Below are positions 1-52,102 of a DNA stretch of 52,102 bases, piece after piece. Each line of letters starts with the position of its first letter. Position 1 is the stretch's first letter. The position numbers and the translations under genes are program-made. The notes under the pieces are model-generated. The model was not told the DNA's origin. It worked only from the letters and a program-made list of their open reading frames with translations, and did not search any database. Origin of the DNA: a candidate division WOR-3 bacterium (GTDB lineage Bacteria; Hydrothermota; Tepidihabitantia; Tepidihabitantales; Tepidihabitantaceae); contig CBFGIT010000007.1 in NCBI GenBank assembly GCA_965648905.1, positions 72,805 through 124,906 of the forward strand. The letters are read 5' to 3'.

Positions 1-708
1 CGGAACGCGACCGGCCGCACCATCGCCGGACTTTCCCGCCGGGGCAAATACCTGCTCATCGAACTTGACCAGGGATGGTGGCTGGTATTCCACCTTCGGC
101 TCAGCGGCCACCTGGAGCTGACCGGCCCGAACGAACACCCTACCTTTGAGCGACTGCGTCTTGGCCTGTCGCAGGGAATGAGTCTCTCCTTCGTCGAGCC
201 ACGCGCACTCGGTCGGGCATACCTCTTCCGACAACAGGAAGTCCCGAGTGTACTTGCCGGCATGCTCCGAATGGGACCGGAACCGATGTCGCCGGACTTC
301 ACGGTCAATTACCTGGCTGACCGACTGAAAGGCAGAAAGGCAAGCGTCAAGAGCCTGCTTCTGGACCAGCGCGTCTGCTGTGGTGTCGGCAACATCTACT
401 CGGACGAAGCGTTGTTCCGGGCACGGGTGCGGCCTACTCGGGCCGCAGGTAAGCTCACCCGGACTGAAGTTGCCCGGCTGGTCCGGGCGCTCAGCCAGGT
501 GCTGCACGATGGCATCAAGTGGTGCGGCACGACCCTGGATGACGGCCGCTATCTACTGCCCGACCAGGCTCGGGGCCGATTCCAGGAACGCCTGGCCGTT
601 TTCGGCCGCGAGGGCAGGCCGTGCCGACGCCGCGGCTGCCCGGGTGTAATCCGACGAATCCGGATTGGCAACCGGGGAACCCGATTCTGCCCGGTCTGCC
701 AGCAATAG
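1..708 (+). CDS. mutM: Formamidopyrimidine-DNA glycosylase (Fpg/MutM), 5' end outside window
   Basis: Frame 1 is open from base 1 and reads RRGKYLLI...HLRLSG. It has the H2TH motif LLDQ..GVGNIYSDEALF and a C-terminal zinc finger (PCRRRGC...FCPVCQ). Confidence 0.95.
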   Translation, partial: RNATGRTIAGLSRRGKYLLIELDQGWWLVFHLRLSGHLELTGPNEHPTFERLRLGLSQGMSLSFVEPRALGRAYLFRQQEVPSVLAGMLRMGPEPMSPDFTVNYLADRLKGRKASVKSLLLDQRVCCGVGNIYSDEALFRARVRPTRAAGKLTRTEVARLVRALSQVLHDGIKWCGTTLDDGRYLLPDQARGRFQERLAVFGREGRPCRRRGCPGVIRRIRIGNRGTRFCPVCQQ

Positions 709-717
709 GAGGTCACT

Positions 718-1665
718 GTGCTGGGAACTACTCTCGGGATCATCTGCCACGGTGGAGCCGGCGTGATTGACGACAAGCCGGCTGCCGTTGCCGGGCTGAC
801 CGAGGCAATCGAAGAAGGCTACCGTCTGCTCCGTCAGAGTGCCAGTTGCCTTGAAGCGGTCGTGACCGCGGTACGCATCATGGAGGACAACCCGCTGTTC
901 AACTGCGGTACCGGTTCCAGCCTGACCGTCGACGGCGTGGCCGAGATGGATGCCTCGGTCATGACCCAGGACGGCCGCTTCGGCGCGGTCTGTGGTCTGG
1001 TTCGGACAAAGAATCCGATACTGGTCGCGCACAAGGTGATGACCGAAACCGACCACCTGCTGCTCTCAGGCGAAGGTGCGGTCGAGTTTGCCCGCCGGAT
1101 GGGATTCGAGGAGTATGACGTTGCCACCGAGCGGTCGCGCACCCGGCTGCAGAAGGTACTGGCCGAAGGCTCGCCGTACTTCCCCCGGATGCCCAAGGCT
1201 CCGCCACCTGAATCTGACACTCGGGGTCCGGAGTCGGGTGAACACCTTGGCACCGCGGGTGCGGTCGCGATTGACAAACGCGGCAACCTCGCGGTGGCAA
1301 CCTCAAGCGGCGGTATTGCCGGGCGAATGCGGGGTCGGGTTGGAGATTCCGCGATCCTCGGCGCCGGAACCTACGCTGCGCCGTACGGTGCGGTGACCTG
1401 CACCGGTCACGGCGAGGAAATCATGCGTCGGCTTCTGGCCAAGGACATCGTTGACCGGATGCTGACCATGCCTGCCTCGGTTGCGCTGACGCTTGCAATG
1501 TCAGAGGCACGGCGGCGCAAGCTGAGGGTCGGGGCGGTCGGATTCGACGCCCGGGCCGGCATCTGCTACGGCCACACCACACCCGACATGGCCTGGGGCT
1601 ACAAAGTCGCCGAGCGGCTCTTCATGTTCACTGAAGACAAAGGCCCCAAGCCCAAACCGCTGTAG
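718..1665 (+). CDS. iaaA: Isoaspartyl peptidase/L-asparaginase (Ntn hydrolase)
   Basis: Motifs HGGAG, MEDNPLFNCG and EMDASVM, nucleophile site G|TAGAVA, and TSSGG...GRVGDS. AGGAGG lies before the GTG start. Confidence 0.88.
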   Translation: MLGTTLGIICHGGAGVIDDKPAAVAGLTEAIEEGYRLLRQSASCLEAVVTAVRIMEDNPLFNCGTGSSLTVDGVAEMDASVMTQDGRFGAVCGLVRTKNPILVAHKVMTETDHLLLSGEGAVEFARRMGFEEYDVATERSRTRLQKVLAEGSPYFPRMPKAPPPESDTRGPESGEHLGTAGAVAIDKRGNLAVATSSGGIAGRMRGRVGDSAILGAGTYAAPYGAVTCTGHGEEIMRRLLAKDIVDRMLTMPASVALTLAMSEARRRKLRVGAVGFDARAGICYGHTTPDMAWGYKVAERLFMFTEDKGPKPKPL

Positions 1666-1830
1666 CGCCGGCCGCGAACACTGAGGTTGGGGAATGTCTG
1701 GGCCTGCCCGGACAACCGCACCGCCCGGACACGCGCCATGTCCCAGGGACGAGCTGCCGGCGCGACTTGAGCAGGGACGGCTGACGTGCGAACATCATGG
1801 CGGAGCAGGCCAGGAGCGGGACTTTCGGTC

Positions 1831-2142
1831 GTCCCTCTGGCAATGCCGATTGCCATGCATGCTGAAGTGCTGACAGAAATGACGCTGGCTGCGCTCGTGG
1901 TCATGCTGTTTGGAATCAAGCGCTTGGTGCTGGCTGACGCCGCGGGAGTTGTGCCAGTCGCAACTAAGAGTGAGTTGCCACCTGGTTGCACGTCAGCAAT
2001 CCCACCCGACATGTCTTCAGGATCGCCGAGTGAGTCAAAGTCGCCAGTGGCACTGACCGCGCCAACGGAAGTGACAATGGGAGTGCATCGGGGGACGGTA
2101 TACCGGACGTGCATGTGCCGCGTTCCCTGCGCCGGTGCGTGC
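1831..2142 (+). repeat. Degenerate 12-bp-period tract (26 units)
   Basis: Units such as atgccgattgcc/atgcatgctgaa/gtgctgacagaa/atgacgctggct/atgctgtttgga. G is at unit position 10 in 19 of the first 22 units. Confidence 0.75.
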
Positions 2143-2145
2143 ATG

Positions 2146-2170
2146 TAATGCTTTGATTGTCAAGCTGTTA
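2146..2170. promoter_or_regulatory. 25-bp TAA...TTA pseudo-palindromic box
   Basis: taatgctttgattgtcaagctgtta(g) = TAA-N4-TTGA-N3-TCAA-N4-TTA. Related boxes at 2271, 18118, 35456, 46932 and 47038. Confidence 0.6.
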
Positions 2171-2270
2171 GCAGCAGGTCTCTGACCTCGTGCCGTTCTT
2201 GTTACCATTGCCGGCAAAGGAGACGCATGACAATACCAACTATCACGGACAAAACACGCGGTAGGCGAGC

Positions 2271-2295
2271 TAAGTCAATCTCTTTCAGCAGGATA
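2271..2295. promoter_or_regulatory. Second, weaker 25-bp box
   Basis: taagtcaatctctttcagcaggata, 125 bp after the first box. The right end is imperfect. Confidence 0.35.
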
Positions 2296-2386
2296 CGTTG
2301 TCTGGTGGTGATCTGACTCCCCGGCTTCCCAAGGAGCAGTTGGATGTGCGATAGCAGGCTTGGCTGAATCGGCGTCTGTCAGGTTT

Positions 2387-2615
2387 CTGCTTTGGGTGAT
2401 GTTGTCGGTTTCAGCTTCGGCGCGGGCTTGAGGGTTGCTTCCGGCGCTGCTGTGCGCGATGCGCCGGGCACATGCTCGAGCAGGAGACTGAGCCGTCGGT
2501 TGAGAAGTTGTCTCGTGAGTTGACCATGCAGTTGAGCCGGCGTTTGTATCGGAGTTCTGTGGCTTCCTCGGCTTTCGGCCCGACGGTCTTGTCACGACAG
2601 GACTTTGATGATGGA
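2387..2615 (+). repeat. Degenerate 12-bp-period tract
   Basis: Units include ctgctttgggtg/atgttgtcggtt, later ttgcttccggcg/ctgctgtgcgcg/atgcgccgggca. After a 1-nt slip come ttgtctcgtgag/ttgaccatgcag/ttgagccggcgt/ttgtatcggagt. Confidence 0.6.
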
Positions 2616-2695
2616 GGAATGACTAGCAGCGGAGGCAAGACAAAGGCAGAATACAGGGCTCAGAGCAAAGACGCGAAGGGTGGGGCTGACGAGCG

Positions 2696-2723
2696 TTGAC
2701 ATCGGTGATACGGACGGTAGACT
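2696..2723 (+). promoter_or_regulatory. Sigma70-type promoter
   Basis: TTGACA-16bp-TAGACT, 11 nt before the GTG at 2735. Confidence 0.65.
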
Positions 2724-2734
2724 AACCATCCTCC

Positions 2735-5620
2735 GTGCCTAGTCTCGTTCTCCGCATCCTTCCTCGTGTCAGGCCTGCGGTGTTGCTGGTGCTGGCTGTC
2801 GCAACTTGCGCGCTGGGCCAGTATTCCTACTTCGGCAAGAGCAAGGTCCAAACCCGGGACTATGCCTTCCAGAACCTGGAGACCGAGCACTTCCGCATCC
2901 TGTTCTATCCGGGGGGCGAGGCTCTGGCCGAGTTCGCGGCCCGGTCAGCCGAGGAGTACTACCGTCTCACCTCGACTGACCTCAACCTTGAGCTCGAAGA
3001 CCGGGTCCCGCTGATTCTCTATCTCTCGCCCAACCAGTTCAGCGAGACCAATGTCACCCTGGAGATAATCGAGGAAGGGGTCGGCGGCTTTGCCGAGCTG
3101 CTCAAGAACCGCATCGTCATACCGTTCAACGGTTCGTACAGCGACCTGCACCACGTCATCGGCCACGAGCTGACCCATATCTTCGAGTTTCGGATGTTCT
3201 ACCGCTCGCGGCTGGCCGCCCTGCTCGGCGCAGTTGATGAGTTTCAGATTCCGCTCTGGGTATTGGAAGGCTTTGCCGAGTTCCAGTCCGGCTGGGCCAA
3301 TGTCAGTTCCGAGACGTTCATGCGCGACCTCGTGCTCAACAACCGCGTCGTACCGCTGCACCAGTTGAGTGATAACATGGGCTACCTTGTCTATCGTCAG
3401 GGCGAGTCCTTTTTCCACTATGTCGAGGAGAAGTACGGCCGCAAGAAGGTCTATGAGTTCCTGCACGTGCTTGCCCGACGCCGGAACCTGACCGCGACCT
3501 TTGATGCTGTGTTTGGTCTGTCGGTCGAGCGGTTCTCCCGCGAGTGGGAGGAGTGGCTGCGTATCCGCTACTGGCCTCAGGTGACCCGGTTGCGCAACTT
3601 CGACCAGCTTGCCGAGCGCCTTACCAACCATCAGGAAGACCGCTCGGTCTACAACACCGCACCGGCAATCTCGCCTAGCGGCACCAAGGTCGCAATGATT
3701 TCCGACCGGCACGAATACGCCGACGTCTACGTCATATCCGCGTTTGACGGCCGGGTGCTCAAGCGGCTGGTACGGGGTGAACGTTCGGGTGGCTTTGAGG
3801 CGATGCACCTGTTGCGCCCCGGACTGGCCTGGTCACCGGACGAGCACACGATTGCGGTCGTGACCAGAACCGCGGGCCGGGACAACCTGGCCTTGATTGA
3901 CTACTCATCCGGCCGGGTGGTGCGGCGCATCTTCGGTAACCTCGACGCGGTGTACAGCCCCTGCTTCTCGCCTGACGGACGACGTGTTGCTTTTGTCGGA
4001 CTGAAGAACGGGTTCAGTGACATCTACGAGGTTGATGCATCGGGTGGGGAGCCGCGCCGTGTCACCTACGATATGTACGATGACCGGGACCCGACCTATT
4101 CGCCGAGCGGCGAAACGATCGCCTTCGTCTCTGACCGACCAGACGCGGGCAGTCAGTGGTCCCCAGGCTCCTACGCAGTCTGGCTCCGCTCCCAGAGCGG
4201 CGCTGAGCGTCTCACCGACCGCAGCGAGCAGATGTCCCATCCGGTCTTCACCAAGTCGGGTGAGTATCTCATCTACGCGGCGTCCGACTCGGCCGCCAAC
4301 GTCTTTGTCTTCTCGCGGGCAGAGCGAAGAGTCGTCCGCCGCACCGACCTGCTCGGTGACGCGTCCCATCTCTCGCTTTCTGCCGATGACCGCAAACTCG
4401 CCTTTGCTTACTACTCCAACGTCGGCTGGGACATTGCCGTGATGCTCGACCCGCTCGAGAAGATTCCGGTGGACTCAGGCCCGGGTCGGCCGGCACGGCT
4501 CGATACGTTGTCGTTCGAGAAACAGGGGCTTGACTTTGGTCGGGTCAGGCCGGTCGGCTTCAATCTGTCGCTTGACTACGCAGTGGGCGCAGCCTCATAC
4601 GGCATCGGCCCGTCCGGCGGCTTCTCCGGTACGCTCAATCTTGCCTTCAGCGACATGCTGGGCAACCACCGATTCGGACTCTACACAGACCTGTACGGCG
4701 ACATCCTCAACTCCAACCTGATGCTTGAGTACTGGCTTCTGCCCTATCGGGTTGACTATGGCTTTGCTCTGTTTCAGTTCTTCGACGTACCACTCTACTA
4801 CCCGTACCGGTATCGGGTCGACCAAACCAATCGGGGTGGACAGGCACTTGCCGGGTATCCGTTCAATCGGTTCGTCCGGGCCGAACTTGGCCTCACGCTT
4901 TACAACAGCAGGCTGGATGTCTACCGTTGGGGGGTCTCATCGGAGTATGCCGGATGGTACTGGGAACGGGCTTACAACGAACGCGTGATGTACGCAAGCC
5001 CGGCTCTGGTGCTCGACAACACATACTGGGATGGCTATGGCCCGGCGCGCGGTACTCGAACCCGACTTGGGGTCGACGTATCATTCTTGTCTGACCGGCA
5101 CTTCCAGGATGTGTTTGCTGACTGGCGTAACTACCAGCGTATCGGCAGACGAACGGTATTCGCGTCGCGCCTGTTCGGTGTACGCGGCTTTGGCCGAGAT
5201 GCCGACCAGTACTACATCGGTGGCGTGCGATTTCTTGAGTACGCGCCTGGCCAGATGGTCATCCGGGGGTACCAGCCGGCCGAGTTCGCCGACGATTCCT
5301 TGGTCGGCCCGGGTGCGGCCCTTTTCGGCTTCGAACTGCGCTACCCTTTCATTGACCGGCTCAAGTTCGCCTTTCCCCTGCCGCTTGACATCCAGGGCAT
5401 CAGAGGCGTGGCGTTCCTTGACGGCGGCCTGATTCAGCGGCCGGGTCTGAGGATTTGGGATGGTTCGCAAAATGAACTGAAGGACCTGAAACTGGGCGTC
5501 GGGTTCGGCATCAGAACTCAGATTGCCTTCATACCAGTCAAGCTCGACCTGGCCAAACCCCTCTCTGCCACTGATGACAAGAGCTGGAAGTTCATTTTCG
5601 GGCTCGGTCTGGACTTCTAG
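2735..5620 (+). CDS. Outer-membrane protein: peptidase MA-like domain + TolB/PD40 beta-propeller + Omp85 (BamA/TamA-like) barrel
   Basis: Signal peptide. HELTH...PLWVLEGFAE metallopeptidase motif. Repeated P.(W/F)SPDG..IAF.S PD40 units. C-terminal barrel with IRGY motif and terminal Phe. Confidence 0.85.
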   Translation: MPSLVLRILPRVRPAVLLVLAVATCALGQYSYFGKSKVQTRDYAFQNLETEHFRILFYPGGEALAEFAARSAEEYYRLTSTDLNLELEDRVPLILYLSPNQFSETNVTLEIIEEGVGGFAELLKNRIVIPFNGSYSDLHHVIGHELTHIFEFRMFYRSRLAALLGAVDEFQIPLWVLEGFAEFQSGWANVSSETFMRDLVLNNRVVPLHQLSDNMGYLVYRQGESFFHYVEEKYGRKKVYEFLHVLARRRNLTATFDAVFGLSVERFSREWEEWLRIRYWPQVTRLRNFDQLAERLTNHQEDRSVYNTAPAISPSGTKVAMISDRHEYADVYVISAFDGRVLKRLVRGERSGGFEAMHLLRPGLAWSPDEHTIAVVTRTAGRDNLALIDYSSGRVVRRIFGNLDAVYSPCFSPDGRRVAFVGLKNGFSDIYEVDASGGEPRRVTYDMYDDRDPTYSPSGETIAFVSDRPDAGSQWSPGSYAVWLRSQSGAERLTDRSEQMSHPVFTKSGEYLIYAASDSAANVFVFSRAERRVVRRTDLLGDASHLSLSADDRKLAFAYYSNVGWDIAVMLDPLEKIPVDSGPGRPARLDTLSFEKQGLDFGRVRPVGFNLSLDYAVGAASYGIGPSGGFSGTLNLAFSDMLGNHRFGLYTDLYGDILNSNLMLEYWLLPYRVDYGFALFQFFDVPLYYPYRYRVDQTNRGGQALAGYPFNRFVRAELGLTLYNSRLDVYRWGVSSEYAGWYWERAYNERVMYASPALVLDNTYWDGYGPARGTRTRLGVDVSFLSDRHFQDVFADWRNYQRIGRRTVFASRLFGVRGFGRDADQYYIGGVRFLEYAPGQMVIRGYQPAEFADDSLVGPGAALFGFELRYPFIDRLKFAFPLPLDIQGIRGVAFLDGGLIQRPGLRIWDGSQNELKDLKLGVGFGIRTQIAFIPVKLDLAKPLSATDDKSWKFIFGLGLDF

Positions 5621-6809
5621 CATCCTGCGGAACGCGGCCTGGCTGCTCACCCTTCTTGCTTGTTCCTGCACGCCGTTTGTCCGTCGGGGAAAGCCGCTAT
5701 CGCCCGATGAGGCGGCACGCGGCTTCGCCGAGCGACTCAAGGCGGCGCAGTCGTTCGCCTTCCGGCTGAGCTACCATACCGACATTCCCTTCCCGCTCGG
5801 CGCGGAGTTCTCCGGCCTGCGGCAAAGCAGTGACCGCGAAGAGTGGAACGGAACCTGGACACGCGGCAGCGAGAGGTCCAAGGTCGCGCTGCGGGCCGCG
5901 GGCCCGGTTCAGTATGAATATGAGAACGGAAAGTGGCACCGAACCCAGCGCGGGGTTGAGACGAGAGTCCTCGACCAGCTTCAGCCCGTCGTCAAGGGCA
6001 GTCGATTGACCTTCATGAAGACCGAGGCGGGTCGGCACTTCTACCAGTTCACTCCTGAAGTGCCGATTCTGGACCCGACCCAGACGCGCAAGCTGTCCGG
6101 CACAATCGAGATTGACATTCACAGCGGACTGCCGCGGAACGTCTACTGCTCAGACTCAACCCGAACCGCAGAGTGGCGTCTCTCGTTCAGTCGTTTCAAC
6201 CGGGCCGGTCGGGTGCGCGTGCCGTTCGTCCCGGTTCAGACCATCACCGTCGCGCCGTCTCGCCGGCTCAGCCGAGCCGAGTTCAGGCGTGCGGAACAGG
6301 TGATTGAGGCGCGCCTGCGTACCACCGACCCGGAAGCGGAAATCGAGCCAGCACGGGGCGGCCTGAGGTTGAGCATGTCCCGGCGGCTGTCTGAACGCGA
6401 AGTCGAACTGCTGCTGGGCCAGGGCCGGGTCGAGGTTCGGGCTGCCCGGGTCACCACCGAGGCAGACACCGCGGGCTCGGTCAAGGTCGGGGACGATGCT
6501 GCGACGCGGGTTGCACTGGGCCGGATGATTGCCGGTCCCGGCTCCATGACTGCCGAACTCGTGGCCGACGTTCCTGTCCGACCCGGTCTGGCTGTCTTCC
6601 CGCAGCGACCAGGGATCATCTCAGGCAGCACTGACCGCGATACGGTCCTGGTATTTGTGCTCGACGGTGCGGTACTTTCTGCGGCCCGGGGACAGGCTGA
6701 CGGCCGAATCGTATTCTACGACCTGGGTAGCGAAGACCTGATTGTCGTCCTGGCCGGGGTTGTAAACAGCGGAGTGCTGCCTGCCCGATTCCGGGTCGCG
6801 GGTCGGTGA
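5574..6809 (+). CDS. Putative lipoprotein: LolA/LppX-like N-domain + SecD P1-like domain (start uncertain)
   Basis: Lipobox-like LLACSC. Segments AEQVIEARL...LLGQGRVEVR and LVFVLDGAVLSA...LAGVVNSGVLP resemble the SecD periplasmic P1 domain. No transmembrane bundle. Confidence 0.6.
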   Translation: MTRAGSSFSGSVWTSSILRNAAWLLTLLACSCTPFVRRGKPLSPDEAARGFAERLKAAQSFAFRLSYHTDIPFPLGAEFSGLRQSSDREEWNGTWTRGSERSKVALRAAGPVQYEYENGKWHRTQRGVETRVLDQLQPVVKGSRLTFMKTEAGRHFYQFTPEVPILDPTQTRKLSGTIEIDIHSGLPRNVYCSDSTRTAEWRLSFSRFNRAGRVRVPFVPVQTITVAPSRRLSRAEFRRAEQVIEARLRTTDPEAEIEPARGGLRLSMSRRLSEREVELLLGQGRVEVRAARVTTEADTAGSVKVGDDAATRVALGRMIAGPGSMTAELVADVPVRPGLAVFPQRPGIISGSTDRDTVLVFVLDGAVLSAARGQADGRIVFYDLGSEDLIVVLAGVVNSGVLPARFRVAGR

Positions 6810-6825
6810 CGCGGCATGTTCTAAC

Positions 6826-6853
6826 TGGACTACTGCCGACGAGCGTCTAGACT
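6826..6853 (+). promoter_or_regulatory. Sigma70-type promoter, probable leaderless transcript
   Basis: TGGACT-16bp-TAGACT, 7 nt before ATG 6861. Confidence 0.55.
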
Positions 6854-6860
6854 ATTGCTG

Positions 6861-9800
6861 ATGCGGAAGCATCCCCTGCTGCTGCTTTTCTGCCCGGCCG
6901 TGCTGGCCGCCTCGATCCAGACCATTGCATCAGGTTCGAACACCGTCTCATTCGTCTACGAGCCGGGCAAGCCGACGCTTGCGCTGACCGCAGAAGGCGC
7001 ACATCAGCTCGACCTGCCTGACGCCGACCACCTTGCCGAACCGGGCGAACTCGACCTGCCTTCCAAGGTCGTGCGAGTTGGTGTACCTCAGGCCGGCGGA
7101 GTCTCGGTGAGCAGCACGGTCGTGCCCGGACCAGTGTTCGAGGATGTGACTCCAGGCACGGTGGCAAGATTCAGCTACGAACCGGACACGGCCTGGTTTG
7201 ACGCTCCCGGCACCGATACCCGGCCCGTGGTCGAGACCGGGCCGATAGAACAACTGCGCGGGGTCAGGTTTGTGACCATCACGATTCGCCCGGCGAGCTA
7301 TGATGCCGGGTCTCGTCGGCTGTCCGTTGCCCAACAGGTACGGGTTCAGGTCCGGTTCGACCACACAGCACAGACCAACCCTCGGACTGACCCACTTGAT
7401 AACTGTCTTCGTCAGATGCTGCTCAACGGCGAACAGGCGGTCGACTGGAAGCTTGACCCGCCTGGTGCGCTGCCCAATCCGTACGCCCGCGCCAGCGCAT
7501 GGCTCAAGATCCAGGTTGACTCGACTGCGCTCTACGGCATCTCCGGCCGAGAGTTGGCCGCAGCCGGAGTCCCGATCTCCGGACTGGACCCGGCCGGGCT
7601 TGCGCTTTTCGGGGTCGGCGACCACGAGCCGTGCCGGACATACCCTGATTCGCTGACTCCGGTTCCGATACTGGTCCGAGGCGAAGAAGACGGCAGACTC
7701 GACCCGAACGACCAGGTTGTATTCTACGGTCTGGGCCCGAGCCGATGGCTCAAACGTGACTCGGCCTATCGTACCAACCTCTACACGCGCTACAACGTTT
7801 ACTGGCTGACCTGGGGCGGTGCGCGTGGCGCGCGAATCAGAACCGGGCTGGCCCCGGACACAGCCGGAACCAGAGTGGTTCGAACCGGCCGCGAGGTTGT
7901 CCGGCTCGAAAAGGATCTGGACTGCCCGGCACGGAGCGGTCTGCTCTGGATATGGACGATGTTCCTCAAGTCAACCGAAGGCGAAGCAACCAGCATCAAC
8001 ATCCCGCTTGAGCTGTCCGCACCGACCCGGTTCCGGGGCTTACGTGGCCGGTTCATCTCCCCGGATACGGGCAACTACCAGTTGCTCCTGCGGCTGCTCG
8101 TCAACGGTCGGCAGGTCGGGCCCGAGTACGCCTTTGGCCAGAGTCTGCCGAGCGCACCGTTTGAGTTTGCACTTGACACTACCTTGCCCCTTGCCTATCA
8201 ACGCAATACTCTGACAGTTGAGATCGGCGGAGCTTCGGGCAAACGGGCCTATCTTGACTTCCTTGAGCTGGAACACGAGAAGCGCCTTTCGCTCTCATCC
8301 GGCCGACTCCACTTCTTCCACGACGACACCGGCACGTTCCGATTCCTGCTGACCGACCTGCCCGACACGCCGCTCGTGCTCGACGTAACCGACAACCACG
8401 CACCCCGGCTTTGTCCGCTTCGGCTCGAGCCGGGCGACAGTGCCACGGTCTGCCTGCGCGTGCCGCGGCCGGCTGAGTTCGCTGCCGCAGTCCCCGGGTC
8501 CCTCCGCTCACCGGTGAGCATGACCATGCGCCGCCCCGGCGGTCTGCTCTCTGGCCTCCGCCAGGCAGACTACTGGATTGTTGTGCCTCGGTCCTTCAGC
8601 AGTCCGGCCCAGATGTTCGCCCGCTATCGCACGGGTCGAATCCCAGGTGTGAGTCGAGCCCGAGCTGACGTCGCTCTGCTCGACGACATCTATGACGACT
8701 ACTCGCTCGGAATGGAAGAACCGGCGGCGATCAAGCGGTTCTTCGCCGACAAGCAGCCCGCCTATGGCCTGCTCGTGGGCGACGCGACCTGCGACTATCG
8801 GAACATCCTCGGTCAGAAGATTGATGGCGTCCCGGCCTACGAATATGGGCTCGGTTTGAACCCGGATGCGCTCGATCGCACTGCCGCGGCGTTCGACGCC
8901 TGGTATGCCGACTTCGAAGGCGAAGGGGCGAGTCCGGATATGATTCTCGGTCGGGTGACGCCACGCACTGCCGAGGCGTTCCGCCGCTTCGCTGACAAGG
9001 TAGTGACTTATGAGACCGGGCCGGTCGGGTTCTGGAACAAGCGTTTCCTGCTGCTGGCCGACGACGAGTTCCTGGGCGAGCCGGGCCGGCCAGACCTCAT
9101 TCGGTTCACTCACATTGACCAGTGCGAAGCGATGGCGGTCCTGCCCGACAACCTGCTTCAACCGGTCAAGGTCTATCTGACCGAACACCAGTTCGCCGGG
9201 ACCAGAAACAAACCCGGTGCCAATGAAGAACTGATGCGCGAGCTGAATCGCGGAGGCCTGCTTTTCTTCTTCTTCGGTCACGGGTCCGGATTTGACCTGA
9301 CCCATGAAAGCGTGCTCAACATCAGCCGGGTTCCGCTCATCAACAACGAGGGCCGAACCCCGTTCTGCTATTTCGGCAGTTGCTCGGTCGGCCGATTTGA
9401 AGACACGCAGTTCGAGTGCATTGCCGAGGAGATGGTCCGAATGAACGGTGGTGCCATTGGAGCGGTTGCGGCAACCAAGGCAACGACGTCAGCCTCTAAC
9501 GGTGTCTTTGCCCGCAATCTCCTCACGCCGCTGGTCGCGATGCCTGACTCCACGGTCGGACAAAGCTTCTTCCGTGCCTGGCCTACTGACCGACTCTACC
9601 ATCTGTTCGGTGACCCGGCGGTTGTCCTGCGCCTTCCCCGGCCGTCATCCCAGACTCTCGCGGTTGCGCCGGACACGGTCCAACCGGGGCAGCGCCTGAG
9701 GGCTTCGGCGGTCGTCGAGTCACCTCGAGGCCGGTATGATTGGGTTCTTTCCGGCCCGCGGCGTGTTCGGTTCTACTGCTCGCCCAACCCGACAATGGGC

Positions 9801-10700
9801 ACCAAGTTCTATTCCCTGCCCGGACTCGAACTGGGCCGGGGCAGCGGCCGGCTCGAGGAAGGTACGGTAGATTTCCGCGCCACGGTTCCGGTCTGGTCCG
9901 GATTCGACACCGTCTTTGTCCCTGATGGATACTATGCGCCAGTCGTCAGGTCGTGTCGTCTGAGCGCATCGGTCTGGTCGGACTCGATCGACCTGAGCAT
10001 CCTGGCCGATACGCTGCCGTTCACGACCGTACGGACAGCATCGCCCGACAGTGCCGGGCCGGTGGTCAGTTTCTGGACCCGGGGCCAGCGCCTCCAGGAC
10101 AATGCACGGGTTCCGAGTGAATTCGACCTCGAGCTGGTTATCGAAGACGAATCCGGCGTGATGATCGCCCCGGTCCCGGGTGCAACCCCGCTTTTCTTTG
10201 TCAACGACCGGCGCGGCGCTGTCGACCTGACCGACCAACTAGTCTTCGATGAGAATCGCAGCACCGTAGCCCGGTATCGCACCGAGGTGGCGCTTGCCGG
10301 CCCGACCGACTCGCTCTGCGCGCTCGTGTCGGACAATCAACTCAACCGCACTGCAACGCGGGTGGTGGTCCGGCCGGTCGGTTCAAACGTGCTCGCGGTT
10401 GACTCAGTACTGGTCTATCCTAACCCGGTGCAGCGTGACGCCCGATTCACGTTTGAGCTCAATTCCCCGGCGACCTGCCGTGTCAGAATCTACACCCTTG
10501 CCGGCCGCCTGGTCCGCGACCTAGGTGACCATCCCGGAACCTTTGGCTACAACGAGGTCTACTGGGATGGCCGTGACCAGGACGGCACACACCTGCCCAA
10601 CGGCGTGTACCTGTTCACGCTCGCGGCCCGAGCCTTTGACCCGGGCCGCGAGCAACGCGTGCTCAGGCGCGACCGACTCATCGTCTGGCGCGGGCGCTGA
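6861..10700 (+). CDS. porU: C25 (gingipain-family) cysteine peptidase, PorU-like sortase with C-terminal FlgD-Ig/T9SS-type domain
   Basis: C25 propeptide-like N-terminus, YGLLVGDA, catalytic FGHG and GSCSVG. C-terminal VYPNP...IYTLAGRLVR...WDGRD...NGVYL. Adjacent to a porV-like gene. Confidence 0.8.
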   Translation: MRKHPLLLLFCPAVLAASIQTIASGSNTVSFVYEPGKPTLALTAEGAHQLDLPDADHLAEPGELDLPSKVVRVGVPQAGGVSVSSTVVPGPVFEDVTPGTVARFSYEPDTAWFDAPGTDTRPVVETGPIEQLRGVRFVTITIRPASYDAGSRRLSVAQQVRVQVRFDHTAQTNPRTDPLDNCLRQMLLNGEQAVDWKLDPPGALPNPYARASAWLKIQVDSTALYGISGRELAAAGVPISGLDPAGLALFGVGDHEPCRTYPDSLTPVPILVRGEEDGRLDPNDQVVFYGLGPSRWLKRDSAYRTNLYTRYNVYWLTWGGARGARIRTGLAPDTAGTRVVRTGREVVRLEKDLDCPARSGLLWIWTMFLKSTEGEATSINIPLELSAPTRFRGLRGRFISPDTGNYQLLLRLLVNGRQVGPEYAFGQSLPSAPFEFALDTTLPLAYQRNTLTVEIGGASGKRAYLDFLELEHEKRLSLSSGRLHFFHDDTGTFRFLLTDLPDTPLVLDVTDNHAPRLCPLRLEPGDSATVCLRVPRPAEFAAAVPGSLRSPVSMTMRRPGGLLSGLRQADYWIVVPRSFSSPAQMFARYRTGRIPGVSRARADVALLDDIYDDYSLGMEEPAAIKRFFADKQPAYGLLVGDATCDYRNILGQKIDGVPAYEYGLGLNPDALDRTAAAFDAWYADFEGEGASPDMILGRVTPRTAEAFRRFADKVVTYETGPVGFWNKRFLLLADDEFLGEPGRPDLIRFTHIDQCEAMAVLPDNLLQPVKVYLTEHQFAGTRNKPGANEELMRELNRGGLLFFFFGHGSGFDLTHESVLNISRVPLINNEGRTPFCYFGSCSVGRFEDTQFECIAEEMVRMNGGAIGAVAATKATTSASNGVFARNLLTPLVAMPDSTVGQSFFRAWPTDRLYHLFGDPAVVLRLPRPSSQTLAVAPDTVQPGQRLRASAVVESPRGRYDWVLSGPRRVRFYCSPNPTMGTKFYSLPGLELGRGSGRLEEGTVDFRATVPVWSGFDTVFVPDGYYAPVVRSCRLSASVWSDSIDLSILADTLPFTTVRTASPDSAGPVVSFWTRGQRLQDNARVPSEFDLELVIEDESGVMIAPVPGATPLFFVNDRRGAVDLTDQLVFDENRSTVARYRTEVALAGPTDSLCALVSDNQLNRTATRVVVRPVGSNVLAVDSVLVYPNPVQRDARFTFELNSPATCRVRIYTLAGRLVRDLGDHPGTFGYNEVYWDGRDQDGTHLPNGVYLFTLAARAFDPGREQRVLRRDRLIVWRGR

Positions 10701-10709
10701 CCGGTCAGC

Positions 10710-10738
10710 TTGACCATGTTTGCTGCGTCGCCTATAAT
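10710..10738 (+). promoter_or_regulatory. Sigma70-type promoter
   Basis: TTGACC-17bp-TATAAT. A Shine-Dalgarno AGGAGG precedes ATG 10769. Confidence 0.75.
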
Positions 10739-10768
10739 CTCTCTGTGCTCCAAAAAGGAGGCATCTTC

Positions 10769-11884
10769 ATGAGGCACAAAGCCTGCTGGCTGGTGCTGGC
10801 TGTCCTTGTCGGGGTAGCCGGTGCAAGCCAAAACCCGGGCGCGGTCTTCCTGATGATCTGGCCCGCGGCTCGACCAACCGCTCTTGCCGGAGCGTTCACT
10901 GCGATTGCCGACGACGCAAGCGCACTCTACTACCATCAGGGTGGTCTGGCGTTCCTCGAAAGGACACATGCTACACTGATGCACTCGAACTGGCTGCCCG
11001 GGCTCTATCCCGGCATGTACTACGAGTACGCGGCGCTGTCTCATCAGGTTCGAAACTACGGCAACGTCGGCGCCAACGTCATCTACCTGACGACCGGCGA
11101 GACCGACGTCATCAATGAGCGGGGCGAGTTCCTCGGCCGGTACACCACCTTCGATGTTGCGGTCGGGGCTGGCTACGGTTATCCCGTGCTCACCAATCTG
11201 GGCATTGGGTTCGGCGCCAAGTTCATCTACTCGTTCCTCGTCCCGGAATGGGTCTGGAAGGTCATGCCCGAGCTCGGCATCGAGCGTGGCGGCACCGGCA
11301 TCACTTGGGCGCTTGATGCCGGGGCGTTGTACAAGCCGTTTTCGTTTCTTTCTGCCGGTCTCTCTCTCTCGAACCTCGGACCGAACATCGCCTACACCTC
11401 CTCGGGCGAATCTGACCCGATACCCCGGATGCTCCGTCTTGGTCTCGCCTACTACCCGGTCAAGAACAAACTGGTCAAGGTCGGCATCACGCCAGAAGTC
11501 TCCAAGATAATCGTCGGCATGTTCTACGACACGACCGGCATCAAGCCGTTCAGCCGCAAGCTGTCAGAAGAACTGCGCGACGCCTGGAAGAGCTTCGGCG
11601 TCGAGGCGACCTTTGCCAATCTGCTGCACGCCCGGGTCGGGTACTTTGAGGACCTGACCGGTCAGCGCGGCGGCATCGTACTCGAGAACGAGTCTGGCCA
11701 GACCTATCACTACGGTCTGGGCGACGTGCTCACCCGCCAGGACCTGGGCAAGTTCAAGTCCCTGGGTCTCTGCTTTGGCGGTGGGCTTGAGTACGCCGGG
11801 TTCAAGTTCGACCTGAGTGTGGACAAACTCATCTACGACTTCTCTACCGACAACTACAAGTTCTCGCTTTCGTACCGATTCTAA
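10769..11884 (+). CDS. porV: PorV/PorQ-family outer-membrane beta-barrel
   Basis: FLMIWPAARPTALAGAFTAIADDASALYYHQGGLAF N-terminal signature, NWLP, SNLGPNI and terminal YRF. Confidence 0.85.
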   Translation: MRHKACWLVLAVLVGVAGASQNPGAVFLMIWPAARPTALAGAFTAIADDASALYYHQGGLAFLERTHATLMHSNWLPGLYPGMYYEYAALSHQVRNYGNVGANVIYLTTGETDVINERGEFLGRYTTFDVAVGAGYGYPVLTNLGIGFGAKFIYSFLVPEWVWKVMPELGIERGGTGITWALDAGALYKPFSFLSAGLSLSNLGPNIAYTSSGESDPIPRMLRLGLAYYPVKNKLVKVGITPEVSKIIVGMFYDTTGIKPFSRKLSEELRDAWKSFGVEATFANLLHARVGYFEDLTGQRGGIVLENESGQTYHYGLGDVLTRQDLGKFKSLGLCFGGGLEYAGFKFDLSVDKLIYDFSTDNYKFSLSYRF

Positions 11885-11931
11885 CGAGAGCGAGCGGACG
11901 ATGACCCTACAGCCTGCGACCCGAGGCGATA

Positions 11932-13248
11932 ATGCCTAATCTGGTCGTGGTCGGCGCGCAGTGGGGTGACGAAGGCAAGGGCAAGATGGCCGACTATCTT
12001 GCCCAGAGCGCCGACATGGTAGTTCGCTACCAGGGAGGTCCTAACGCCGGACACACTGTTTGCCTGGAAGGCCGCGAGCTGACCTTCCATCAGGTACCAT
12101 CAGGTATCACTAATTCCCGAGCACAATGCATCATTGGCTGCGGCTGCGTGGTTGACCCATATGTGTTCAACCGTGAGCTGACCGAGCTGCGCCGACATAA
12201 GATTCGACCCGGCAGTCGCCTGGCCGTTGACCGCCGGGCCCACATGATTCTGCCCTACCACCGATTGCTCGACCGGCTTCAGGACTCAGTCGGTGACACG
12301 ACCGAAAAGCGTACACCCCTGCTCGGTACCACGGGCCAGGGCATCGGTCCGGCCTACCGCGACAAGTACAGCCGGATCGGAATCCGCGCTGAAGACCTGA
12401 GTTCCGAAGAGCTGCTCGCCCACAAGATGAAGCGGAACCTGGCCGCGGCGAACTTCCTGCTCATGGAGCTGTACAAGGCTGAGCCGCTCAGCTTCAAGAG
12501 GCTGTTCGCCGAGTACTGGCAGGCGACGAGGACAATTGCCCGGCTGACGACTGATGGCGCCTCAATGATCGAAGCGGCCCTTTGCCGTGGTGACCGGGTT
12601 CTCTTCGAAGGTGCACAGGGCATGCACCTGGACATTGACTTAGGAACATATCCCTACGTGACATCGTCGTCAACCTGGGTCGGCGGCGTCGCTCCAGGAA
12701 CCGGCATTAGCCCGCTCTGGCTTGAACAGGCAGTCGGCATCGCCAAGGCCTACACCACCCGGGTCGGTCAAGGACCGTTTCCGACTGAACTCGACCTAGC
12801 CGATGCCGATAACCTGAGAAGACTCGGCCACGAATACGGCGCGACCACGGGCCGGCCCCGGCGCTGCGGCTGGTTCGATGCGCCGCTGGTGCGGGCTGCG
12901 GTGCGGTACAACCGGCTCGGCGCTCTGATTATCACCAAGCTTGACGTCCTCGACACACTGGCGACCATCAAGGTCTGCCATTCGTACCGACTGGGCAGTC
13001 GAACTATCAGTGAATTCGACCCACAGATTGCCGTCGAGCTCGAACCGCAGTACTTCGAGCTGGAAGGCTGGCAGACGTCGACCGCTTCCTGTCGAACCTG
13101 GCGCGAACTGCCGACCCGCGCCCGGCGCTACCTGTCCAGACTCGAAGAACTCGTGAACTGCCCGATTGCCGTCGTCTCGACCGGCAAGGACCGCAACCAG
13201 ACCATTGTCATCCAACCAACCAGATTAGCATGGCTGAAATCCCGGTGA
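11932..13248 (+). CDS. purA: Adenylosuccinate synthetase
   Basis: GAQWGDEGKGK, GGPNAGHT, EGAQG, GTYPYVTSS and TTGRPRRCGWFD. Confidence 0.98.
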   Translation: MPNLVVVGAQWGDEGKGKMADYLAQSADMVVRYQGGPNAGHTVCLEGRELTFHQVPSGITNSRAQCIIGCGCVVDPYVFNRELTELRRHKIRPGSRLAVDRRAHMILPYHRLLDRLQDSVGDTTEKRTPLLGTTGQGIGPAYRDKYSRIGIRAEDLSSEELLAHKMKRNLAAANFLLMELYKAEPLSFKRLFAEYWQATRTIARLTTDGASMIEAALCRGDRVLFEGAQGMHLDIDLGTYPYVTSSSTWVGGVAPGTGISPLWLEQAVGIAKAYTTRVGQGPFPTELDLADADNLRRLGHEYGATTGRPRRCGWFDAPLVRAAVRYNRLGALIITKLDVLDTLATIKVCHSYRLGSRTISEFDPQIAVELEPQYFELEGWQTSTASCRTWRELPTRARRYLSRLEELVNCPIAVVSTGKDRNQTIVIQPTRLAWLKSR

Positions 13249-13892
13249 TGCGCCGGGTTCTGGCGAGCAACGATGCGCTCGCCGCCCGGCAACTTGAAGA
13301 ACTCAACCGCCACAAGGTCGTATCAGTCAACATCATGTCCGGTCCGGGCGCGGGCAAGACCACCCTGGTCGAGCGCACAATCGAGGCCCTCGGCCGCACC
13401 GTCCGAATCCACGTCATCGAAGGCGACATTCAGGGCGATCTTGACGCTCAACGGGTCATCACCCGGGGCGCGGCCTGCACGCAGATAAACACCCAGGGCG
13501 CGTGCCACCTCGACGCTCTGATGCTTGAGCCCGCTCTCGCTGGCATCGACTTCGCCGACGTTGACCTGCTCCTGATTGAAAACATTGGCAACCTGGTCTG
13601 CCCGGCCGAGTTCACCCTACCGGCCCATGCCAACGTCACCCTCGTCTCTACGCCCGAAGGCAGCGACAAACCGGCCAAGTACCCGCTGATGTTTTCCAAA
13701 TCGGACCTCGTCGTCATCACCAAGATTGACCTGCTCCCGTACGTTGATTTCGATGCCGACGCCGTCAAGACCTCGGTCCATCGACTCAAGCCGGTTCTGC
13801 CGATAATCGAACTCTCATGCCGCACCGGCGCCGGGCTTGACAGGTGGCTCGACTGGCTCGAAGACCAGCTCAATCAACCGCTTGGAGAATGA
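13230..13892 (+). CDS. hypB: Hydrogenase nickel-incorporation GTPase HypB
   Basis: GPGAGKTT, IEGD, GACHLDA, ENIGNLVCP, EGSDKPAKYP and TKIDL. Confidence 0.96.
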   Translation: MAEIPVMRRVLASNDALAARQLEELNRHKVVSVNIMSGPGAGKTTLVERTIEALGRTVRIHVIEGDIQGDLDAQRVITRGAACTQINTQGACHLDALMLEPALAGIDFADVDLLLIENIGNLVCPAEFTLPAHANVTLVSTPEGSDKPAKYPLMFSKSDLVVITKIDLLPYVDFDADAVKTSVHRLKPVLPIIELSCRTGAGLDRWLDWLEDQLNQPLGE

Positions 13893-14245
13893 ACCGGTCT
13901 CTGCTCGTCTGCTTCTTCTGTCTGACGCTTCTGACCGCCTGCGGCCCACAGACCTACCTCGACATCACGACCGAATCCCTGCGAAACGGCCAGGTCGGAA
14001 CGCCGTATGCCGACACAATCAGGACCACAGGCGGACACGGACGCATCATGGTACGAGTGCTCTCTGGTCAGTTGCCACCCGGCATCGGACTCAGGTCTCA
14101 AGACAGCTTCGCAATCCTCGACGGTACTCCGAGCCTCGACGGTCAGTACCTCTTCACGGTCGAGGCCTGCGACCGGTACGGAGATAGCCTTTCACGGAGC
14201 GGCCAAGTTGTGTCTCAGGGCTTTGTCCTGACCGTCCTGCCCTAG
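13889..14245 (+). CDS. Small lipoprotein with putative Ig (He_PIG-like) domain
   Basis: ATGA overlap with the hypB stop. Lipobox LTAC. ITTESL..GQVGTPY...GQLPPGI...GTP...FTVEA pattern. Confidence 0.75.
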   Translation: MNRSLLVCFFCLTLLTACGPQTYLDITTESLRNGQVGTPYADTIRTTGGHGRIMVRVLSGQLPPGIGLRSQDSFAILDGTPSLDGQYLFTVEACDRYGDSLSRSGQVVSQGFVLTVLP

Positions 14246-14327
14246 TCCGACTACGCTCAACATCATCCCGCCTGCAGTTCGGTCTCAGTGTCGTTATGAA
14301 GCCGGGTCCGAGTTCTGGCATGAGGAT

Positions 14328-14921
14328 TTGGGTCGAACGTGGATTCGGGTATGCGGCCTTCTGGTGATGCTGGTCGGCCTTGGCCTGTTCGCTTGCAGCA
14401 AGGTGCCAAAGCTTGAACAGAAGCCTGTCCTGCACGAGAATGTACGCATGAGCTACTCCTCTCCTGCCCGAGTCGTGGTGCGGTTCGCCGGGCCTGACGG
14501 CAACCCGACCGCACCGGAGACCGTGGCCATGGTCGTGAAGCCGGATTCAGAGTGGCAGCGTCTGCTCACGCCCGAGCAGTATCGCATCGCGCGCGGCCGC
14601 GGCACCGAACCGGCCTTCTGCGGTGGGCTCCTGACAAACAAGGAATCAGGCCTGTACCGGTGTGTCTGCTGCAGTTTGCCGCTCTTCTCTTCAGACACCA
14701 AGTTCGAGTCCGGTACTGGCTGGCCGAGCTTCTTTCGCCCATTCGCACCCGAGAACATCACCGAGCATGACGACCGTAGCTTGGGCATGAACCGAGTAGA
14801 AATCCTCTGCACCCTGTGCGGCGCGCACCTGGGTCACGTCTTCCCAGACGGGCCCAGGCCGACCGGACTCCGCTACTGCCTGAACTCTGCCGCGCTCGTA
14901 TTCACCCCGCAGTTACGCTGA
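14328..14921 (+). CDS. msrB: Peptide-methionine (R)-S-oxide reductase, lipoprotein-type (start uncertain)
   Basis: LTPEQY...GTE, KFESGTGWPSF, HLGHVFPDGP and RYCLNS. Two Zn CxxC motifs. Lipobox LFAC. Confidence 0.95.
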   Translation: MGRTWIRVCGLLVMLVGLGLFACSKVPKLEQKPVLHENVRMSYSSPARVVVRFAGPDGNPTAPETVAMVVKPDSEWQRLLTPEQYRIARGRGTEPAFCGGLLTNKESGLYRCVCCSLPLFSSDTKFESGTGWPSFFRPFAPENITEHDDRSLGMNRVEILCTLCGAHLGHVFPDGPRPTGLRYCLNSAALVFTPQLR

Positions 14922-14943
14922 ATCGGCCGGGCGGCCTGGAACA

Positions 14944-14972
14944 GAGCGGGCCCTCTCATCGAGGGCCCGCTC
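14944..14972. terminator. Hairpin between convergent genes (probable terminator)
   Basis: gagcgggccctc-tcatc-gagggcccgctc forms a perfect 12-bp stem. No clear U-tract. Confidence 0.65.
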
Positions 14973-14989
14973 CAGGAAGCTAGACTGAC

Positions 14990-16834
14990 CTACCTACCGG
15001 TGTTGAACAGGTTCTTCTGCCACTTCGGCCAGGGGGCCGAAGTGTCGAGCGGCCGTTCCGGGTAACCTTTCACCAGGTAGACCGCTTCTTTGCCCGCAAC
15101 TACGATGTTCCCTTCGGCCGTAATGGTCGGGTTGGCATCGTAGTCATACAGCTCCATGTTCCGCGCGCGGGGAACCGGCCGCCGAGGCAGAGCCTTGCGG
15201 CAGTCACAGACCCAGACTGTATCGCCGGTTGCGCGGTCCGCGCAGTATAGCACGTCATCGGCGTTCTGAGCATACACGTATCCGCCTTGGACGATTATCG
15301 GCGTGGTGTTGAACTCGGTGTTGCCATAGAAGTGGCGCCACATCGCCGTGCCGTTGTCCTTATTGAACTTGTAGAACCGGCCGACTTGGGTTCCAAGGTA
15401 GATGTTACCGTCCGCGTCAACCGCAGGCCGCGTGCCCAGACCATAGGTCGTGGTGTAACCCGGCGAGGGCCACTTCAGGGTTCCATCCGGGTTGACCGCA
15501 TAAAGCCGGGCCGGGTCACTGGGCTGCTCACCCTCCGACGTGCAGTAGATGACGCCGTCTTTCCCGATGACCACGCCGTTGATGGCCTTGTTGGGAATGA
15601 GCAACTGCCGCCACTGGAAGTCGAAATTCGGTCCGAACTTGTAGAGGTAGCCTGATTCAGTACCGAAAAAGACGTTGCCTGATGCATCGATCACCGGCGC
15701 ATCGACCATCGGGGAATTGAGCGCGTAGGGCGCAAGCCGGGTCACAGTCGTGCCGTTGTCGATGAAACAGAAGAAGGAGTCGCTTTCGCTGCCGATGTAG
15801 ATCTTGTTACCGCTGATTGCCGGCGCACCCCACGACTCGCCGGTCAGCGATTCTTCACGGTTCTTGCCCGGATAGCGCCACTCGACACTGAGGTTCGCAA
15901 CCTTCAGAGCGTACAGCTCGCCCTCATCGCTGCCGACGATGATGTGCTGAGTCGCCTGGCAGAATGCCGCGTGACCGTTGAACGTGTAGTCGGTGAACTT
16001 GGTCGCGGCACTGGCTGCTGAGCGATAGGGTCGAAAGTCATTGACCTTAATGGCATAGAACTTGGGTGGATCAGCATCGTCGCAACCGCCAAAGATGCAG
16101 TCCACGGTTCCATTCGAGGCCAGCACCAACGAAGTGTTGAGCGTACCTTCATCTTCCTTGTGGTTCATCCACCAGTTGATCACGCCGCCGGCTGGACCGA
16201 CCACCAGTCCGAATCTCGCGGTGTCTGAAACCGCTCCCTTGACGTCCTGGGCAATCGCCTTGACGTAGACCGTGTCGGCCTTGGAGTATACGTGGGTCAG
16301 CTCGAGCGTGCACGGACTAGGTACCACCGACGAAGTCGTGTCCTTGTCGTCGCCGAACCTGATTTTCACCGAGATGCTGTCACCGTCCGGGTCGCGGGCA
16401 AACACGGTGAAGCGGGTCTCGGCCTGGATTGCCGTGTAGGTCGGCGCGACAACACTGTCAATCACCGGCGCGTCATTGGGCAGCACGGTGATGGACGCAG
16501 GTTCGGACCACTCTGAAGCCTTGTCTTCCTTGTCGGCCAGAAACGCCATGACCTTCAAGCTGAAAGTCCCGGCATTGGTCCAACGGTGGGACACTTTGAC
16601 CTTGACGCCCGATTCCTTTTCCTTCGTCGTGTCAGGCTTGCTGTTGTCGCCCCAATCCATGACATACTTGATGCTGCCTTTGGCTGTGGTTACGACTTCG
16701 TGTTCGGTCGTCTGGCCGACCCATGCCTGAGTCGGCCCGGTCGGCTTGTCCGGCTGAGCCGGGGGCTTCTTCCCGCAGCCAACCAAGAGGGCCAGTACGG
16801 CCACCGCAACTATCGCTAGACTTCTTGAATTCAC
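14990..16834 (-). CDS. Lipoprotein with two PKD-like domains and a PQQ-like (BamB-type) beta-propeller
   Basis: Lipobox LVGC. DWGD/FGD PKD motifs. Repeated P.ID..G.IY.G...G.LYA...G...W blades. GGAGG Shine-Dalgarno. Confidence 0.8.
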   Translation of the reverse strand: MNSRSLAIVAVAVLALLVGCGKKPPAQPDKPTGPTQAWVGQTTEHEVVTTAKGSIKYVMDWGDNSKPDTTKEKESGVKVKVSHRWTNAGTFSLKVMAFLADKEDKASEWSEPASITVLPNDAPVIDSVVAPTYTAIQAETRFTVFARDPDGDSISVKIRFGDDKDTTSSVVPSPCTLELTHVYSKADTVYVKAIAQDVKGAVSDTARFGLVVGPAGGVINWWMNHKEDEGTLNTSLVLASNGTVDCIFGGCDDADPPKFYAIKVNDFRPYRSAASAATKFTDYTFNGHAAFCQATQHIIVGSDEGELYALKVANLSVEWRYPGKNREESLTGESWGAPAISGNKIYIGSESDSFFCFIDNGTTVTRLAPYALNSPMVDAPVIDASGNVFFGTESGYLYKFGPNFDFQWRQLLIPNKAINGVVIGKDGVIYCTSEGEQPSDPARLYAVNPDGTLKWPSPGYTTTYGLGTRPAVDADGNIYLGTQVGRFYKFNKDNGTAMWRHFYGNTEFNTTPIIVQGGYVYAQNADDVLYCADRATGDTVWVCDCRKALPRRPVPRARNMELYDYDANPTITAEGNIVVAGKEAVYLVKGYPERPLDTSAPWPKWQKNLFNTGR

Positions 16835-16868
16835 TCGAGACCTCCTTTGTCTGCTCGACCGGACTCCC

Positions 16869-17921
16869 TCAGAAGTCGGTCCAGCCCAGGTTGAAGTTGG
16901 TCACCACCGGCCCGTGGAACACCCCGCGCTCAGGGATACGGCAGGTTCCACCCCTGCCATCCTCAAAGTAGAAGTAGTAGTCGTGCTGTCGGCCCTCGAA
17001 CGTCCGGACCTTGCACGAATACAGGCCGTCGTACGACTTACCTGCAACTCGCTCCATCTGCCGCGGGATGCCGTCAACGTAGACCATGGCCAGAGCAGCC
17101 GGGTCTGAGTCAACGTCTCGGTAGTTGACCAGGAATTTGAAGGTCGTGGATGAACTGCCGGCCGCAGGCGTGACCTTTGGGTCAAGTAGAACTGGCGCGA
17201 TGTTGGGTCGTCCGGTCACCTCAGGCCCACGCAGAAACCCGTGCTTCGGGTGCATCACGCAGTCACCCCGCTCGTCAATCGCTCCAAAGTAGTATGCGTG
17301 GGGGCCGGCCGGGAGCCGTACCTGGTAGAGGTACGTGCCGTCATAGGGGCTACCCTTGTGCAGCTTCATGTCGTGCCAGATGCCATCCACGGCCACGCAG
17401 ATGCGACGTGGTTGTTCAATATCGTCTCTGTCTTTGTAGTGGACAGTGAACGTGTAAACCGCGTAGTCGTCACCTTCCTCGAAGTAGACACCGCCATCGG
17501 TCAAGACCGGCAGGCGGTTGTAGCGCTCGCGCTGCCCGACAAACGGCCCGGGTTTGGCGCCGTAGCGCGGCCACCGTTCGCTCGCGCCGCGTGCGTCCTC
17601 AGCAGAGAAGTAGTAGGTGTGCTCGCCCGGCGGCAGGGTCAACCGAGCACGGTAGGTGCCCCGTGCAGCGCGTCCGGAGACGAGACGCATCGGGTAGGCC
17701 TGACCGCTGATATAGACTTCAACCCGAGCCGGTGCGTCACCGTCCGGGTCTTCGTAGTCCACCATGGCCACGTAGACCGTACGGGCCGTGCCTTCAGAAG
17801 GGATGATGCTGGCGCGACAGAGGCAGGGCTTGTGATTCTCCGCTGCCGCGGCTGGAGATACGGACAGTAGGACAAGCAGAATGACCGAAGCTGCGGCAAA
17901 AGCGTCATGCTGTTTGCGCAT
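16869..17921 (-). CDS. Secreted protein with three ~100-aa Ig-like repeats
   Basis: Start chosen from the AAAGGAGG Shine-Dalgarno. Signal peptide. Three repeats of V.Y.D.D.D/..V.V.G....M....G....G.Y....H.YYF...D.RG...GP.V. Confidence 0.75.
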   Translation of the reverse strand: MRKQHDAFAAASVILLVLLSVSPAAAAENHKPCLCRASIIPSEGTARTVYVAMVDYEDPDGDAPARVEVYISGQAYPMRLVSGRAARGTYRARLTLPPGEHTYYFSAEDARGASERWPRYGAKPGPFVGQRERYNRLPVLTDGGVYFEEGDDYAVYTFTVHYKDRDDIEQPRRICVAVDGIWHDMKLHKGSPYDGTYLYQVRLPAGPHAYYFGAIDERGDCVMHPKHGFLRGPEVTGRPNIAPVLLDPKVTPAAGSSSTTFKFLVNYRDVDSDPAALAMVYVDGIPRQMERVAGKSYDGLYSCKVRTFEGRQHDYYFYFEDGRGGTCRIPERGVFHGPVVTNFNLGWTDF

Positions 17922-18117
17922 TCTTCCTCCTTTTTCTTTCGTCAGCGCGTTCTGGTCATCGGCACCTGAGTTGATGGGTGTTAGAGCTGGGCTACTCATC
18001 CCGCACGATACCCTGCAGACGGACTGCCGCGACGTGCCGACAGCCGATCATGTTGTTGGACAGGATAGTGAAGTCGGAACGTCCCGGCCACGAGCGCCGG
18101 CCAGGATGGGCAGCAGG

Positions 18118-18142
18118 TAAGCCCAAACACTATATTATGTTA
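18118..18142. promoter_or_regulatory. 25-bp TAA...TTA box
   Basis: (g)taagcccaaacactatattatgtta(g), preceded by a weakly 12-periodic tract at about 17960-18117. Confidence 0.55.
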
Positions 18143-18164
18143 GCCAGCCTCAAGGACATGTCAA
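18137..18164 (-). promoter_or_regulatory. Putative promoter for the 17921/16834 genes
   Basis: Minus strand TTGACA-16bp-TAACAT. The -10 overlaps the 25-bp box. Confidence 0.55.
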
Positions 18165-18199
18165 CATAAGCCGTCATGCACGTATCGGTTGATTCCGGC

Positions 18200-18784
18200 C
18201 TAGAAAACAATAACAACACCTGAGGGCAGAACCCGAGCCGTAACAAGATACAGGCCGCGTCGGCGCTTGGCGTAGACTCGGATGCGGTAGTTGTAGCCGG
18301 TCTCCGGTTCAAACCCGACAATCGTCTGGGATGAACGCCCGGCAACCCGACCGTCTCCCGGCCAGATGAAGACAACCACCTCGAGCACGGCCATCCGGTC
18401 GAATGCGAACGAGTCGCGGTCATCACTGGACAGACCGCGAAACACCTCGCCGGCGATCTCAACGTGAGAGTGGAAGTTGCCCAGGAAACGCAGGCGCATG
18501 CTCTGTGCCAGTTGACGCCGACGGGCGATGATGCGCCGAATCGTCGGCCAGTCCTTGAAAACGACTCCGGTGCGGGTCTTGGTTCCGCCTCGGTAGTAAC
18601 AGACGCGCCGGACAACGATGCGCCGCTCGTCGGTCAGCGTACCGTAGACGAACCCGAACGTCTCACGCTTGAGCGGGGTCTCGTACCCTCGGCGAGTCAG
18701 GCGACACAACTCGCGTACCGCATCCTCTTCAAACAGCACCGGCGGGCGGAAATCAGGAAGCCGCGGGAATCGGAGCGGCAACAT
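18200..18784 (-). CDS. JAB/MPN (JAMM) domain protein
   Basis: RETFGFVYG supplies the catalytic Glu and GNFHSH-x11-SSDD the metal-binding motif. TGn-TAGAAT lies 6 nt before the ATG. Confidence 0.75.
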   Translation of the reverse strand: MLPLRFPRLPDFRPPVLFEEDAVRELCRLTRRGYETPLKRETFGFVYGTLTDERRIVVRRVCYYRGGTKTRTGVVFKDWPTIRRIIARRRQLAQSMRLRFLGNFHSHVEIAGEVFRGLSSDDRDSFAFDRMAVLEVVVFIWPGDGRVAGRSSQTIVGFEPETGYNYRIRVYAKRRRGLYLVTARVLPSGVVIVF

Positions 18785-18857
18785 CAGACCATTCTAGCAT
18801 CAGGCCCGGACGACACAAGAACCGCAAGCCGACCGTCAACGTGGCGGCCGCGCTCGC

Positions 18858-18885
18858 TTGACTTCTGCCTGAATCGTGACAGAAT
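18858..18885 (+). promoter_or_regulatory. Sigma70-type promoter
   Basis: TTGACT-16bp-CAGAAT, 9 nt before ATG 18895, with no Shine-Dalgarno. Confidence 0.6.
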
Positions 18886-18894
18886 GGCGGCAGT

Positions 18895-20040
18895 ATGCCG
18901 GTGAAACCCAGGTCCCCCAAGGCCTATCTCCGCGAACTGGAGAAATCTCTGCCGAAGCTCGCCCGGAAGCACGGCACGCCCTTGTTCATCATATCAAAGA
19001 CCCTGCTCCTAGAACAGGTCGCGCGCTTCAGGAAGCTGCTGCCCCGGGTCGAGCCGTACTACGCGGTCAAGGCCAACTCCAACCCGGAGATCATCAAGGT
19101 CATGGCCGCGGCCGGGCTCGGCTTCGACGTCGCCTCGGTCGCGGAGATCGAATCCGTGCTCGGGCTGGGGGTCAGTCCGAACCGACTTATCTACGCCAAC
19201 ACGATGAAACGCAACGAGGCAATCGAATTCGCCTGCCAGCGCAAGGTCGACCTGATGACGTTCGACTCCGAATATGAGCTGGTCAAGATCGCCCGACACG
19301 CACCCGGTACGCGGGTTCTGGTTCGTGTCAAGGTACCCAACGTCGGTTCGATTGTCGAGTTGTCGCTCAAGTTCGGCGTTGACCCGGCCGACGCCGTGCC
19401 CCTGCTCCTCAAGGCACGGCGGCTCGGGCTGGTTCCCGTGGGCGTCTGTTTCCATGTCGGTTCCCAGTGCACCCACGGCTCCAACTACCTTGAAGCATTC
19501 GAACTGACCAAGATCATTGTCAACGACGCCCAGTTGAAGAACGTGTCGTTGGAGATGGTCGACATCGGCGGCGGATTTCCGATTCGCCACTTTGACTCGG
19601 ACGAGGACTGGTTTGCATCTATGGCTCCGGCGATGAACCTCGAACTCGACCGGTTGTTCGACCGCAGCCTGCGGGTTATCGCTGAACCGGGAAGAGCGCT
19701 GGTCGGCCCGGCCTGTCTCCTCCTGATGAGCGTCATCGGCAAGTCCATCCGCAACAACAAGCACTGGTACTTCCTTGACGACGGAGTATATGGCGCGCTG
19801 TCCGGTCTCATCTTCGACCACTGCAAGTACCAGTTCGGCGCCTTGAAGCACGGCGCAACCCAGTTGACCACCCTGGCCGGCCCGACCTGCGACTCGCTCG
19901 ACATTATCTCAACCGCTGAGGAATTACCCGAACTCGAAGTCGGCGACCTGGTGCTTGCGCGAAACATCGGTGCCTATTCGCTGGCCAGCGCGACGACTTT
20001 CAACGGCATACCACCGGCCAAGGCAGTGCTGGTCCCCTAA
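18895..20040 (+). CDS. Ornithine/lysine decarboxylase, PLP fold type III
   Basis: YYAVKAN (PLP Lys), FDVAS, KFG, FHVGSQ, DIGGGF, EPGR, DDGVYG, GPTCDSLD and IGAY. Confidence 0.92.
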   Translation: MPVKPRSPKAYLRELEKSLPKLARKHGTPLFIISKTLLLEQVARFRKLLPRVEPYYAVKANSNPEIIKVMAAAGLGFDVASVAEIESVLGLGVSPNRLIYANTMKRNEAIEFACQRKVDLMTFDSEYELVKIARHAPGTRVLVRVKVPNVGSIVELSLKFGVDPADAVPLLLKARRLGLVPVGVCFHVGSQCTHGSNYLEAFELTKIIVNDAQLKNVSLEMVDIGGGFPIRHFDSDEDWFASMAPAMNLELDRLFDRSLRVIAEPGRALVGPACLLLMSVIGKSIRNNKHWYFLDDGVYGALSGLIFDHCKYQFGALKHGATQLTTLAGPTCDSLDIISTAEELPELEVGDLVLARNIGAYSLASATTFNGIPPAKAVLVP

Positions 20041-20046
20041 GGAGGA

Positions 20047-21270
20047 ATGATGCCCAGAAAAGTCACCGTCAGGAAAAACAAGTCCGAGCGCCGGAACAAG
20101 AAACCCGCAATCACGCCCCGCGTCCGCACTGACCTGTCCGACGTACCTGACTGGCTGAGAAAGAAACAATGCCCCCACCGTCACCAGTATCTCTCAGGCC
20201 GGCGCATCATGCCCAAGGCCATCACTGGTCGGCAGAGTGTCGCCGGCCTGCTTGACGAGACGTTTCTGGCCTACAACGCAGCCCGCCTGCGCGAAGGCTG
20301 CCGGCTGTATGTTGAGAAGATGCTCCAACCCGATGTTACGGTCGGCATGTCACTGGCCGGCGCTCTGACGCCGGCCGGTCTCGGCTGCTCGTGCGTCATA
20401 CCGCTCATCAAGGCCGGGTTTGTCGATTGGATCGTCGCGACCGGCGCGAACATGTACCACGACCTGCACTTCGCGTTCAACCTGCCCCTGCATGCCGGCT
20501 CGCACCTGCTCGACGACACCGACCTGCGGAAAAACGACGTCGTCCGCATCTACGATGTACTGCTCGGCTACACCGACTGCCTGATGGAGACCGACCGCAT
20601 CCTGCGTTCCATCCTGGTGAATCCCGAGTTTCAACGCGAGATGGGCACGGCCGAGTTCTACTGGCTGCTCGGACGGTACGCGGCCGAGTGGGAACGCAAG
20701 AGCGGCAACAGGGACGTCTCCGTGCTTGCTGCCGCCCATCGCTGCGGCGTGCCGGTACATACCAGCTCGCCCGGCGATTCGACCATCGGCATGAACATCG
20801 CCGGCATGGAACTGAAAGGCCTGAAACTGCGCATCAATCCCTCGATTGACGTCAACGAAACTACTTGCTATGTGCTGGCGGCCAAGCGGTCGGGCGGCAA
20901 GTCCGCGGTTGTGCTCATCGGCGGCGGCAGTCCGAAGAACTTCATGCTCCAGACCGAACCACAGATTCAGGAAGTGCTGATGATCAGGGAGTATGGCCAG
21001 GACTACTTCTTCCAGGTCACCGACGCCCGACCCGACACCGGCGGACTCTCGGGCGCGACTCCGCATGAAGCGGTATCGTGGGGCAAGGTTGACCCGGACC
21101 GGCTGCCTGATGCGGTGGTATGCTATGCTGACTCGACGATTGCGCTGCCGATTCTCACGCACTACGTCCTGTCCCGACACAAGCCGCGCCCGCTTCGCCG
21201 CCTGTACGACCGCCGGGCCGAACTGATGGAGAACCTGCGCCGCGAGTTCTTCGCACACACGAGATTCTAG
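20047..21270 (+). CDS. Deoxyhypusine-synthase-like protein (probable homospermidine synthase)
   Basis: [34 protein letters not shown] and [18 protein letters not shown] (catalytic Lys retained). AAGGAGG Shine-Dalgarno. Confidence 0.92.
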
Positions 21271-21321
21271 CCGGACTGGCGTCGTGTTTCCGTTCAGTCA
21301 ACTGGTGCCTGGGCCGGCCAG

Positions 21322-23109
21322 CTAGAGCTTCTCCAGCTCTTCCTTCACCGACTGTCGCTGATACAGCTTCCAGTACAGACCATGCCTGGCTAGCAGCTCG
21401 TCGTGGGTGCCCTGCTCTCTGACTTCGCCGGCATCGAGGACATACACCAGGTCGCACGCCGCGAGCACCGACAACCGGTGCGAGACGATAATCGCCGTGG
21501 TTTCCGGCAGCTCGGTCAGCAACCGCCTGACCAGCCCCTGTTCGGTCTCGGCGTCAAGGGCCGAGGTCGTGTCGTCGAACACCATAACCGGCGGCCGGTT
21601 GACCAGGGCCCGGGCAATGGCCAACCGCTGCTTCTGGCCACCGGAAAGCCGTGTCCCCCTCTCACCCAGCATCTCGTCCAGCCCTTTGGCAAAGCCGGCC
21701 ACATCTGTGGCCAGCTCCGCCCCGGCCATGACCCGCCGCAGGCCTTCCTCGCCTAGATTCTCCCGGCCGAATACGACGTTGTTGCGCACCGTTTCGGAAA
21801 AGAGCATCGGCTCCTGCGGCGCGTAGCCGAACAACTGACGGTATCGGTCCAGGTCCAGCTCGCGGATGTCGATTCCCGACAGGGTAATCCGTCCCTGCTG
21901 CGGGTCGGCCAGTCGAAACAGCAGGCGGAAGAGAGTGCTCTTGCCCGACCCGACCGTGCCGGCGACGCCGACTTTCTGTCCCGGCGCAAAGGTCAGGTTC
22001 ACGTCCTTCAGCACCGGCCGGTCACCGTAGCAGAACGTCACGCGTTCGAACCTTATCTCGCCCAGGACCGGCGGCCTCGGCTCGGCCGGTGGACTGACTT
22101 CAGGGGGATGCTGGCGCAGAGCGTCGATGCGCTCGGCCGTGCCTTGGGCCCGACGTCCGGAGACAATCAGCCGCCCGATATCAAACATCGGCACGAGCAG
22201 CATGAGGACGTAGGCGTTGAACGCGACGAATTCACCCAGGGTCAGCCGACCGCCGACCACGAGGGCCCCGCCGACCCACAACACCAGCAGGGTCGCCAGT
22301 TCGGCGACGGACAGGTAGAAGACCTCCACCCTTGCCTCGACGCGCGCCTCGTCGACCGCGACCGCGACGCGTTCGTTCAAAGTCTGCTGGAACCGACGGG
22401 CAAGCTGCGTTTCCATGACGTAGGCCTTGACCAACCTGATGCCGCTGAACGCGGCTTCAATCTGGTTGTTCACCTCGGATATCTTCTGGCGCCATCTCAT
22501 GAACAGAGCGAACATCCTGGGGCCCATCCGCATCCAGCCGACCACGGCCAGACTCACCGGCAGCACCGAAATCAGGGTCAGGAACGCATTCATCCGGATC
22601 ATGATGGCGAGGGCAAACGCCAACGTGAACAACGAACCGATGAAGCGGAAGATAACTGAGCAGGCAAAGAACGAAAGCTCCATCATGTCGTGGTCCAGCC
22701 GCTCCATCACATCGCCGGTCGGGTACCTGGCCGAAAAAGTGTGCCCCATGTCGAGCAGGCGGCGGAATACTTCAGTCCGCACCTTCCAGGCGTAGATTTC
22801 ATTAATCCGACCCCGGGCAAAAGGCATCAGCACCTCACCCAGCACGCGCAGTACCCCGATTCCGCCCAGCACCAGCACATAGGCGATGAGCCGCTGACGG
22901 GTCATGCCGTTACTGATGCCGTCTATTATCAGACGCAACAGGTAAGGAAACGCCAGGGTAAGGGCGGTCGAAGCAAGCATGCCGAGAATGAGCAACATGG
23001 CCCAGCTCTTGCGGGTGCGCCAGAACTCGGCCACGATGCGCAGATTCTCCCAAGGCCGTGCCTTGGTCCTCCCGGCCTCTGGTTCCGGGTTTCTGGTCTC
23101 TGAGTTCAT
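21322..23109 (-). CDS. ABC exporter half-transporter (TMD+NBD), degenerate Walker B
   Basis: Multi-TM domain, GTVGSGKS, LSGGQKQ and FDDTTSALD. Confidence 0.93.
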   Translation of the reverse strand: MNSETRNPEPEAGRTKARPWENLRIVAEFWRTRKSWAMLLILGMLASTALTLAFPYLLRLIIDGISNGMTRQRLIAYVLVLGGIGVLRVLGEVLMPFARGRINEIYAWKVRTEVFRRLLDMGHTFSARYPTGDVMERLDHDMMELSFFACSVIFRFIGSLFTLAFALAIMIRMNAFLTLISVLPVSLAVVGWMRMGPRMFALFMRWRQKISEVNNQIEAAFSGIRLVKAYVMETQLARRFQQTLNERVAVAVDEARVEARVEVFYLSVAELATLLVLWVGGALVVGGRLTLGEFVAFNAYVLMLLVPMFDIGRLIVSGRRAQGTAERIDALRQHPPEVSPPAEPRPPVLGEIRFERVTFCYGDRPVLKDVNLTFAPGQKVGVAGTVGSGKSTLFRLLFRLADPQQGRITLSGIDIRELDLDRYRQLFGYAPQEPMLFSETVRNNVVFGRENLGEEGLRRVMAGAELATDVAGFAKGLDEMLGERGTRLSGGQKQRLAIARALVNRPPVMVFDDTTSALDAETEQGLVRRLLTELPETTAIIVSHRLSVLAACDLVYVLDAGEVREQGTHDELLARHGLYWKLYQRQSVKEELEKL

Positions 23110-24890
23110 CCGACCTCTCCCACATACTGCAGCCGGTACAGCCGCGAGTAGATACCCTGCGCGGCCAGCAGCTCGTCGTGCGTGCCCTCTTCTGCCACCC
23201 GCCCCTTGTGCACGACCACGACGCGGTCGGCCATCCTGATGGTCGCCAACCGGTGGGCGACGATGATTGCCGTCCGTCCCTTGAGCAGCTCCTCCAGTCC
23301 CTCTTGGATAAGATGCTCGGTGTGCGGGTCGACCGACGACGTCGCTTCGTCGAGAATCAGTATCTCCGGGTCGCGTACCAGGGCCCGCGCAAACGCCAGT
23401 AACTGCCGTTCCCCAAGCGAGAAGTTTGCCCCGCCTTCGGTCACGACCGTGTCGTAGCCCTGTGGAAACCGCAGGATCGCGTCGTGAATCCGCACGCGCC
23501 GGGCCGCTGCCTCAATCTGCTCGCGGGGAATCGTCTCATCCAGCATCCTCAGGTTGTCAAGCACCGTGCCCGGGAACATTATGACTTCCTGGGGCACGAA
23601 CCCGATGGCGCGACGCAGTTTCTGGCGGTCCATACCCGCCAGGTCCTCGTCGTCGTACTCCAGACAGCCCTGCTGGCACGAATAGAACTTAAGCAGCAGG
23701 CTCACCACCGAGGTCTTGCCGCCGCCGGTCTCGCCGACGAGCGCCACCTTCTCGCCCTTGCGTACGGTGAGGTTGATGTCTTTGAGCACCAGGTGTTCGC
23801 CGTCGTAGGAGAAGTGGACGCCCCGGCAGGCAATCGAGTGCTCCAACCGCAGCGGCCGGTCCGAACGGTCGCCCGCGGGCTCAGGTGCCTGGTCGAGAAT
23901 GCCGAAGGCCCGCTCGGCCGACGCAAACGCTCGCTGCATCACGTTTATCTGGTCCGAGATTGCCCGCAGCGGGCCAAAAAGCCGTGTGATGTAGGCGATG
24001 AACAGGAACAGGGCGCCGATGGTCAGCCTGTCCTCCAGGGCCATCAGCCCGCCGACGGCCAGCACCAGCCCCGAAGCAATCACCTCGCCGAAGTCCACGA
24101 GAAACCAGATGATGTTCCAGAGCACCATGGCTCGGAGCTCGCCCCGGAACTTCTGCCGGTTCAGGTCATCCATCCGTTGAACGAACCGGCGCTGCTGGCC
24201 GAACACCTGAACCACCGGCAGACCCTTGAGCGTCTCGCTGACAAGGCTGTTGGTCTCGGCCACGGTCCTGCGGATGTCGAGGTAGACCGGCCGCACCTTG
24301 CGCTGAAACCACCAGAACGCCGCGACAAATGGCGGCAACAGCACCGCAACAAGTAGATACAGGCGCCAGTTCGTTACAACCATGACCACACTCATGCCCA
24401 CGAGCATCAAGGCGCTCTGCAGAAGAACCGCCGAAGTCCGCATGAAAAGCATCTTCAGCGCCTCGGTGTCGCTCTCCACCCGCGCGATGAGCTTGCCCAC
24501 CGGCGTCTTGTCGAAGAAAGCCATCGGCACATCCAGCAGGTGCCTGAACAGAGCCTGCTTCAGGTCGGCAGCACCCTTCTCTCCCACCTGAGCCAGCCAG
24601 ACGTTCATGAAGTAGTTCGCTGCGATCATCACGACCTGCACCCCAAGATAGACCAAGGACGTCACCCCCAGACCGCGCAGGTCGCCGGTGCCGATGTTCA
24701 CATCGATGGCGCGCTTCAGGAGCACCGGCCCCACCAGACCCAGCCCGGTCGAAACCAGCAGCAGCGCGCTGGCCGCAATCACGTGGCCCAGGTACGGCCT
24801 GAAGTACGGCCACAGCCGCCTCAGGTGAACCGAGGACTTGCCCTGCGGCTTACTGTCCTCTATGTCCGGTTCATTGTCATCGAACCACAT
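23106..24890 (-). CDS. ABC exporter half-transporter (TMD+NBD), partner subunit
   Basis: GETGGGKT, FSLGERQ and LDEATSSVD. Start reset to ATG 24890, 9 nt after TTTACT-16bp-GATAAT. Confidence 0.92.
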   Translation of the reverse strand: MWFDDNEPDIEDSKPQGKSSVHLRRLWPYFRPYLGHVIAASALLLVSTGLGLVGPVLLKRAIDVNIGTGDLRGLGVTSLVYLGVQVVMIAANYFMNVWLAQVGEKGAADLKQALFRHLLDVPMAFFDKTPVGKLIARVESDTEALKMLFMRTSAVLLQSALMLVGMSVVMVVTNWRLYLLVAVLLPPFVAAFWWFQRKVRPVYLDIRRTVAETNSLVSETLKGLPVVQVFGQQRRFVQRMDDLNRQKFRGELRAMVLWNIIWFLVDFGEVIASGLVLAVGGLMALEDRLTIGALFLFIAYITRLFGPLRAISDQINVMQRAFASAERAFGILDQAPEPAGDRSDRPLRLEHSIACRGVHFSYDGEHLVLKDINLTVRKGEKVALVGETGGGKTSVVSLLLKFYSCQQGCLEYDDEDLAGMDRQKLRRAIGFVPQEVIMFPGTVLDNLRMLDETIPREQIEAAARRVRIHDAILRFPQGYDTVVTEGGANFSLGERQLLAFARALVRDPEILILDEATSSVDPHTEHLIQEGLEELLKGRTAIIVAHRLATIRMADRVVVVHKGRVAEEGTHDELLAAQGIYSRLYRLQYVGEVG

Positions 24891-25064
24891 GAAGTCATCA
24901 TTATCACGACAAACCGGAACAAGTAAAGCACGGAGCAGCAAGCGGCTGAAATGATCCGGGCTGTCACTGCGAAGAACCGGGCGACGAAGCAGTCTTCCGG
25001 CGCCAACGCAGCAATCACGACAAGACGCCGCTCCCACATCATAGGACGACGAACGTGCGGGGCT

Positions 25065-25092
25065 TTGACTTGGGCCGAGGCTGAGCTATAGT
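25065..25092 (+). promoter_or_regulatory. Sigma70-type promoter
   Basis: TTGACT-16bp-TATAGT, 9 nt before ATG 25102. Confidence 0.7.
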
Positions 25093-25101
25093 GTCGCCAT
25101 C

Positions 25102-27762
25102 ATGAGTGTCGCTTCACTCCTGCTGCTTGCCTTGGCTCAAATGCCACCGCATCACGACCTCCTGAAGACCATGCTTGCCCGGCGCGACTATACGTCGGCG
25201 ATCACATACTACCGCAGCATGGTCAGCGCCGACCCGCGGGATACGCGGAGCATGCGCAACCTGGCACGGGTCTTTGACCACATGCACGAGTACGACTCCG
25301 CAGTCACGTGGTGGAGTCAGGCATTCTGTGCCGAACCGGAGAACGACTCGAACATCGTGGGCCGCTGGACTGCCCTGGCCCACCGGGACGAGAATGACTC
25401 GAGCGAACTGCCGGCGACCAAGGCCACCATCGCCGCGGACGCGGCCCGGTTCGCGGCCGGCAAGACCTGCCGAGAGCTGACCCTTGCCTTTGACGGCTAC
25501 AGCCTTGCTGACTCGGCCAAAGCTGTGGTCATGGCCTTGAAGCTCACACGCCTCTTCACTGACTCGCCCCGTGGCTACGAGATTATCGGCTCGATGTTCT
25601 ACGACTCGCTCTATCCGGTCTGGTCGAACGACACTGCCAAGGTGCCTGTCATCCGCCGTTTCCTCAAGCGGTTCCCGCGCACCGAGTGGCGCCAGACGTT
25701 CTACATGTTTCTCCTGAGCTCACTCTTCGGCCTGAAAGACACGGCACAACTGCGCTCGGTCGCAGCTGAGATGGTTCGAGATGATACTCTCGACCCGTTC
25801 CGCCCGCGCTATGCTGCTGCCATCTTCAACCGGCTCAGGTTCGAACCAGCTCTAGCTGAGCACTACGCTCGCCGTGCCATTCGGCTGGAGCCGAACGCAA
25901 AGAAGCCCGAAAACAAGCCGCAGGAACAGTGGGACATTGACTATCCGCCGCTGTACGGCTCTGCGCGGCTTGCCCTGGCCGAGGCACTAAAGCTCCAAGG
26001 GAGAATCGATGAAGCAAAGATACCGCTTGCCGAGGCCATCGACCAGTTCCGATGGGACCCGCAGCAGGAGGCCACACCTGGCCCGTTCTACTGCCTGCTG
26101 GGCGAAATCCAGGAAACGCAAGGCGATAGCGCCGCGGCTCTTCTGTCCTATGCGCGGGCCATGGAAGCTGGCGATTCACGCAGCACGTGGACATTCCGTG
26201 CTGACAGCGGTATGCAGCGCCTTGGCGTCTCGGGTGTCCGTGACCAGTTGCGGACAGGCCGCGCCCTGTTGAAGTATTCCGGCCCGGTCTTCGCCGACGT
26301 GACCGACTCGTTTGGCATTGGCGGTCGAAGGGAGTCGCGCGTTGCCTGGGGCGACTACAACAACGATGGATTCGAAGACCTCCTGCTTTCAGGCTCGGTC
26401 CTGTTCCGCAACGACTCAGGCCGCAGGTTCACCAACGTCACAGACTCAGTCGGCCTCACCGAAGCCAAGGGCCGGGGCGGGCTGTTTGCCGACTTCACCA
26501 ACGACGGCTGGCTCGACCTCTACGTGTCTGCAGCCGAAGGCGGAGCGCGATTCTACAAGAACGACTCGGGCCGGTTTGTCAACCTCTCAGACCGCGCGGG
26601 TGGCCCGGGTAACAACTACCCGACCGAAGGTGCCGGATGGGCTGACTTCGACAACGACGGCTGGGTTGACCTCTACTGCGCCAACTACGAGAACTGGGAA
26701 AAACACACCTACTACCCTGATGCCCTGTACCAGAACCAGCGCGGCTATCTGGCTGATGTGACGAAACCGGCTGGCATTACGCCGCCCTTTGGTAAGGACC
26801 TTGCGGGTCGGGGTGTGAACTGGGCCGACTTCGATGGCGACGGTGACCAGGACTGCTTTGTCTCGAACTACCGCCTGTGCGAGAACTTCCTCTGGGTGAA
26901 CAAAGGCGACTCGACCTTCACCAATCGCGCGGGTGAACTGGGCGTGGCCGGCGATGAGGTGAACGGCTGGTACGGACATACGATTGGCTCAACGTGGGGC
27001 GACTTTGACAACGACGGCGACCTTGACCTGTTCACTGCTGACCTCGCGCACCCGCGCTACATTGAGTTCTCGAACCGCTCGCGCCTGTACGAGAACCAGG
27101 GCCCGACCGCCTACCCGCGCTTCCGCGACCGCCGGGCCGAACTCGGCATCCGCTACGAGGAAACTCACTCTGACCCGGCCTGGGCCGACGTTGACAACGA
27201 CGGCGACCTCGACCTCTACATTACCTCCATCTATGAAGGTCGCCGCTCGTTCCTTTACGAGAACCAACTGGTGCATGTGCCCACGCTGGCAGAGTTTCTC
27301 GGGCCGGGCCCGGACAAAATCTTCCATTCGCCGGCGGACGCGGCTGAGTTCAAAGAGGTCACCTGGCTTTCCGGCACCCGCGTCCACAACGGCTGGGGCT
27401 GCGCGTTCGCCGACTTCGACAACGACGGCGACCAGGACCTGGTGGTCGGCTCAGGCTCGGGCGTGAGGCTCTTCCGCAACGACACGAAGAACAGCAACCA
27501 CTGGCTCAAGGTGAAAGTCATTGGCCGGACGGCCAACCGGGCCGGCATCGGCGCCCGCGTCACCGTCACGCAGGGCGCTCAGCGCTACATCCGCGAGGTC
27601 GAAGGCGGCAAAGGCACGACCAGCCAGAACTCGCTCATCCAGCACTTTGGCCTCGGGCCGAACGCGATGCCGGTCACGGTCGAGGTTCGAACAGGCCCGG
27701 GCCGGACTCGCGTCCTTAAGAACGTGAAGCCTGACCGCCTGTTGACGGTGGTCGACCAGTAA
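25102..27762 (+). CDS. TPR + FG-GAP repeat + ASPIC/UnbV (CRTAC1-like) protein
   Basis: Helical TPR-like N-terminal half. About seven (W/F)xDxDNDGxxDL repeats. C-terminal NHWLKV...GIGARV...SQNS..QHFGLG. Confidence 0.88.
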   Translation: MSVASLLLLALAQMPPHHDLLKTMLARRDYTSAITYYRSMVSADPRDTRSMRNLARVFDHMHEYDSAVTWWSQAFCAEPENDSNIVGRWTALAHRDENDSSELPATKATIAADAARFAAGKTCRELTLAFDGYSLADSAKAVVMALKLTRLFTDSPRGYEIIGSMFYDSLYPVWSNDTAKVPVIRRFLKRFPRTEWRQTFYMFLLSSLFGLKDTAQLRSVAAEMVRDDTLDPFRPRYAAAIFNRLRFEPALAEHYARRAIRLEPNAKKPENKPQEQWDIDYPPLYGSARLALAEALKLQGRIDEAKIPLAEAIDQFRWDPQQEATPGPFYCLLGEIQETQGDSAAALLSYARAMEAGDSRSTWTFRADSGMQRLGVSGVRDQLRTGRALLKYSGPVFADVTDSFGIGGRRESRVAWGDYNNDGFEDLLLSGSVLFRNDSGRRFTNVTDSVGLTEAKGRGGLFADFTNDGWLDLYVSAAEGGARFYKNDSGRFVNLSDRAGGPGNNYPTEGAGWADFDNDGWVDLYCANYENWEKHTYYPDALYQNQRGYLADVTKPAGITPPFGKDLAGRGVNWADFDGDGDQDCFVSNYRLCENFLWVNKGDSTFTNRAGELGVAGDEVNGWYGHTIGSTWGDFDNDGDLDLFTADLAHPRYIEFSNRSRLYENQGPTAYPRFRDRRAELGIRYEETHSDPAWADVDNDGDLDLYITSIYEGRRSFLYENQLVHVPTLAEFLGPGPDKIFHSPADAAEFKEVTWLSGTRVHNGWGCAFADFDNDGDQDLVVGSGSGVRLFRNDTKNSNHWLKVKVIGRTANRAGIGARVTVTQGAQRYIREVEGGKGTTSQNSLIQHFGLGPNAMPVTVEVRTGPGRTRVLKNVKPDRLLTVVDQ

Positions 27763-27772
27763 GGAGAAGCTG

Positions 27773-28114
27773 ATGTGGAGAATAAGAGTTTCGAGGACTT
27801 TCAGTGCCGCGCACCGCATCCACGGCATCGGCGGCAAGTGCGAAGACGTGCATGGCCATAACTACCGCGTCGAGGTCGAAATCAGCTCGGCGCGGCTGAA
27901 GAAGCCGGGCATGATTGCCGATTTCACCACGGTCGGCGAGAAGCTCGCAGGCCTCCTGCCTGACCACAAGATGCTGAACGAGGTCTACGACTTCAACCCG
28001 ACATCAGAGAACCTCGCGCGCCGCTTCCACGAAGAGATGTCGAAGTTCTACCCGGTCAGCCGCGTAACGGTGTGGGAAACCGAGAACTCCTGCGCCGAGT
28101 ACGCGCCGGATTAA
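27773..28114 (+). CDS. queD: 6-carboxy-5,6,7,8-tetrahydropterin synthase
   Basis: FSAAH...CEDVHGHNY, DHKMLN, PTSENLA and VWET. Confidence 0.92.
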   Translation: MWRIRVSRTFSAAHRIHGIGGKCEDVHGHNYRVEVEISSARLKKPGMIADFTTVGEKLAGLLPDHKMLNEVYDFNPTSENLARRFHEEMSKFYPVSRVTVWETENSCAEYAPD

Positions 28115-29553
28115 CGGACCACGACCCGACGGCGCACCGCGTCTGTGTCGCGGACAAAATAGGCGCCGGCCCGAAGTCGGTTCGGTTCCACGCGCCTGCC
28201 CAGCACATCGTACCACCGACTGTCAGCCGCGAGAGGCAGGACGACCGCTGCGGTGCTTCTCCTAATCCCGTGGTCGCGCAGCAGTGCCCGCGCCAGTTCC
28301 AGCGCCCGTCGGGCATTGAGCAGGCCAAACCCAAATGTCTGGTCCCGACCTGCGCTGCCCATGTCAATCGCGGCAGCAGCAAGAACCGCCCGCAGGCGGG
28401 CAGTCGTCATCGTCGTGTCGAGCGACAGAACCAACGCAGCCACACCCGCGACCTGGGGCGACGCCATCGATGTTCCGCCGGCAAGTGCATAGCTTCCCCC
28501 GGGCACAGCCGACGGTATGTCCTCGCCCGGAGCGATGAGTTCCTGCTCCGGTCCGCGATTTGAGAATGTTGATATCCGCGAATCAGGCGACAGCGAGCCG
28601 ACCGCAATGCACTCAGCCAGCGCTGCCGGATAGTTGACCGACGCATTGCCTTCGTTGCCGGACGCGGCCACGAGCAACGCGTTCCTGGCCGCAGCATAGC
28701 GACACGCCTCAACGAGCGGGGTCGGTGCTGAGCTTGAACCAAGGCTCATGTTGATTACCCGGCAGCCCCGGTCTGCCGCCCATCTGATGCCAGTGGCGAG
28801 GTCCGACGTGTTGCCGTTGCCCGAATCGTCGAGTACACGTACCGCGAGCAGTTGCGCGCCGGCCCAGCCGGCAATGCCGACGCCATTGTCCACGACCGCG
28901 GCCGCGATGCCGGAAACGTGCGTTCCATGGAAGGCATTTGAAATGCCGGGGTTATCCGGCCTGGGGTCGTTGTCGTTGTTGACAAAGTCGTAGCCCGGCT
29001 CGCCCGGCACGAAGTTAGCGGCAAGGTCGGGATGACTGTAGTCGACGCCGTTGTCCACAATGCCGACCTTGACCCTGCCTGCTCCGGCCAGGTCCCATGC
29101 CTGGTCCGCGTACATCACCCACTTGTCCCACTGATGTGAAAGAAAGTACGGGTCATTGGGGATTCGCGCGGCCCGCACCCGAAGGTCCGGCTCGAAGTAG
29201 CGGATTACCGACACGCGGGCCGCTGAGACCGACAGAACCTGATCGTCAACGGCCGGAGCAAAACCCGCGACGAGGAAGTCGCCGGATTCATCCACGCGCA
29301 GAACCGAGCCACCCTCTTGGCCCACCCAGTAACCAGCCGCGCCCGCCCCGCCCGACTCAAAGCCGACCACATACCGGCCCGGAACCCGGTCAGCAGACAA
29401 CCACGGGCCAGAACAACCGAAGCTGGAAACCTCACCCGACGGTGCGCTCACGAACAGCGCCTCCTGCTCTCGGCACATCAGGAGTTCACGCTGTCCCACA
29501 GCCGGCGCGTCCGGCCTGGGCCACAGGGCAATCAGGGCAACAATCAGGTGCAC
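28111..29553 (-). CDS. S8 subtilisin-like serine peptidase with short T9SS-type C-terminal tail
   Basis: Catalytic triad IVDNG, HGTHVSG, GTSMASP. C-terminus WYDVLGRRV...AGAYFV...RRVVVR. Confidence 0.92.
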   Translation of the reverse strand: MHLIVALIALWPRPDAPAVGQRELLMCREQEALFVSAPSGEVSSFGCSGPWLSADRVPGRYVVGFESGGAGAAGYWVGQEGGSVLRVDESGDFLVAGFAPAVDDQVLSVSAARVSVIRYFEPDLRVRAARIPNDPYFLSHQWDKWVMYADQAWDLAGAGRVKVGIVDNGVDYSHPDLAANFVPGEPGYDFVNNDNDPRPDNPGISNAFHGTHVSGIAAAVVDNGVGIAGWAGAQLLAVRVLDDSGNGNTSDLATGIRWAADRGCRVINMSLGSSSAPTPLVEACRYAAARNALLVAASGNEGNASVNYPAALAECIAVGSLSPDSRISTFSNRGPEQELIAPGEDIPSAVPGGSYALAGGTSMASPQVAGVAALVLSLDTTMTTARLRAVLAAAAIDMGSAGRDQTFGFGLLNARRALELARALLRDHGIRRSTAAVVLPLAADSRWYDVLGRRVEPNRLRAGAYFVRDTDAVRRRVVVR

Positions 29554-29556
29554 ATC

Positions 29557-30222
29557 TTACTCCAGTACGAATCTCACCCAGCAGGTCTTTGTACCTGAGC
29601 CGCTGTTGGCGAAGACCAGATAGAACCTGCCCGTAGCCGGCACAGCCTGGCTCATGCTCAGCTCTGCGAACTGACTGCGGCTGAACAGGGCAGTGTAGGC
29701 TCGGCCGGCCTTGAACTCGACGTACTGGGCCGAATCCAGCCAGGCAAAGGTCGAGAGCGTCCCGCCCGAGTTCACCCGAACACTGCCGGAAAGCGTGTCG
29801 CCCAGTAGGGCATCGAATGGCACGGACTGGTACCTGCCCTGCTGGACCTCGACCGAGCCGTGATACACGCTCCGCTGGCCGACGGCTGCTATCTGGACCA
29901 AGATGGTATCACCGTAGCCCTTGTTGCCGGCCAGGTCGTAGGCGACGCAGCTCAACTGGTGCCAGCTCCGTTCGGCCAGCCCGTCGGTGTTCCAGCTTAC
30001 GGTGTAGGGCGAGTCGGTCTTGGTTGCGAAGACGGCGCCGTCTACCAGGAACTCGACCTTGAGCACGCCTACACTGTCGTGAGCATCGACCTGAATCGGC
30101 ACGGTTCCGCTCACGAGCGCAGAATCGGCCGGGTTCGTTATCCGGCAGCTCGGCGGAGAGGTGTCCTTGAGGCGAAACAGGTCGCAGCCGACAGCCCAGA
30201 GCAGACCCACGGCAGCAAACAC
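29557..30222 (-). CDS. Lipoprotein with bacterial Ig-like domain
   Basis: Lipobox AVGC. DTSPP..ITNP...VEFLVDG...PY..WNT...AYDLAGN Ig-like motif. Confidence 0.78.
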   Translation of the reverse strand: MFAAVGLLWAVGCDLFRLKDTSPPSCRITNPADSALVSGTVPIQVDAHDSVGVLKVEFLVDGAVFATKTDSPYTVSWNTDGLAERSWHQLSCVAYDLAGNKGYGDTILVQIAAVGQRSVYHGSVEVQQGRYQSVPFDALLGDTLSGSVRVNSGGTLSTFAWLDSAQYVEFKAGRAYTALFSRSQFAELSMSQAVPATGRFYLVFANSGSGTKTCWVRFVLE

Positions 30223-30265
30223 TGTCCAGCCAACACTGAGCCGACCGGTGATTCTCGGGTTTACG

Positions 30266-31645
30266 CTACAGCTCGTACTCTTCTCCCAGTTCAGGTATCA
30301 ACACTTCTCGGATGCCGAGCGCCTTGAGCGGCTCGACCATCGCACTGGCCGCGACCAGTTCCGAATGGACAATGAAGACCTTCTTGAGCCGCAGCAGGTT
30401 CATACCGGCAACGTATTCAAGCAAACCCTTCCGGTCAGCATGGGCACTGAACTCGTCCATCACCACGACCTCGGCCCGACGTTCGCATTCTTCGCCGAAT
30501 ATCCTCACGACTTGCTGCCCTTCGGCCAGCCGGCGACCCAGGGTATGCTCAGCCTGAAACGAAACCAGCAGCACCAGATTCCGCTCATCCCCAATCGAGT
30601 ACTTCAAGTGATGCAGGACCCGGCCCGCTTCGCACATGCCCGAGGCAGAGATAATGATACACGATTCCCGACTGATGTTAAGCGCCTTCGACTCCTCCAC
30701 GGTCTCGACGTAACGCAACTCCGGGAAGTCAAACAGAAACCGGCTGCCGTTCAGGAGTGCCAGCGCCTCCTCATCATAGTACTGAGGGTAGTTGCGGTAG
30801 ACTTCAGTGACGCGGGTGGCAAGCGGACTATCGACATAGACCGGTATCGCCGGAATGCTGCCGGCCTGGCGCAGCCGGTTCAGAGTGTAAACGATTTCCT
30901 GAGACCGCTCGACTGCAAACGCCGGGATGATGATGCGCCCGGCCCGCGCGTAGACGCGATTGACCACTTCGGCCAGCTTCTCGCCCACGTCCTCGTAGTT
31001 ACCATGCAGCCGGTCGCCGTAGGTCGCCTCCATAATCAGATAGTCAGCCTCCTGCACCTGAATCGGGTCCCGGATGATCGGCATCTTCCTGCGGCCCAGG
31101 TCACCGGTGAAGAGCACCCGCCTGCCCTCAACCTCGATGTCGACCAAGGCCGAGCCAAGGATGTGTCCGGCGTCGTGCAGCACGACCTTGAAGTTACCCA
31201 GCTTACGCGGCCGGGCGTACGGCACGCCCTCGATGTAGCGCACCGACTCCCGGGCATCCTCAACCGTGTACACGGGCTCTTTAGGCGGTTCTCCCCGCTC
31301 GCGCCGCTTCTTGTTCAGGTATCTGATGTCCGCTTCCTGAATGCTGGCCGAGTCTTCGAGCAGCAGTCGGGCAAGAGCCGCCGTGCCCTGAGTCATCACC
31401 ATTGGCCCGCGAAACCCGCGCCTCACCAGATTCGGGACATTGCCGACATGGTCGATATGGGCGTGACTGACAACGCAATAGTTCACCTCGCGTGCCTTGA
31501 ACGGCAGGTTCCGGTTGGTGTGCTCGGCCTCTTCCCGGTGTCCCTGAAACAATCCGCACTCCAGCAGCAGCTTCTGCCTGCCAGAAGTAAGCAGGTGCTT
31601 GGACCCGGTGACTGTGCGTACCCCGCCCCAGAACCGTATCTTCAC
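30266..31645 (-). CDS. MBL-fold beta-CASP ribonuclease (YSH1-like)
   Basis: VTGSKH, SHAHIDH, AGHILGS, FTGDLG, EATYG, SGMCEAGR and FSAHAD. Confidence 0.93.
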   Translation of the reverse strand: MKIRFWGGVRTVTGSKHLLTSGRQKLLLECGLFQGHREEAEHTNRNLPFKAREVNYCVVSHAHIDHVGNVPNLVRRGFRGPMVMTQGTAALARLLLEDSASIQEADIRYLNKKRRERGEPPKEPVYTVEDARESVRYIEGVPYARPRKLGNFKVVLHDAGHILGSALVDIEVEGRRVLFTGDLGRRKMPIIRDPIQVQEADYLIMEATYGDRLHGNYEDVGEKLAEVVNRVYARAGRIIIPAFAVERSQEIVYTLNRLRQAGSIPAIPVYVDSPLATRVTEVYRNYPQYYDEEALALLNGSRFLFDFPELRYVETVEESKALNISRESCIIISASGMCEAGRVLHHLKYSIGDERNLVLLVSFQAEHTLGRRLAEGQQVVRIFGEECERRAEVVVMDEFSAHADRKGLLEYVAGMNLLRLKKVFIVHSELVAASAMVEPLKALGIREVLIPELGEEYEL

Positions 31646-32496
31646 GTTGCGGCCTGTGGGGTCGCAAGCTTCCTGACAACTCTCATGTTTCGTCGGTCGT
31701 CGGCGTCGTTCGTGCGCGGTGTCTCCATCACTGCCGGCAGGTTGCGCAACAGAGGGTGATTCACGATACCCTTGATTCCGTCGCGGCCGATTCTGCCCTT
31801 ACCGATGTGCCAGTGCCGGTCCACGCGCGAACCGAGTTCGGTCTTTGAGTCGTTCAGATGAACGAGGTGTAACCGTCCCAGCCCGATCGTTCGATCGAAC
31901 TCGCGCAGCGCGGCATCGAGTCCGGCCCTGGTACGCAGGTCATAACCGGCCTCAAATGCGTGCGCGGTGTCGAGCACGACGCCCAACCGGTCCCGCTGCT
32001 CGACCTGGCCGATGATGGCGGCTATCTGCTCGAATCGATACCCGACTTCCGAGCCCATGCCGGCGGTGTTCTCAAGCAGGACCTTGCCCTGATTCGAAGC
32101 AGCGGAGAGAATCCGGTTGAGTTGGTCTGCGACTTGTGCCATTGCCGCTTGCTCAGAAGCTCCTATCGCCTTACCCACATGGCAGATGAGATAGTCGATG
32201 CCCAGAACCCGGCACCGCTCCATCTGTTCGACCAGAGCATCGAGCGTCTTGCGGGCATACGTCTTCTCGGTTGCGGCCAGATTCGGCAGGTACGGTGCGT
32301 GCACAAACACCGGCGAGATGTCCGACTCCCGGATGTCATGGCGGAACCGAGCCACGTCCTCTTCGTCCAGTTCGGCTGCTGCCCAGCCGCGCGGGTTGGA
32401 CGAGAACAACTGGATGGTTTCACACCCGAGCTTCTCGGCCCGGGCCCGGACATTGGCAAAGCCGCCGGCAATCGAAACGTGGAATCCGAATCTCAA
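31642..32496 (-). CDS. nfo: Endonuclease IV
   Basis: GFHVSIAGG, HAPYLPNLA, LENTAG, LDTAH, HLNDSK, DRHWHIG and METP. Confidence 0.96.
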   Translation of the reverse strand: MRFGFHVSIAGGFANVRARAEKLGCETIQLFSSNPRGWAAAELDEEDVARFRHDIRESDISPVFVHAPYLPNLAATEKTYARKTLDALVEQMERCRVLGIDYLICHVGKAIGASEQAAMAQVADQLNRILSAASNQGKVLLENTAGMGSEVGYRFEQIAAIIGQVEQRDRLGVVLDTAHAFEAGYDLRTRAGLDAALREFDRTIGLGRLHLVHLNDSKTELGSRVDRHWHIGKGRIGRDGIKGIVNHPLLRNLPAVMETPRTNDADDRRNMRVVRKLATPQAAT

Positions 32497-32506
32497 GACC
32501 GAGAGA

Positions 32507-32582
32507 ATCCTAGGCCGAGCGCGGCAATAGTCAACAAACAGCAGTCGGTGAAGGTTGACCTAGACCCGAATCGGACTAGTAT
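32507..32582. promoter_or_regulatory. Divergent promoters (nfo operon / TonB-dependent receptor)
   Basis: Minus strand: TTGACT-16-TAGGAT (32534-32507). Plus strand: TTGACC-16-TAGTAT (32555-32582). Confidence 0.65.
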
Positions 32583-32628
32583 CAATCAGGTAACTCCTGT
32601 AGGCGGCCGCATAAGAACGGAGGCGTCC

Positions 32629-35100
32629 GTGTTGGAAGAACGTCAGGCAGCGAGCGTTCAAGCGCTGCGTCTGTCTGCAGGTCTCGTGCTCCTGCTGGTA
32701 CTTGCCGGCACCGCGCCGGCCCAGCCTGGAACCGCGACCATCACCGGCCGGATTCTTGATGTCACCGAGCAGACCCCGGTCGAATTCGCCAATGTCGTGC
32801 TCTACCGCCTGCCTGATTCCGAACAGGTTACGGGCACGGTCACCGACGCCTCGGGCAGCTTCAGACTGACCGGTGTCAGGCCAGGGAAGTACTTTCTCGA
32901 ACTCTCTTTCATCGGCTATCGCACCCGCCGGGTGCCTGAGCTTGAGTGTACGGCCGATGCGACCCTTGACCTTGGTCGGTTTCTCATGGAACAGGCTCCG
33001 GTTCCGGTTTCAGGCGTCGAGGCCACGGCCGAGAAGCCTGCTCTCTCCTACGAACTCGACCGCAAGGTCATCGAAGTCAGCAAACTCCCCAACGCCTCGA
33101 CCGGCACCGCAGTCGACGCCTTGCGCAACGTCCCCTCGGTCAAGGTCGATATCGAGGACAACGTCACCCTGCGCGGCAGCTCGAACTACAAGGTGCTGAT
33201 TGACGGCCGGCCCTCAGACCTGGACGGCAGCGAAGCCCTGAAGCAGATTCCAGCCGCGACCATCGAGAAGATCGAACTCATCACCAACCCTTCAGCCAAG
33301 TACGAGCCGGACGGTTCGGCCGGAATCATCAACGTCATCCTTAAGAAGCAGAAAGGTCGTGGCATCTCTTCGCTCCTCAACGCCAATGCCGGCCTGGACA
33401 AGGGCTACGGTGGGGATGTCATGTTCGGATACAAGCAGGGCATCGCCGATGCCTATGTCGGCGGCAACTTCAACCGCTGGGAATCAGGTAACCGGCGCGA
33501 GAGCGAGCGACGGGTGTTCAGCACAACCGAGACCCTGGTCACATCCCGCAGCAACGCCGGCAGTTGGAGTCCCAGGTTCGGCGGGGTCCGGGCCGGGCTT
33601 GGCCTGCAACTTGGCCCGAACGACAAGACCACGCTCACCGCCCGCTACGGGACCTTTGACTTCCACAACTCGGGCACAGGCCGCGTGACCGAGCACTGGC
33701 TGCCCGTTGGCCCAACACGTGAGTACCTGACTGCCCAAGGATGGCTGTGGGACAACCGGTACCTGTTCGGCATGGCCGACCACGAGCACAGTTTCGACAC
33801 CGCCGGACACAAGCTTGCGGCCCGCGCCTATGTCGTGAACCGCGAAGGCCGCAGCAGCACGCTCGAACAGGAGATGGCACTCAGCGGTGACACCACCCGC
33901 GGCCGCCGTACCGACGAGACGGGCCCGTGGCGCATGTTGAGGTTCGAGTCTGAGTATGTGCTGCCGGTGAACCAGAGCCACAAACTCGAAGCCGGACTCG
34001 AAGCCCGGCTTCAGCGCATCGACCAGAAGTACGAAGTCGAACTCTACGACTCGCTGGCACGGAAATACAAACTCGACGCGCTGTCCAGCCATCCTTACTT
34101 CGGCACTGAGAACATCTACTCCGCGTACGCCACCTGGTCATGGAACTGGCGCAAGCTCGGGGTCCAGCCCGGGCTGCGCGGCGAGTACGGCAACCGGGTC
34201 ATTGACATCGCGGACATGGACAGCACCTGGCAGGTCAGGCGCTGGGACATCTTTCCCACCGTGCACCTCTCTTACAGCCTGCCGGCAAATCAGCAGGTCA
34301 CAGCCAGCTACTCGCGCCGCGTCAACCGGCCCGGCCCGGTGGAGTTGCGTCCGTTCCTAAGCTGGCAGAACGCATACTCAGCCAACCGGGGCAATCCGCT
34401 CCTGCGGCCCGATTACGTCAACTCCTGGGAAGCCGGGTACGAGCTGCCCTTCGGCTCGAACAACCTCACTGCCGAGCTCTACTACCGCACCACGGCCGAC
34501 ATGTCTGAGTGGGTCAATACGAGACTTCCGCCGCCGGATACAAACGTGCTCCTGAGCACGACAGCAAACGTCGGTGCTGACCGTTCAATCGGTGTCGAGT
34601 TCTCGGCCAATCTGAGTCCGGTCAAGTGGCTTAACGCATTCCTCACCGCGGACGTAAGCGACTACCGCGAATGGGGCGAGCTCCTGACCGACACATTTAG
34701 CCGCCGCATCTTCTACTGGAACAGCTCGGGTAACCTGATGCTCTTTCTCTCGACCAGCACCATGGTCCAGCTCAACGGCAACTTCTCCGGCCCATGGATA
34801 ACCGCTCAAGGCCGTGGCGACGGCTGGTTATCCCTTGACGCCGCGCTCAGGCAGACATTCCTCAACCGTGCGCTCTCGGTTACGCTCAAGGTCGGCGACA
34901 TCCTCGGCGACCGGCCAAATCGGAACACGACCGAAGGCCCTGGCTTCTCCGGCTGGTCAACCTGGACCGGTCGAGGCCGGGTGCTCAGCCTTGCTCTGAG
35001 CTATAACTTCAACAGCTTCCGCCTCGACCCCAAGATGCGCGAAGGCGAAGGCATTGAGATGCAGGGCGGCGGTGGAGCAGACCCGGGCGGCGGCCGCTAG
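32629..35100 (+). CDS. TonB-dependent receptor with carboxypeptidase-regulatory-like N-domain
   Basis: Start reset to the GTG after GGAGG. ITGRILD...FANVVL...SFIGY, plug IELITNPSAKY..G.AGIINVIL, barrel SYSRRVNRP...GNP.LRP. Confidence 0.9.
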   Translation: MLEERQAASVQALRLSAGLVLLLVLAGTAPAQPGTATITGRILDVTEQTPVEFANVVLYRLPDSEQVTGTVTDASGSFRLTGVRPGKYFLELSFIGYRTRRVPELECTADATLDLGRFLMEQAPVPVSGVEATAEKPALSYELDRKVIEVSKLPNASTGTAVDALRNVPSVKVDIEDNVTLRGSSNYKVLIDGRPSDLDGSEALKQIPAATIEKIELITNPSAKYEPDGSAGIINVILKKQKGRGISSLLNANAGLDKGYGGDVMFGYKQGIADAYVGGNFNRWESGNRRESERRVFSTTETLVTSRSNAGSWSPRFGGVRAGLGLQLGPNDKTTLTARYGTFDFHNSGTGRVTEHWLPVGPTREYLTAQGWLWDNRYLFGMADHEHSFDTAGHKLAARAYVVNREGRSSTLEQEMALSGDTTRGRRTDETGPWRMLRFESEYVLPVNQSHKLEAGLEARLQRIDQKYEVELYDSLARKYKLDALSSHPYFGTENIYSAYATWSWNWRKLGVQPGLRGEYGNRVIDIADMDSTWQVRRWDIFPTVHLSYSLPANQQVTASYSRRVNRPGPVELRPFLSWQNAYSANRGNPLLRPDYVNSWEAGYELPFGSNNLTAELYYRTTADMSEWVNTRLPPPDTNVLLSTTANVGADRSIGVEFSANLSPVKWLNAFLTADVSDYREWGELLTDTFSRRIFYWNSSGNLMLFLSTSTMVQLNGNFSGPWITAQGRGDGWLSLDAALRQTFLNRALSVTLKVGDILGDRPNRNTTEGPGFSGWSTWTGRGRVLSLALSYNFNSFRLDPKMREGEGIEMQGGGGADPGGGR

Positions 35101-35175
35101 CACGCAGCATTCCGGCAGGGCACCAACAGCCTGCCGCTCGCAATCCGGCAACCGGCCCATATTCCGGCTTCGGAG

Positions 35176-35451
35176 CTGCTCCTGGGCTTGCTCTTGGTTC
35201 TGGCTCCAGGCCCGGCTGGCCATGCGGACTTAGACTCGCTCGCCAGCGCGCAATTTCGTCTGCTCAGATGCACGCTGACTATGCTGCTGCCTTGTGTGTC
35301 CGACATCCCGCCTTCGGGCCTGCCGGTCGGAATGCTGGCTCAAGTGGGAAACAACCTGCCATTCTGCCTGCTGGTCAGTCTGGCAGGGGGAGCGACTCCC
35401 GGAGTCGCTCCGGATAGTGCGACCGAGGCCGGACTCGGAATGCGACTTCTG
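35176..35451 (+). repeat. Degenerate 12-bp-period tract (23 units)
   Basis: The first 19 consecutive 12-mers all begin NYG (ctgctcctgggc/ttgctcttggtt/ctggctccaggc...). Contains the perfect inverted repeat ggagcgactcc-c-ggagtcgctcc (35389-35411). Confidence 0.78.
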
Positions 35452-35455
35452 GCCG

Positions 35456-35479
35456 TAAGCCTCAGCATTGCGCAAGTTA
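35456..35479. promoter_or_regulatory. 24-bp variant of the TAA...TTA box
   Basis: (g)taagcctcagcattgcgcaagtta(g), directly after the periodic tract. Confidence 0.5.
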
Positions 35480-35562
35480 GGCTACAGGCCAGCGAGTGAC
35501 AGGCAGGTGCTGGCTCCAGACTGGCCTGCGGCAAGCGCTCTTTCTCCGGGTTCGTCTGCCGC

Positions 35563-35590
35563 TTGACTTGTGTGCATGTCTGTCTATCAT
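35563..35590 (+). promoter_or_regulatory. Sigma70-type promoter
   Basis: TTGACT-16bp-TATCAT, 9 nt before ATG 35600. Confidence 0.7.
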
Positions 35591-35599
35591 CAGCGTCAG

Positions 35600-36349
35600 A
35601 TGGCTGTGCAACTGCCGCGCAATCTGAATGCCCTTGTCGAATCTGCAGTCCGCCACTTCTGGAACACACGCTCGACTCAGGCCCGCAGGCAGAAGCAGGG
35701 CGGCAGCGCTGACCAGGGAGCGCGCAGTGCGGTCACCGGCGGCGCGCAGATGGACGGATTCATCGACCTGTTTGCCCGGCTTGCGCTGAGGTCAGGGGCG
35801 CGGCCTCACGACGTGCTGCAAGGCAAGAACGCCGAGCTACCCGGCTGTCTTGCCCTCAGGAGACGTTGGGACCTACTGGTGATGCACGACAGCCAGATTC
35901 TCTGCGCCTTCAAGTTTGCCTGTACGACACTTCCCGCCAGCAATGACGCGGTAGCGTCTCTGGCCGATAACGCAGTAGGCTCAGCCTTTGACTTCTGGCG
36001 CGCATATGGTCGCGGCGCGCTGAACCACGATATCAAGCCTTGGCTCGGGTACCTGCTGCTGGTTGTAGGACTAAGTGACGCATCGAACCGCGCCCCAAGA
36101 CGCAGTAGACAGCCTAGTACAAAACTTGATGCCGCTGAGTACGGGGCTCTCTGCCGCAACCTAGTGCGCAATCGGTTCTACGACGGAGCAGCGCTCCTAC
36201 TCGTGGGCCCAGGAGGCAACTACAGCCAACCTGCCCAAGACCTTGGGCTCGAATGCCTTTGTCGATTCCTAGTCTGCTACACAGCAGTCTGCGCGGCCGA
36301 GCCGACTTCGGCTGAAACCGGTCAAAGCAGACGACAGACCGTTCCTTGA
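35600..36349 (+). CDS. PaeR7I/XhoI-family restriction-endonuclease homologue, catalytic motif degenerate
   Basis: AVRHFWNTR...DQGARSAVTGGAQMDGF...LPG...WDLLV...PWLGYL match the family as I recall it. The expected ExK motif reads FKFAC. Confidence 0.75.
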   Translation: MAVQLPRNLNALVESAVRHFWNTRSTQARRQKQGGSADQGARSAVTGGAQMDGFIDLFARLALRSGARPHDVLQGKNAELPGCLALRRRWDLLVMHDSQILCAFKFACTTLPASNDAVASLADNAVGSAFDFWRAYGRGALNHDIKPWLGYLLLVVGLSDASNRAPRRSRQPSTKLDAAEYGALCRNLVRNRFYDGAALLLVGPGGNYSQPAQDLGLECLCRFLVCYTAVCAAEPTSAETGQSRRQTVP

Positions 36350-36364
36350 AAGGAGTCAAAGTCG

Positions 36365-37273
36365 ATGGCAGTTCCTGATTACCAGTCTCTCATGCTACCA
36401 CTCCTCCGACTGGCCGCCGACGGCAAAGACCACGCCCTACGCGATGCCATCGAGAAGCTGGCCGAGCAGTTTCGGCTCTCTCCAGAGGACAGGGAGGAAA
36501 TGCTACCCAGCGGCACGCAAAGGAAGTTCGACAACCGCGTCGGCTGGGCGCGAACCTACATGCAGAAGGCAGGGCTGCTCGACAGGCCCAGGCGGGGCTA
36601 TCTCCGTATCACCGAACGCGGACGCGACGTACTGCTGACCGAACCGGAACGCATCGATGTCGACTTCCTGAAGCAGTACCCTGAATTTCTGGCGTTTCAG
36701 ACCGCATCCCGACCGGAACCGCTGGAGACTGCTGCTTCGACGAAGCAGACGGACCAGACGCCCGAAGAGCTCTTGGAATCCAGCTACCAGGAACTTCGTG
36801 ACAACTTGGCCCAGAAGCTGCTTGAGAAGACCAAGAACTGCTCACCTGAGTTCTTTGAGCAGCTTGTCGTGGACCTGCTTGTCGCGATGGGCTATGGCGG
36901 TTCGCGTAAGGACGCAGGCAAGTCCGTCGGCCGCACCGGCGATGGCGGCGTTGACGGGGTCATCAACGAGGACCGTCTGGGCCTCGACGTGATCTACGTT
37001 CAGGCCAAGCGATGGAAAGGCACCGTTGGTCGACCGGTCGTTCAGACATTCGCCGGCAGCCTCGAAGGCTACCGCGCTCGTAAGGGCGTGCTCATCACAA
37101 CCTCCAGATTCTCTGATGACGCACTGGAGTACGTACGCCAGATTGAGAGGAAGATAGTGTTGATAGACGGCCAGCGTCTGACCCAGCTCATGATCGACCA
37201 CGGCGTCGGCGTCACTGAGGACAGAACGTTCGCTGTCAAGCGAATGGATTCAGACTACTTCGAGATGGAGTGA
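36365..37273 (+). CDS. mrr: Mrr restriction system protein (type IV)
   Basis: MAVPDYQSLMLPLL, NRVGWARTY, FFEQLVVDLL.AMGYG, DGGVDG, QAKRW, KGVLITTS and LIDG. Confidence 0.96.
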   Translation: MAVPDYQSLMLPLLRLAADGKDHALRDAIEKLAEQFRLSPEDREEMLPSGTQRKFDNRVGWARTYMQKAGLLDRPRRGYLRITERGRDVLLTEPERIDVDFLKQYPEFLAFQTASRPEPLETAASTKQTDQTPEELLESSYQELRDNLAQKLLEKTKNCSPEFFEQLVVDLLVAMGYGGSRKDAGKSVGRTGDGGVDGVINEDRLGLDVIYVQAKRWKGTVGRPVVQTFAGSLEGYRARKGVLITTSRFSDDALEYVRQIERKIVLIDGQRLTQLMIDHGVGVTEDRTFAVKRMDSDYFEME

Positions 37274-37485
37274 CCCGCCGGTACGTCGCCGCGGAGTCGC
37301 TTGCCCCCGCAGGCGCCGCCGCTGTCGCCGACGCATTGCCCCGCGAAGTCGCCCGCGGGCCCCGCACTCTCGGTCAGTGCTCAAGTCGACGCAGGCGTTC
37401 TTGACTTGCCCCGGCGCGGCGCTGCCATGAGTTCCGGGCCACCGCCGGAACTGCTGCCGCACGTCGCGGCAGACCGCCGGCCGGT

Positions 37486-38415
37486 CTACCGGTAGCGCGC
37501 GACAACTGCCTGAAGGTGTTCGGCCCCAGGCATGGCGTCCTGCCAGACATGGTAGGACGACTTCTCCCCCATATCTCTGTTGGCAACGACGCAGACGCGA
37601 CCCTCGCGGTCAAGCGCGTGAATGACCAAGGCACCAAGATGCCCGCCCTTGAGCGCGTCCAGGTCGCGCAGCGCCTCAGTGCAGGCTTCGTCAATCTGCA
37701 TCCCGGCCTTCAGATAGAGCACAACCGAACGTGCAGTCGCGGCCCTGATTGACATCTCACCGGTGTGGGTACAGGCGCACGCGCCATAGCGGCTGTCCGC
37801 ATACAGGCCCGCGCCGACAATCGGCGAGTCACCGACCCGGCCCGGATAGCCGTTGGCCCAGCCCGAAGTGCTCGTACCGGCAGCAAGACCGCCGTTCTTG
37901 GCACGGACAAGGAAGACCACCGTTCCGCCCTTGCCGAACTCGTGCGCCGACCGCCAGACGTGGTCTGCCAGTGACACGCCAGGTCGGCGCAGGCGTTCCG
38001 GGTCGATGTCGTGCTTCCGCAGCCATGCCTCGTGACTCTGCCGCGCCTCATCGGTCAGCATCTCTGCCTCTTCTGCTCCGACCTCGGCCGCAAACCGTGC
38101 CGCGCCATCGCCTGCGAGCATCACGTGTGGCAGCCGTTCCAGCACCTTTCGTGCGACCGAAACAGCGTGCAGATAGCCTCTGAGCCCGGCAATTGCGCCG
38201 ACCATGAGCGTATCTCCGTCCATGACCGCGGCATCGCAGACCACGTCACCGAGCAGATTCGGTCTACCGCCCCGGCCGACTGAGTCAACTCTTGGCTCAG
38301 CCTCGACCGGTCTGATCCCCGCCTCGACGACATCGAGGGCATCCCGACCTTCAAGCAGTGCCGCACGCGCCGCCTCCAGCCCGGGCCAACCTTCGCAGTT
38401 GGTAACGAAAGTCAT
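37486..38415 (-). CDS. Ntn hydrolase: glycosylasparaginase/isoaspartyl peptidase family
   Basis: SVGRGGRPN, CDAAVMDG, G|TVVF nucleophile and TSTSG...PGRVGDSPIVGAG. Start set 10 nt after TTGACC-16-TATCTT. Confidence 0.88.
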   Translation of the reverse strand: MTFVTNCEGWPGLEAARAALLEGRDALDVVEAGIRPVEAEPRVDSVGRGGRPNLLGDVVCDAAVMDGDTLMVGAIAGLRGYLHAVSVARKVLERLPHVMLAGDGAARFAAEVGAEEAEMLTDEARQSHEAWLRKHDIDPERLRRPGVSLADHVWRSAHEFGKGGTVVFLVRAKNGGLAAGTSTSGWANGYPGRVGDSPIVGAGLYADSRYGACACTHTGEMSIRAATARSVVLYLKAGMQIDEACTEALRDLDALKGGHLGALVIHALDREGRVCVVANRDMGEKSSYHVWQDAMPGAEHLQAVVARYR

Positions 38416-38508
38416 TGCAGGATAGAAGATAGCGGGCCGAGCGTCGCGGTCAACACACAACTACCTGTCGTGCACGTCGTGGCTGACCCAGGTCAGCCCG
38501 CGGGGAGC

Positions 38509-40950
38509 CTAGCGGCCGGACCCGCCGGGCACGACCGTCTCCTCGCCGGTTGCGGGTCGGCAGTCGTAGATAGCAGCAGTGCCGTCGCTCGTGATGTAGA
38601 GCAGAGTGAACTTGAGCTCGCCGGCGACGAAGTTTTCAAGGTCATCCATGTAGGAGAATATCTGCAGGTGTTCACGGTTATCCTTGAGTATCCAGCAGGC
38701 AAGGGCTGGAGTGTAGTCTCCAAGCCGGTGCCGGCCGGTGAACAACTCACGCGATACCTCGCGGAAGTCAACGAGCCGCTGTTCGAGCAGGTCAGGGTCG
38801 AGCCCGGCCGGCTTCAGGTCACGGAACGGCCAGAAAAGCGTCCGATACCCGGCAACGATGCTGTCGGACAGGGTCCAGGACATCTCGTCCAGGGCACGCT
38901 TCAGCAATGAGCCTGAATACTCAATGTCCTCGAGCTCTCTGAGCGTGTCGCCGTTGACATAGTAGCAGCGCCGGCCCGGATAGGCCGTGGTCAGCGCCGC
39001 ATTGAGGATGCCGCAATCGCGCGCATAGATGACGTCGCCCTTGAGGTCAAGCGGATTGGCAGTGAACCCGGCGCCGTAGTGGAAGCAGAAAACCAGGGCG
39101 TTGCTGATCGAGTTGCGTTTCACGTTGCGCAGGTACTTGCCGTTGACCCAGCCGTACGAGCTGTAGCTACGCAGCAGCGGCGGCAGGCTGATGCTGAGCA
39201 TCAGAACAAGGAGCACAACCACAGCCCGGCCGATGAACCGACTGACCGCTCGGTCGTCAACCGGCGTGTCGAACGTCGAGCGCAGGAGCCGGGGCAGAGT
39301 CTGCCCGCCGCGCACGGTCAGGAGCACCAGGGCTGCGCTCGACTCGTAGAGGAAGCGCGGGCCGAAACAGACGTTATGAAACCAGTAAAGAAAGTAAGCG
39401 CCGGCCAGGGATGCGTAGAGCGCAAGCATCAGCCAGTCACGCTTGTCGCGCGTGCCCGCGGCAAAGAGAACCGCGAGCGGCACGAGCGAAGGCAGGGGCC
39501 ACTCGAACAGGAACTTGTTCAACAAGTTCGCATCATGGCCGGTGTGGATGAGTCCGCGTAAAGGCGTGTGCTGGTCGCCCCAACCGCTCTTGCCGAACCC
39601 GATTTCATGCCCTGCTCCCCACTTGACCACATAGCCGAAGAGCAGCGGATGGCCGTTGGTCAGCCAGTTGTAGACCAGCGCCAGACTCGTAACTACGGCA
39701 GCAGCAGCAACCATCAGCACGAACCGAGGCAGGAAGTAGCCGGGCCGACGGACAACGAGCCAGAGTCCGTACAGGGCGAACGGCGCGGCGATACCTAAGG
39801 CCGAAAGCGAGCGGATGTTGGCGACAAGACCGAGCAGGAGCCCGGCGAGCAGCGCCGAGTGCCACCGGCCGTATTTGATTGTGCGGAAGTAGTAGAGCGC
39901 GAAGAGCGTGGTGAAAAGCAGGGCCGAGGCATGGTTCATGTACTCGGCAGACATGTTGAAGATGAACGGCGTGAAAGCACCGAGCACTGCGCCGAGCCGG
40001 CCGGTCGTTTCGTCGTAGACCTCACGGCCGAGGAAATAGATGGCGCCGACCGACAGACTGCCGAAGAGCGGATTGATGACCCAGGGCATCCGAATCAGGA
40101 CTCCGAGCATCAGGAAGAACGAATGAAGGAACGGATACTGTGAGTACCAGCGCCCGCCCGGGCCGGGCCAGTTCTCGACCGCGAAACCCGAGGCCGGATG
40201 GCCGGTCTGGGCCGGGATATTGATGATGTGGGTGTAGTCAAAGAAGTCAGGGAACGCGGGAGCCGGCAGGTATAGACGACCCGAGGCGAAAATCCGGGCC
40301 TGGAAGAGCTGGGCGATTGAGTCCTGAATATGAGGCAGGTGCTCGAATACGAAGAAAGATATGAGGTTGGCAACGATGAACGTGAATCCAACACATAGCG
40401 CAACGAATCGCCAGCGGGGCATGGCCATCAGTTGGCCGTAGGCCCGCTCTATCGGATTGTCAAGAAAGCGCAGGTGGCGATATATGCCGGCCATGAGCAG
40501 GGCAAACCCGGTTCCGGCCACGACCACATAGAAGACCATGTTCGTGCCTGAGTCTTCGGGTTTCAGATTCCCCGGCTCCCAGGGAACGATTGACAGCATG
40601 AACAGCAGGAGAACCACAAGCAGCGGAGCAGCAAACCGGCTCTCGCGCCAGGGTCTGGTTACGGCCCGACGGAACTGTGGGAAAACGAGTGCGGCAGCCA
40701 GCAGGAGTGCCGGCAGACCGAAAACCACGAGCAGAGCCGGGAAGTAGTAGAAGAAGTAGCTCGGCGTTCCGGGCAGATGGACATACACCTTCCACCGCGC
40801 GGCCCGGATAAAGTCACCGGAATAGTTGGCGTGAGCCGCAAAGAAGAGCAGTAACAGCCCGACTGCCGTCAGCACGGCCCGAACCGCCGGGCTGACTCCG
40901 GCTCCGGGTCTCGGAACAGCAGTTTCGCGGGCAGGGTCGTGTCGTTTCAT
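38509..40950 (-). CDS. Polytopic GT-C glycosyltransferase (ArnT/PMT, GT39/83-like)
   Basis: Many TM helices. PHIQDSIAQLFQARIFA loop motif, SQYP and GPRF. Promoter TTGACC-16-TATAAT (40991-40964). Confidence 0.8.
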   Translation of the reverse strand: MKRHDPARETAVPRPGAGVSPAVRAVLTAVGLLLLFFAAHANYSGDFIRAARWKVYVHLPGTPSYFFYYFPALLVVFGLPALLLAAALVFPQFRRAVTRPWRESRFAAPLLVVLLLFMLSIVPWEPGNLKPEDSGTNMVFYVVVAGTGFALLMAGIYRHLRFLDNPIERAYGQLMAMPRWRFVALCVGFTFIVANLISFFVFEHLPHIQDSIAQLFQARIFASGRLYLPAPAFPDFFDYTHIINIPAQTGHPASGFAVENWPGPGGRWYSQYPFLHSFFLMLGVLIRMPWVINPLFGSLSVGAIYFLGREVYDETTGRLGAVLGAFTPFIFNMSAEYMNHASALLFTTLFALYYFRTIKYGRWHSALLAGLLLGLVANIRSLSALGIAAPFALYGLWLVVRRPGYFLPRFVLMVAAAAVVTSLALVYNWLTNGHPLLFGYVVKWGAGHEIGFGKSGWGDQHTPLRGLIHTGHDANLLNKFLFEWPLPSLVPLAVLFAAGTRDKRDWLMLALYASLAGAYFLYWFHNVCFGPRFLYESSAALVLLTVRGGQTLPRLLRSTFDTPVDDRAVSRFIGRAVVVLLVLMLSISLPPLLRSYSSYGWVNGKYLRNVKRNSISNALVFCFHYGAGFTANPLDLKGDVIYARDCGILNAALTTAYPGRRCYYVNGDTLRELEDIEYSGSLLKRALDEMSWTLSDSIVAGYRTLFWPFRDLKPAGLDPDLLEQRLVDFREVSRELFTGRHRLGDYTPALACWILKDNREHLQIFSYMDDLENFVAGELKFTLLYITSDGTAAIYDCRPATGEETVVPGGSGR

Positions 40951-41040
40951 GGTCGGGCTGTGAATTATAGGGCAGCGCCGGCCCGGGTCAACGCGACACC
41001 GGAACGGTCCGGCTGACTTGTCGTGTTGCCGGTTGTACGG

Positions 41041-41937
41041 TCAGCGCAGGCCGGTGTCAGGCGTGCCGACCTTGACTCCCTGACGCTGCATTGCCCGGAT
41101 GCGGTTCAGGGCGATACCTGAGCCGACCAGTCCGAGCAGGCCACCGAGCAGGATGTTGGCTGCAAGAATCCCAAGGAGCGGGAACACCGGCGTTGGAACC
41201 GCGGTGCCGATGAGTCGAACCAGCGCCACGAGGAAAAGAAACGCCGCCGCACCGCCGGCCAGGCCCTGGGTTGTGCCTTCGATGATGAACGGTGTTCGAA
41301 CCGCAGCCTCGGACGCACCGACCAGCTCCATGATTTCGACTTCCCGGCTGCGGGCAACGATTGAAGACTCGACCGTCTGGAACACAATGAAGGCGACCGC
41401 GGCCGACACGATGACGAGAATGACGACATCAAGCAGGAGCAGGGTGCGGATGATGCGGTCTAGCTGGGCGACGAACTCCTTGCCGGACCAGACCTCGGTC
41501 ACCCCGGGGAGGAGCAGCAGCTTCTGCTCAATCTGCTCGACCTGTGCTGCTGACGCGTAGTCGGGTGCGACCGTGACCCGGACCGATGGCGGCAGCGGGT
41601 TCTCGGTCAGCACGCTGACCAAAGTGCTGTCGGTTCCCAGGTCCTGACGCAGTTCATCAAGGGCCTGTTCCTTGGATACGTAGCGGGCCCGGATGATGCC
41701 GGTAATCGCGCCGGCCCGGGAAACAGCCAGCTCCGGGTCAGCATCTTCGGCAAGAAAGGCCTGCAACTCAATCCTGGTACCGGCCGTGCGCGACAGAGCA
41801 ACGACATTGAGCGTGAGTACGACGAATATCGAGAACAGAAGCAGGCAGATAGCCTGAACTGACGCGGCGAGCGCATAGCCCGAGCGGTTTCGGGAGACCG
41901 AGCGGAGTGCCTCCTGGAGTATGTGACTAGCCCTCAT
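41041..41937 (-). CDS. ftsX: Cell-division permease FtsX
   Basis: YVSKEQAL, ENPLP and REVEIMELVGA...PFIIEG. Overlaps the ftsE stop. Confidence 0.93.
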   Translation of the reverse strand: MRASHILQEALRSVSRNRSGYALAASVQAICLLLFSIFVVLTLNVVALSRTAGTRIELQAFLAEDADPELAVSRAGAITGIIRARYVSKEQALDELRQDLGTDSTLVSVLTENPLPPSVRVTVAPDYASAAQVEQIEQKLLLLPGVTEVWSGKEFVAQLDRIIRTLLLLDVVILVIVSAAVAFIVFQTVESSIVARSREVEIMELVGASEAAVRTPFIIEGTTQGLAGGAAAFLFLVALVRLIGTAVPTPVFPLLGILAANILLGGLLGLVGSGIALNRIRAMQRQGVKVGTPDTGLR

Positions 41938-42616
41938 CGCGCACAATCCTTCCGGCATCGAGCGTCACGCGGCGACGCCGGGTCCGCTCAGCCAGGTCGG
42001 CGTCGTGGGTCGCCATGATGACGGTGGCACCCTGATAGTTGATGTCCTTGAGCACGTTCAGGATGTCGGCTGAAGCCTTGGGGTCAATGTTGCCGGTCGG
42101 CTCGTCGGCCAGAAGAAGCTCGGGTTCCTTGACCAGAGCGCGGGCAATCGAGGTCTTCTGCTGCTCGCCGCCTGACAACTGATGCGGATACGAGTCCTTC
42201 TTATGGATAATCCCGAGCCGGTTCAGGGTTTCGGTGATGCGGCCCGGAGTAGCAGACGGGTCGGTGCCGACGCAGCGCAGCACGAACTCGAGGTTCTCGT
42301 ACACCGTCCGCTCGGCCAGCAGTTTGAAATCCTGGAAGATGATACCGATGCGGCGTCTCAAGACCGGGATGTCGCGTCGAGACATGGTGTTCAGTCGGTG
42401 GCCGAGCACGAAGACGTCACCCGAATCAGGCAGGTCCTGACGGTACAGCAGCCGGAGCAGCGTCGTCTTGCCCGCTCCGGTCGCTCCGAGCACAAAGACG
42501 AAATCACCCCGTTCCACGGTCAGGCTGACATCAGTCAGGGCCGGCCAGGCACCGCCGTACAGGCGCGAGACGTTGGTCAGTTGGACCGCATGAGTGTCAG
42601 GAGTTGAACCGGTCAT
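41927..42616 (-). CDS. ftsE: Cell-division ATP-binding protein FtsE
   Basis: [40 protein letters not shown] and ATHD. Confidence 0.94.
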
Positions 42617-42620
42617 ATGC

Positions 42621-43280
42621 CTACTTCAAGTACCACCGGGCAAGCACCCAGCAGGCCATGATGCCATCCCGGGCACCGATCTTTTTGCCTTCCCGGCGTG
42701 CCTGATACTGGATTGGAACCTCGACAATGCGGCAGCCGCGGCGCAGGAGCTTGACCGTAATCTCCGGCTCGATGTCAAACCGGCTGGCAGTCAAATTGAG
42801 GCTTTGAAACAGGGGACGGCGGATCGCCTTATAGCAGGTCTCCATGTCGGTGATGCAGCCACCGAAGAGCAGATTGGTCAGGAACGTAAGCAGGTAGTTG
42901 GCCAGCCGGGACAAGAACAGGAAGCTACCCCGGCCCCGGAAGCGCGAACCATAGACCGCATCAACCCCTGGAGAACGGAACGGAGCAAGCAGAGCCGGGT
43001 AGTCGTCCGGGCTGTACTCAAGGTCTGCGTCCTGAATGATTGCGACGTCACCGGTCGCGTGGGCCAGTGCGGTTCTGACCGCGGCTCCCTTGCCCTGGTT
43101 TCGGTCATGGGTGAACAGCCGGATACCATCAACGGTACGCAGTATTTCTGCTGTCCGGTCGCGCGAGCAGTCGTCAACGACCACGATTTCCTTGTCAACC
43201 GGGACTGCCTTGACGCGCTCAATCAACCGGGTCACCGACTTTTCCTCGTTGAACACCGGAATCAGCACCGACAGCTTCAC
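42621..43280 (-). CDS. GT2 glycosyltransferase (DPM1/polyprenol-phosphate glycosyltransferase-like)
   Basis: LSVLIPVFNE, VDDCSRD, NQGKGAA, QDADLEY, GSRF and TDMETCYK. GTGA overlap with the upstream gene. Confidence 0.92.
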   Translation of the reverse strand: MKLSVLIPVFNEEKSVTRLIERVKAVPVDKEIVVVDDCSRDRTAEILRTVDGIRLFTHDRNQGKGAAVRTALAHATGDVAIIQDADLEYSPDDYPALLAPFRSPGVDAVYGSRFRGRGSFLFLSRLANYLLTFLTNLLFGGCITDMETCYKAIRRPLFQSLNLTASRFDIEPEITVKLLRRGCRIVEVPIQYQARREGKKIGARDGIMACWVLARWYLK

Positions 43281-44236
43281 ACCAGAACACCACAAGCCAA
43301 CTGCCGACCCTGGTCCACGGAATTGTGCCTGCTGTCAACTGCCACCCAGTTCCCGAGCCCGGACCGGGCCAGGGCCGCAAGGCAGCAGGCAACGAGCACA
43401 CCCTGGTCCGCACCGGCACACGGAGCCGTGCCGGCCAGGCTGGCTCGGATGAAGTCGGCACACTGGCGGGTCAGCGGCAGAGATGTCCAGTCCTGTCCGC
43501 CAGCCGGAGAGCAGTCGGAAAAGACCGCGGTTCCGGATGTGCCGCAGACACGGAACCGTCTGACCCAGGGGCCGCGGGTCCATGCTGCCCAGCCCGATAC
43601 GACCATGTCTTTCGGATAAAGAAGCTGATACGACAGTGCCTGACCATTGGCCCGGGACCGGCTGCGTGCGGCAAGCGGCAGACCGAACAGCGCGGTTGTC
43701 ATCGCAAGGTCGTGCGGCACCAGGTCGCAGAGCACGCCGGCCGAGCTGGCTGAACCCCGAGAAGTGCGAACCGCGGTGAGTCGAACCGGTTCGCCCAGAC
43801 TGCCGCTCTCGACCGCAGTCCGCAGGGTCTTGAATCCGTCATGGTAGACCATGGTATGGCCGACCGCAAGCACCCGGTTGCGGACCTGGGCGAGTCGGGC
43901 CAGCTCCTCGGCATGGTCGATGTCCAGTGTCATCGGTTTCTCAACCAGCACGTGTTTATTCGCCTGCAGGGCCTGGCAGGCCAGCGTGTAGTGAGTGCGG
44001 TCCGGCGACGCGACAATCAAAGCATCGCAGTCGATGTCACACAGCAGCTCATCCAGCTTCTTGTAGACCGGGAATGAGTGTCCGGCGTGCCTGGTCCGGT
44101 CCGGGTCTGCGCCGGCAACCAGATGACACTCAGGCAGCCGGCTCAGGGTCGCGACATAGTTGGCGCCCCACCGGCCCAGCCCGATAACAGCGACACGCAG
44201 CCGGCCTGATTCTGCGCTAGCTCGAGCGTGTCCCAT
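43277..44236 (-). CDS. Gfo/Idh/MocA-family oxidoreductase
   Basis: [21 protein letters not shown] and DLVPHD. Confidence 0.88.
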
Positions 44237-45158
44237 GCCGGGCAAACCAGTCAATCGTAAGTTTGAGTCCGGACTCAAGCGTGACAATCGGGCGCCAGCC
44301 GAGAAGACGGCGGGCACGTCGGATGTCCGGCCGGCGCTGCTTCGGGTCGTCTTCGGGCAGCGGCTCGAACCGCAAGGAGCTCTTCGAGCCGGTCAGCCGA
44401 CGTACCAGGCGGGCGAACTCAAGAATTGAGAATTCGACCGGGTTGCCGAGGTTGACCGGCATCGGGTCGGCGCAGCCGGCCAGCCGATACAGCCCCTCGA
44501 CCATGTCCGACACATAGCAGAAACTCCGCGTCTGACGGCCCGAGCCGTAGACTGTCAATGGGACACCGGCCAAGGCTTGACTTATCAGGTTCGGCACGAC
44601 CCGGCCGTCGTCAAGTTTCATACGCGGACCATAGGTGTTGAAGATTCGGGCAATACGCACGGCCAGCCCGATTCGGCGGTGATAGGCCATGACCAGTGCC
44701 TCGGCATACCGCTTCGACTCATCGTAGACCGAGCGAACTCCCACCGGATTGACGTGACCCCAGTACTGCTCGACCTGGGGATGAATCTGGGGGTCACCGT
44801 AGACCTCGGAGGTTGACGCCTGGACAAACACCGCCTTCTTGCGGCGACATAGTTCGAGCAGATTACGCGTACCCTGAGCCCCAACCGCGAGCGTCTCCAG
44901 CGGCCGAGCCAGATAGTCACGCGGCGAGGCCGGAGAGGCGAGATTGTAAAGCAGGTCAAGCCGCCCGGCGACCGTCAGAGGCCGGGTGACATCGTGCCGG
45001 AGGAACTGGAATCCGGGACGGCGTGCCAGATGAGAGACATTGGCACGACGGCCGGTCAGGAGGTTATCGACGCAGACAACAGCGAACCCGCGGTCGAGCA
45101 AATACTCGCAGAGGTGCGAGCCGATGAACCCGGCTCCGCCGGCAACCAGTGCCCTCAA
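44217..45158 (-). CDS. uxs: UDP-glucuronate decarboxylase (UDP-xylose synthase) family SDR
   Basis: [48 protein letters not shown] and [10 protein letters not shown]. Confidence 0.92.
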
Positions 45159-46444
45159 CGGCCGACCCCGATGTAGGTGAAGCCGAGTTTCTCGACGTCG
45201 GCGCGCTCAAACAGGTTGCGACCATCACAGATAATCGGCAGCCGCATCCGCTTCTTCAGCTCAGCCAGGTCGAGCTTCTTGAACTCGGGCCATTCGGTCA
45301 GCACGGCCAGAAGGTCCGCGTCATCGGCAACGTCCTCGGCCCGACGGCAGAACTCGATGCCGGGGATGACTTGCCGGGCCCGTTCCATTGCCTGCGGGTC
45401 AAAGGCACGAACCCGGGCACCCTCAGCCACCAGTTCGGCAATGATGTCGATTGAAGGGGCATAGCGCATGTCGTCGGTGTTCGGCTTGAACGCCAGACCG
45501 AGCACGCCGATGTTCTTGTCGCGGAGGTTCCATAGTACGGAACGGATTCTGCGCACGAAGCGCCGCTTGGCGTCTTCGTTGACCGCCTCGACCTCCTTGA
45601 GCAACCGAAAGTCGTAGCCGAGTTCGGCCGCGATACCGATAAATGCACGCAGGTCCTTGGGAAAGCAGAACCCGCCGTAGCCGATGCCCGCGGCCAGGAA
45701 ATCAGGGCCGATACGCCGGTCCATGCCCATGCCAGCAGCAACCTGGCGCACGTCGGCGCCCGCCGCCTCACAGATAACCGCCAGGGCATTGGCAAATGAT
45801 ATCTTCATCGAGAGGAAAGCGTTTGAGGCGTGTTTTATCAGCTCAGCACTGGCCAGGTCGGTGAAGATAATCGGAGCCTCAATCGGCCGGTAGACTTCAG
45901 CCATTATCTCACGGGCCCGGTCCGACTCGACGCCGACAACAATCCGGTCCGGGTGCAGGAAATCCTCCACCGCCGACCCCTCACGCAGAAACTCCGGGTT
46001 GGACGCCACATCAAACGGAGTGCCGGCCTTGTTGTAGCGCTCGATCGTCGTCCGCACCCACTTGCCGGTCTGGACCGGCACGGTCGACTTCTCGACAACA
46101 AGGTGATAGTCCCTCATACTCGTGGCGATGTCACGTGCCACGCTCTCAACGTGAGTCAGGTCCGGACCACCCGAATCGCGCGGCGGGGTCCCGACCGCGA
46201 TGAACGCGACCGTGCTCCGGCCTACCGCACTTCGGATGTCGGTCGTGAAAGAGAGCCGGCCGTCAGCCGCCGCCTTGCGGATGATATCGTGCAACCCGGG
46301 TTCGTATATCGGCATCCCGCCTGACTTGAGCAGGTCAACCTTTGCCGGGTCGTTGTCCACACAGATGACCTCATGACCAATTGTAGCCAAGCAGGCGCCA
46401 GAAGTCAGGCCCACATAGCCGGTGCCAATCATCGCAATCTTCAC
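45155..46444 (-). CDS. ugd: UDP-glucose 6-dehydrogenase
   Basis: [37 protein letters not shown] and FKPNTDDMR. Confidence 0.96.
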
Positions 46445-46450
46445 GACTGA

Positions 46451-46478
46451 ACTATATTGGTGAACCTGTGATAGTCAA
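46451..46478 (-). promoter_or_regulatory. Sigma70-type promoter, probable leaderless ugd operon
   Basis: TTGACT-16bp-TATAGT, 6 nt before GTG 46444. Confidence 0.72.
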
Positions 46479-46931
46479 GCACCGCGTCGAACCAACCCAG
46501 CCTGCCGTGGACCGGCAGGGCAACTGTCTCCAGCCACCCTGCCGACCCACGGGTTATTCGCTCACAACCCACCTAGCATGACGGCAGTCCAGTTCCCTGC
46601 CCAGGCCCGCAAAGTCGCTCCGCGTTCAAATAGCGGCTCTGCCTGACCTCAGCGGCCGTCCGGCTCGGCTCGGTCCCGGCGCAGCAGGAGGCTGGTCCGC
46701 GCGAGTTCCGAACCACTGGTCAGTTCCGGTGAGTCCGGCTCGGTCAGCGGCTCAGGTCTTGCACCGAACAGATGCGCCAGCAGCGGATACCTGCCACAGC
46801 ACCTGGTCCCAGAACCTGAAACGACAGCCGGTATGCCCTCGGCCACTGGGTTCTGCTTGCTATCCGTCTGACCACCATCACTGCCCATGGTGCTAATCCA
46901 AGCAACAACCGTGCCATCTGACTGCTGACCA

Positions 46932-47062
46932 TAAGTCACGTACTATTAGTACGTTAGACATCAAGACCGACCTGACCCATCCAGACCAACCGTGCCTGGC
47001 ACACACGGCAGAGTGTGTCTTGCCTGGCTTGGTCATGCAAGTCGTTATCCAACTATATGTTA
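46932..47062. promoter_or_regulatory. Pair of 25-bp boxes (46932-46956 and 47038-47062)
   Basis: taagtcacgtactattagtacgtta(g) and caagtcgttatccaactatatgtta(g), 106 bp apart, preceded by a weak 12-periodic tract at about 46790-46930. Confidence 0.58.
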
Positions 47063-47163
47063 GAGTGTCTCATGAAATGATACACCGGGTTGTGAGAATG
47101 AAACAGACTGGCAGGCATGGGACCAGTCGGCCCGGATATCAAGGGAACTGCGACGGGCCTGGA

Positions 47164-47192
47164 TTGACGCCTCGAACCCGGGCCACTATAAT
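47164..47192 (+). promoter_or_regulatory. Sigma70 promoter of the hypD operon
   Basis: TTGACG-17bp-TATAAT. Confidence 0.78.
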
Positions 47193-47300
47193 CACCACAT
47201 CAAAGTCAAGAACCGCGGCCATGTTCTCGAGCGCCGTCTGCTCAACCGAATCAACTGTCTGGTTGCCGAACTATGCCGGACACGGAGTCGTGTCACCCTG

Positions 47301-48290
47301 ATGGAGGTCTGCGGCACGCACACAATGGCAATATCCGAGCACGGAATCAGAAAGGCAGTCGACCCGAGGCTGACTCTGCTCTCCGGGCCTGGCTGTCCGG
47401 TCTGTGTAACCGCCCAGGAGGAAATTGACGCAGCAATAGGCCTGGTGCGACGACCAAGTGTCTCGCTCGTGACTTTCGGTGACATGATGCGCGTGCCGGG
47501 CTCGAAGTCATCGCTCGAACAGGAGCGGGCGCGCGGCGCTGACGTGCGGGTTGTCTACTCTGCGCTCGACAGCGTGCCGTGGGCTCAGGAAGAGCCGAAC
47601 CGTGAGTTCGTATTCCTCGGCGTCGGCTTCGAGACCACGGCTCCGACCGCGGCCGGGGTTCTGCTCAAAGCCCGTCGCGCACGACTCAGAAACTTCAGCG
47701 TGCTGTGTATGTTCAAGTTGATACCGCCGGCTCTGGCAGCAATCGCCGGGTCTGACCGGGTCCAGGTCGACGGCTTCATCCTTCCGGGCCACGTCTCAAC
47801 GGTCATCGGAACCAGACCCTATCAGTTCCTGCCCGACAAGCACCGTCTCCCCTGCTGCGTGGTCGGATTTGAAGAGCTCGACATTCTCCAGGGAATCCTC
47901 ATGCTGCTCGAACAAATGAAGACCCGGCCTGAAGTAGCGATTCAGTATCGCCGCAGCGTCAGGCCGAACGGCAATGCCACGGCCCGGCGGGCAATTGCAC
48001 AGGTATTCCGGCCCTGCGACGCGAACTGGCGCGGGCTCGGCCTGATTCCCCGGTCCGGGCTCAAGCTCAGTCCGGCGTTCTCAGGGTACGATGCTGCTCA
48101 GCGATTCAAGGTCAGACCGGCCCGGACTCAGCCGACTGCGTGTCAGTGCGGCGAGATAATGCTGGGACTGATTACGCCACCCGACTGCCGTTTGTTTGGC
48201 CGACAGTGCACACCGGAGAAACCGGTCGGGCCCTGCATGGTCTCATCTGAGGGAGCCTGCGCTGCTTACTACAAGTATGAGAGAGCGTAG
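47301..48290 (+). CDS. hypD: Hydrogenase maturation protein HypD (true start probably near 47199, non-canonical)
   Basis: MEVCGTHT, GPGCPVCVT, GFETT, PGHVS and the C-terminal Cys cluster with PCMVSSEGACAAYY. Confidence 0.96.
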   Translation: MEVCGTHTMAISEHGIRKAVDPRLTLLSGPGCPVCVTAQEEIDAAIGLVRRPSVSLVTFGDMMRVPGSKSSLEQERARGADVRVVYSALDSVPWAQEEPNREFVFLGVGFETTAPTAAGVLLKARRARLRNFSVLCMFKLIPPALAAIAGSDRVQVDGFILPGHVSTVIGTRPYQFLPDKHRLPCCVVGFEELDILQGILMLLEQMKTRPEVAIQYRRSVRPNGNATARRAIAQVFRPCDANWRGLGLIPRSGLKLSPAFSGYDAAQRFKVRPARTQPTACQCGEIMLGLITPPDCRLFGRQCTPEKPVGPCMVSSEGACAAYYKYERA

Positions 48291-49347
48291 CAGCAAGGTT
48301 CTGAAGCCCCAGGGTCTCGTCGTCAACCCGCCGGGCATTGTCGGTGAAATACCTGACGAGCAGATTGTCTCGGGCCATGGCGCCGGCGGCAGGAAGATGC
48401 ACCGTCTCATCCGCAACGTGTTCGTGCGCCAGTTCGGTGGTCGCGTGCTCAGCAGGCTCGAAGATGCAGCCGTGCTCGCCTCCCTGCACGGTGAACCGGT
48501 CATGACCACCGACTCGTATGTGGTCCGACCGCTCTTCTTTCCGGGCGGGGACATCGGCCGACTCGCAGTCTGCGGCACGGTGAACGACTTGGCCGTGATG
48601 GGCGCCAGACCCCGGTACCTGTCGGTCGGCTTCGTCCTCCGCCAGGGACTCAGACTCGAGTTGCTGGAGAATGTCTGTCGGTCAATCGGCCGGACCTGCC
48701 GCCAAGCCGGAGTTGAAGTCGTGACCGGCGACACCAAGGTGATTGAACGAGGCGAAGACGAAGGTTTGTATGTCAATACCACCGGCATCGGCACGCGACC
48801 GGCCCGAACCCGGCTCGGAGTCGAGTTTGTCCGGCCCGGGGATGACGTGATTGTCAGTGGCGCGGTCGGCGAACACGAAGCTGCGATTGCCGTTGCCCGG
48901 GGTGCCTACCGATTCAAGGGCAGAGTCCGGAGCGACTGCGCGCCACTCCACGACTTGATTGGCCGACTGCCCCGGGGCGTCAGAGTCATGCGCGACCCGA
49001 CCCGGGGCGGGCTGGCCACGGTGCTGAATGAGTTTGCCGACAGCGCTGGTCTGGGAATAGTTATTGACGCCGAGACGATACCGGTTCCCGCACCGGTGCG
49101 CGGCGTGGCCCGGCTTCTCGGGCTCGACCCGCTCTACATGGCCAACGAAGGCAAGGTCGTCGTCATATCCGACCCACGGTCGAGCGCCGGCGTGCTCAGA
49201 TCAATGCACGGTCACCGCTTGGGCCGCGCTGCTGTCCGGATTGGTTCGGTCGTCGAGAAGCCGGAAGGCGTCTGGCTCAAGACCGCGGTCGGCGGACTCA
49301 GGCCCCTGATTACCCTTGAAGGCGAACAACTGCCGCGCATCTGCTGA
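48277..49347 (+). CDS. hypE: Hydrogenase maturation protein HypE
   Basis: HGAGG, TTDSYVV.PLFFPGGDIG, VTGDTKV, RDPTRGG, ANEG and C-terminal LPRIC. Confidence 0.96.
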   Translation: MRERSSKVLKPQGLVVNPPGIVGEIPDEQIVSGHGAGGRKMHRLIRNVFVRQFGGRVLSRLEDAAVLASLHGEPVMTTDSYVVRPLFFPGGDIGRLAVCGTVNDLAVMGARPRYLSVGFVLRQGLRLELLENVCRSIGRTCRQAGVEVVTGDTKVIERGEDEGLYVNTTGIGTRPARTRLGVEFVRPGDDVIVSGAVGEHEAAIAVARGAYRFKGRVRSDCAPLHDLIGRLPRGVRVMRDPTRGGLATVLNEFADSAGLGIVIDAETIPVPAPVRGVARLLGLDPLYMANEGKVVVISDPRSSAGVLRSMHGHRLGRAAVRIGSVVEKPEGVWLKTAVGGLRPLITLEGEQLPRIC

Positions 49348-50423
49348 TGTCAAGTCAACCGCCGACCCCGGACCCGGTTGACGGCTGGCCGGTGAGTCGG
49401 GTTGAACTGTCCCGACACATCGACGTGACCGGAGTGCAGGGCAGCAGACTGCTCGGCCGAATCCGGGAACCTCTGGCCGACAACATTGACGCCATCAAGG
49501 CACTCTTTGCCCGGGTCGGGCTGGTCGTCTTCCTTGAACGAACCCCGGACGGGCACTCGGTCAGGTGGGGATACGTACCGGCCGCGCGGCACGCGCCGGT
49601 CTGGGTGAACGTCCTGCTGTTCCTTGCCACGGTCGGCACGACCCTGCTGGTCGGAGCGCTCAACCGGGGCGGCAACCCGTTCCGCAACCCGCTCGACCTG
49701 GTGCTGGGCGTGCCGTTCTCATTCAGCATCATCCTTGTACTCGGCAGCCATGAGCTGGCCCACTACCTTGTCGCTCGTCGGCTCGGCGTTGCCGCAACCC
49801 TGCCCTACTTTCTGCCTGTGCCCCACCCGATGACCGGAACAATGGGCGCGTTCATCAGAATCACCTCGCCGGTTCCTTCGCGCCGCGCTCTGGTGCGGGT
49901 CGGAATCGCCGGCCCATTGGTCGGCTTCCTGGTTGCCCTGCCCATCTCCCTCATCGGACTCATGCTGTCACAACCGGTCGCGAAGAGCGGGACCAAAGGC
50001 ATCGAACTGGGCTCCTCGCTCAGCTTCCTGCTCCTGTCCCGACTGACTCATCCTCATCTCGGGTCTGAGATGGACCTGATGCTCCATCCGATGGCCTTTG
50101 CCGGCTGGCTCGGCCTGTTCGTGACCGCACTCAACCTGCTCCCGGTCGGCCAGCTCGACGGCGGGCACATCGCCTATGCCGTATTCGGTCGCAACTGGTC
50201 CAGATACAGCCTGATTGTCATCGCCGTGCTGCTGGTAATGGGATTCTTCTGGCTGGGATGGCCGTTCTGGGCCGTGCTTGTCGTCCTGTTCGGACTCAGG
50301 CACCCGCCGCCGCTCGACGACGTGACCGCGCTCACGCGGACCGACTACTGGCTCGCCCTTGTCGCGCTGGCACTCATCATCCTCACCTTCACGCCGACCC
50401 CGTTCGGCGCGGCCCGCTTCTAG
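49347..50423 (+). CDS. Site-2 protease (M50 family)
   Basis: HELAH, GTMGAFI, AGP and NLLPVGQLDGGH, with multiple TM segments. Confidence 0.93.
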   Translation: MSSQPPTPDPVDGWPVSRVELSRHIDVTGVQGSRLLGRIREPLADNIDAIKALFARVGLVVFLERTPDGHSVRWGYVPAARHAPVWVNVLLFLATVGTTLLVGALNRGGNPFRNPLDLVLGVPFSFSIILVLGSHELAHYLVARRLGVAATLPYFLPVPHPMTGTMGAFIRITSPVPSRRALVRVGIAGPLVGFLVALPISLIGLMLSQPVAKSGTKGIELGSSLSFLLLSRLTHPHLGSEMDLMLHPMAFAGWLGLFVTALNLLPVGQLDGGHIAYAVFGRNWSRYSLIVIAVLLVMGFFWLGWPFWAVLVVLFGLRHPPPLDDVTALTRTDYWLALVALALIILTFTPTPFGAARF

Positions 50424-50464
50424 TCACCTGCCCAGACCCAGCCTGACGCGGCAGTGATGAAACA

Positions 50465-50493
50465 GTCGGGGCAGCCTCGCGGCCTGCCCCGAC
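50465..50493 (-). terminator. Hairpin terminator between convergent genes
   Basis: gtcggggcag-9nt-ctgccccgac, followed by TGTTT on the minus strand. Confidence 0.65.
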
Positions 50494-50512
50494 CAGTACT
50501 CCTGACCTCTGG

Positions 50513-50815
50513 CTACCAGCGATTACCGGATGGCTCAGAGCGGTCGCGCCGGCCACCGCGTCCCTCAGTGCGGGCGCGGGCCTCGTTGACGGTCAACGGC
50601 CGGCCGTCGAGCTGGTACTGATTCAGGGCAGCCACGGCTGCGGCCGCACCTTCCTCAGTTGCCATCTCCACGAAGGCGAACCCTCGGGAACGCTCGGTAA
50701 ACCGATCCTTGACGATATCGACTGAGGCGACCTCTCCGTGCTGACTGAACAGCCCCCGGAGTTGTTCCTCAGTTGCGCTGAATGGGAGATTACCCACAAA
50801 CACGCGCTTTCCCAT
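50513..50815 (-). CDS. RNA-binding protein, single RRM
   Basis: RNP2 VFVGNL, RNP1 RGFAFVEM, VNEAR and an Arg/Gly tail. GGAGG Shine-Dalgarno. Confidence 0.95.
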   Translation of the reverse strand: MGKRVFVGNLPFSATEEQLRGLFSQHGEVASVDIVKDRFTERSRGFAFVEMATEEGAAAAVAALNQYQLDGRPLTVNEARARTEGRGGRRDRSEPSGNRW

Positions 50816-50982
50816 TTACAGACCTCCGAATATGGTTTGCGCTTGGGGTCGTTACAGGTGCCCAGGGTACGGGCGAGCAGAACTCACTGACCGGACTCAC
50901 GGACCCTAACGGACTCAAGCAGACTATCAAGCCCGTTCTTGCCGAATTGTCGGTCACCGGGCTCGGTCGCGACCGACAGAGA

Positions 50983-51010
50983 ATCATACCACCTGTCCGG
51001 CGTTTGTCAA
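50983..51010 (-). promoter_or_regulatory. Promoter of the RRM gene (~160-nt 5' UTR)
   Basis: TTGACA-16bp-TATGAT. Confidence 0.72.
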
Positions 51011-51025
51011 CAGAACGCCGCGAAA

Positions 51026-51132
51026 GGCAGTGTCAAGAATTGTGTGTAAATTGCTTGGCCCTCTTCGCAGGCTTGCCCCATAGCGGGCGGTCCTCCCATT
51101 GCTTGTTGGTCTTCATGAACAGCGCGTAGACC
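51026..51132 (-). mobile_element. IS256-family right-end remnant
   Basis: ggcagtgtcaagaattgtgtgtaaa resembles IS256-family terminal repeats. The minus strand encodes VYALFMKTNKQW...FTHNS*, an IS256-like transposase tail. Confidence 0.6.
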
Positions 51133-51792
51133 TGATCTGCCCCCGGTTTGATGGGCACTTTCTTAAGCGGCACGCCCCGGTCCGAGTGATGAATCGCACC
51201 CGGCTCCGGCCGCCGCCCAGCCGCCATCGCCAACGCATCCAGCACCAGTTGCTCTACCAACCGGCCGGATAGTGCCCAGCCGACAATCCGGTGCGAGCAC
51301 AGGTCCAACTCGGTCGCCAGATACAGCCAGCCCTCCGCGGTCGGGATGTCGGTGATGTCAGCCACCAGAACCTGGCCCGGCCTGGCCGCCCGGAACTCCC
51401 GCCCGAGCCGATTCGGCGCCACCGGCAAGGAGCGCCCGGAGTCGGTCGTCGGCCGGTACTGCCGATGCTGCACCGCCACAATGTCGTGCCGCCTCATCAG
51501 ACGCGCCACCCGATTGAGACTGCAGCGGATACCACGTCTTTGCAGCTCGGCGTGTATCCGCCGACTGCCGTAGACACGGAGGTTCTGTTCGTAGACCTCC
51601 CGAATGAACATCAGCAGGTAGCGGTTGCGACGGTCGCGCCGACTCTCGGCCCGGTCTCGGGAAGCGTAGAAGCTGCTGCGCGGCAGCTCGGCTAACTGAC
51701 ACTTGCGTCTGACTGACAGCCGGCCCGGGTGCTCGGCTATGACCCGGGCCTTCAATGCGCTTCCCGCGCCAGCCAGACCGCGGCTCTTTTAG
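51133..51792 (-). mobile_element. IS3-family remnant (internally deleted, left end lost)
   Basis: orfA tail KRAAVWLAREAH* overlaps the orfB start. orfB has RSSFY, YGSRRI, RVARLMR, ADIT.I.T.EGWLYL and HHSDRG, then breaks off. Terminal TGATCTGCCCCCGGTTTGATGGGCAC at 51133. Confidence 0.85.
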
Positions 51793-51983
51793 GATTATTG
51801 GGGACGGTACCCATTTAGGCAGTTGTGTCGTCAATAGCCATTCCTGCCGAATCCGCGGCCGAGCAGCGTGCCGCCAACGCCAGCCGCGGTTCTGATACTC
51901 GCGCTTCTCTTCATAGCGCCCCTTTCACCGGCATTAGAGAAACCACGACCCCAAGACGTAACATCGCTCGTTCATCCTTCGCC

Positions 51984-52011
51984 ATTCTGCACTCTGCATT
52001 CTGAAATCTGA
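51984..52011 (+). repeat. Heptamer tandem repeat x4
   Basis: attctgc actctgc attctga aatctga. Confidence 0.6.
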
Positions 52012-52102
52012 CTTGCCTCAGCATGACCATCCCCTGGCTGGTAAGGGGGACGGTTCCCCTTTCGGAACCCCCTGCCCCGACCCCGGCCGAACCCCATTGG
52101 GC

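What the first reader, a model, noticed from the sequence alone, without database searches (positions are those of the whole stretch)
1831..2170. Non-coding element family: 12-bp-period tract capped by a 25-bp box (clearest copy)
Seen: 26 in-register 12-mers of loose consensus NYGCYNNNNGNN, with G at position 10 in 19 of the first 22, run into the box taatgctttgattgtcaagctgtta. The same layout appears at 35176-35479 and more weakly at about 17960-18142 and 46790-46956. It also resumes at 2387-2615. The copies share phase and consensus but no long identity, so they are not recent duplications. All read on the + strand whatever the direction of the neighbouring genes. Inference: a phased array for a polymerising DNA-binding protein nucleated at the box (chromosome organisation, possibly replichore-polarised), a ncRNA family, or decayed 4-aa-repeat genes. 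I know of no named element with this layout.
Basis: partly seen in the sequence, partly recalled or inferred. Interest (0 to 1): 0.85.

Follow-up and report, generated by a model that had tools for sequence, protein, structure and literature searches.

The report
Evenly spaced 12-base chromosome landing tracks
This stretch is one of about 110 non-coding DNA tracks that keep a strict 12-base rhythm and avoid lying close to one another along the chromosome of an uncultured bacterium, and they are likely landing sites for bacterial relatives of the DNA-wrapping coat protein of archaeal filamentous viruses, which would be an undescribed way of organising a chromosome.

Summary
Real and non-coding. 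Tracts at 1807-2106, 2316-2579 and 35140-35415 keep a 12-base phase; the two 'weaker' copies have only a box. The genome holds about 110 such loci in several families (median 23 units, then a G-run and often a palindromic box). This scan already noted the family, and its link to Adnaviria-capsid-like genes, on other DNA; I re-tested the link and it held: capsid-fold genes in 43 of 43 genomes of the order and 0 of 158 outside; period-12 peaks 41 in 1.37 Mb versus 1 in 0.96 Mb. Not seen in the earlier notes shown to me: (1) the two tracts face each other box-to-box inside a ~1-kb insert missing from all 21 relatives that hold both flanking genes together; (2) loci avoid each other: 0 gaps under 5 kb versus 9 expected, across unrelated families, with a small repeat in a second family. 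Not replichore-polarised, not a structured RNA, not a decayed gene. Best reading: sequence-programmed tracks for capsid-fold dimers (12 bp each), likely organising the chromosome; binding is inferred, not shown, and how copies spread is unknown.

The parts
1666..2690 (.). About 1-kb insert holding two tracts box-to-box; ends approximate
   Evidence: Gap between the asparaginase and PD40/Omp85 genes is 1129 bases here and 38-175 in all 21 relative loci that hold both genes (of 29 relative loci; 8 held one gene only)
1807..2106 (+). Tract A, 25 phased 12-base units, family A (20 members in the genome)
2090..2100 (+). G-run cap closing tract A, conserved in family A and seen in families B and C
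   Evidence: alignments
2146..2170 (.). Palindromic 25-base box A; each half fits the IHF consensus (consensus recalled)
   Evidence: 25.1 bits
2226..2247 (.). Decayed copy of a palindrome that is perfect in front of an XRE-HTH gene on contig C1 and recurs at four other tract leaders; likely an old operator
   Evidence: 12 mismatches in 32 bases; same column block as the intact copy on C49
2271..2295 (.). Box B, belonging to tract B
   Evidence: 13.5 bits
2316..2579 (-). Tract B with its G-run cap, 22 units, family B (27 members), pointing towards box B
2696..2723 (+). Promoter-like -35/-10 pair of the downstream gene; a similar pair lies in the empty site of the congener, so it marks the right limit of the insert
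   Evidence: read; function untested
718..1665 (+). Left flank: asparaginase-2 family gene
   Evidence: PF01112
2735..5620 (+). Right flank: peptidase MA / PD40 / Omp85 gene
35140..35415 (+). Tract C, 23 units, family C (7 close members), with G-run cap near 35386
35456..35479 (.). 24-base variant of the box closing tract C
   Evidence: read
18118..18142 (.). Box without a detectable tract
   Evidence: 10.9 bits; tract not significant
46932..46956 (.). Box without a detectable tract (a second box at 47038-47062)
   Evidence: 16.8 and 17.8 bits; tract borderline at best, 43 of 1000 shuffles

Best explanation
This is one copy of a dispersed non-coding element of about 23 units in strict 12-base register, found at about 110 mutually avoiding places in the chromosome, and it likely serves as a landing track on which predicted dimers of the bacterium's Adnaviria-capsid-fold proteins line up one per unit, probably to organise the chromosome. 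Shown: the phase, the non-coding nature, the polarity (tract, G-run, box), the spacing, the capsid fold of the predicted models, and the joint occurrence of genes and tracts. Inferred: (1) a pyrimidine-purine step once every 12 bases makes the tract easy to wrap in register with dimers that each cover 12 bp, as in SIRV2 and AFV1; 23 units would make 1.6 to 2.5 superhelical turns at the viral 14.7 or 9.3 dimers per turn; (2) loading would start at the polar end, through an XRE-HTH/capsid-fold fusion bound to its palindrome, or through an IHF-type bend at the box; (3) tracts in front of the capsid-fold and HTH-fusion genes would give feedback control; (4) new copies appear by copying or by tandem expansion, and copies within about 5-8 kb of an existing one are blocked or lost. 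The window's locus is a lineage-specific insertion of two such modules facing each other.
For: Period 12 stands out genome-wide: 120 peaks against 0-2 for periods 9, 10, 11, 13 and 6-41 for 14, 15, 18, 21; 110 of 120 lie outside called genes. Net tract length between anchor columns differs only by multiples of 12 in 52 of 53 copies while identity has fallen to 48-61%. The period is kept while the letters change: an AT-rich relative has a TAAT core, this genome a YG core, both with a pyrimidine-purine step. Polarity towards the box in 60 of 65. Capsid-fold genes: the top 7 structural matches of the model are all Adnaviria capsid proteins in two searches; 12 bp per repeat in AFV1 and SIRV2 (PMC5517147, passages). 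A tract lies within 1 kb upstream at 5 of 10 capsid-like loci by the peak rule, 7 of 10 with family profiles and a bridging contig, and at 4 of 5 HTH-fusion genes, against 122 of 2311 genes, or 94 of 690 with free upstream room. In relatives 5 of 27 upstream versus 0 of 28 downstream. Genes in 43 of 43 genomes of the order, 0 of 158 others; period-12 peaks 41 in 1,367,110 bases (12 of 15 genomes) versus 1 in 958,176 (1 of 13). Spacing: CV 0.50 versus 0.82, gaps under 5 kb 0 versus 8.8, under 8 kb 3 versus 15.0, each reached by 0 of 5000 class-matched draws; holds for interior loci and between different families and with a second detector; second family 0 of 7 gaps under 8 kb, 4.2 expected, p=0.0024.
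Against: No binding is shown. Genes and tracts share one phylogenetic boundary, a single contrast, so any other order-specific factor would fit as well. The viral proteins coat whole genomes, so a sequence preference is an added assumption. Structural scores are moderate for a helical bundle (no Foldseek match at E<=0.001; Z 8.5-15). 22 of 27 best capsid-like loci in relatives show no tract within 900 bases. Long gaps are not depleted (7 over 45 kb versus 7.7), so the pattern is exclusion, not a lattice that must be filled, which fits a mobile element with immunity equally well. Positions are not conserved: at 17 syntenic junctions with the congener none shared a tract and each had one private. 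One of three other sampled genomes shows a 4.6-kb gap and the other two give no gaps. SMC and ParB are present, so no standard organiser is missing. Pairwise alignments gave mixed small gaps, so single indel events are not resolved, only net lengths.
Confidence: 0.6

Rival explanations
1. The tracts are the cis parts of a selfish or gene-transfer system: the capsid-fold proteins coat or package DNA starting at these sites, the modules spread as non-autonomous elements, and the even spacing is target immunity rather than a host function.
For: Empty site in relatives; young families at 88-97% identity and ragged shared flanks of up to 1.7 kb; modules occur alone and in pairs, 7 A/B pairs among 106 loci; the exclusion zone (none under 4 kb, depleted to about 16 kb) resembles Mu cis-immunity, strongest near 5 kb and fading to 25 kb (PMC7350765, passages); capsid ancestry of the fold.
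Against: No transposase, integrase or reverse transcriptase family recurs next to tracts in the flank clustering; the only tyrosine recombinases are XerC- and XerD-like; exclusion holds between unrelated families; the genes occur in every genome of the order searched, unlike a patchy parasite.
Confidence: 0.2
2. The tracts are extended regulatory regions: a repressor or sigma-linked protein spreads over them to control the neighbouring gene.
For: Tracts lie upstream of capsid-like, ECF sigma and HTH-fusion genes; an operator-like palindrome sits at some leaders.
Against: 20 of 42 long gaps between convergent genes hold a tract, against 89 of 297 overall; no enrichment beside the commonest secreted-protein class (33 of 89 versus 69 of 208); it does not explain mutual avoidance.
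Confidence: 0.1
3. The tracts are neutral, ageing minisatellites copied around the genome; period 12 is a by-product of slippage.
For: Near-perfect 12-base tandem arrays occur in relatives; the lineage also grows heptamer arrays.
Against: Narrow length (median 23 units), phase kept at 48-61% identity, the same period with unrelated letters across families, polarity, and spacing that heptamer, period-14, period-21 and box-only controls lack.
Confidence: 0.05
4. The tracts are transcribed as a structured RNA family, or are decayed genes for 4-residue-repeat proteins.
For: Open frames of 120 and 181 codons cross tract A; some family B members fold better than shuffles (mean z -1.7 and -1.1, one at -7.6).
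Against: Stops in every frame in most members (11-16 of 17, 21-24 of 27, 5-7 of 7) and dN/dS 0.66-1.06 with no frame standing out; no Pfam hit; no Rfam hit; consensus fold only -7.4 kcal/mol over 384 columns, covariation term -0.2; family A mean z -0.3 and +0.6 on 10 members.
Confidence: 0.05

Closest known systems
Nucleocapsids of Adnaviria (SIRV2 3j9x, SSRV1 6wq0, AFV1 3fbz/3fbl/5w7g, SFV1 6d5f; Pfam PF12193)
   Same: Same fold in the predicted models of the associated proteins; 12 bp per protein pair equals the tract period (PMC5517147, passages).
   Different: Here the genes are chromosomal, multi-copy and bacterial, and the DNA carries short sequence-programmed tracks; a review states adnavirians do not appear connected to viruses of bacteria (PMC10848233, passages).
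Nucleosome-positioning sequences (recalled)
   Same: A periodic flexible dinucleotide step over one to two superhelical turns of DNA.
   Different: Period 12 rather than about 10; non-histone fold; polar, capped modules.
HIP1 of cyanobacteria (PMC5861425, abstract and outline only)
   Same: Non-coding motif under selection with 10-90 kb regularity, proposed to act in nucleoid structure.
   Different: HIP1 is an 8-base palindrome at gene-level density; this is a 280-base phased tract at about one per 28 kb with a candidate reader.
Transposition target immunity of Mu, Tn7, Tn3 (PMC7350765, passages)
   Same: Absence of copies within about 5 kb of one another, fading over 5-25 kb.
   Different: No transposase or AAA+ partner found beside the tracts; exclusion spans unrelated families.
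REP/BIME mosaics with IHF sites, and MITEs (recalled)
   Same: Intergenic, multi-copy, modular, lineage-specific insertion; box halves fit the IHF consensus.
   Different: Units are not palindromic hairpins; a strict 12-base phase is what is conserved.

Membership tests
Adnaviria nucleocapsid | SIRV2-type capsid fold | tested here: met
   Associated protein P0001: top 7 rows are Adnaviria capsid proteins in Foldseek (TM 0.73 to 3j9x; E 0.013-0.52) and VIA (Z 15.0, rmsd 9.0 over 117; Z 13.4, rmsd 2.0 over 79; next unrelated 7.9); sequence matches 3j9x E=0.014. Predicted model, moderate scores.
Adnaviria nucleocapsid | Dimer binds 12 bp of A-form DNA | not testable with these tools
   Only the numerical match of tract period and viral footprint.
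Adnaviria nucleocapsid | Encoded by a linear archaeal virus genome | tested here: not met
   Scattered chromosomal genes in 43 of 43 genomes of a bacterial order, beside ECF sigma and HPr-like genes; one homologue is named as WOR-3.
MITE / non-autonomous insertion sequence | Multi-copy with empty orthologous sites | tested here: met
MITE / non-autonomous insertion sequence | Sharp ends with terminal inverted repeats and target duplication | tested here: inconclusive
   Shared extents are ragged; the congener is only 80-84% identical so the junction does not align; no dedicated terminal-repeat search was run.
MITE / non-autonomous insertion sequence | Cognate transposase | tested here: inconclusive
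   None recurs among frames within about 1 kb of 120 peaks (clusters read by eye); the genome was not searched for all transposase families.
Protein-coding repeat gene | One conserved open frame under purifying selection | tested here: not met
Structured ncRNA | Conserved, covarying secondary structure | tested here: not met
   (consensus fold tested for family A, + strand)
Structured ncRNA | Discrete transcript | not testable with these tools
   No expression data in hand.
Replichore-polarised motifs (KOPS, Chi) | Strand bias along replichores | tested here: not met
   19/16/16/16 against local GC skew; both orientations on 9 of 10 contigs with three or more boxed tracts. Draft genome, origin not located.
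IHF binding site (box) | Match to consensus and an IHF-type protein in the genome | tested here: inconclusive
   Each half of the learnt matrix fits YAA-N4-TTGA (consensus recalled, seen only as a hit term in two listings); one HU-like and one IHF-beta-like gene, both under the curated cut-offs.
CRISPR array | Near-identical repeats with unique spacers | tested here: not met
   Unit identity about 35-40%, no spacers; no Rfam hit.

The most novel reading that the evidence does not exclude
A whole bacterial order has its own chromatin built from the capsid fold of archaeal filamentous viruses: dimers wrap about 280-base tracks written in a 12-base positioning code, HTH fusions seed them, and the tracks exclude one another so that anchors fall roughly every 20 kb. 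The fold would then have a cellular home, bearing on where Adnaviria capsids came from.
Probability: 0.35. Interest if true: 0.95.

Novelty: categorically new. Interest (0 to 1): 0.82.

Why it matters
If right, it is a DNA-packaging system outside histones and known nucleoid proteins, with a readable positioning code and a spacing rule. It gives a cellular relative of a capsid fold regarded as special to archaeal viruses, and makes testable with one small protein and one 300-base oligo whether A-form wrapping is used inside cells. Even under the selfish-element reading, mutual exclusion between unrelated repeat families would need a new mechanism.

Tried and rejected
Rfam and tRNA scans of the window: nothing. 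Pfam on the frames over the tracts: nothing. Sequencing runs: none was listed, no RNA holder listed; no evidence either way. Homodimer prediction for the capsid-fold protein: no verdict obtained, so dimer formation rests on fold likeness alone. No genome-wide count of phased tracts was obtained for relatives; the comparison rests on sampled stretches of 28-288 kb per genome. ESM Atlas: weak, unrelated look-alikes. Viral contigs searched with one protein: no relative confirmed, close relatives only. The two strong family A hits in genome G017 are not independent: its contigs are 100% identical to this genome's C52 and C29 ends, likely mis-binned; I used them only to bridge a contig gap. A matrix scan at thresholds 1.0-1.6 was inside the noise (160-390 false positives) and discarded; rerun at 2.1-2.6. 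The idea that tract-less boxes are decayed elements filling gaps failed: 40 such boxes do not avoid tracts, and 36 of 40 show no hidden phase. Link to secreted-protein genes: none. A self-alignment was useless. Literature: ten full-text searches listed no paper on these tracts or on bacterial SIRV2-fold proteins; only listings were seen for most, none of the 12 listed held the phrase '12-bp periodicity', and subscription journals are missing. Two primary structure papers were not held. No supplements were read.

Full report
Observation. The phased tract is real. For 1831-2142, 2387-2614 and 35176-35475, column identity at period 12 is 0.33-0.34 against 0.28 in triplet shuffles, reached by at most 1 of 5000 shuffles per frame; G at position 10 in 19 of the first 22 units is exact. 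The two weaker places fail the same test, a box-oriented matrix test (702 and 43 of 1000) and family profiles; they carry only a box. Best limits are 1807-2106, 2316-2579 and 35140-35415.

A genome-wide family. A motif-free scan of the 3.01-Mb genome gives 120 peaks at period 12 against 2, 0, 0, 0 at 9, 10, 11, 13 and 14, 6, 14, 41 at 14, 15, 18, 21. 110 of 120 lie outside genes called by a self-trained finder, and 89 of 297 intergenic gaps of 300 bases or more hold one, including 20 of 42 between convergent genes. They fall into several families; the window's three tracts belong to families of 20, 27 and 7 members. Median length is 23 units over 61 boxed tracts. Layout is polar: tract, G-run, then often a palindromic box; the tract reads the same way towards the box in 60 of 65 cases; a strong box is near 61 of 120 peaks against 27 of 209 control gaps, with the caveat that the matrix was learnt near the peaks.

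This locus. Tract A points right into box A; tract B points left into box B; the pair recurs (7 A/B pairs among 106 loci; alignment). Between the boxes is a decayed copy of a palindrome that is perfect in front of an XRE-HTH gene and recurs at four other leaders, with none expected from shuffles. The whole block is an insert: 1129 bases separate the flanking genes here, 38-175 in all 21 relatives that hold both genes on one locus, of 29 relative loci returned. Exact ends cannot be read. At 17 syntenic junctions with the congener no tract was shared, so positions turn over.

What it is not. Not coding: most members have stops in every frame and dN/dS is 0.66-1.06 in all six (near-identical members above 90% were dropped, 17 of 20 kept in A). 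Not a structured RNA. Not replichore-polarised. What is kept is phase: net lengths differ by multiples of 12 in 52 of 53 copies at 48-61% median identity; pairwise alignments could not resolve single events.

Candidate reader. Earlier notes of this scan pointed to Adnaviria-capsid-like genes; I tested this. The genome has 16 matching segments, at 10 loci plus one HTH fusion and none on the window's contig. The model of one (pLDDT 88.5) ranks seven Adnaviria capsid proteins first in two searches, with moderate scores. AFV1 and SIRV2 bind 12 bp per repeat, at 9.3 and 14.7 dimers per turn (PMC5517147, passages). Five XRE-HTH genes exist; the model of one has an HTH N-terminus and a C-terminal domain whose best matches are the same capsid proteins (Z 10-11.3; profile match only E=1e-4, probability 55%; a second member gave no match). 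Tracts lie upstream of 5 of 10 capsid-like loci by the peak rule (7 of 10 with other evidence) and 4 of 5 HTH genes, against 5% of all genes and 14% of genes with free upstream room; in relatives 5 of 27 upstream versus 0 of 28 downstream. The genes occur in 43 of 43 genomes of the order and 0 of 158 others of the phylum. In sampled DNA, period-12 peaks number 41 in 1.37 Mb from 15 gene-bearing genomes (12 positive; GC 31-64%) and 1 in 0.96 Mb from 13 gene-free genomes (GC 38-53%) (peaks not filtered for coding). An AT-rich relative keeps the period with a different core. The box lies near 14 of 45 tracts in relatives, 3-11% expected, but is as common in gene-free genomes, so it is probably a general nucleoid-protein site. 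All this is one phylogenetic contrast.

Spacing, the new result. Merging peaks within 1.5 kb gives 106 loci and 65 gaps, median about 22 kb. Against draws from gene junctions of the same orientation class, CV is 0.50 versus 0.82, gaps under 5 kb 0 versus 8.8, under 8 kb 3 versus 15.0, each reached by 0 of 5000 draws; gaps over 45 kb are not depleted (7 versus 7.7); pair counts are 0.0 and 0.26 of expectation below 4 and 8 kb and 1.4-1.75 at 16-24 kb. It holds without contig-end loci (1 of 53 versus 12.0) and between different families (1 of 56 gaps under 8 kb), across thresholds and with a second detector. Boxes alone, period-21, period-14 and heptamer peaks, and the longest tract-free gaps show no such pattern. 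A genome of another family gives 0 of 7 gaps under 8 kb, 4.2 expected, p=0.0024; three others are uninformative or show one 4.6-kb gap. Contigs under 5 kb are absent from the assembly, which could hide a few close pairs of near-identical copies.

Mechanism. Most likely the tracts are positioned loading tracks: one capsid-fold dimer per 12-base unit, favoured by a flexible pyrimidine-purine step per unit (0.59 at one phase), seeded at the polar end. Binding, dimer formation, A-form wrapping and seeding are inferred. The exclusion could be selection against crowding of wrapped anchors (host chromosome role, preferred because the genes are in every genome of the order searched and exclusion spans families) or immunity of a mobile system (scale like Mu, PMC7350765, passages). 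No mobilising enzyme recurs nearby; how copies spread is open. SMC and ParB are present.

Novelty. Ten literature searches listed nothing on this element or on bacterial proteins of this fold (see Tried and rejected); a review treats adnavirians as unconnected to bacterial viruses (PMC10848233, passages). It works like an adnaviral nucleocapsid segment but is not a member of Adnaviria. The scan has reported the tract-plus-capsid-fold link many times on other DNA; those notes are not independent evidence.

Noticed in passing
window 35570-37273: XhoI-type and Mrr restriction endonuclease genes directly follow tract C and its box; flanks are not syntenic in relatives.
   Followed up: partly
L002:186-1932, L003:13-1812, L001:1381-3222: Capsid-like genes sit in clusters with ECF sigma factors and an HPr-like gene.
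   Followed up: partly
P0011, P0021, P0025, P0035, P0041, P0044: Homologues of 236-258 residues carry two capsid-like domains in one chain, like pre-fused dimers.
   Followed up: no
L093:1-553 and L085:1550-1932 (G017): 100% identical to contig ends of this genome although assigned to another genus; likely mis-binned contigs.
   Followed up: partly
L086, L087, L095, L081, L119: Near-perfect 12-base tandem arrays in relatives, two of them directly upstream of a capsid-like gene; possible young stage of the tracts.
   Followed up: partly
window 46932-47062: Two strong boxes 106 bases apart in a long divergent gap before hypD, with no clear tract.
   Followed up: partly
window 5523-6809, 16869-17999, 18200-18784: Three long frames with no Pfam or NCBIfam match.
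   Followed up: no
window 51033-51755: Insertion-sequence transposase (HTH_21 plus rve) at the contig end; no link to the tracts seen.
   Followed up: no
G005, G147, G010 sampled stretches: Heptamer arrays are common both inside and outside the order and randomly spaced in this genome.
   Followed up: partly
window 718-1665 and 37486-38460: Two asparaginase-2 paralogues in one window.
   Followed up: no
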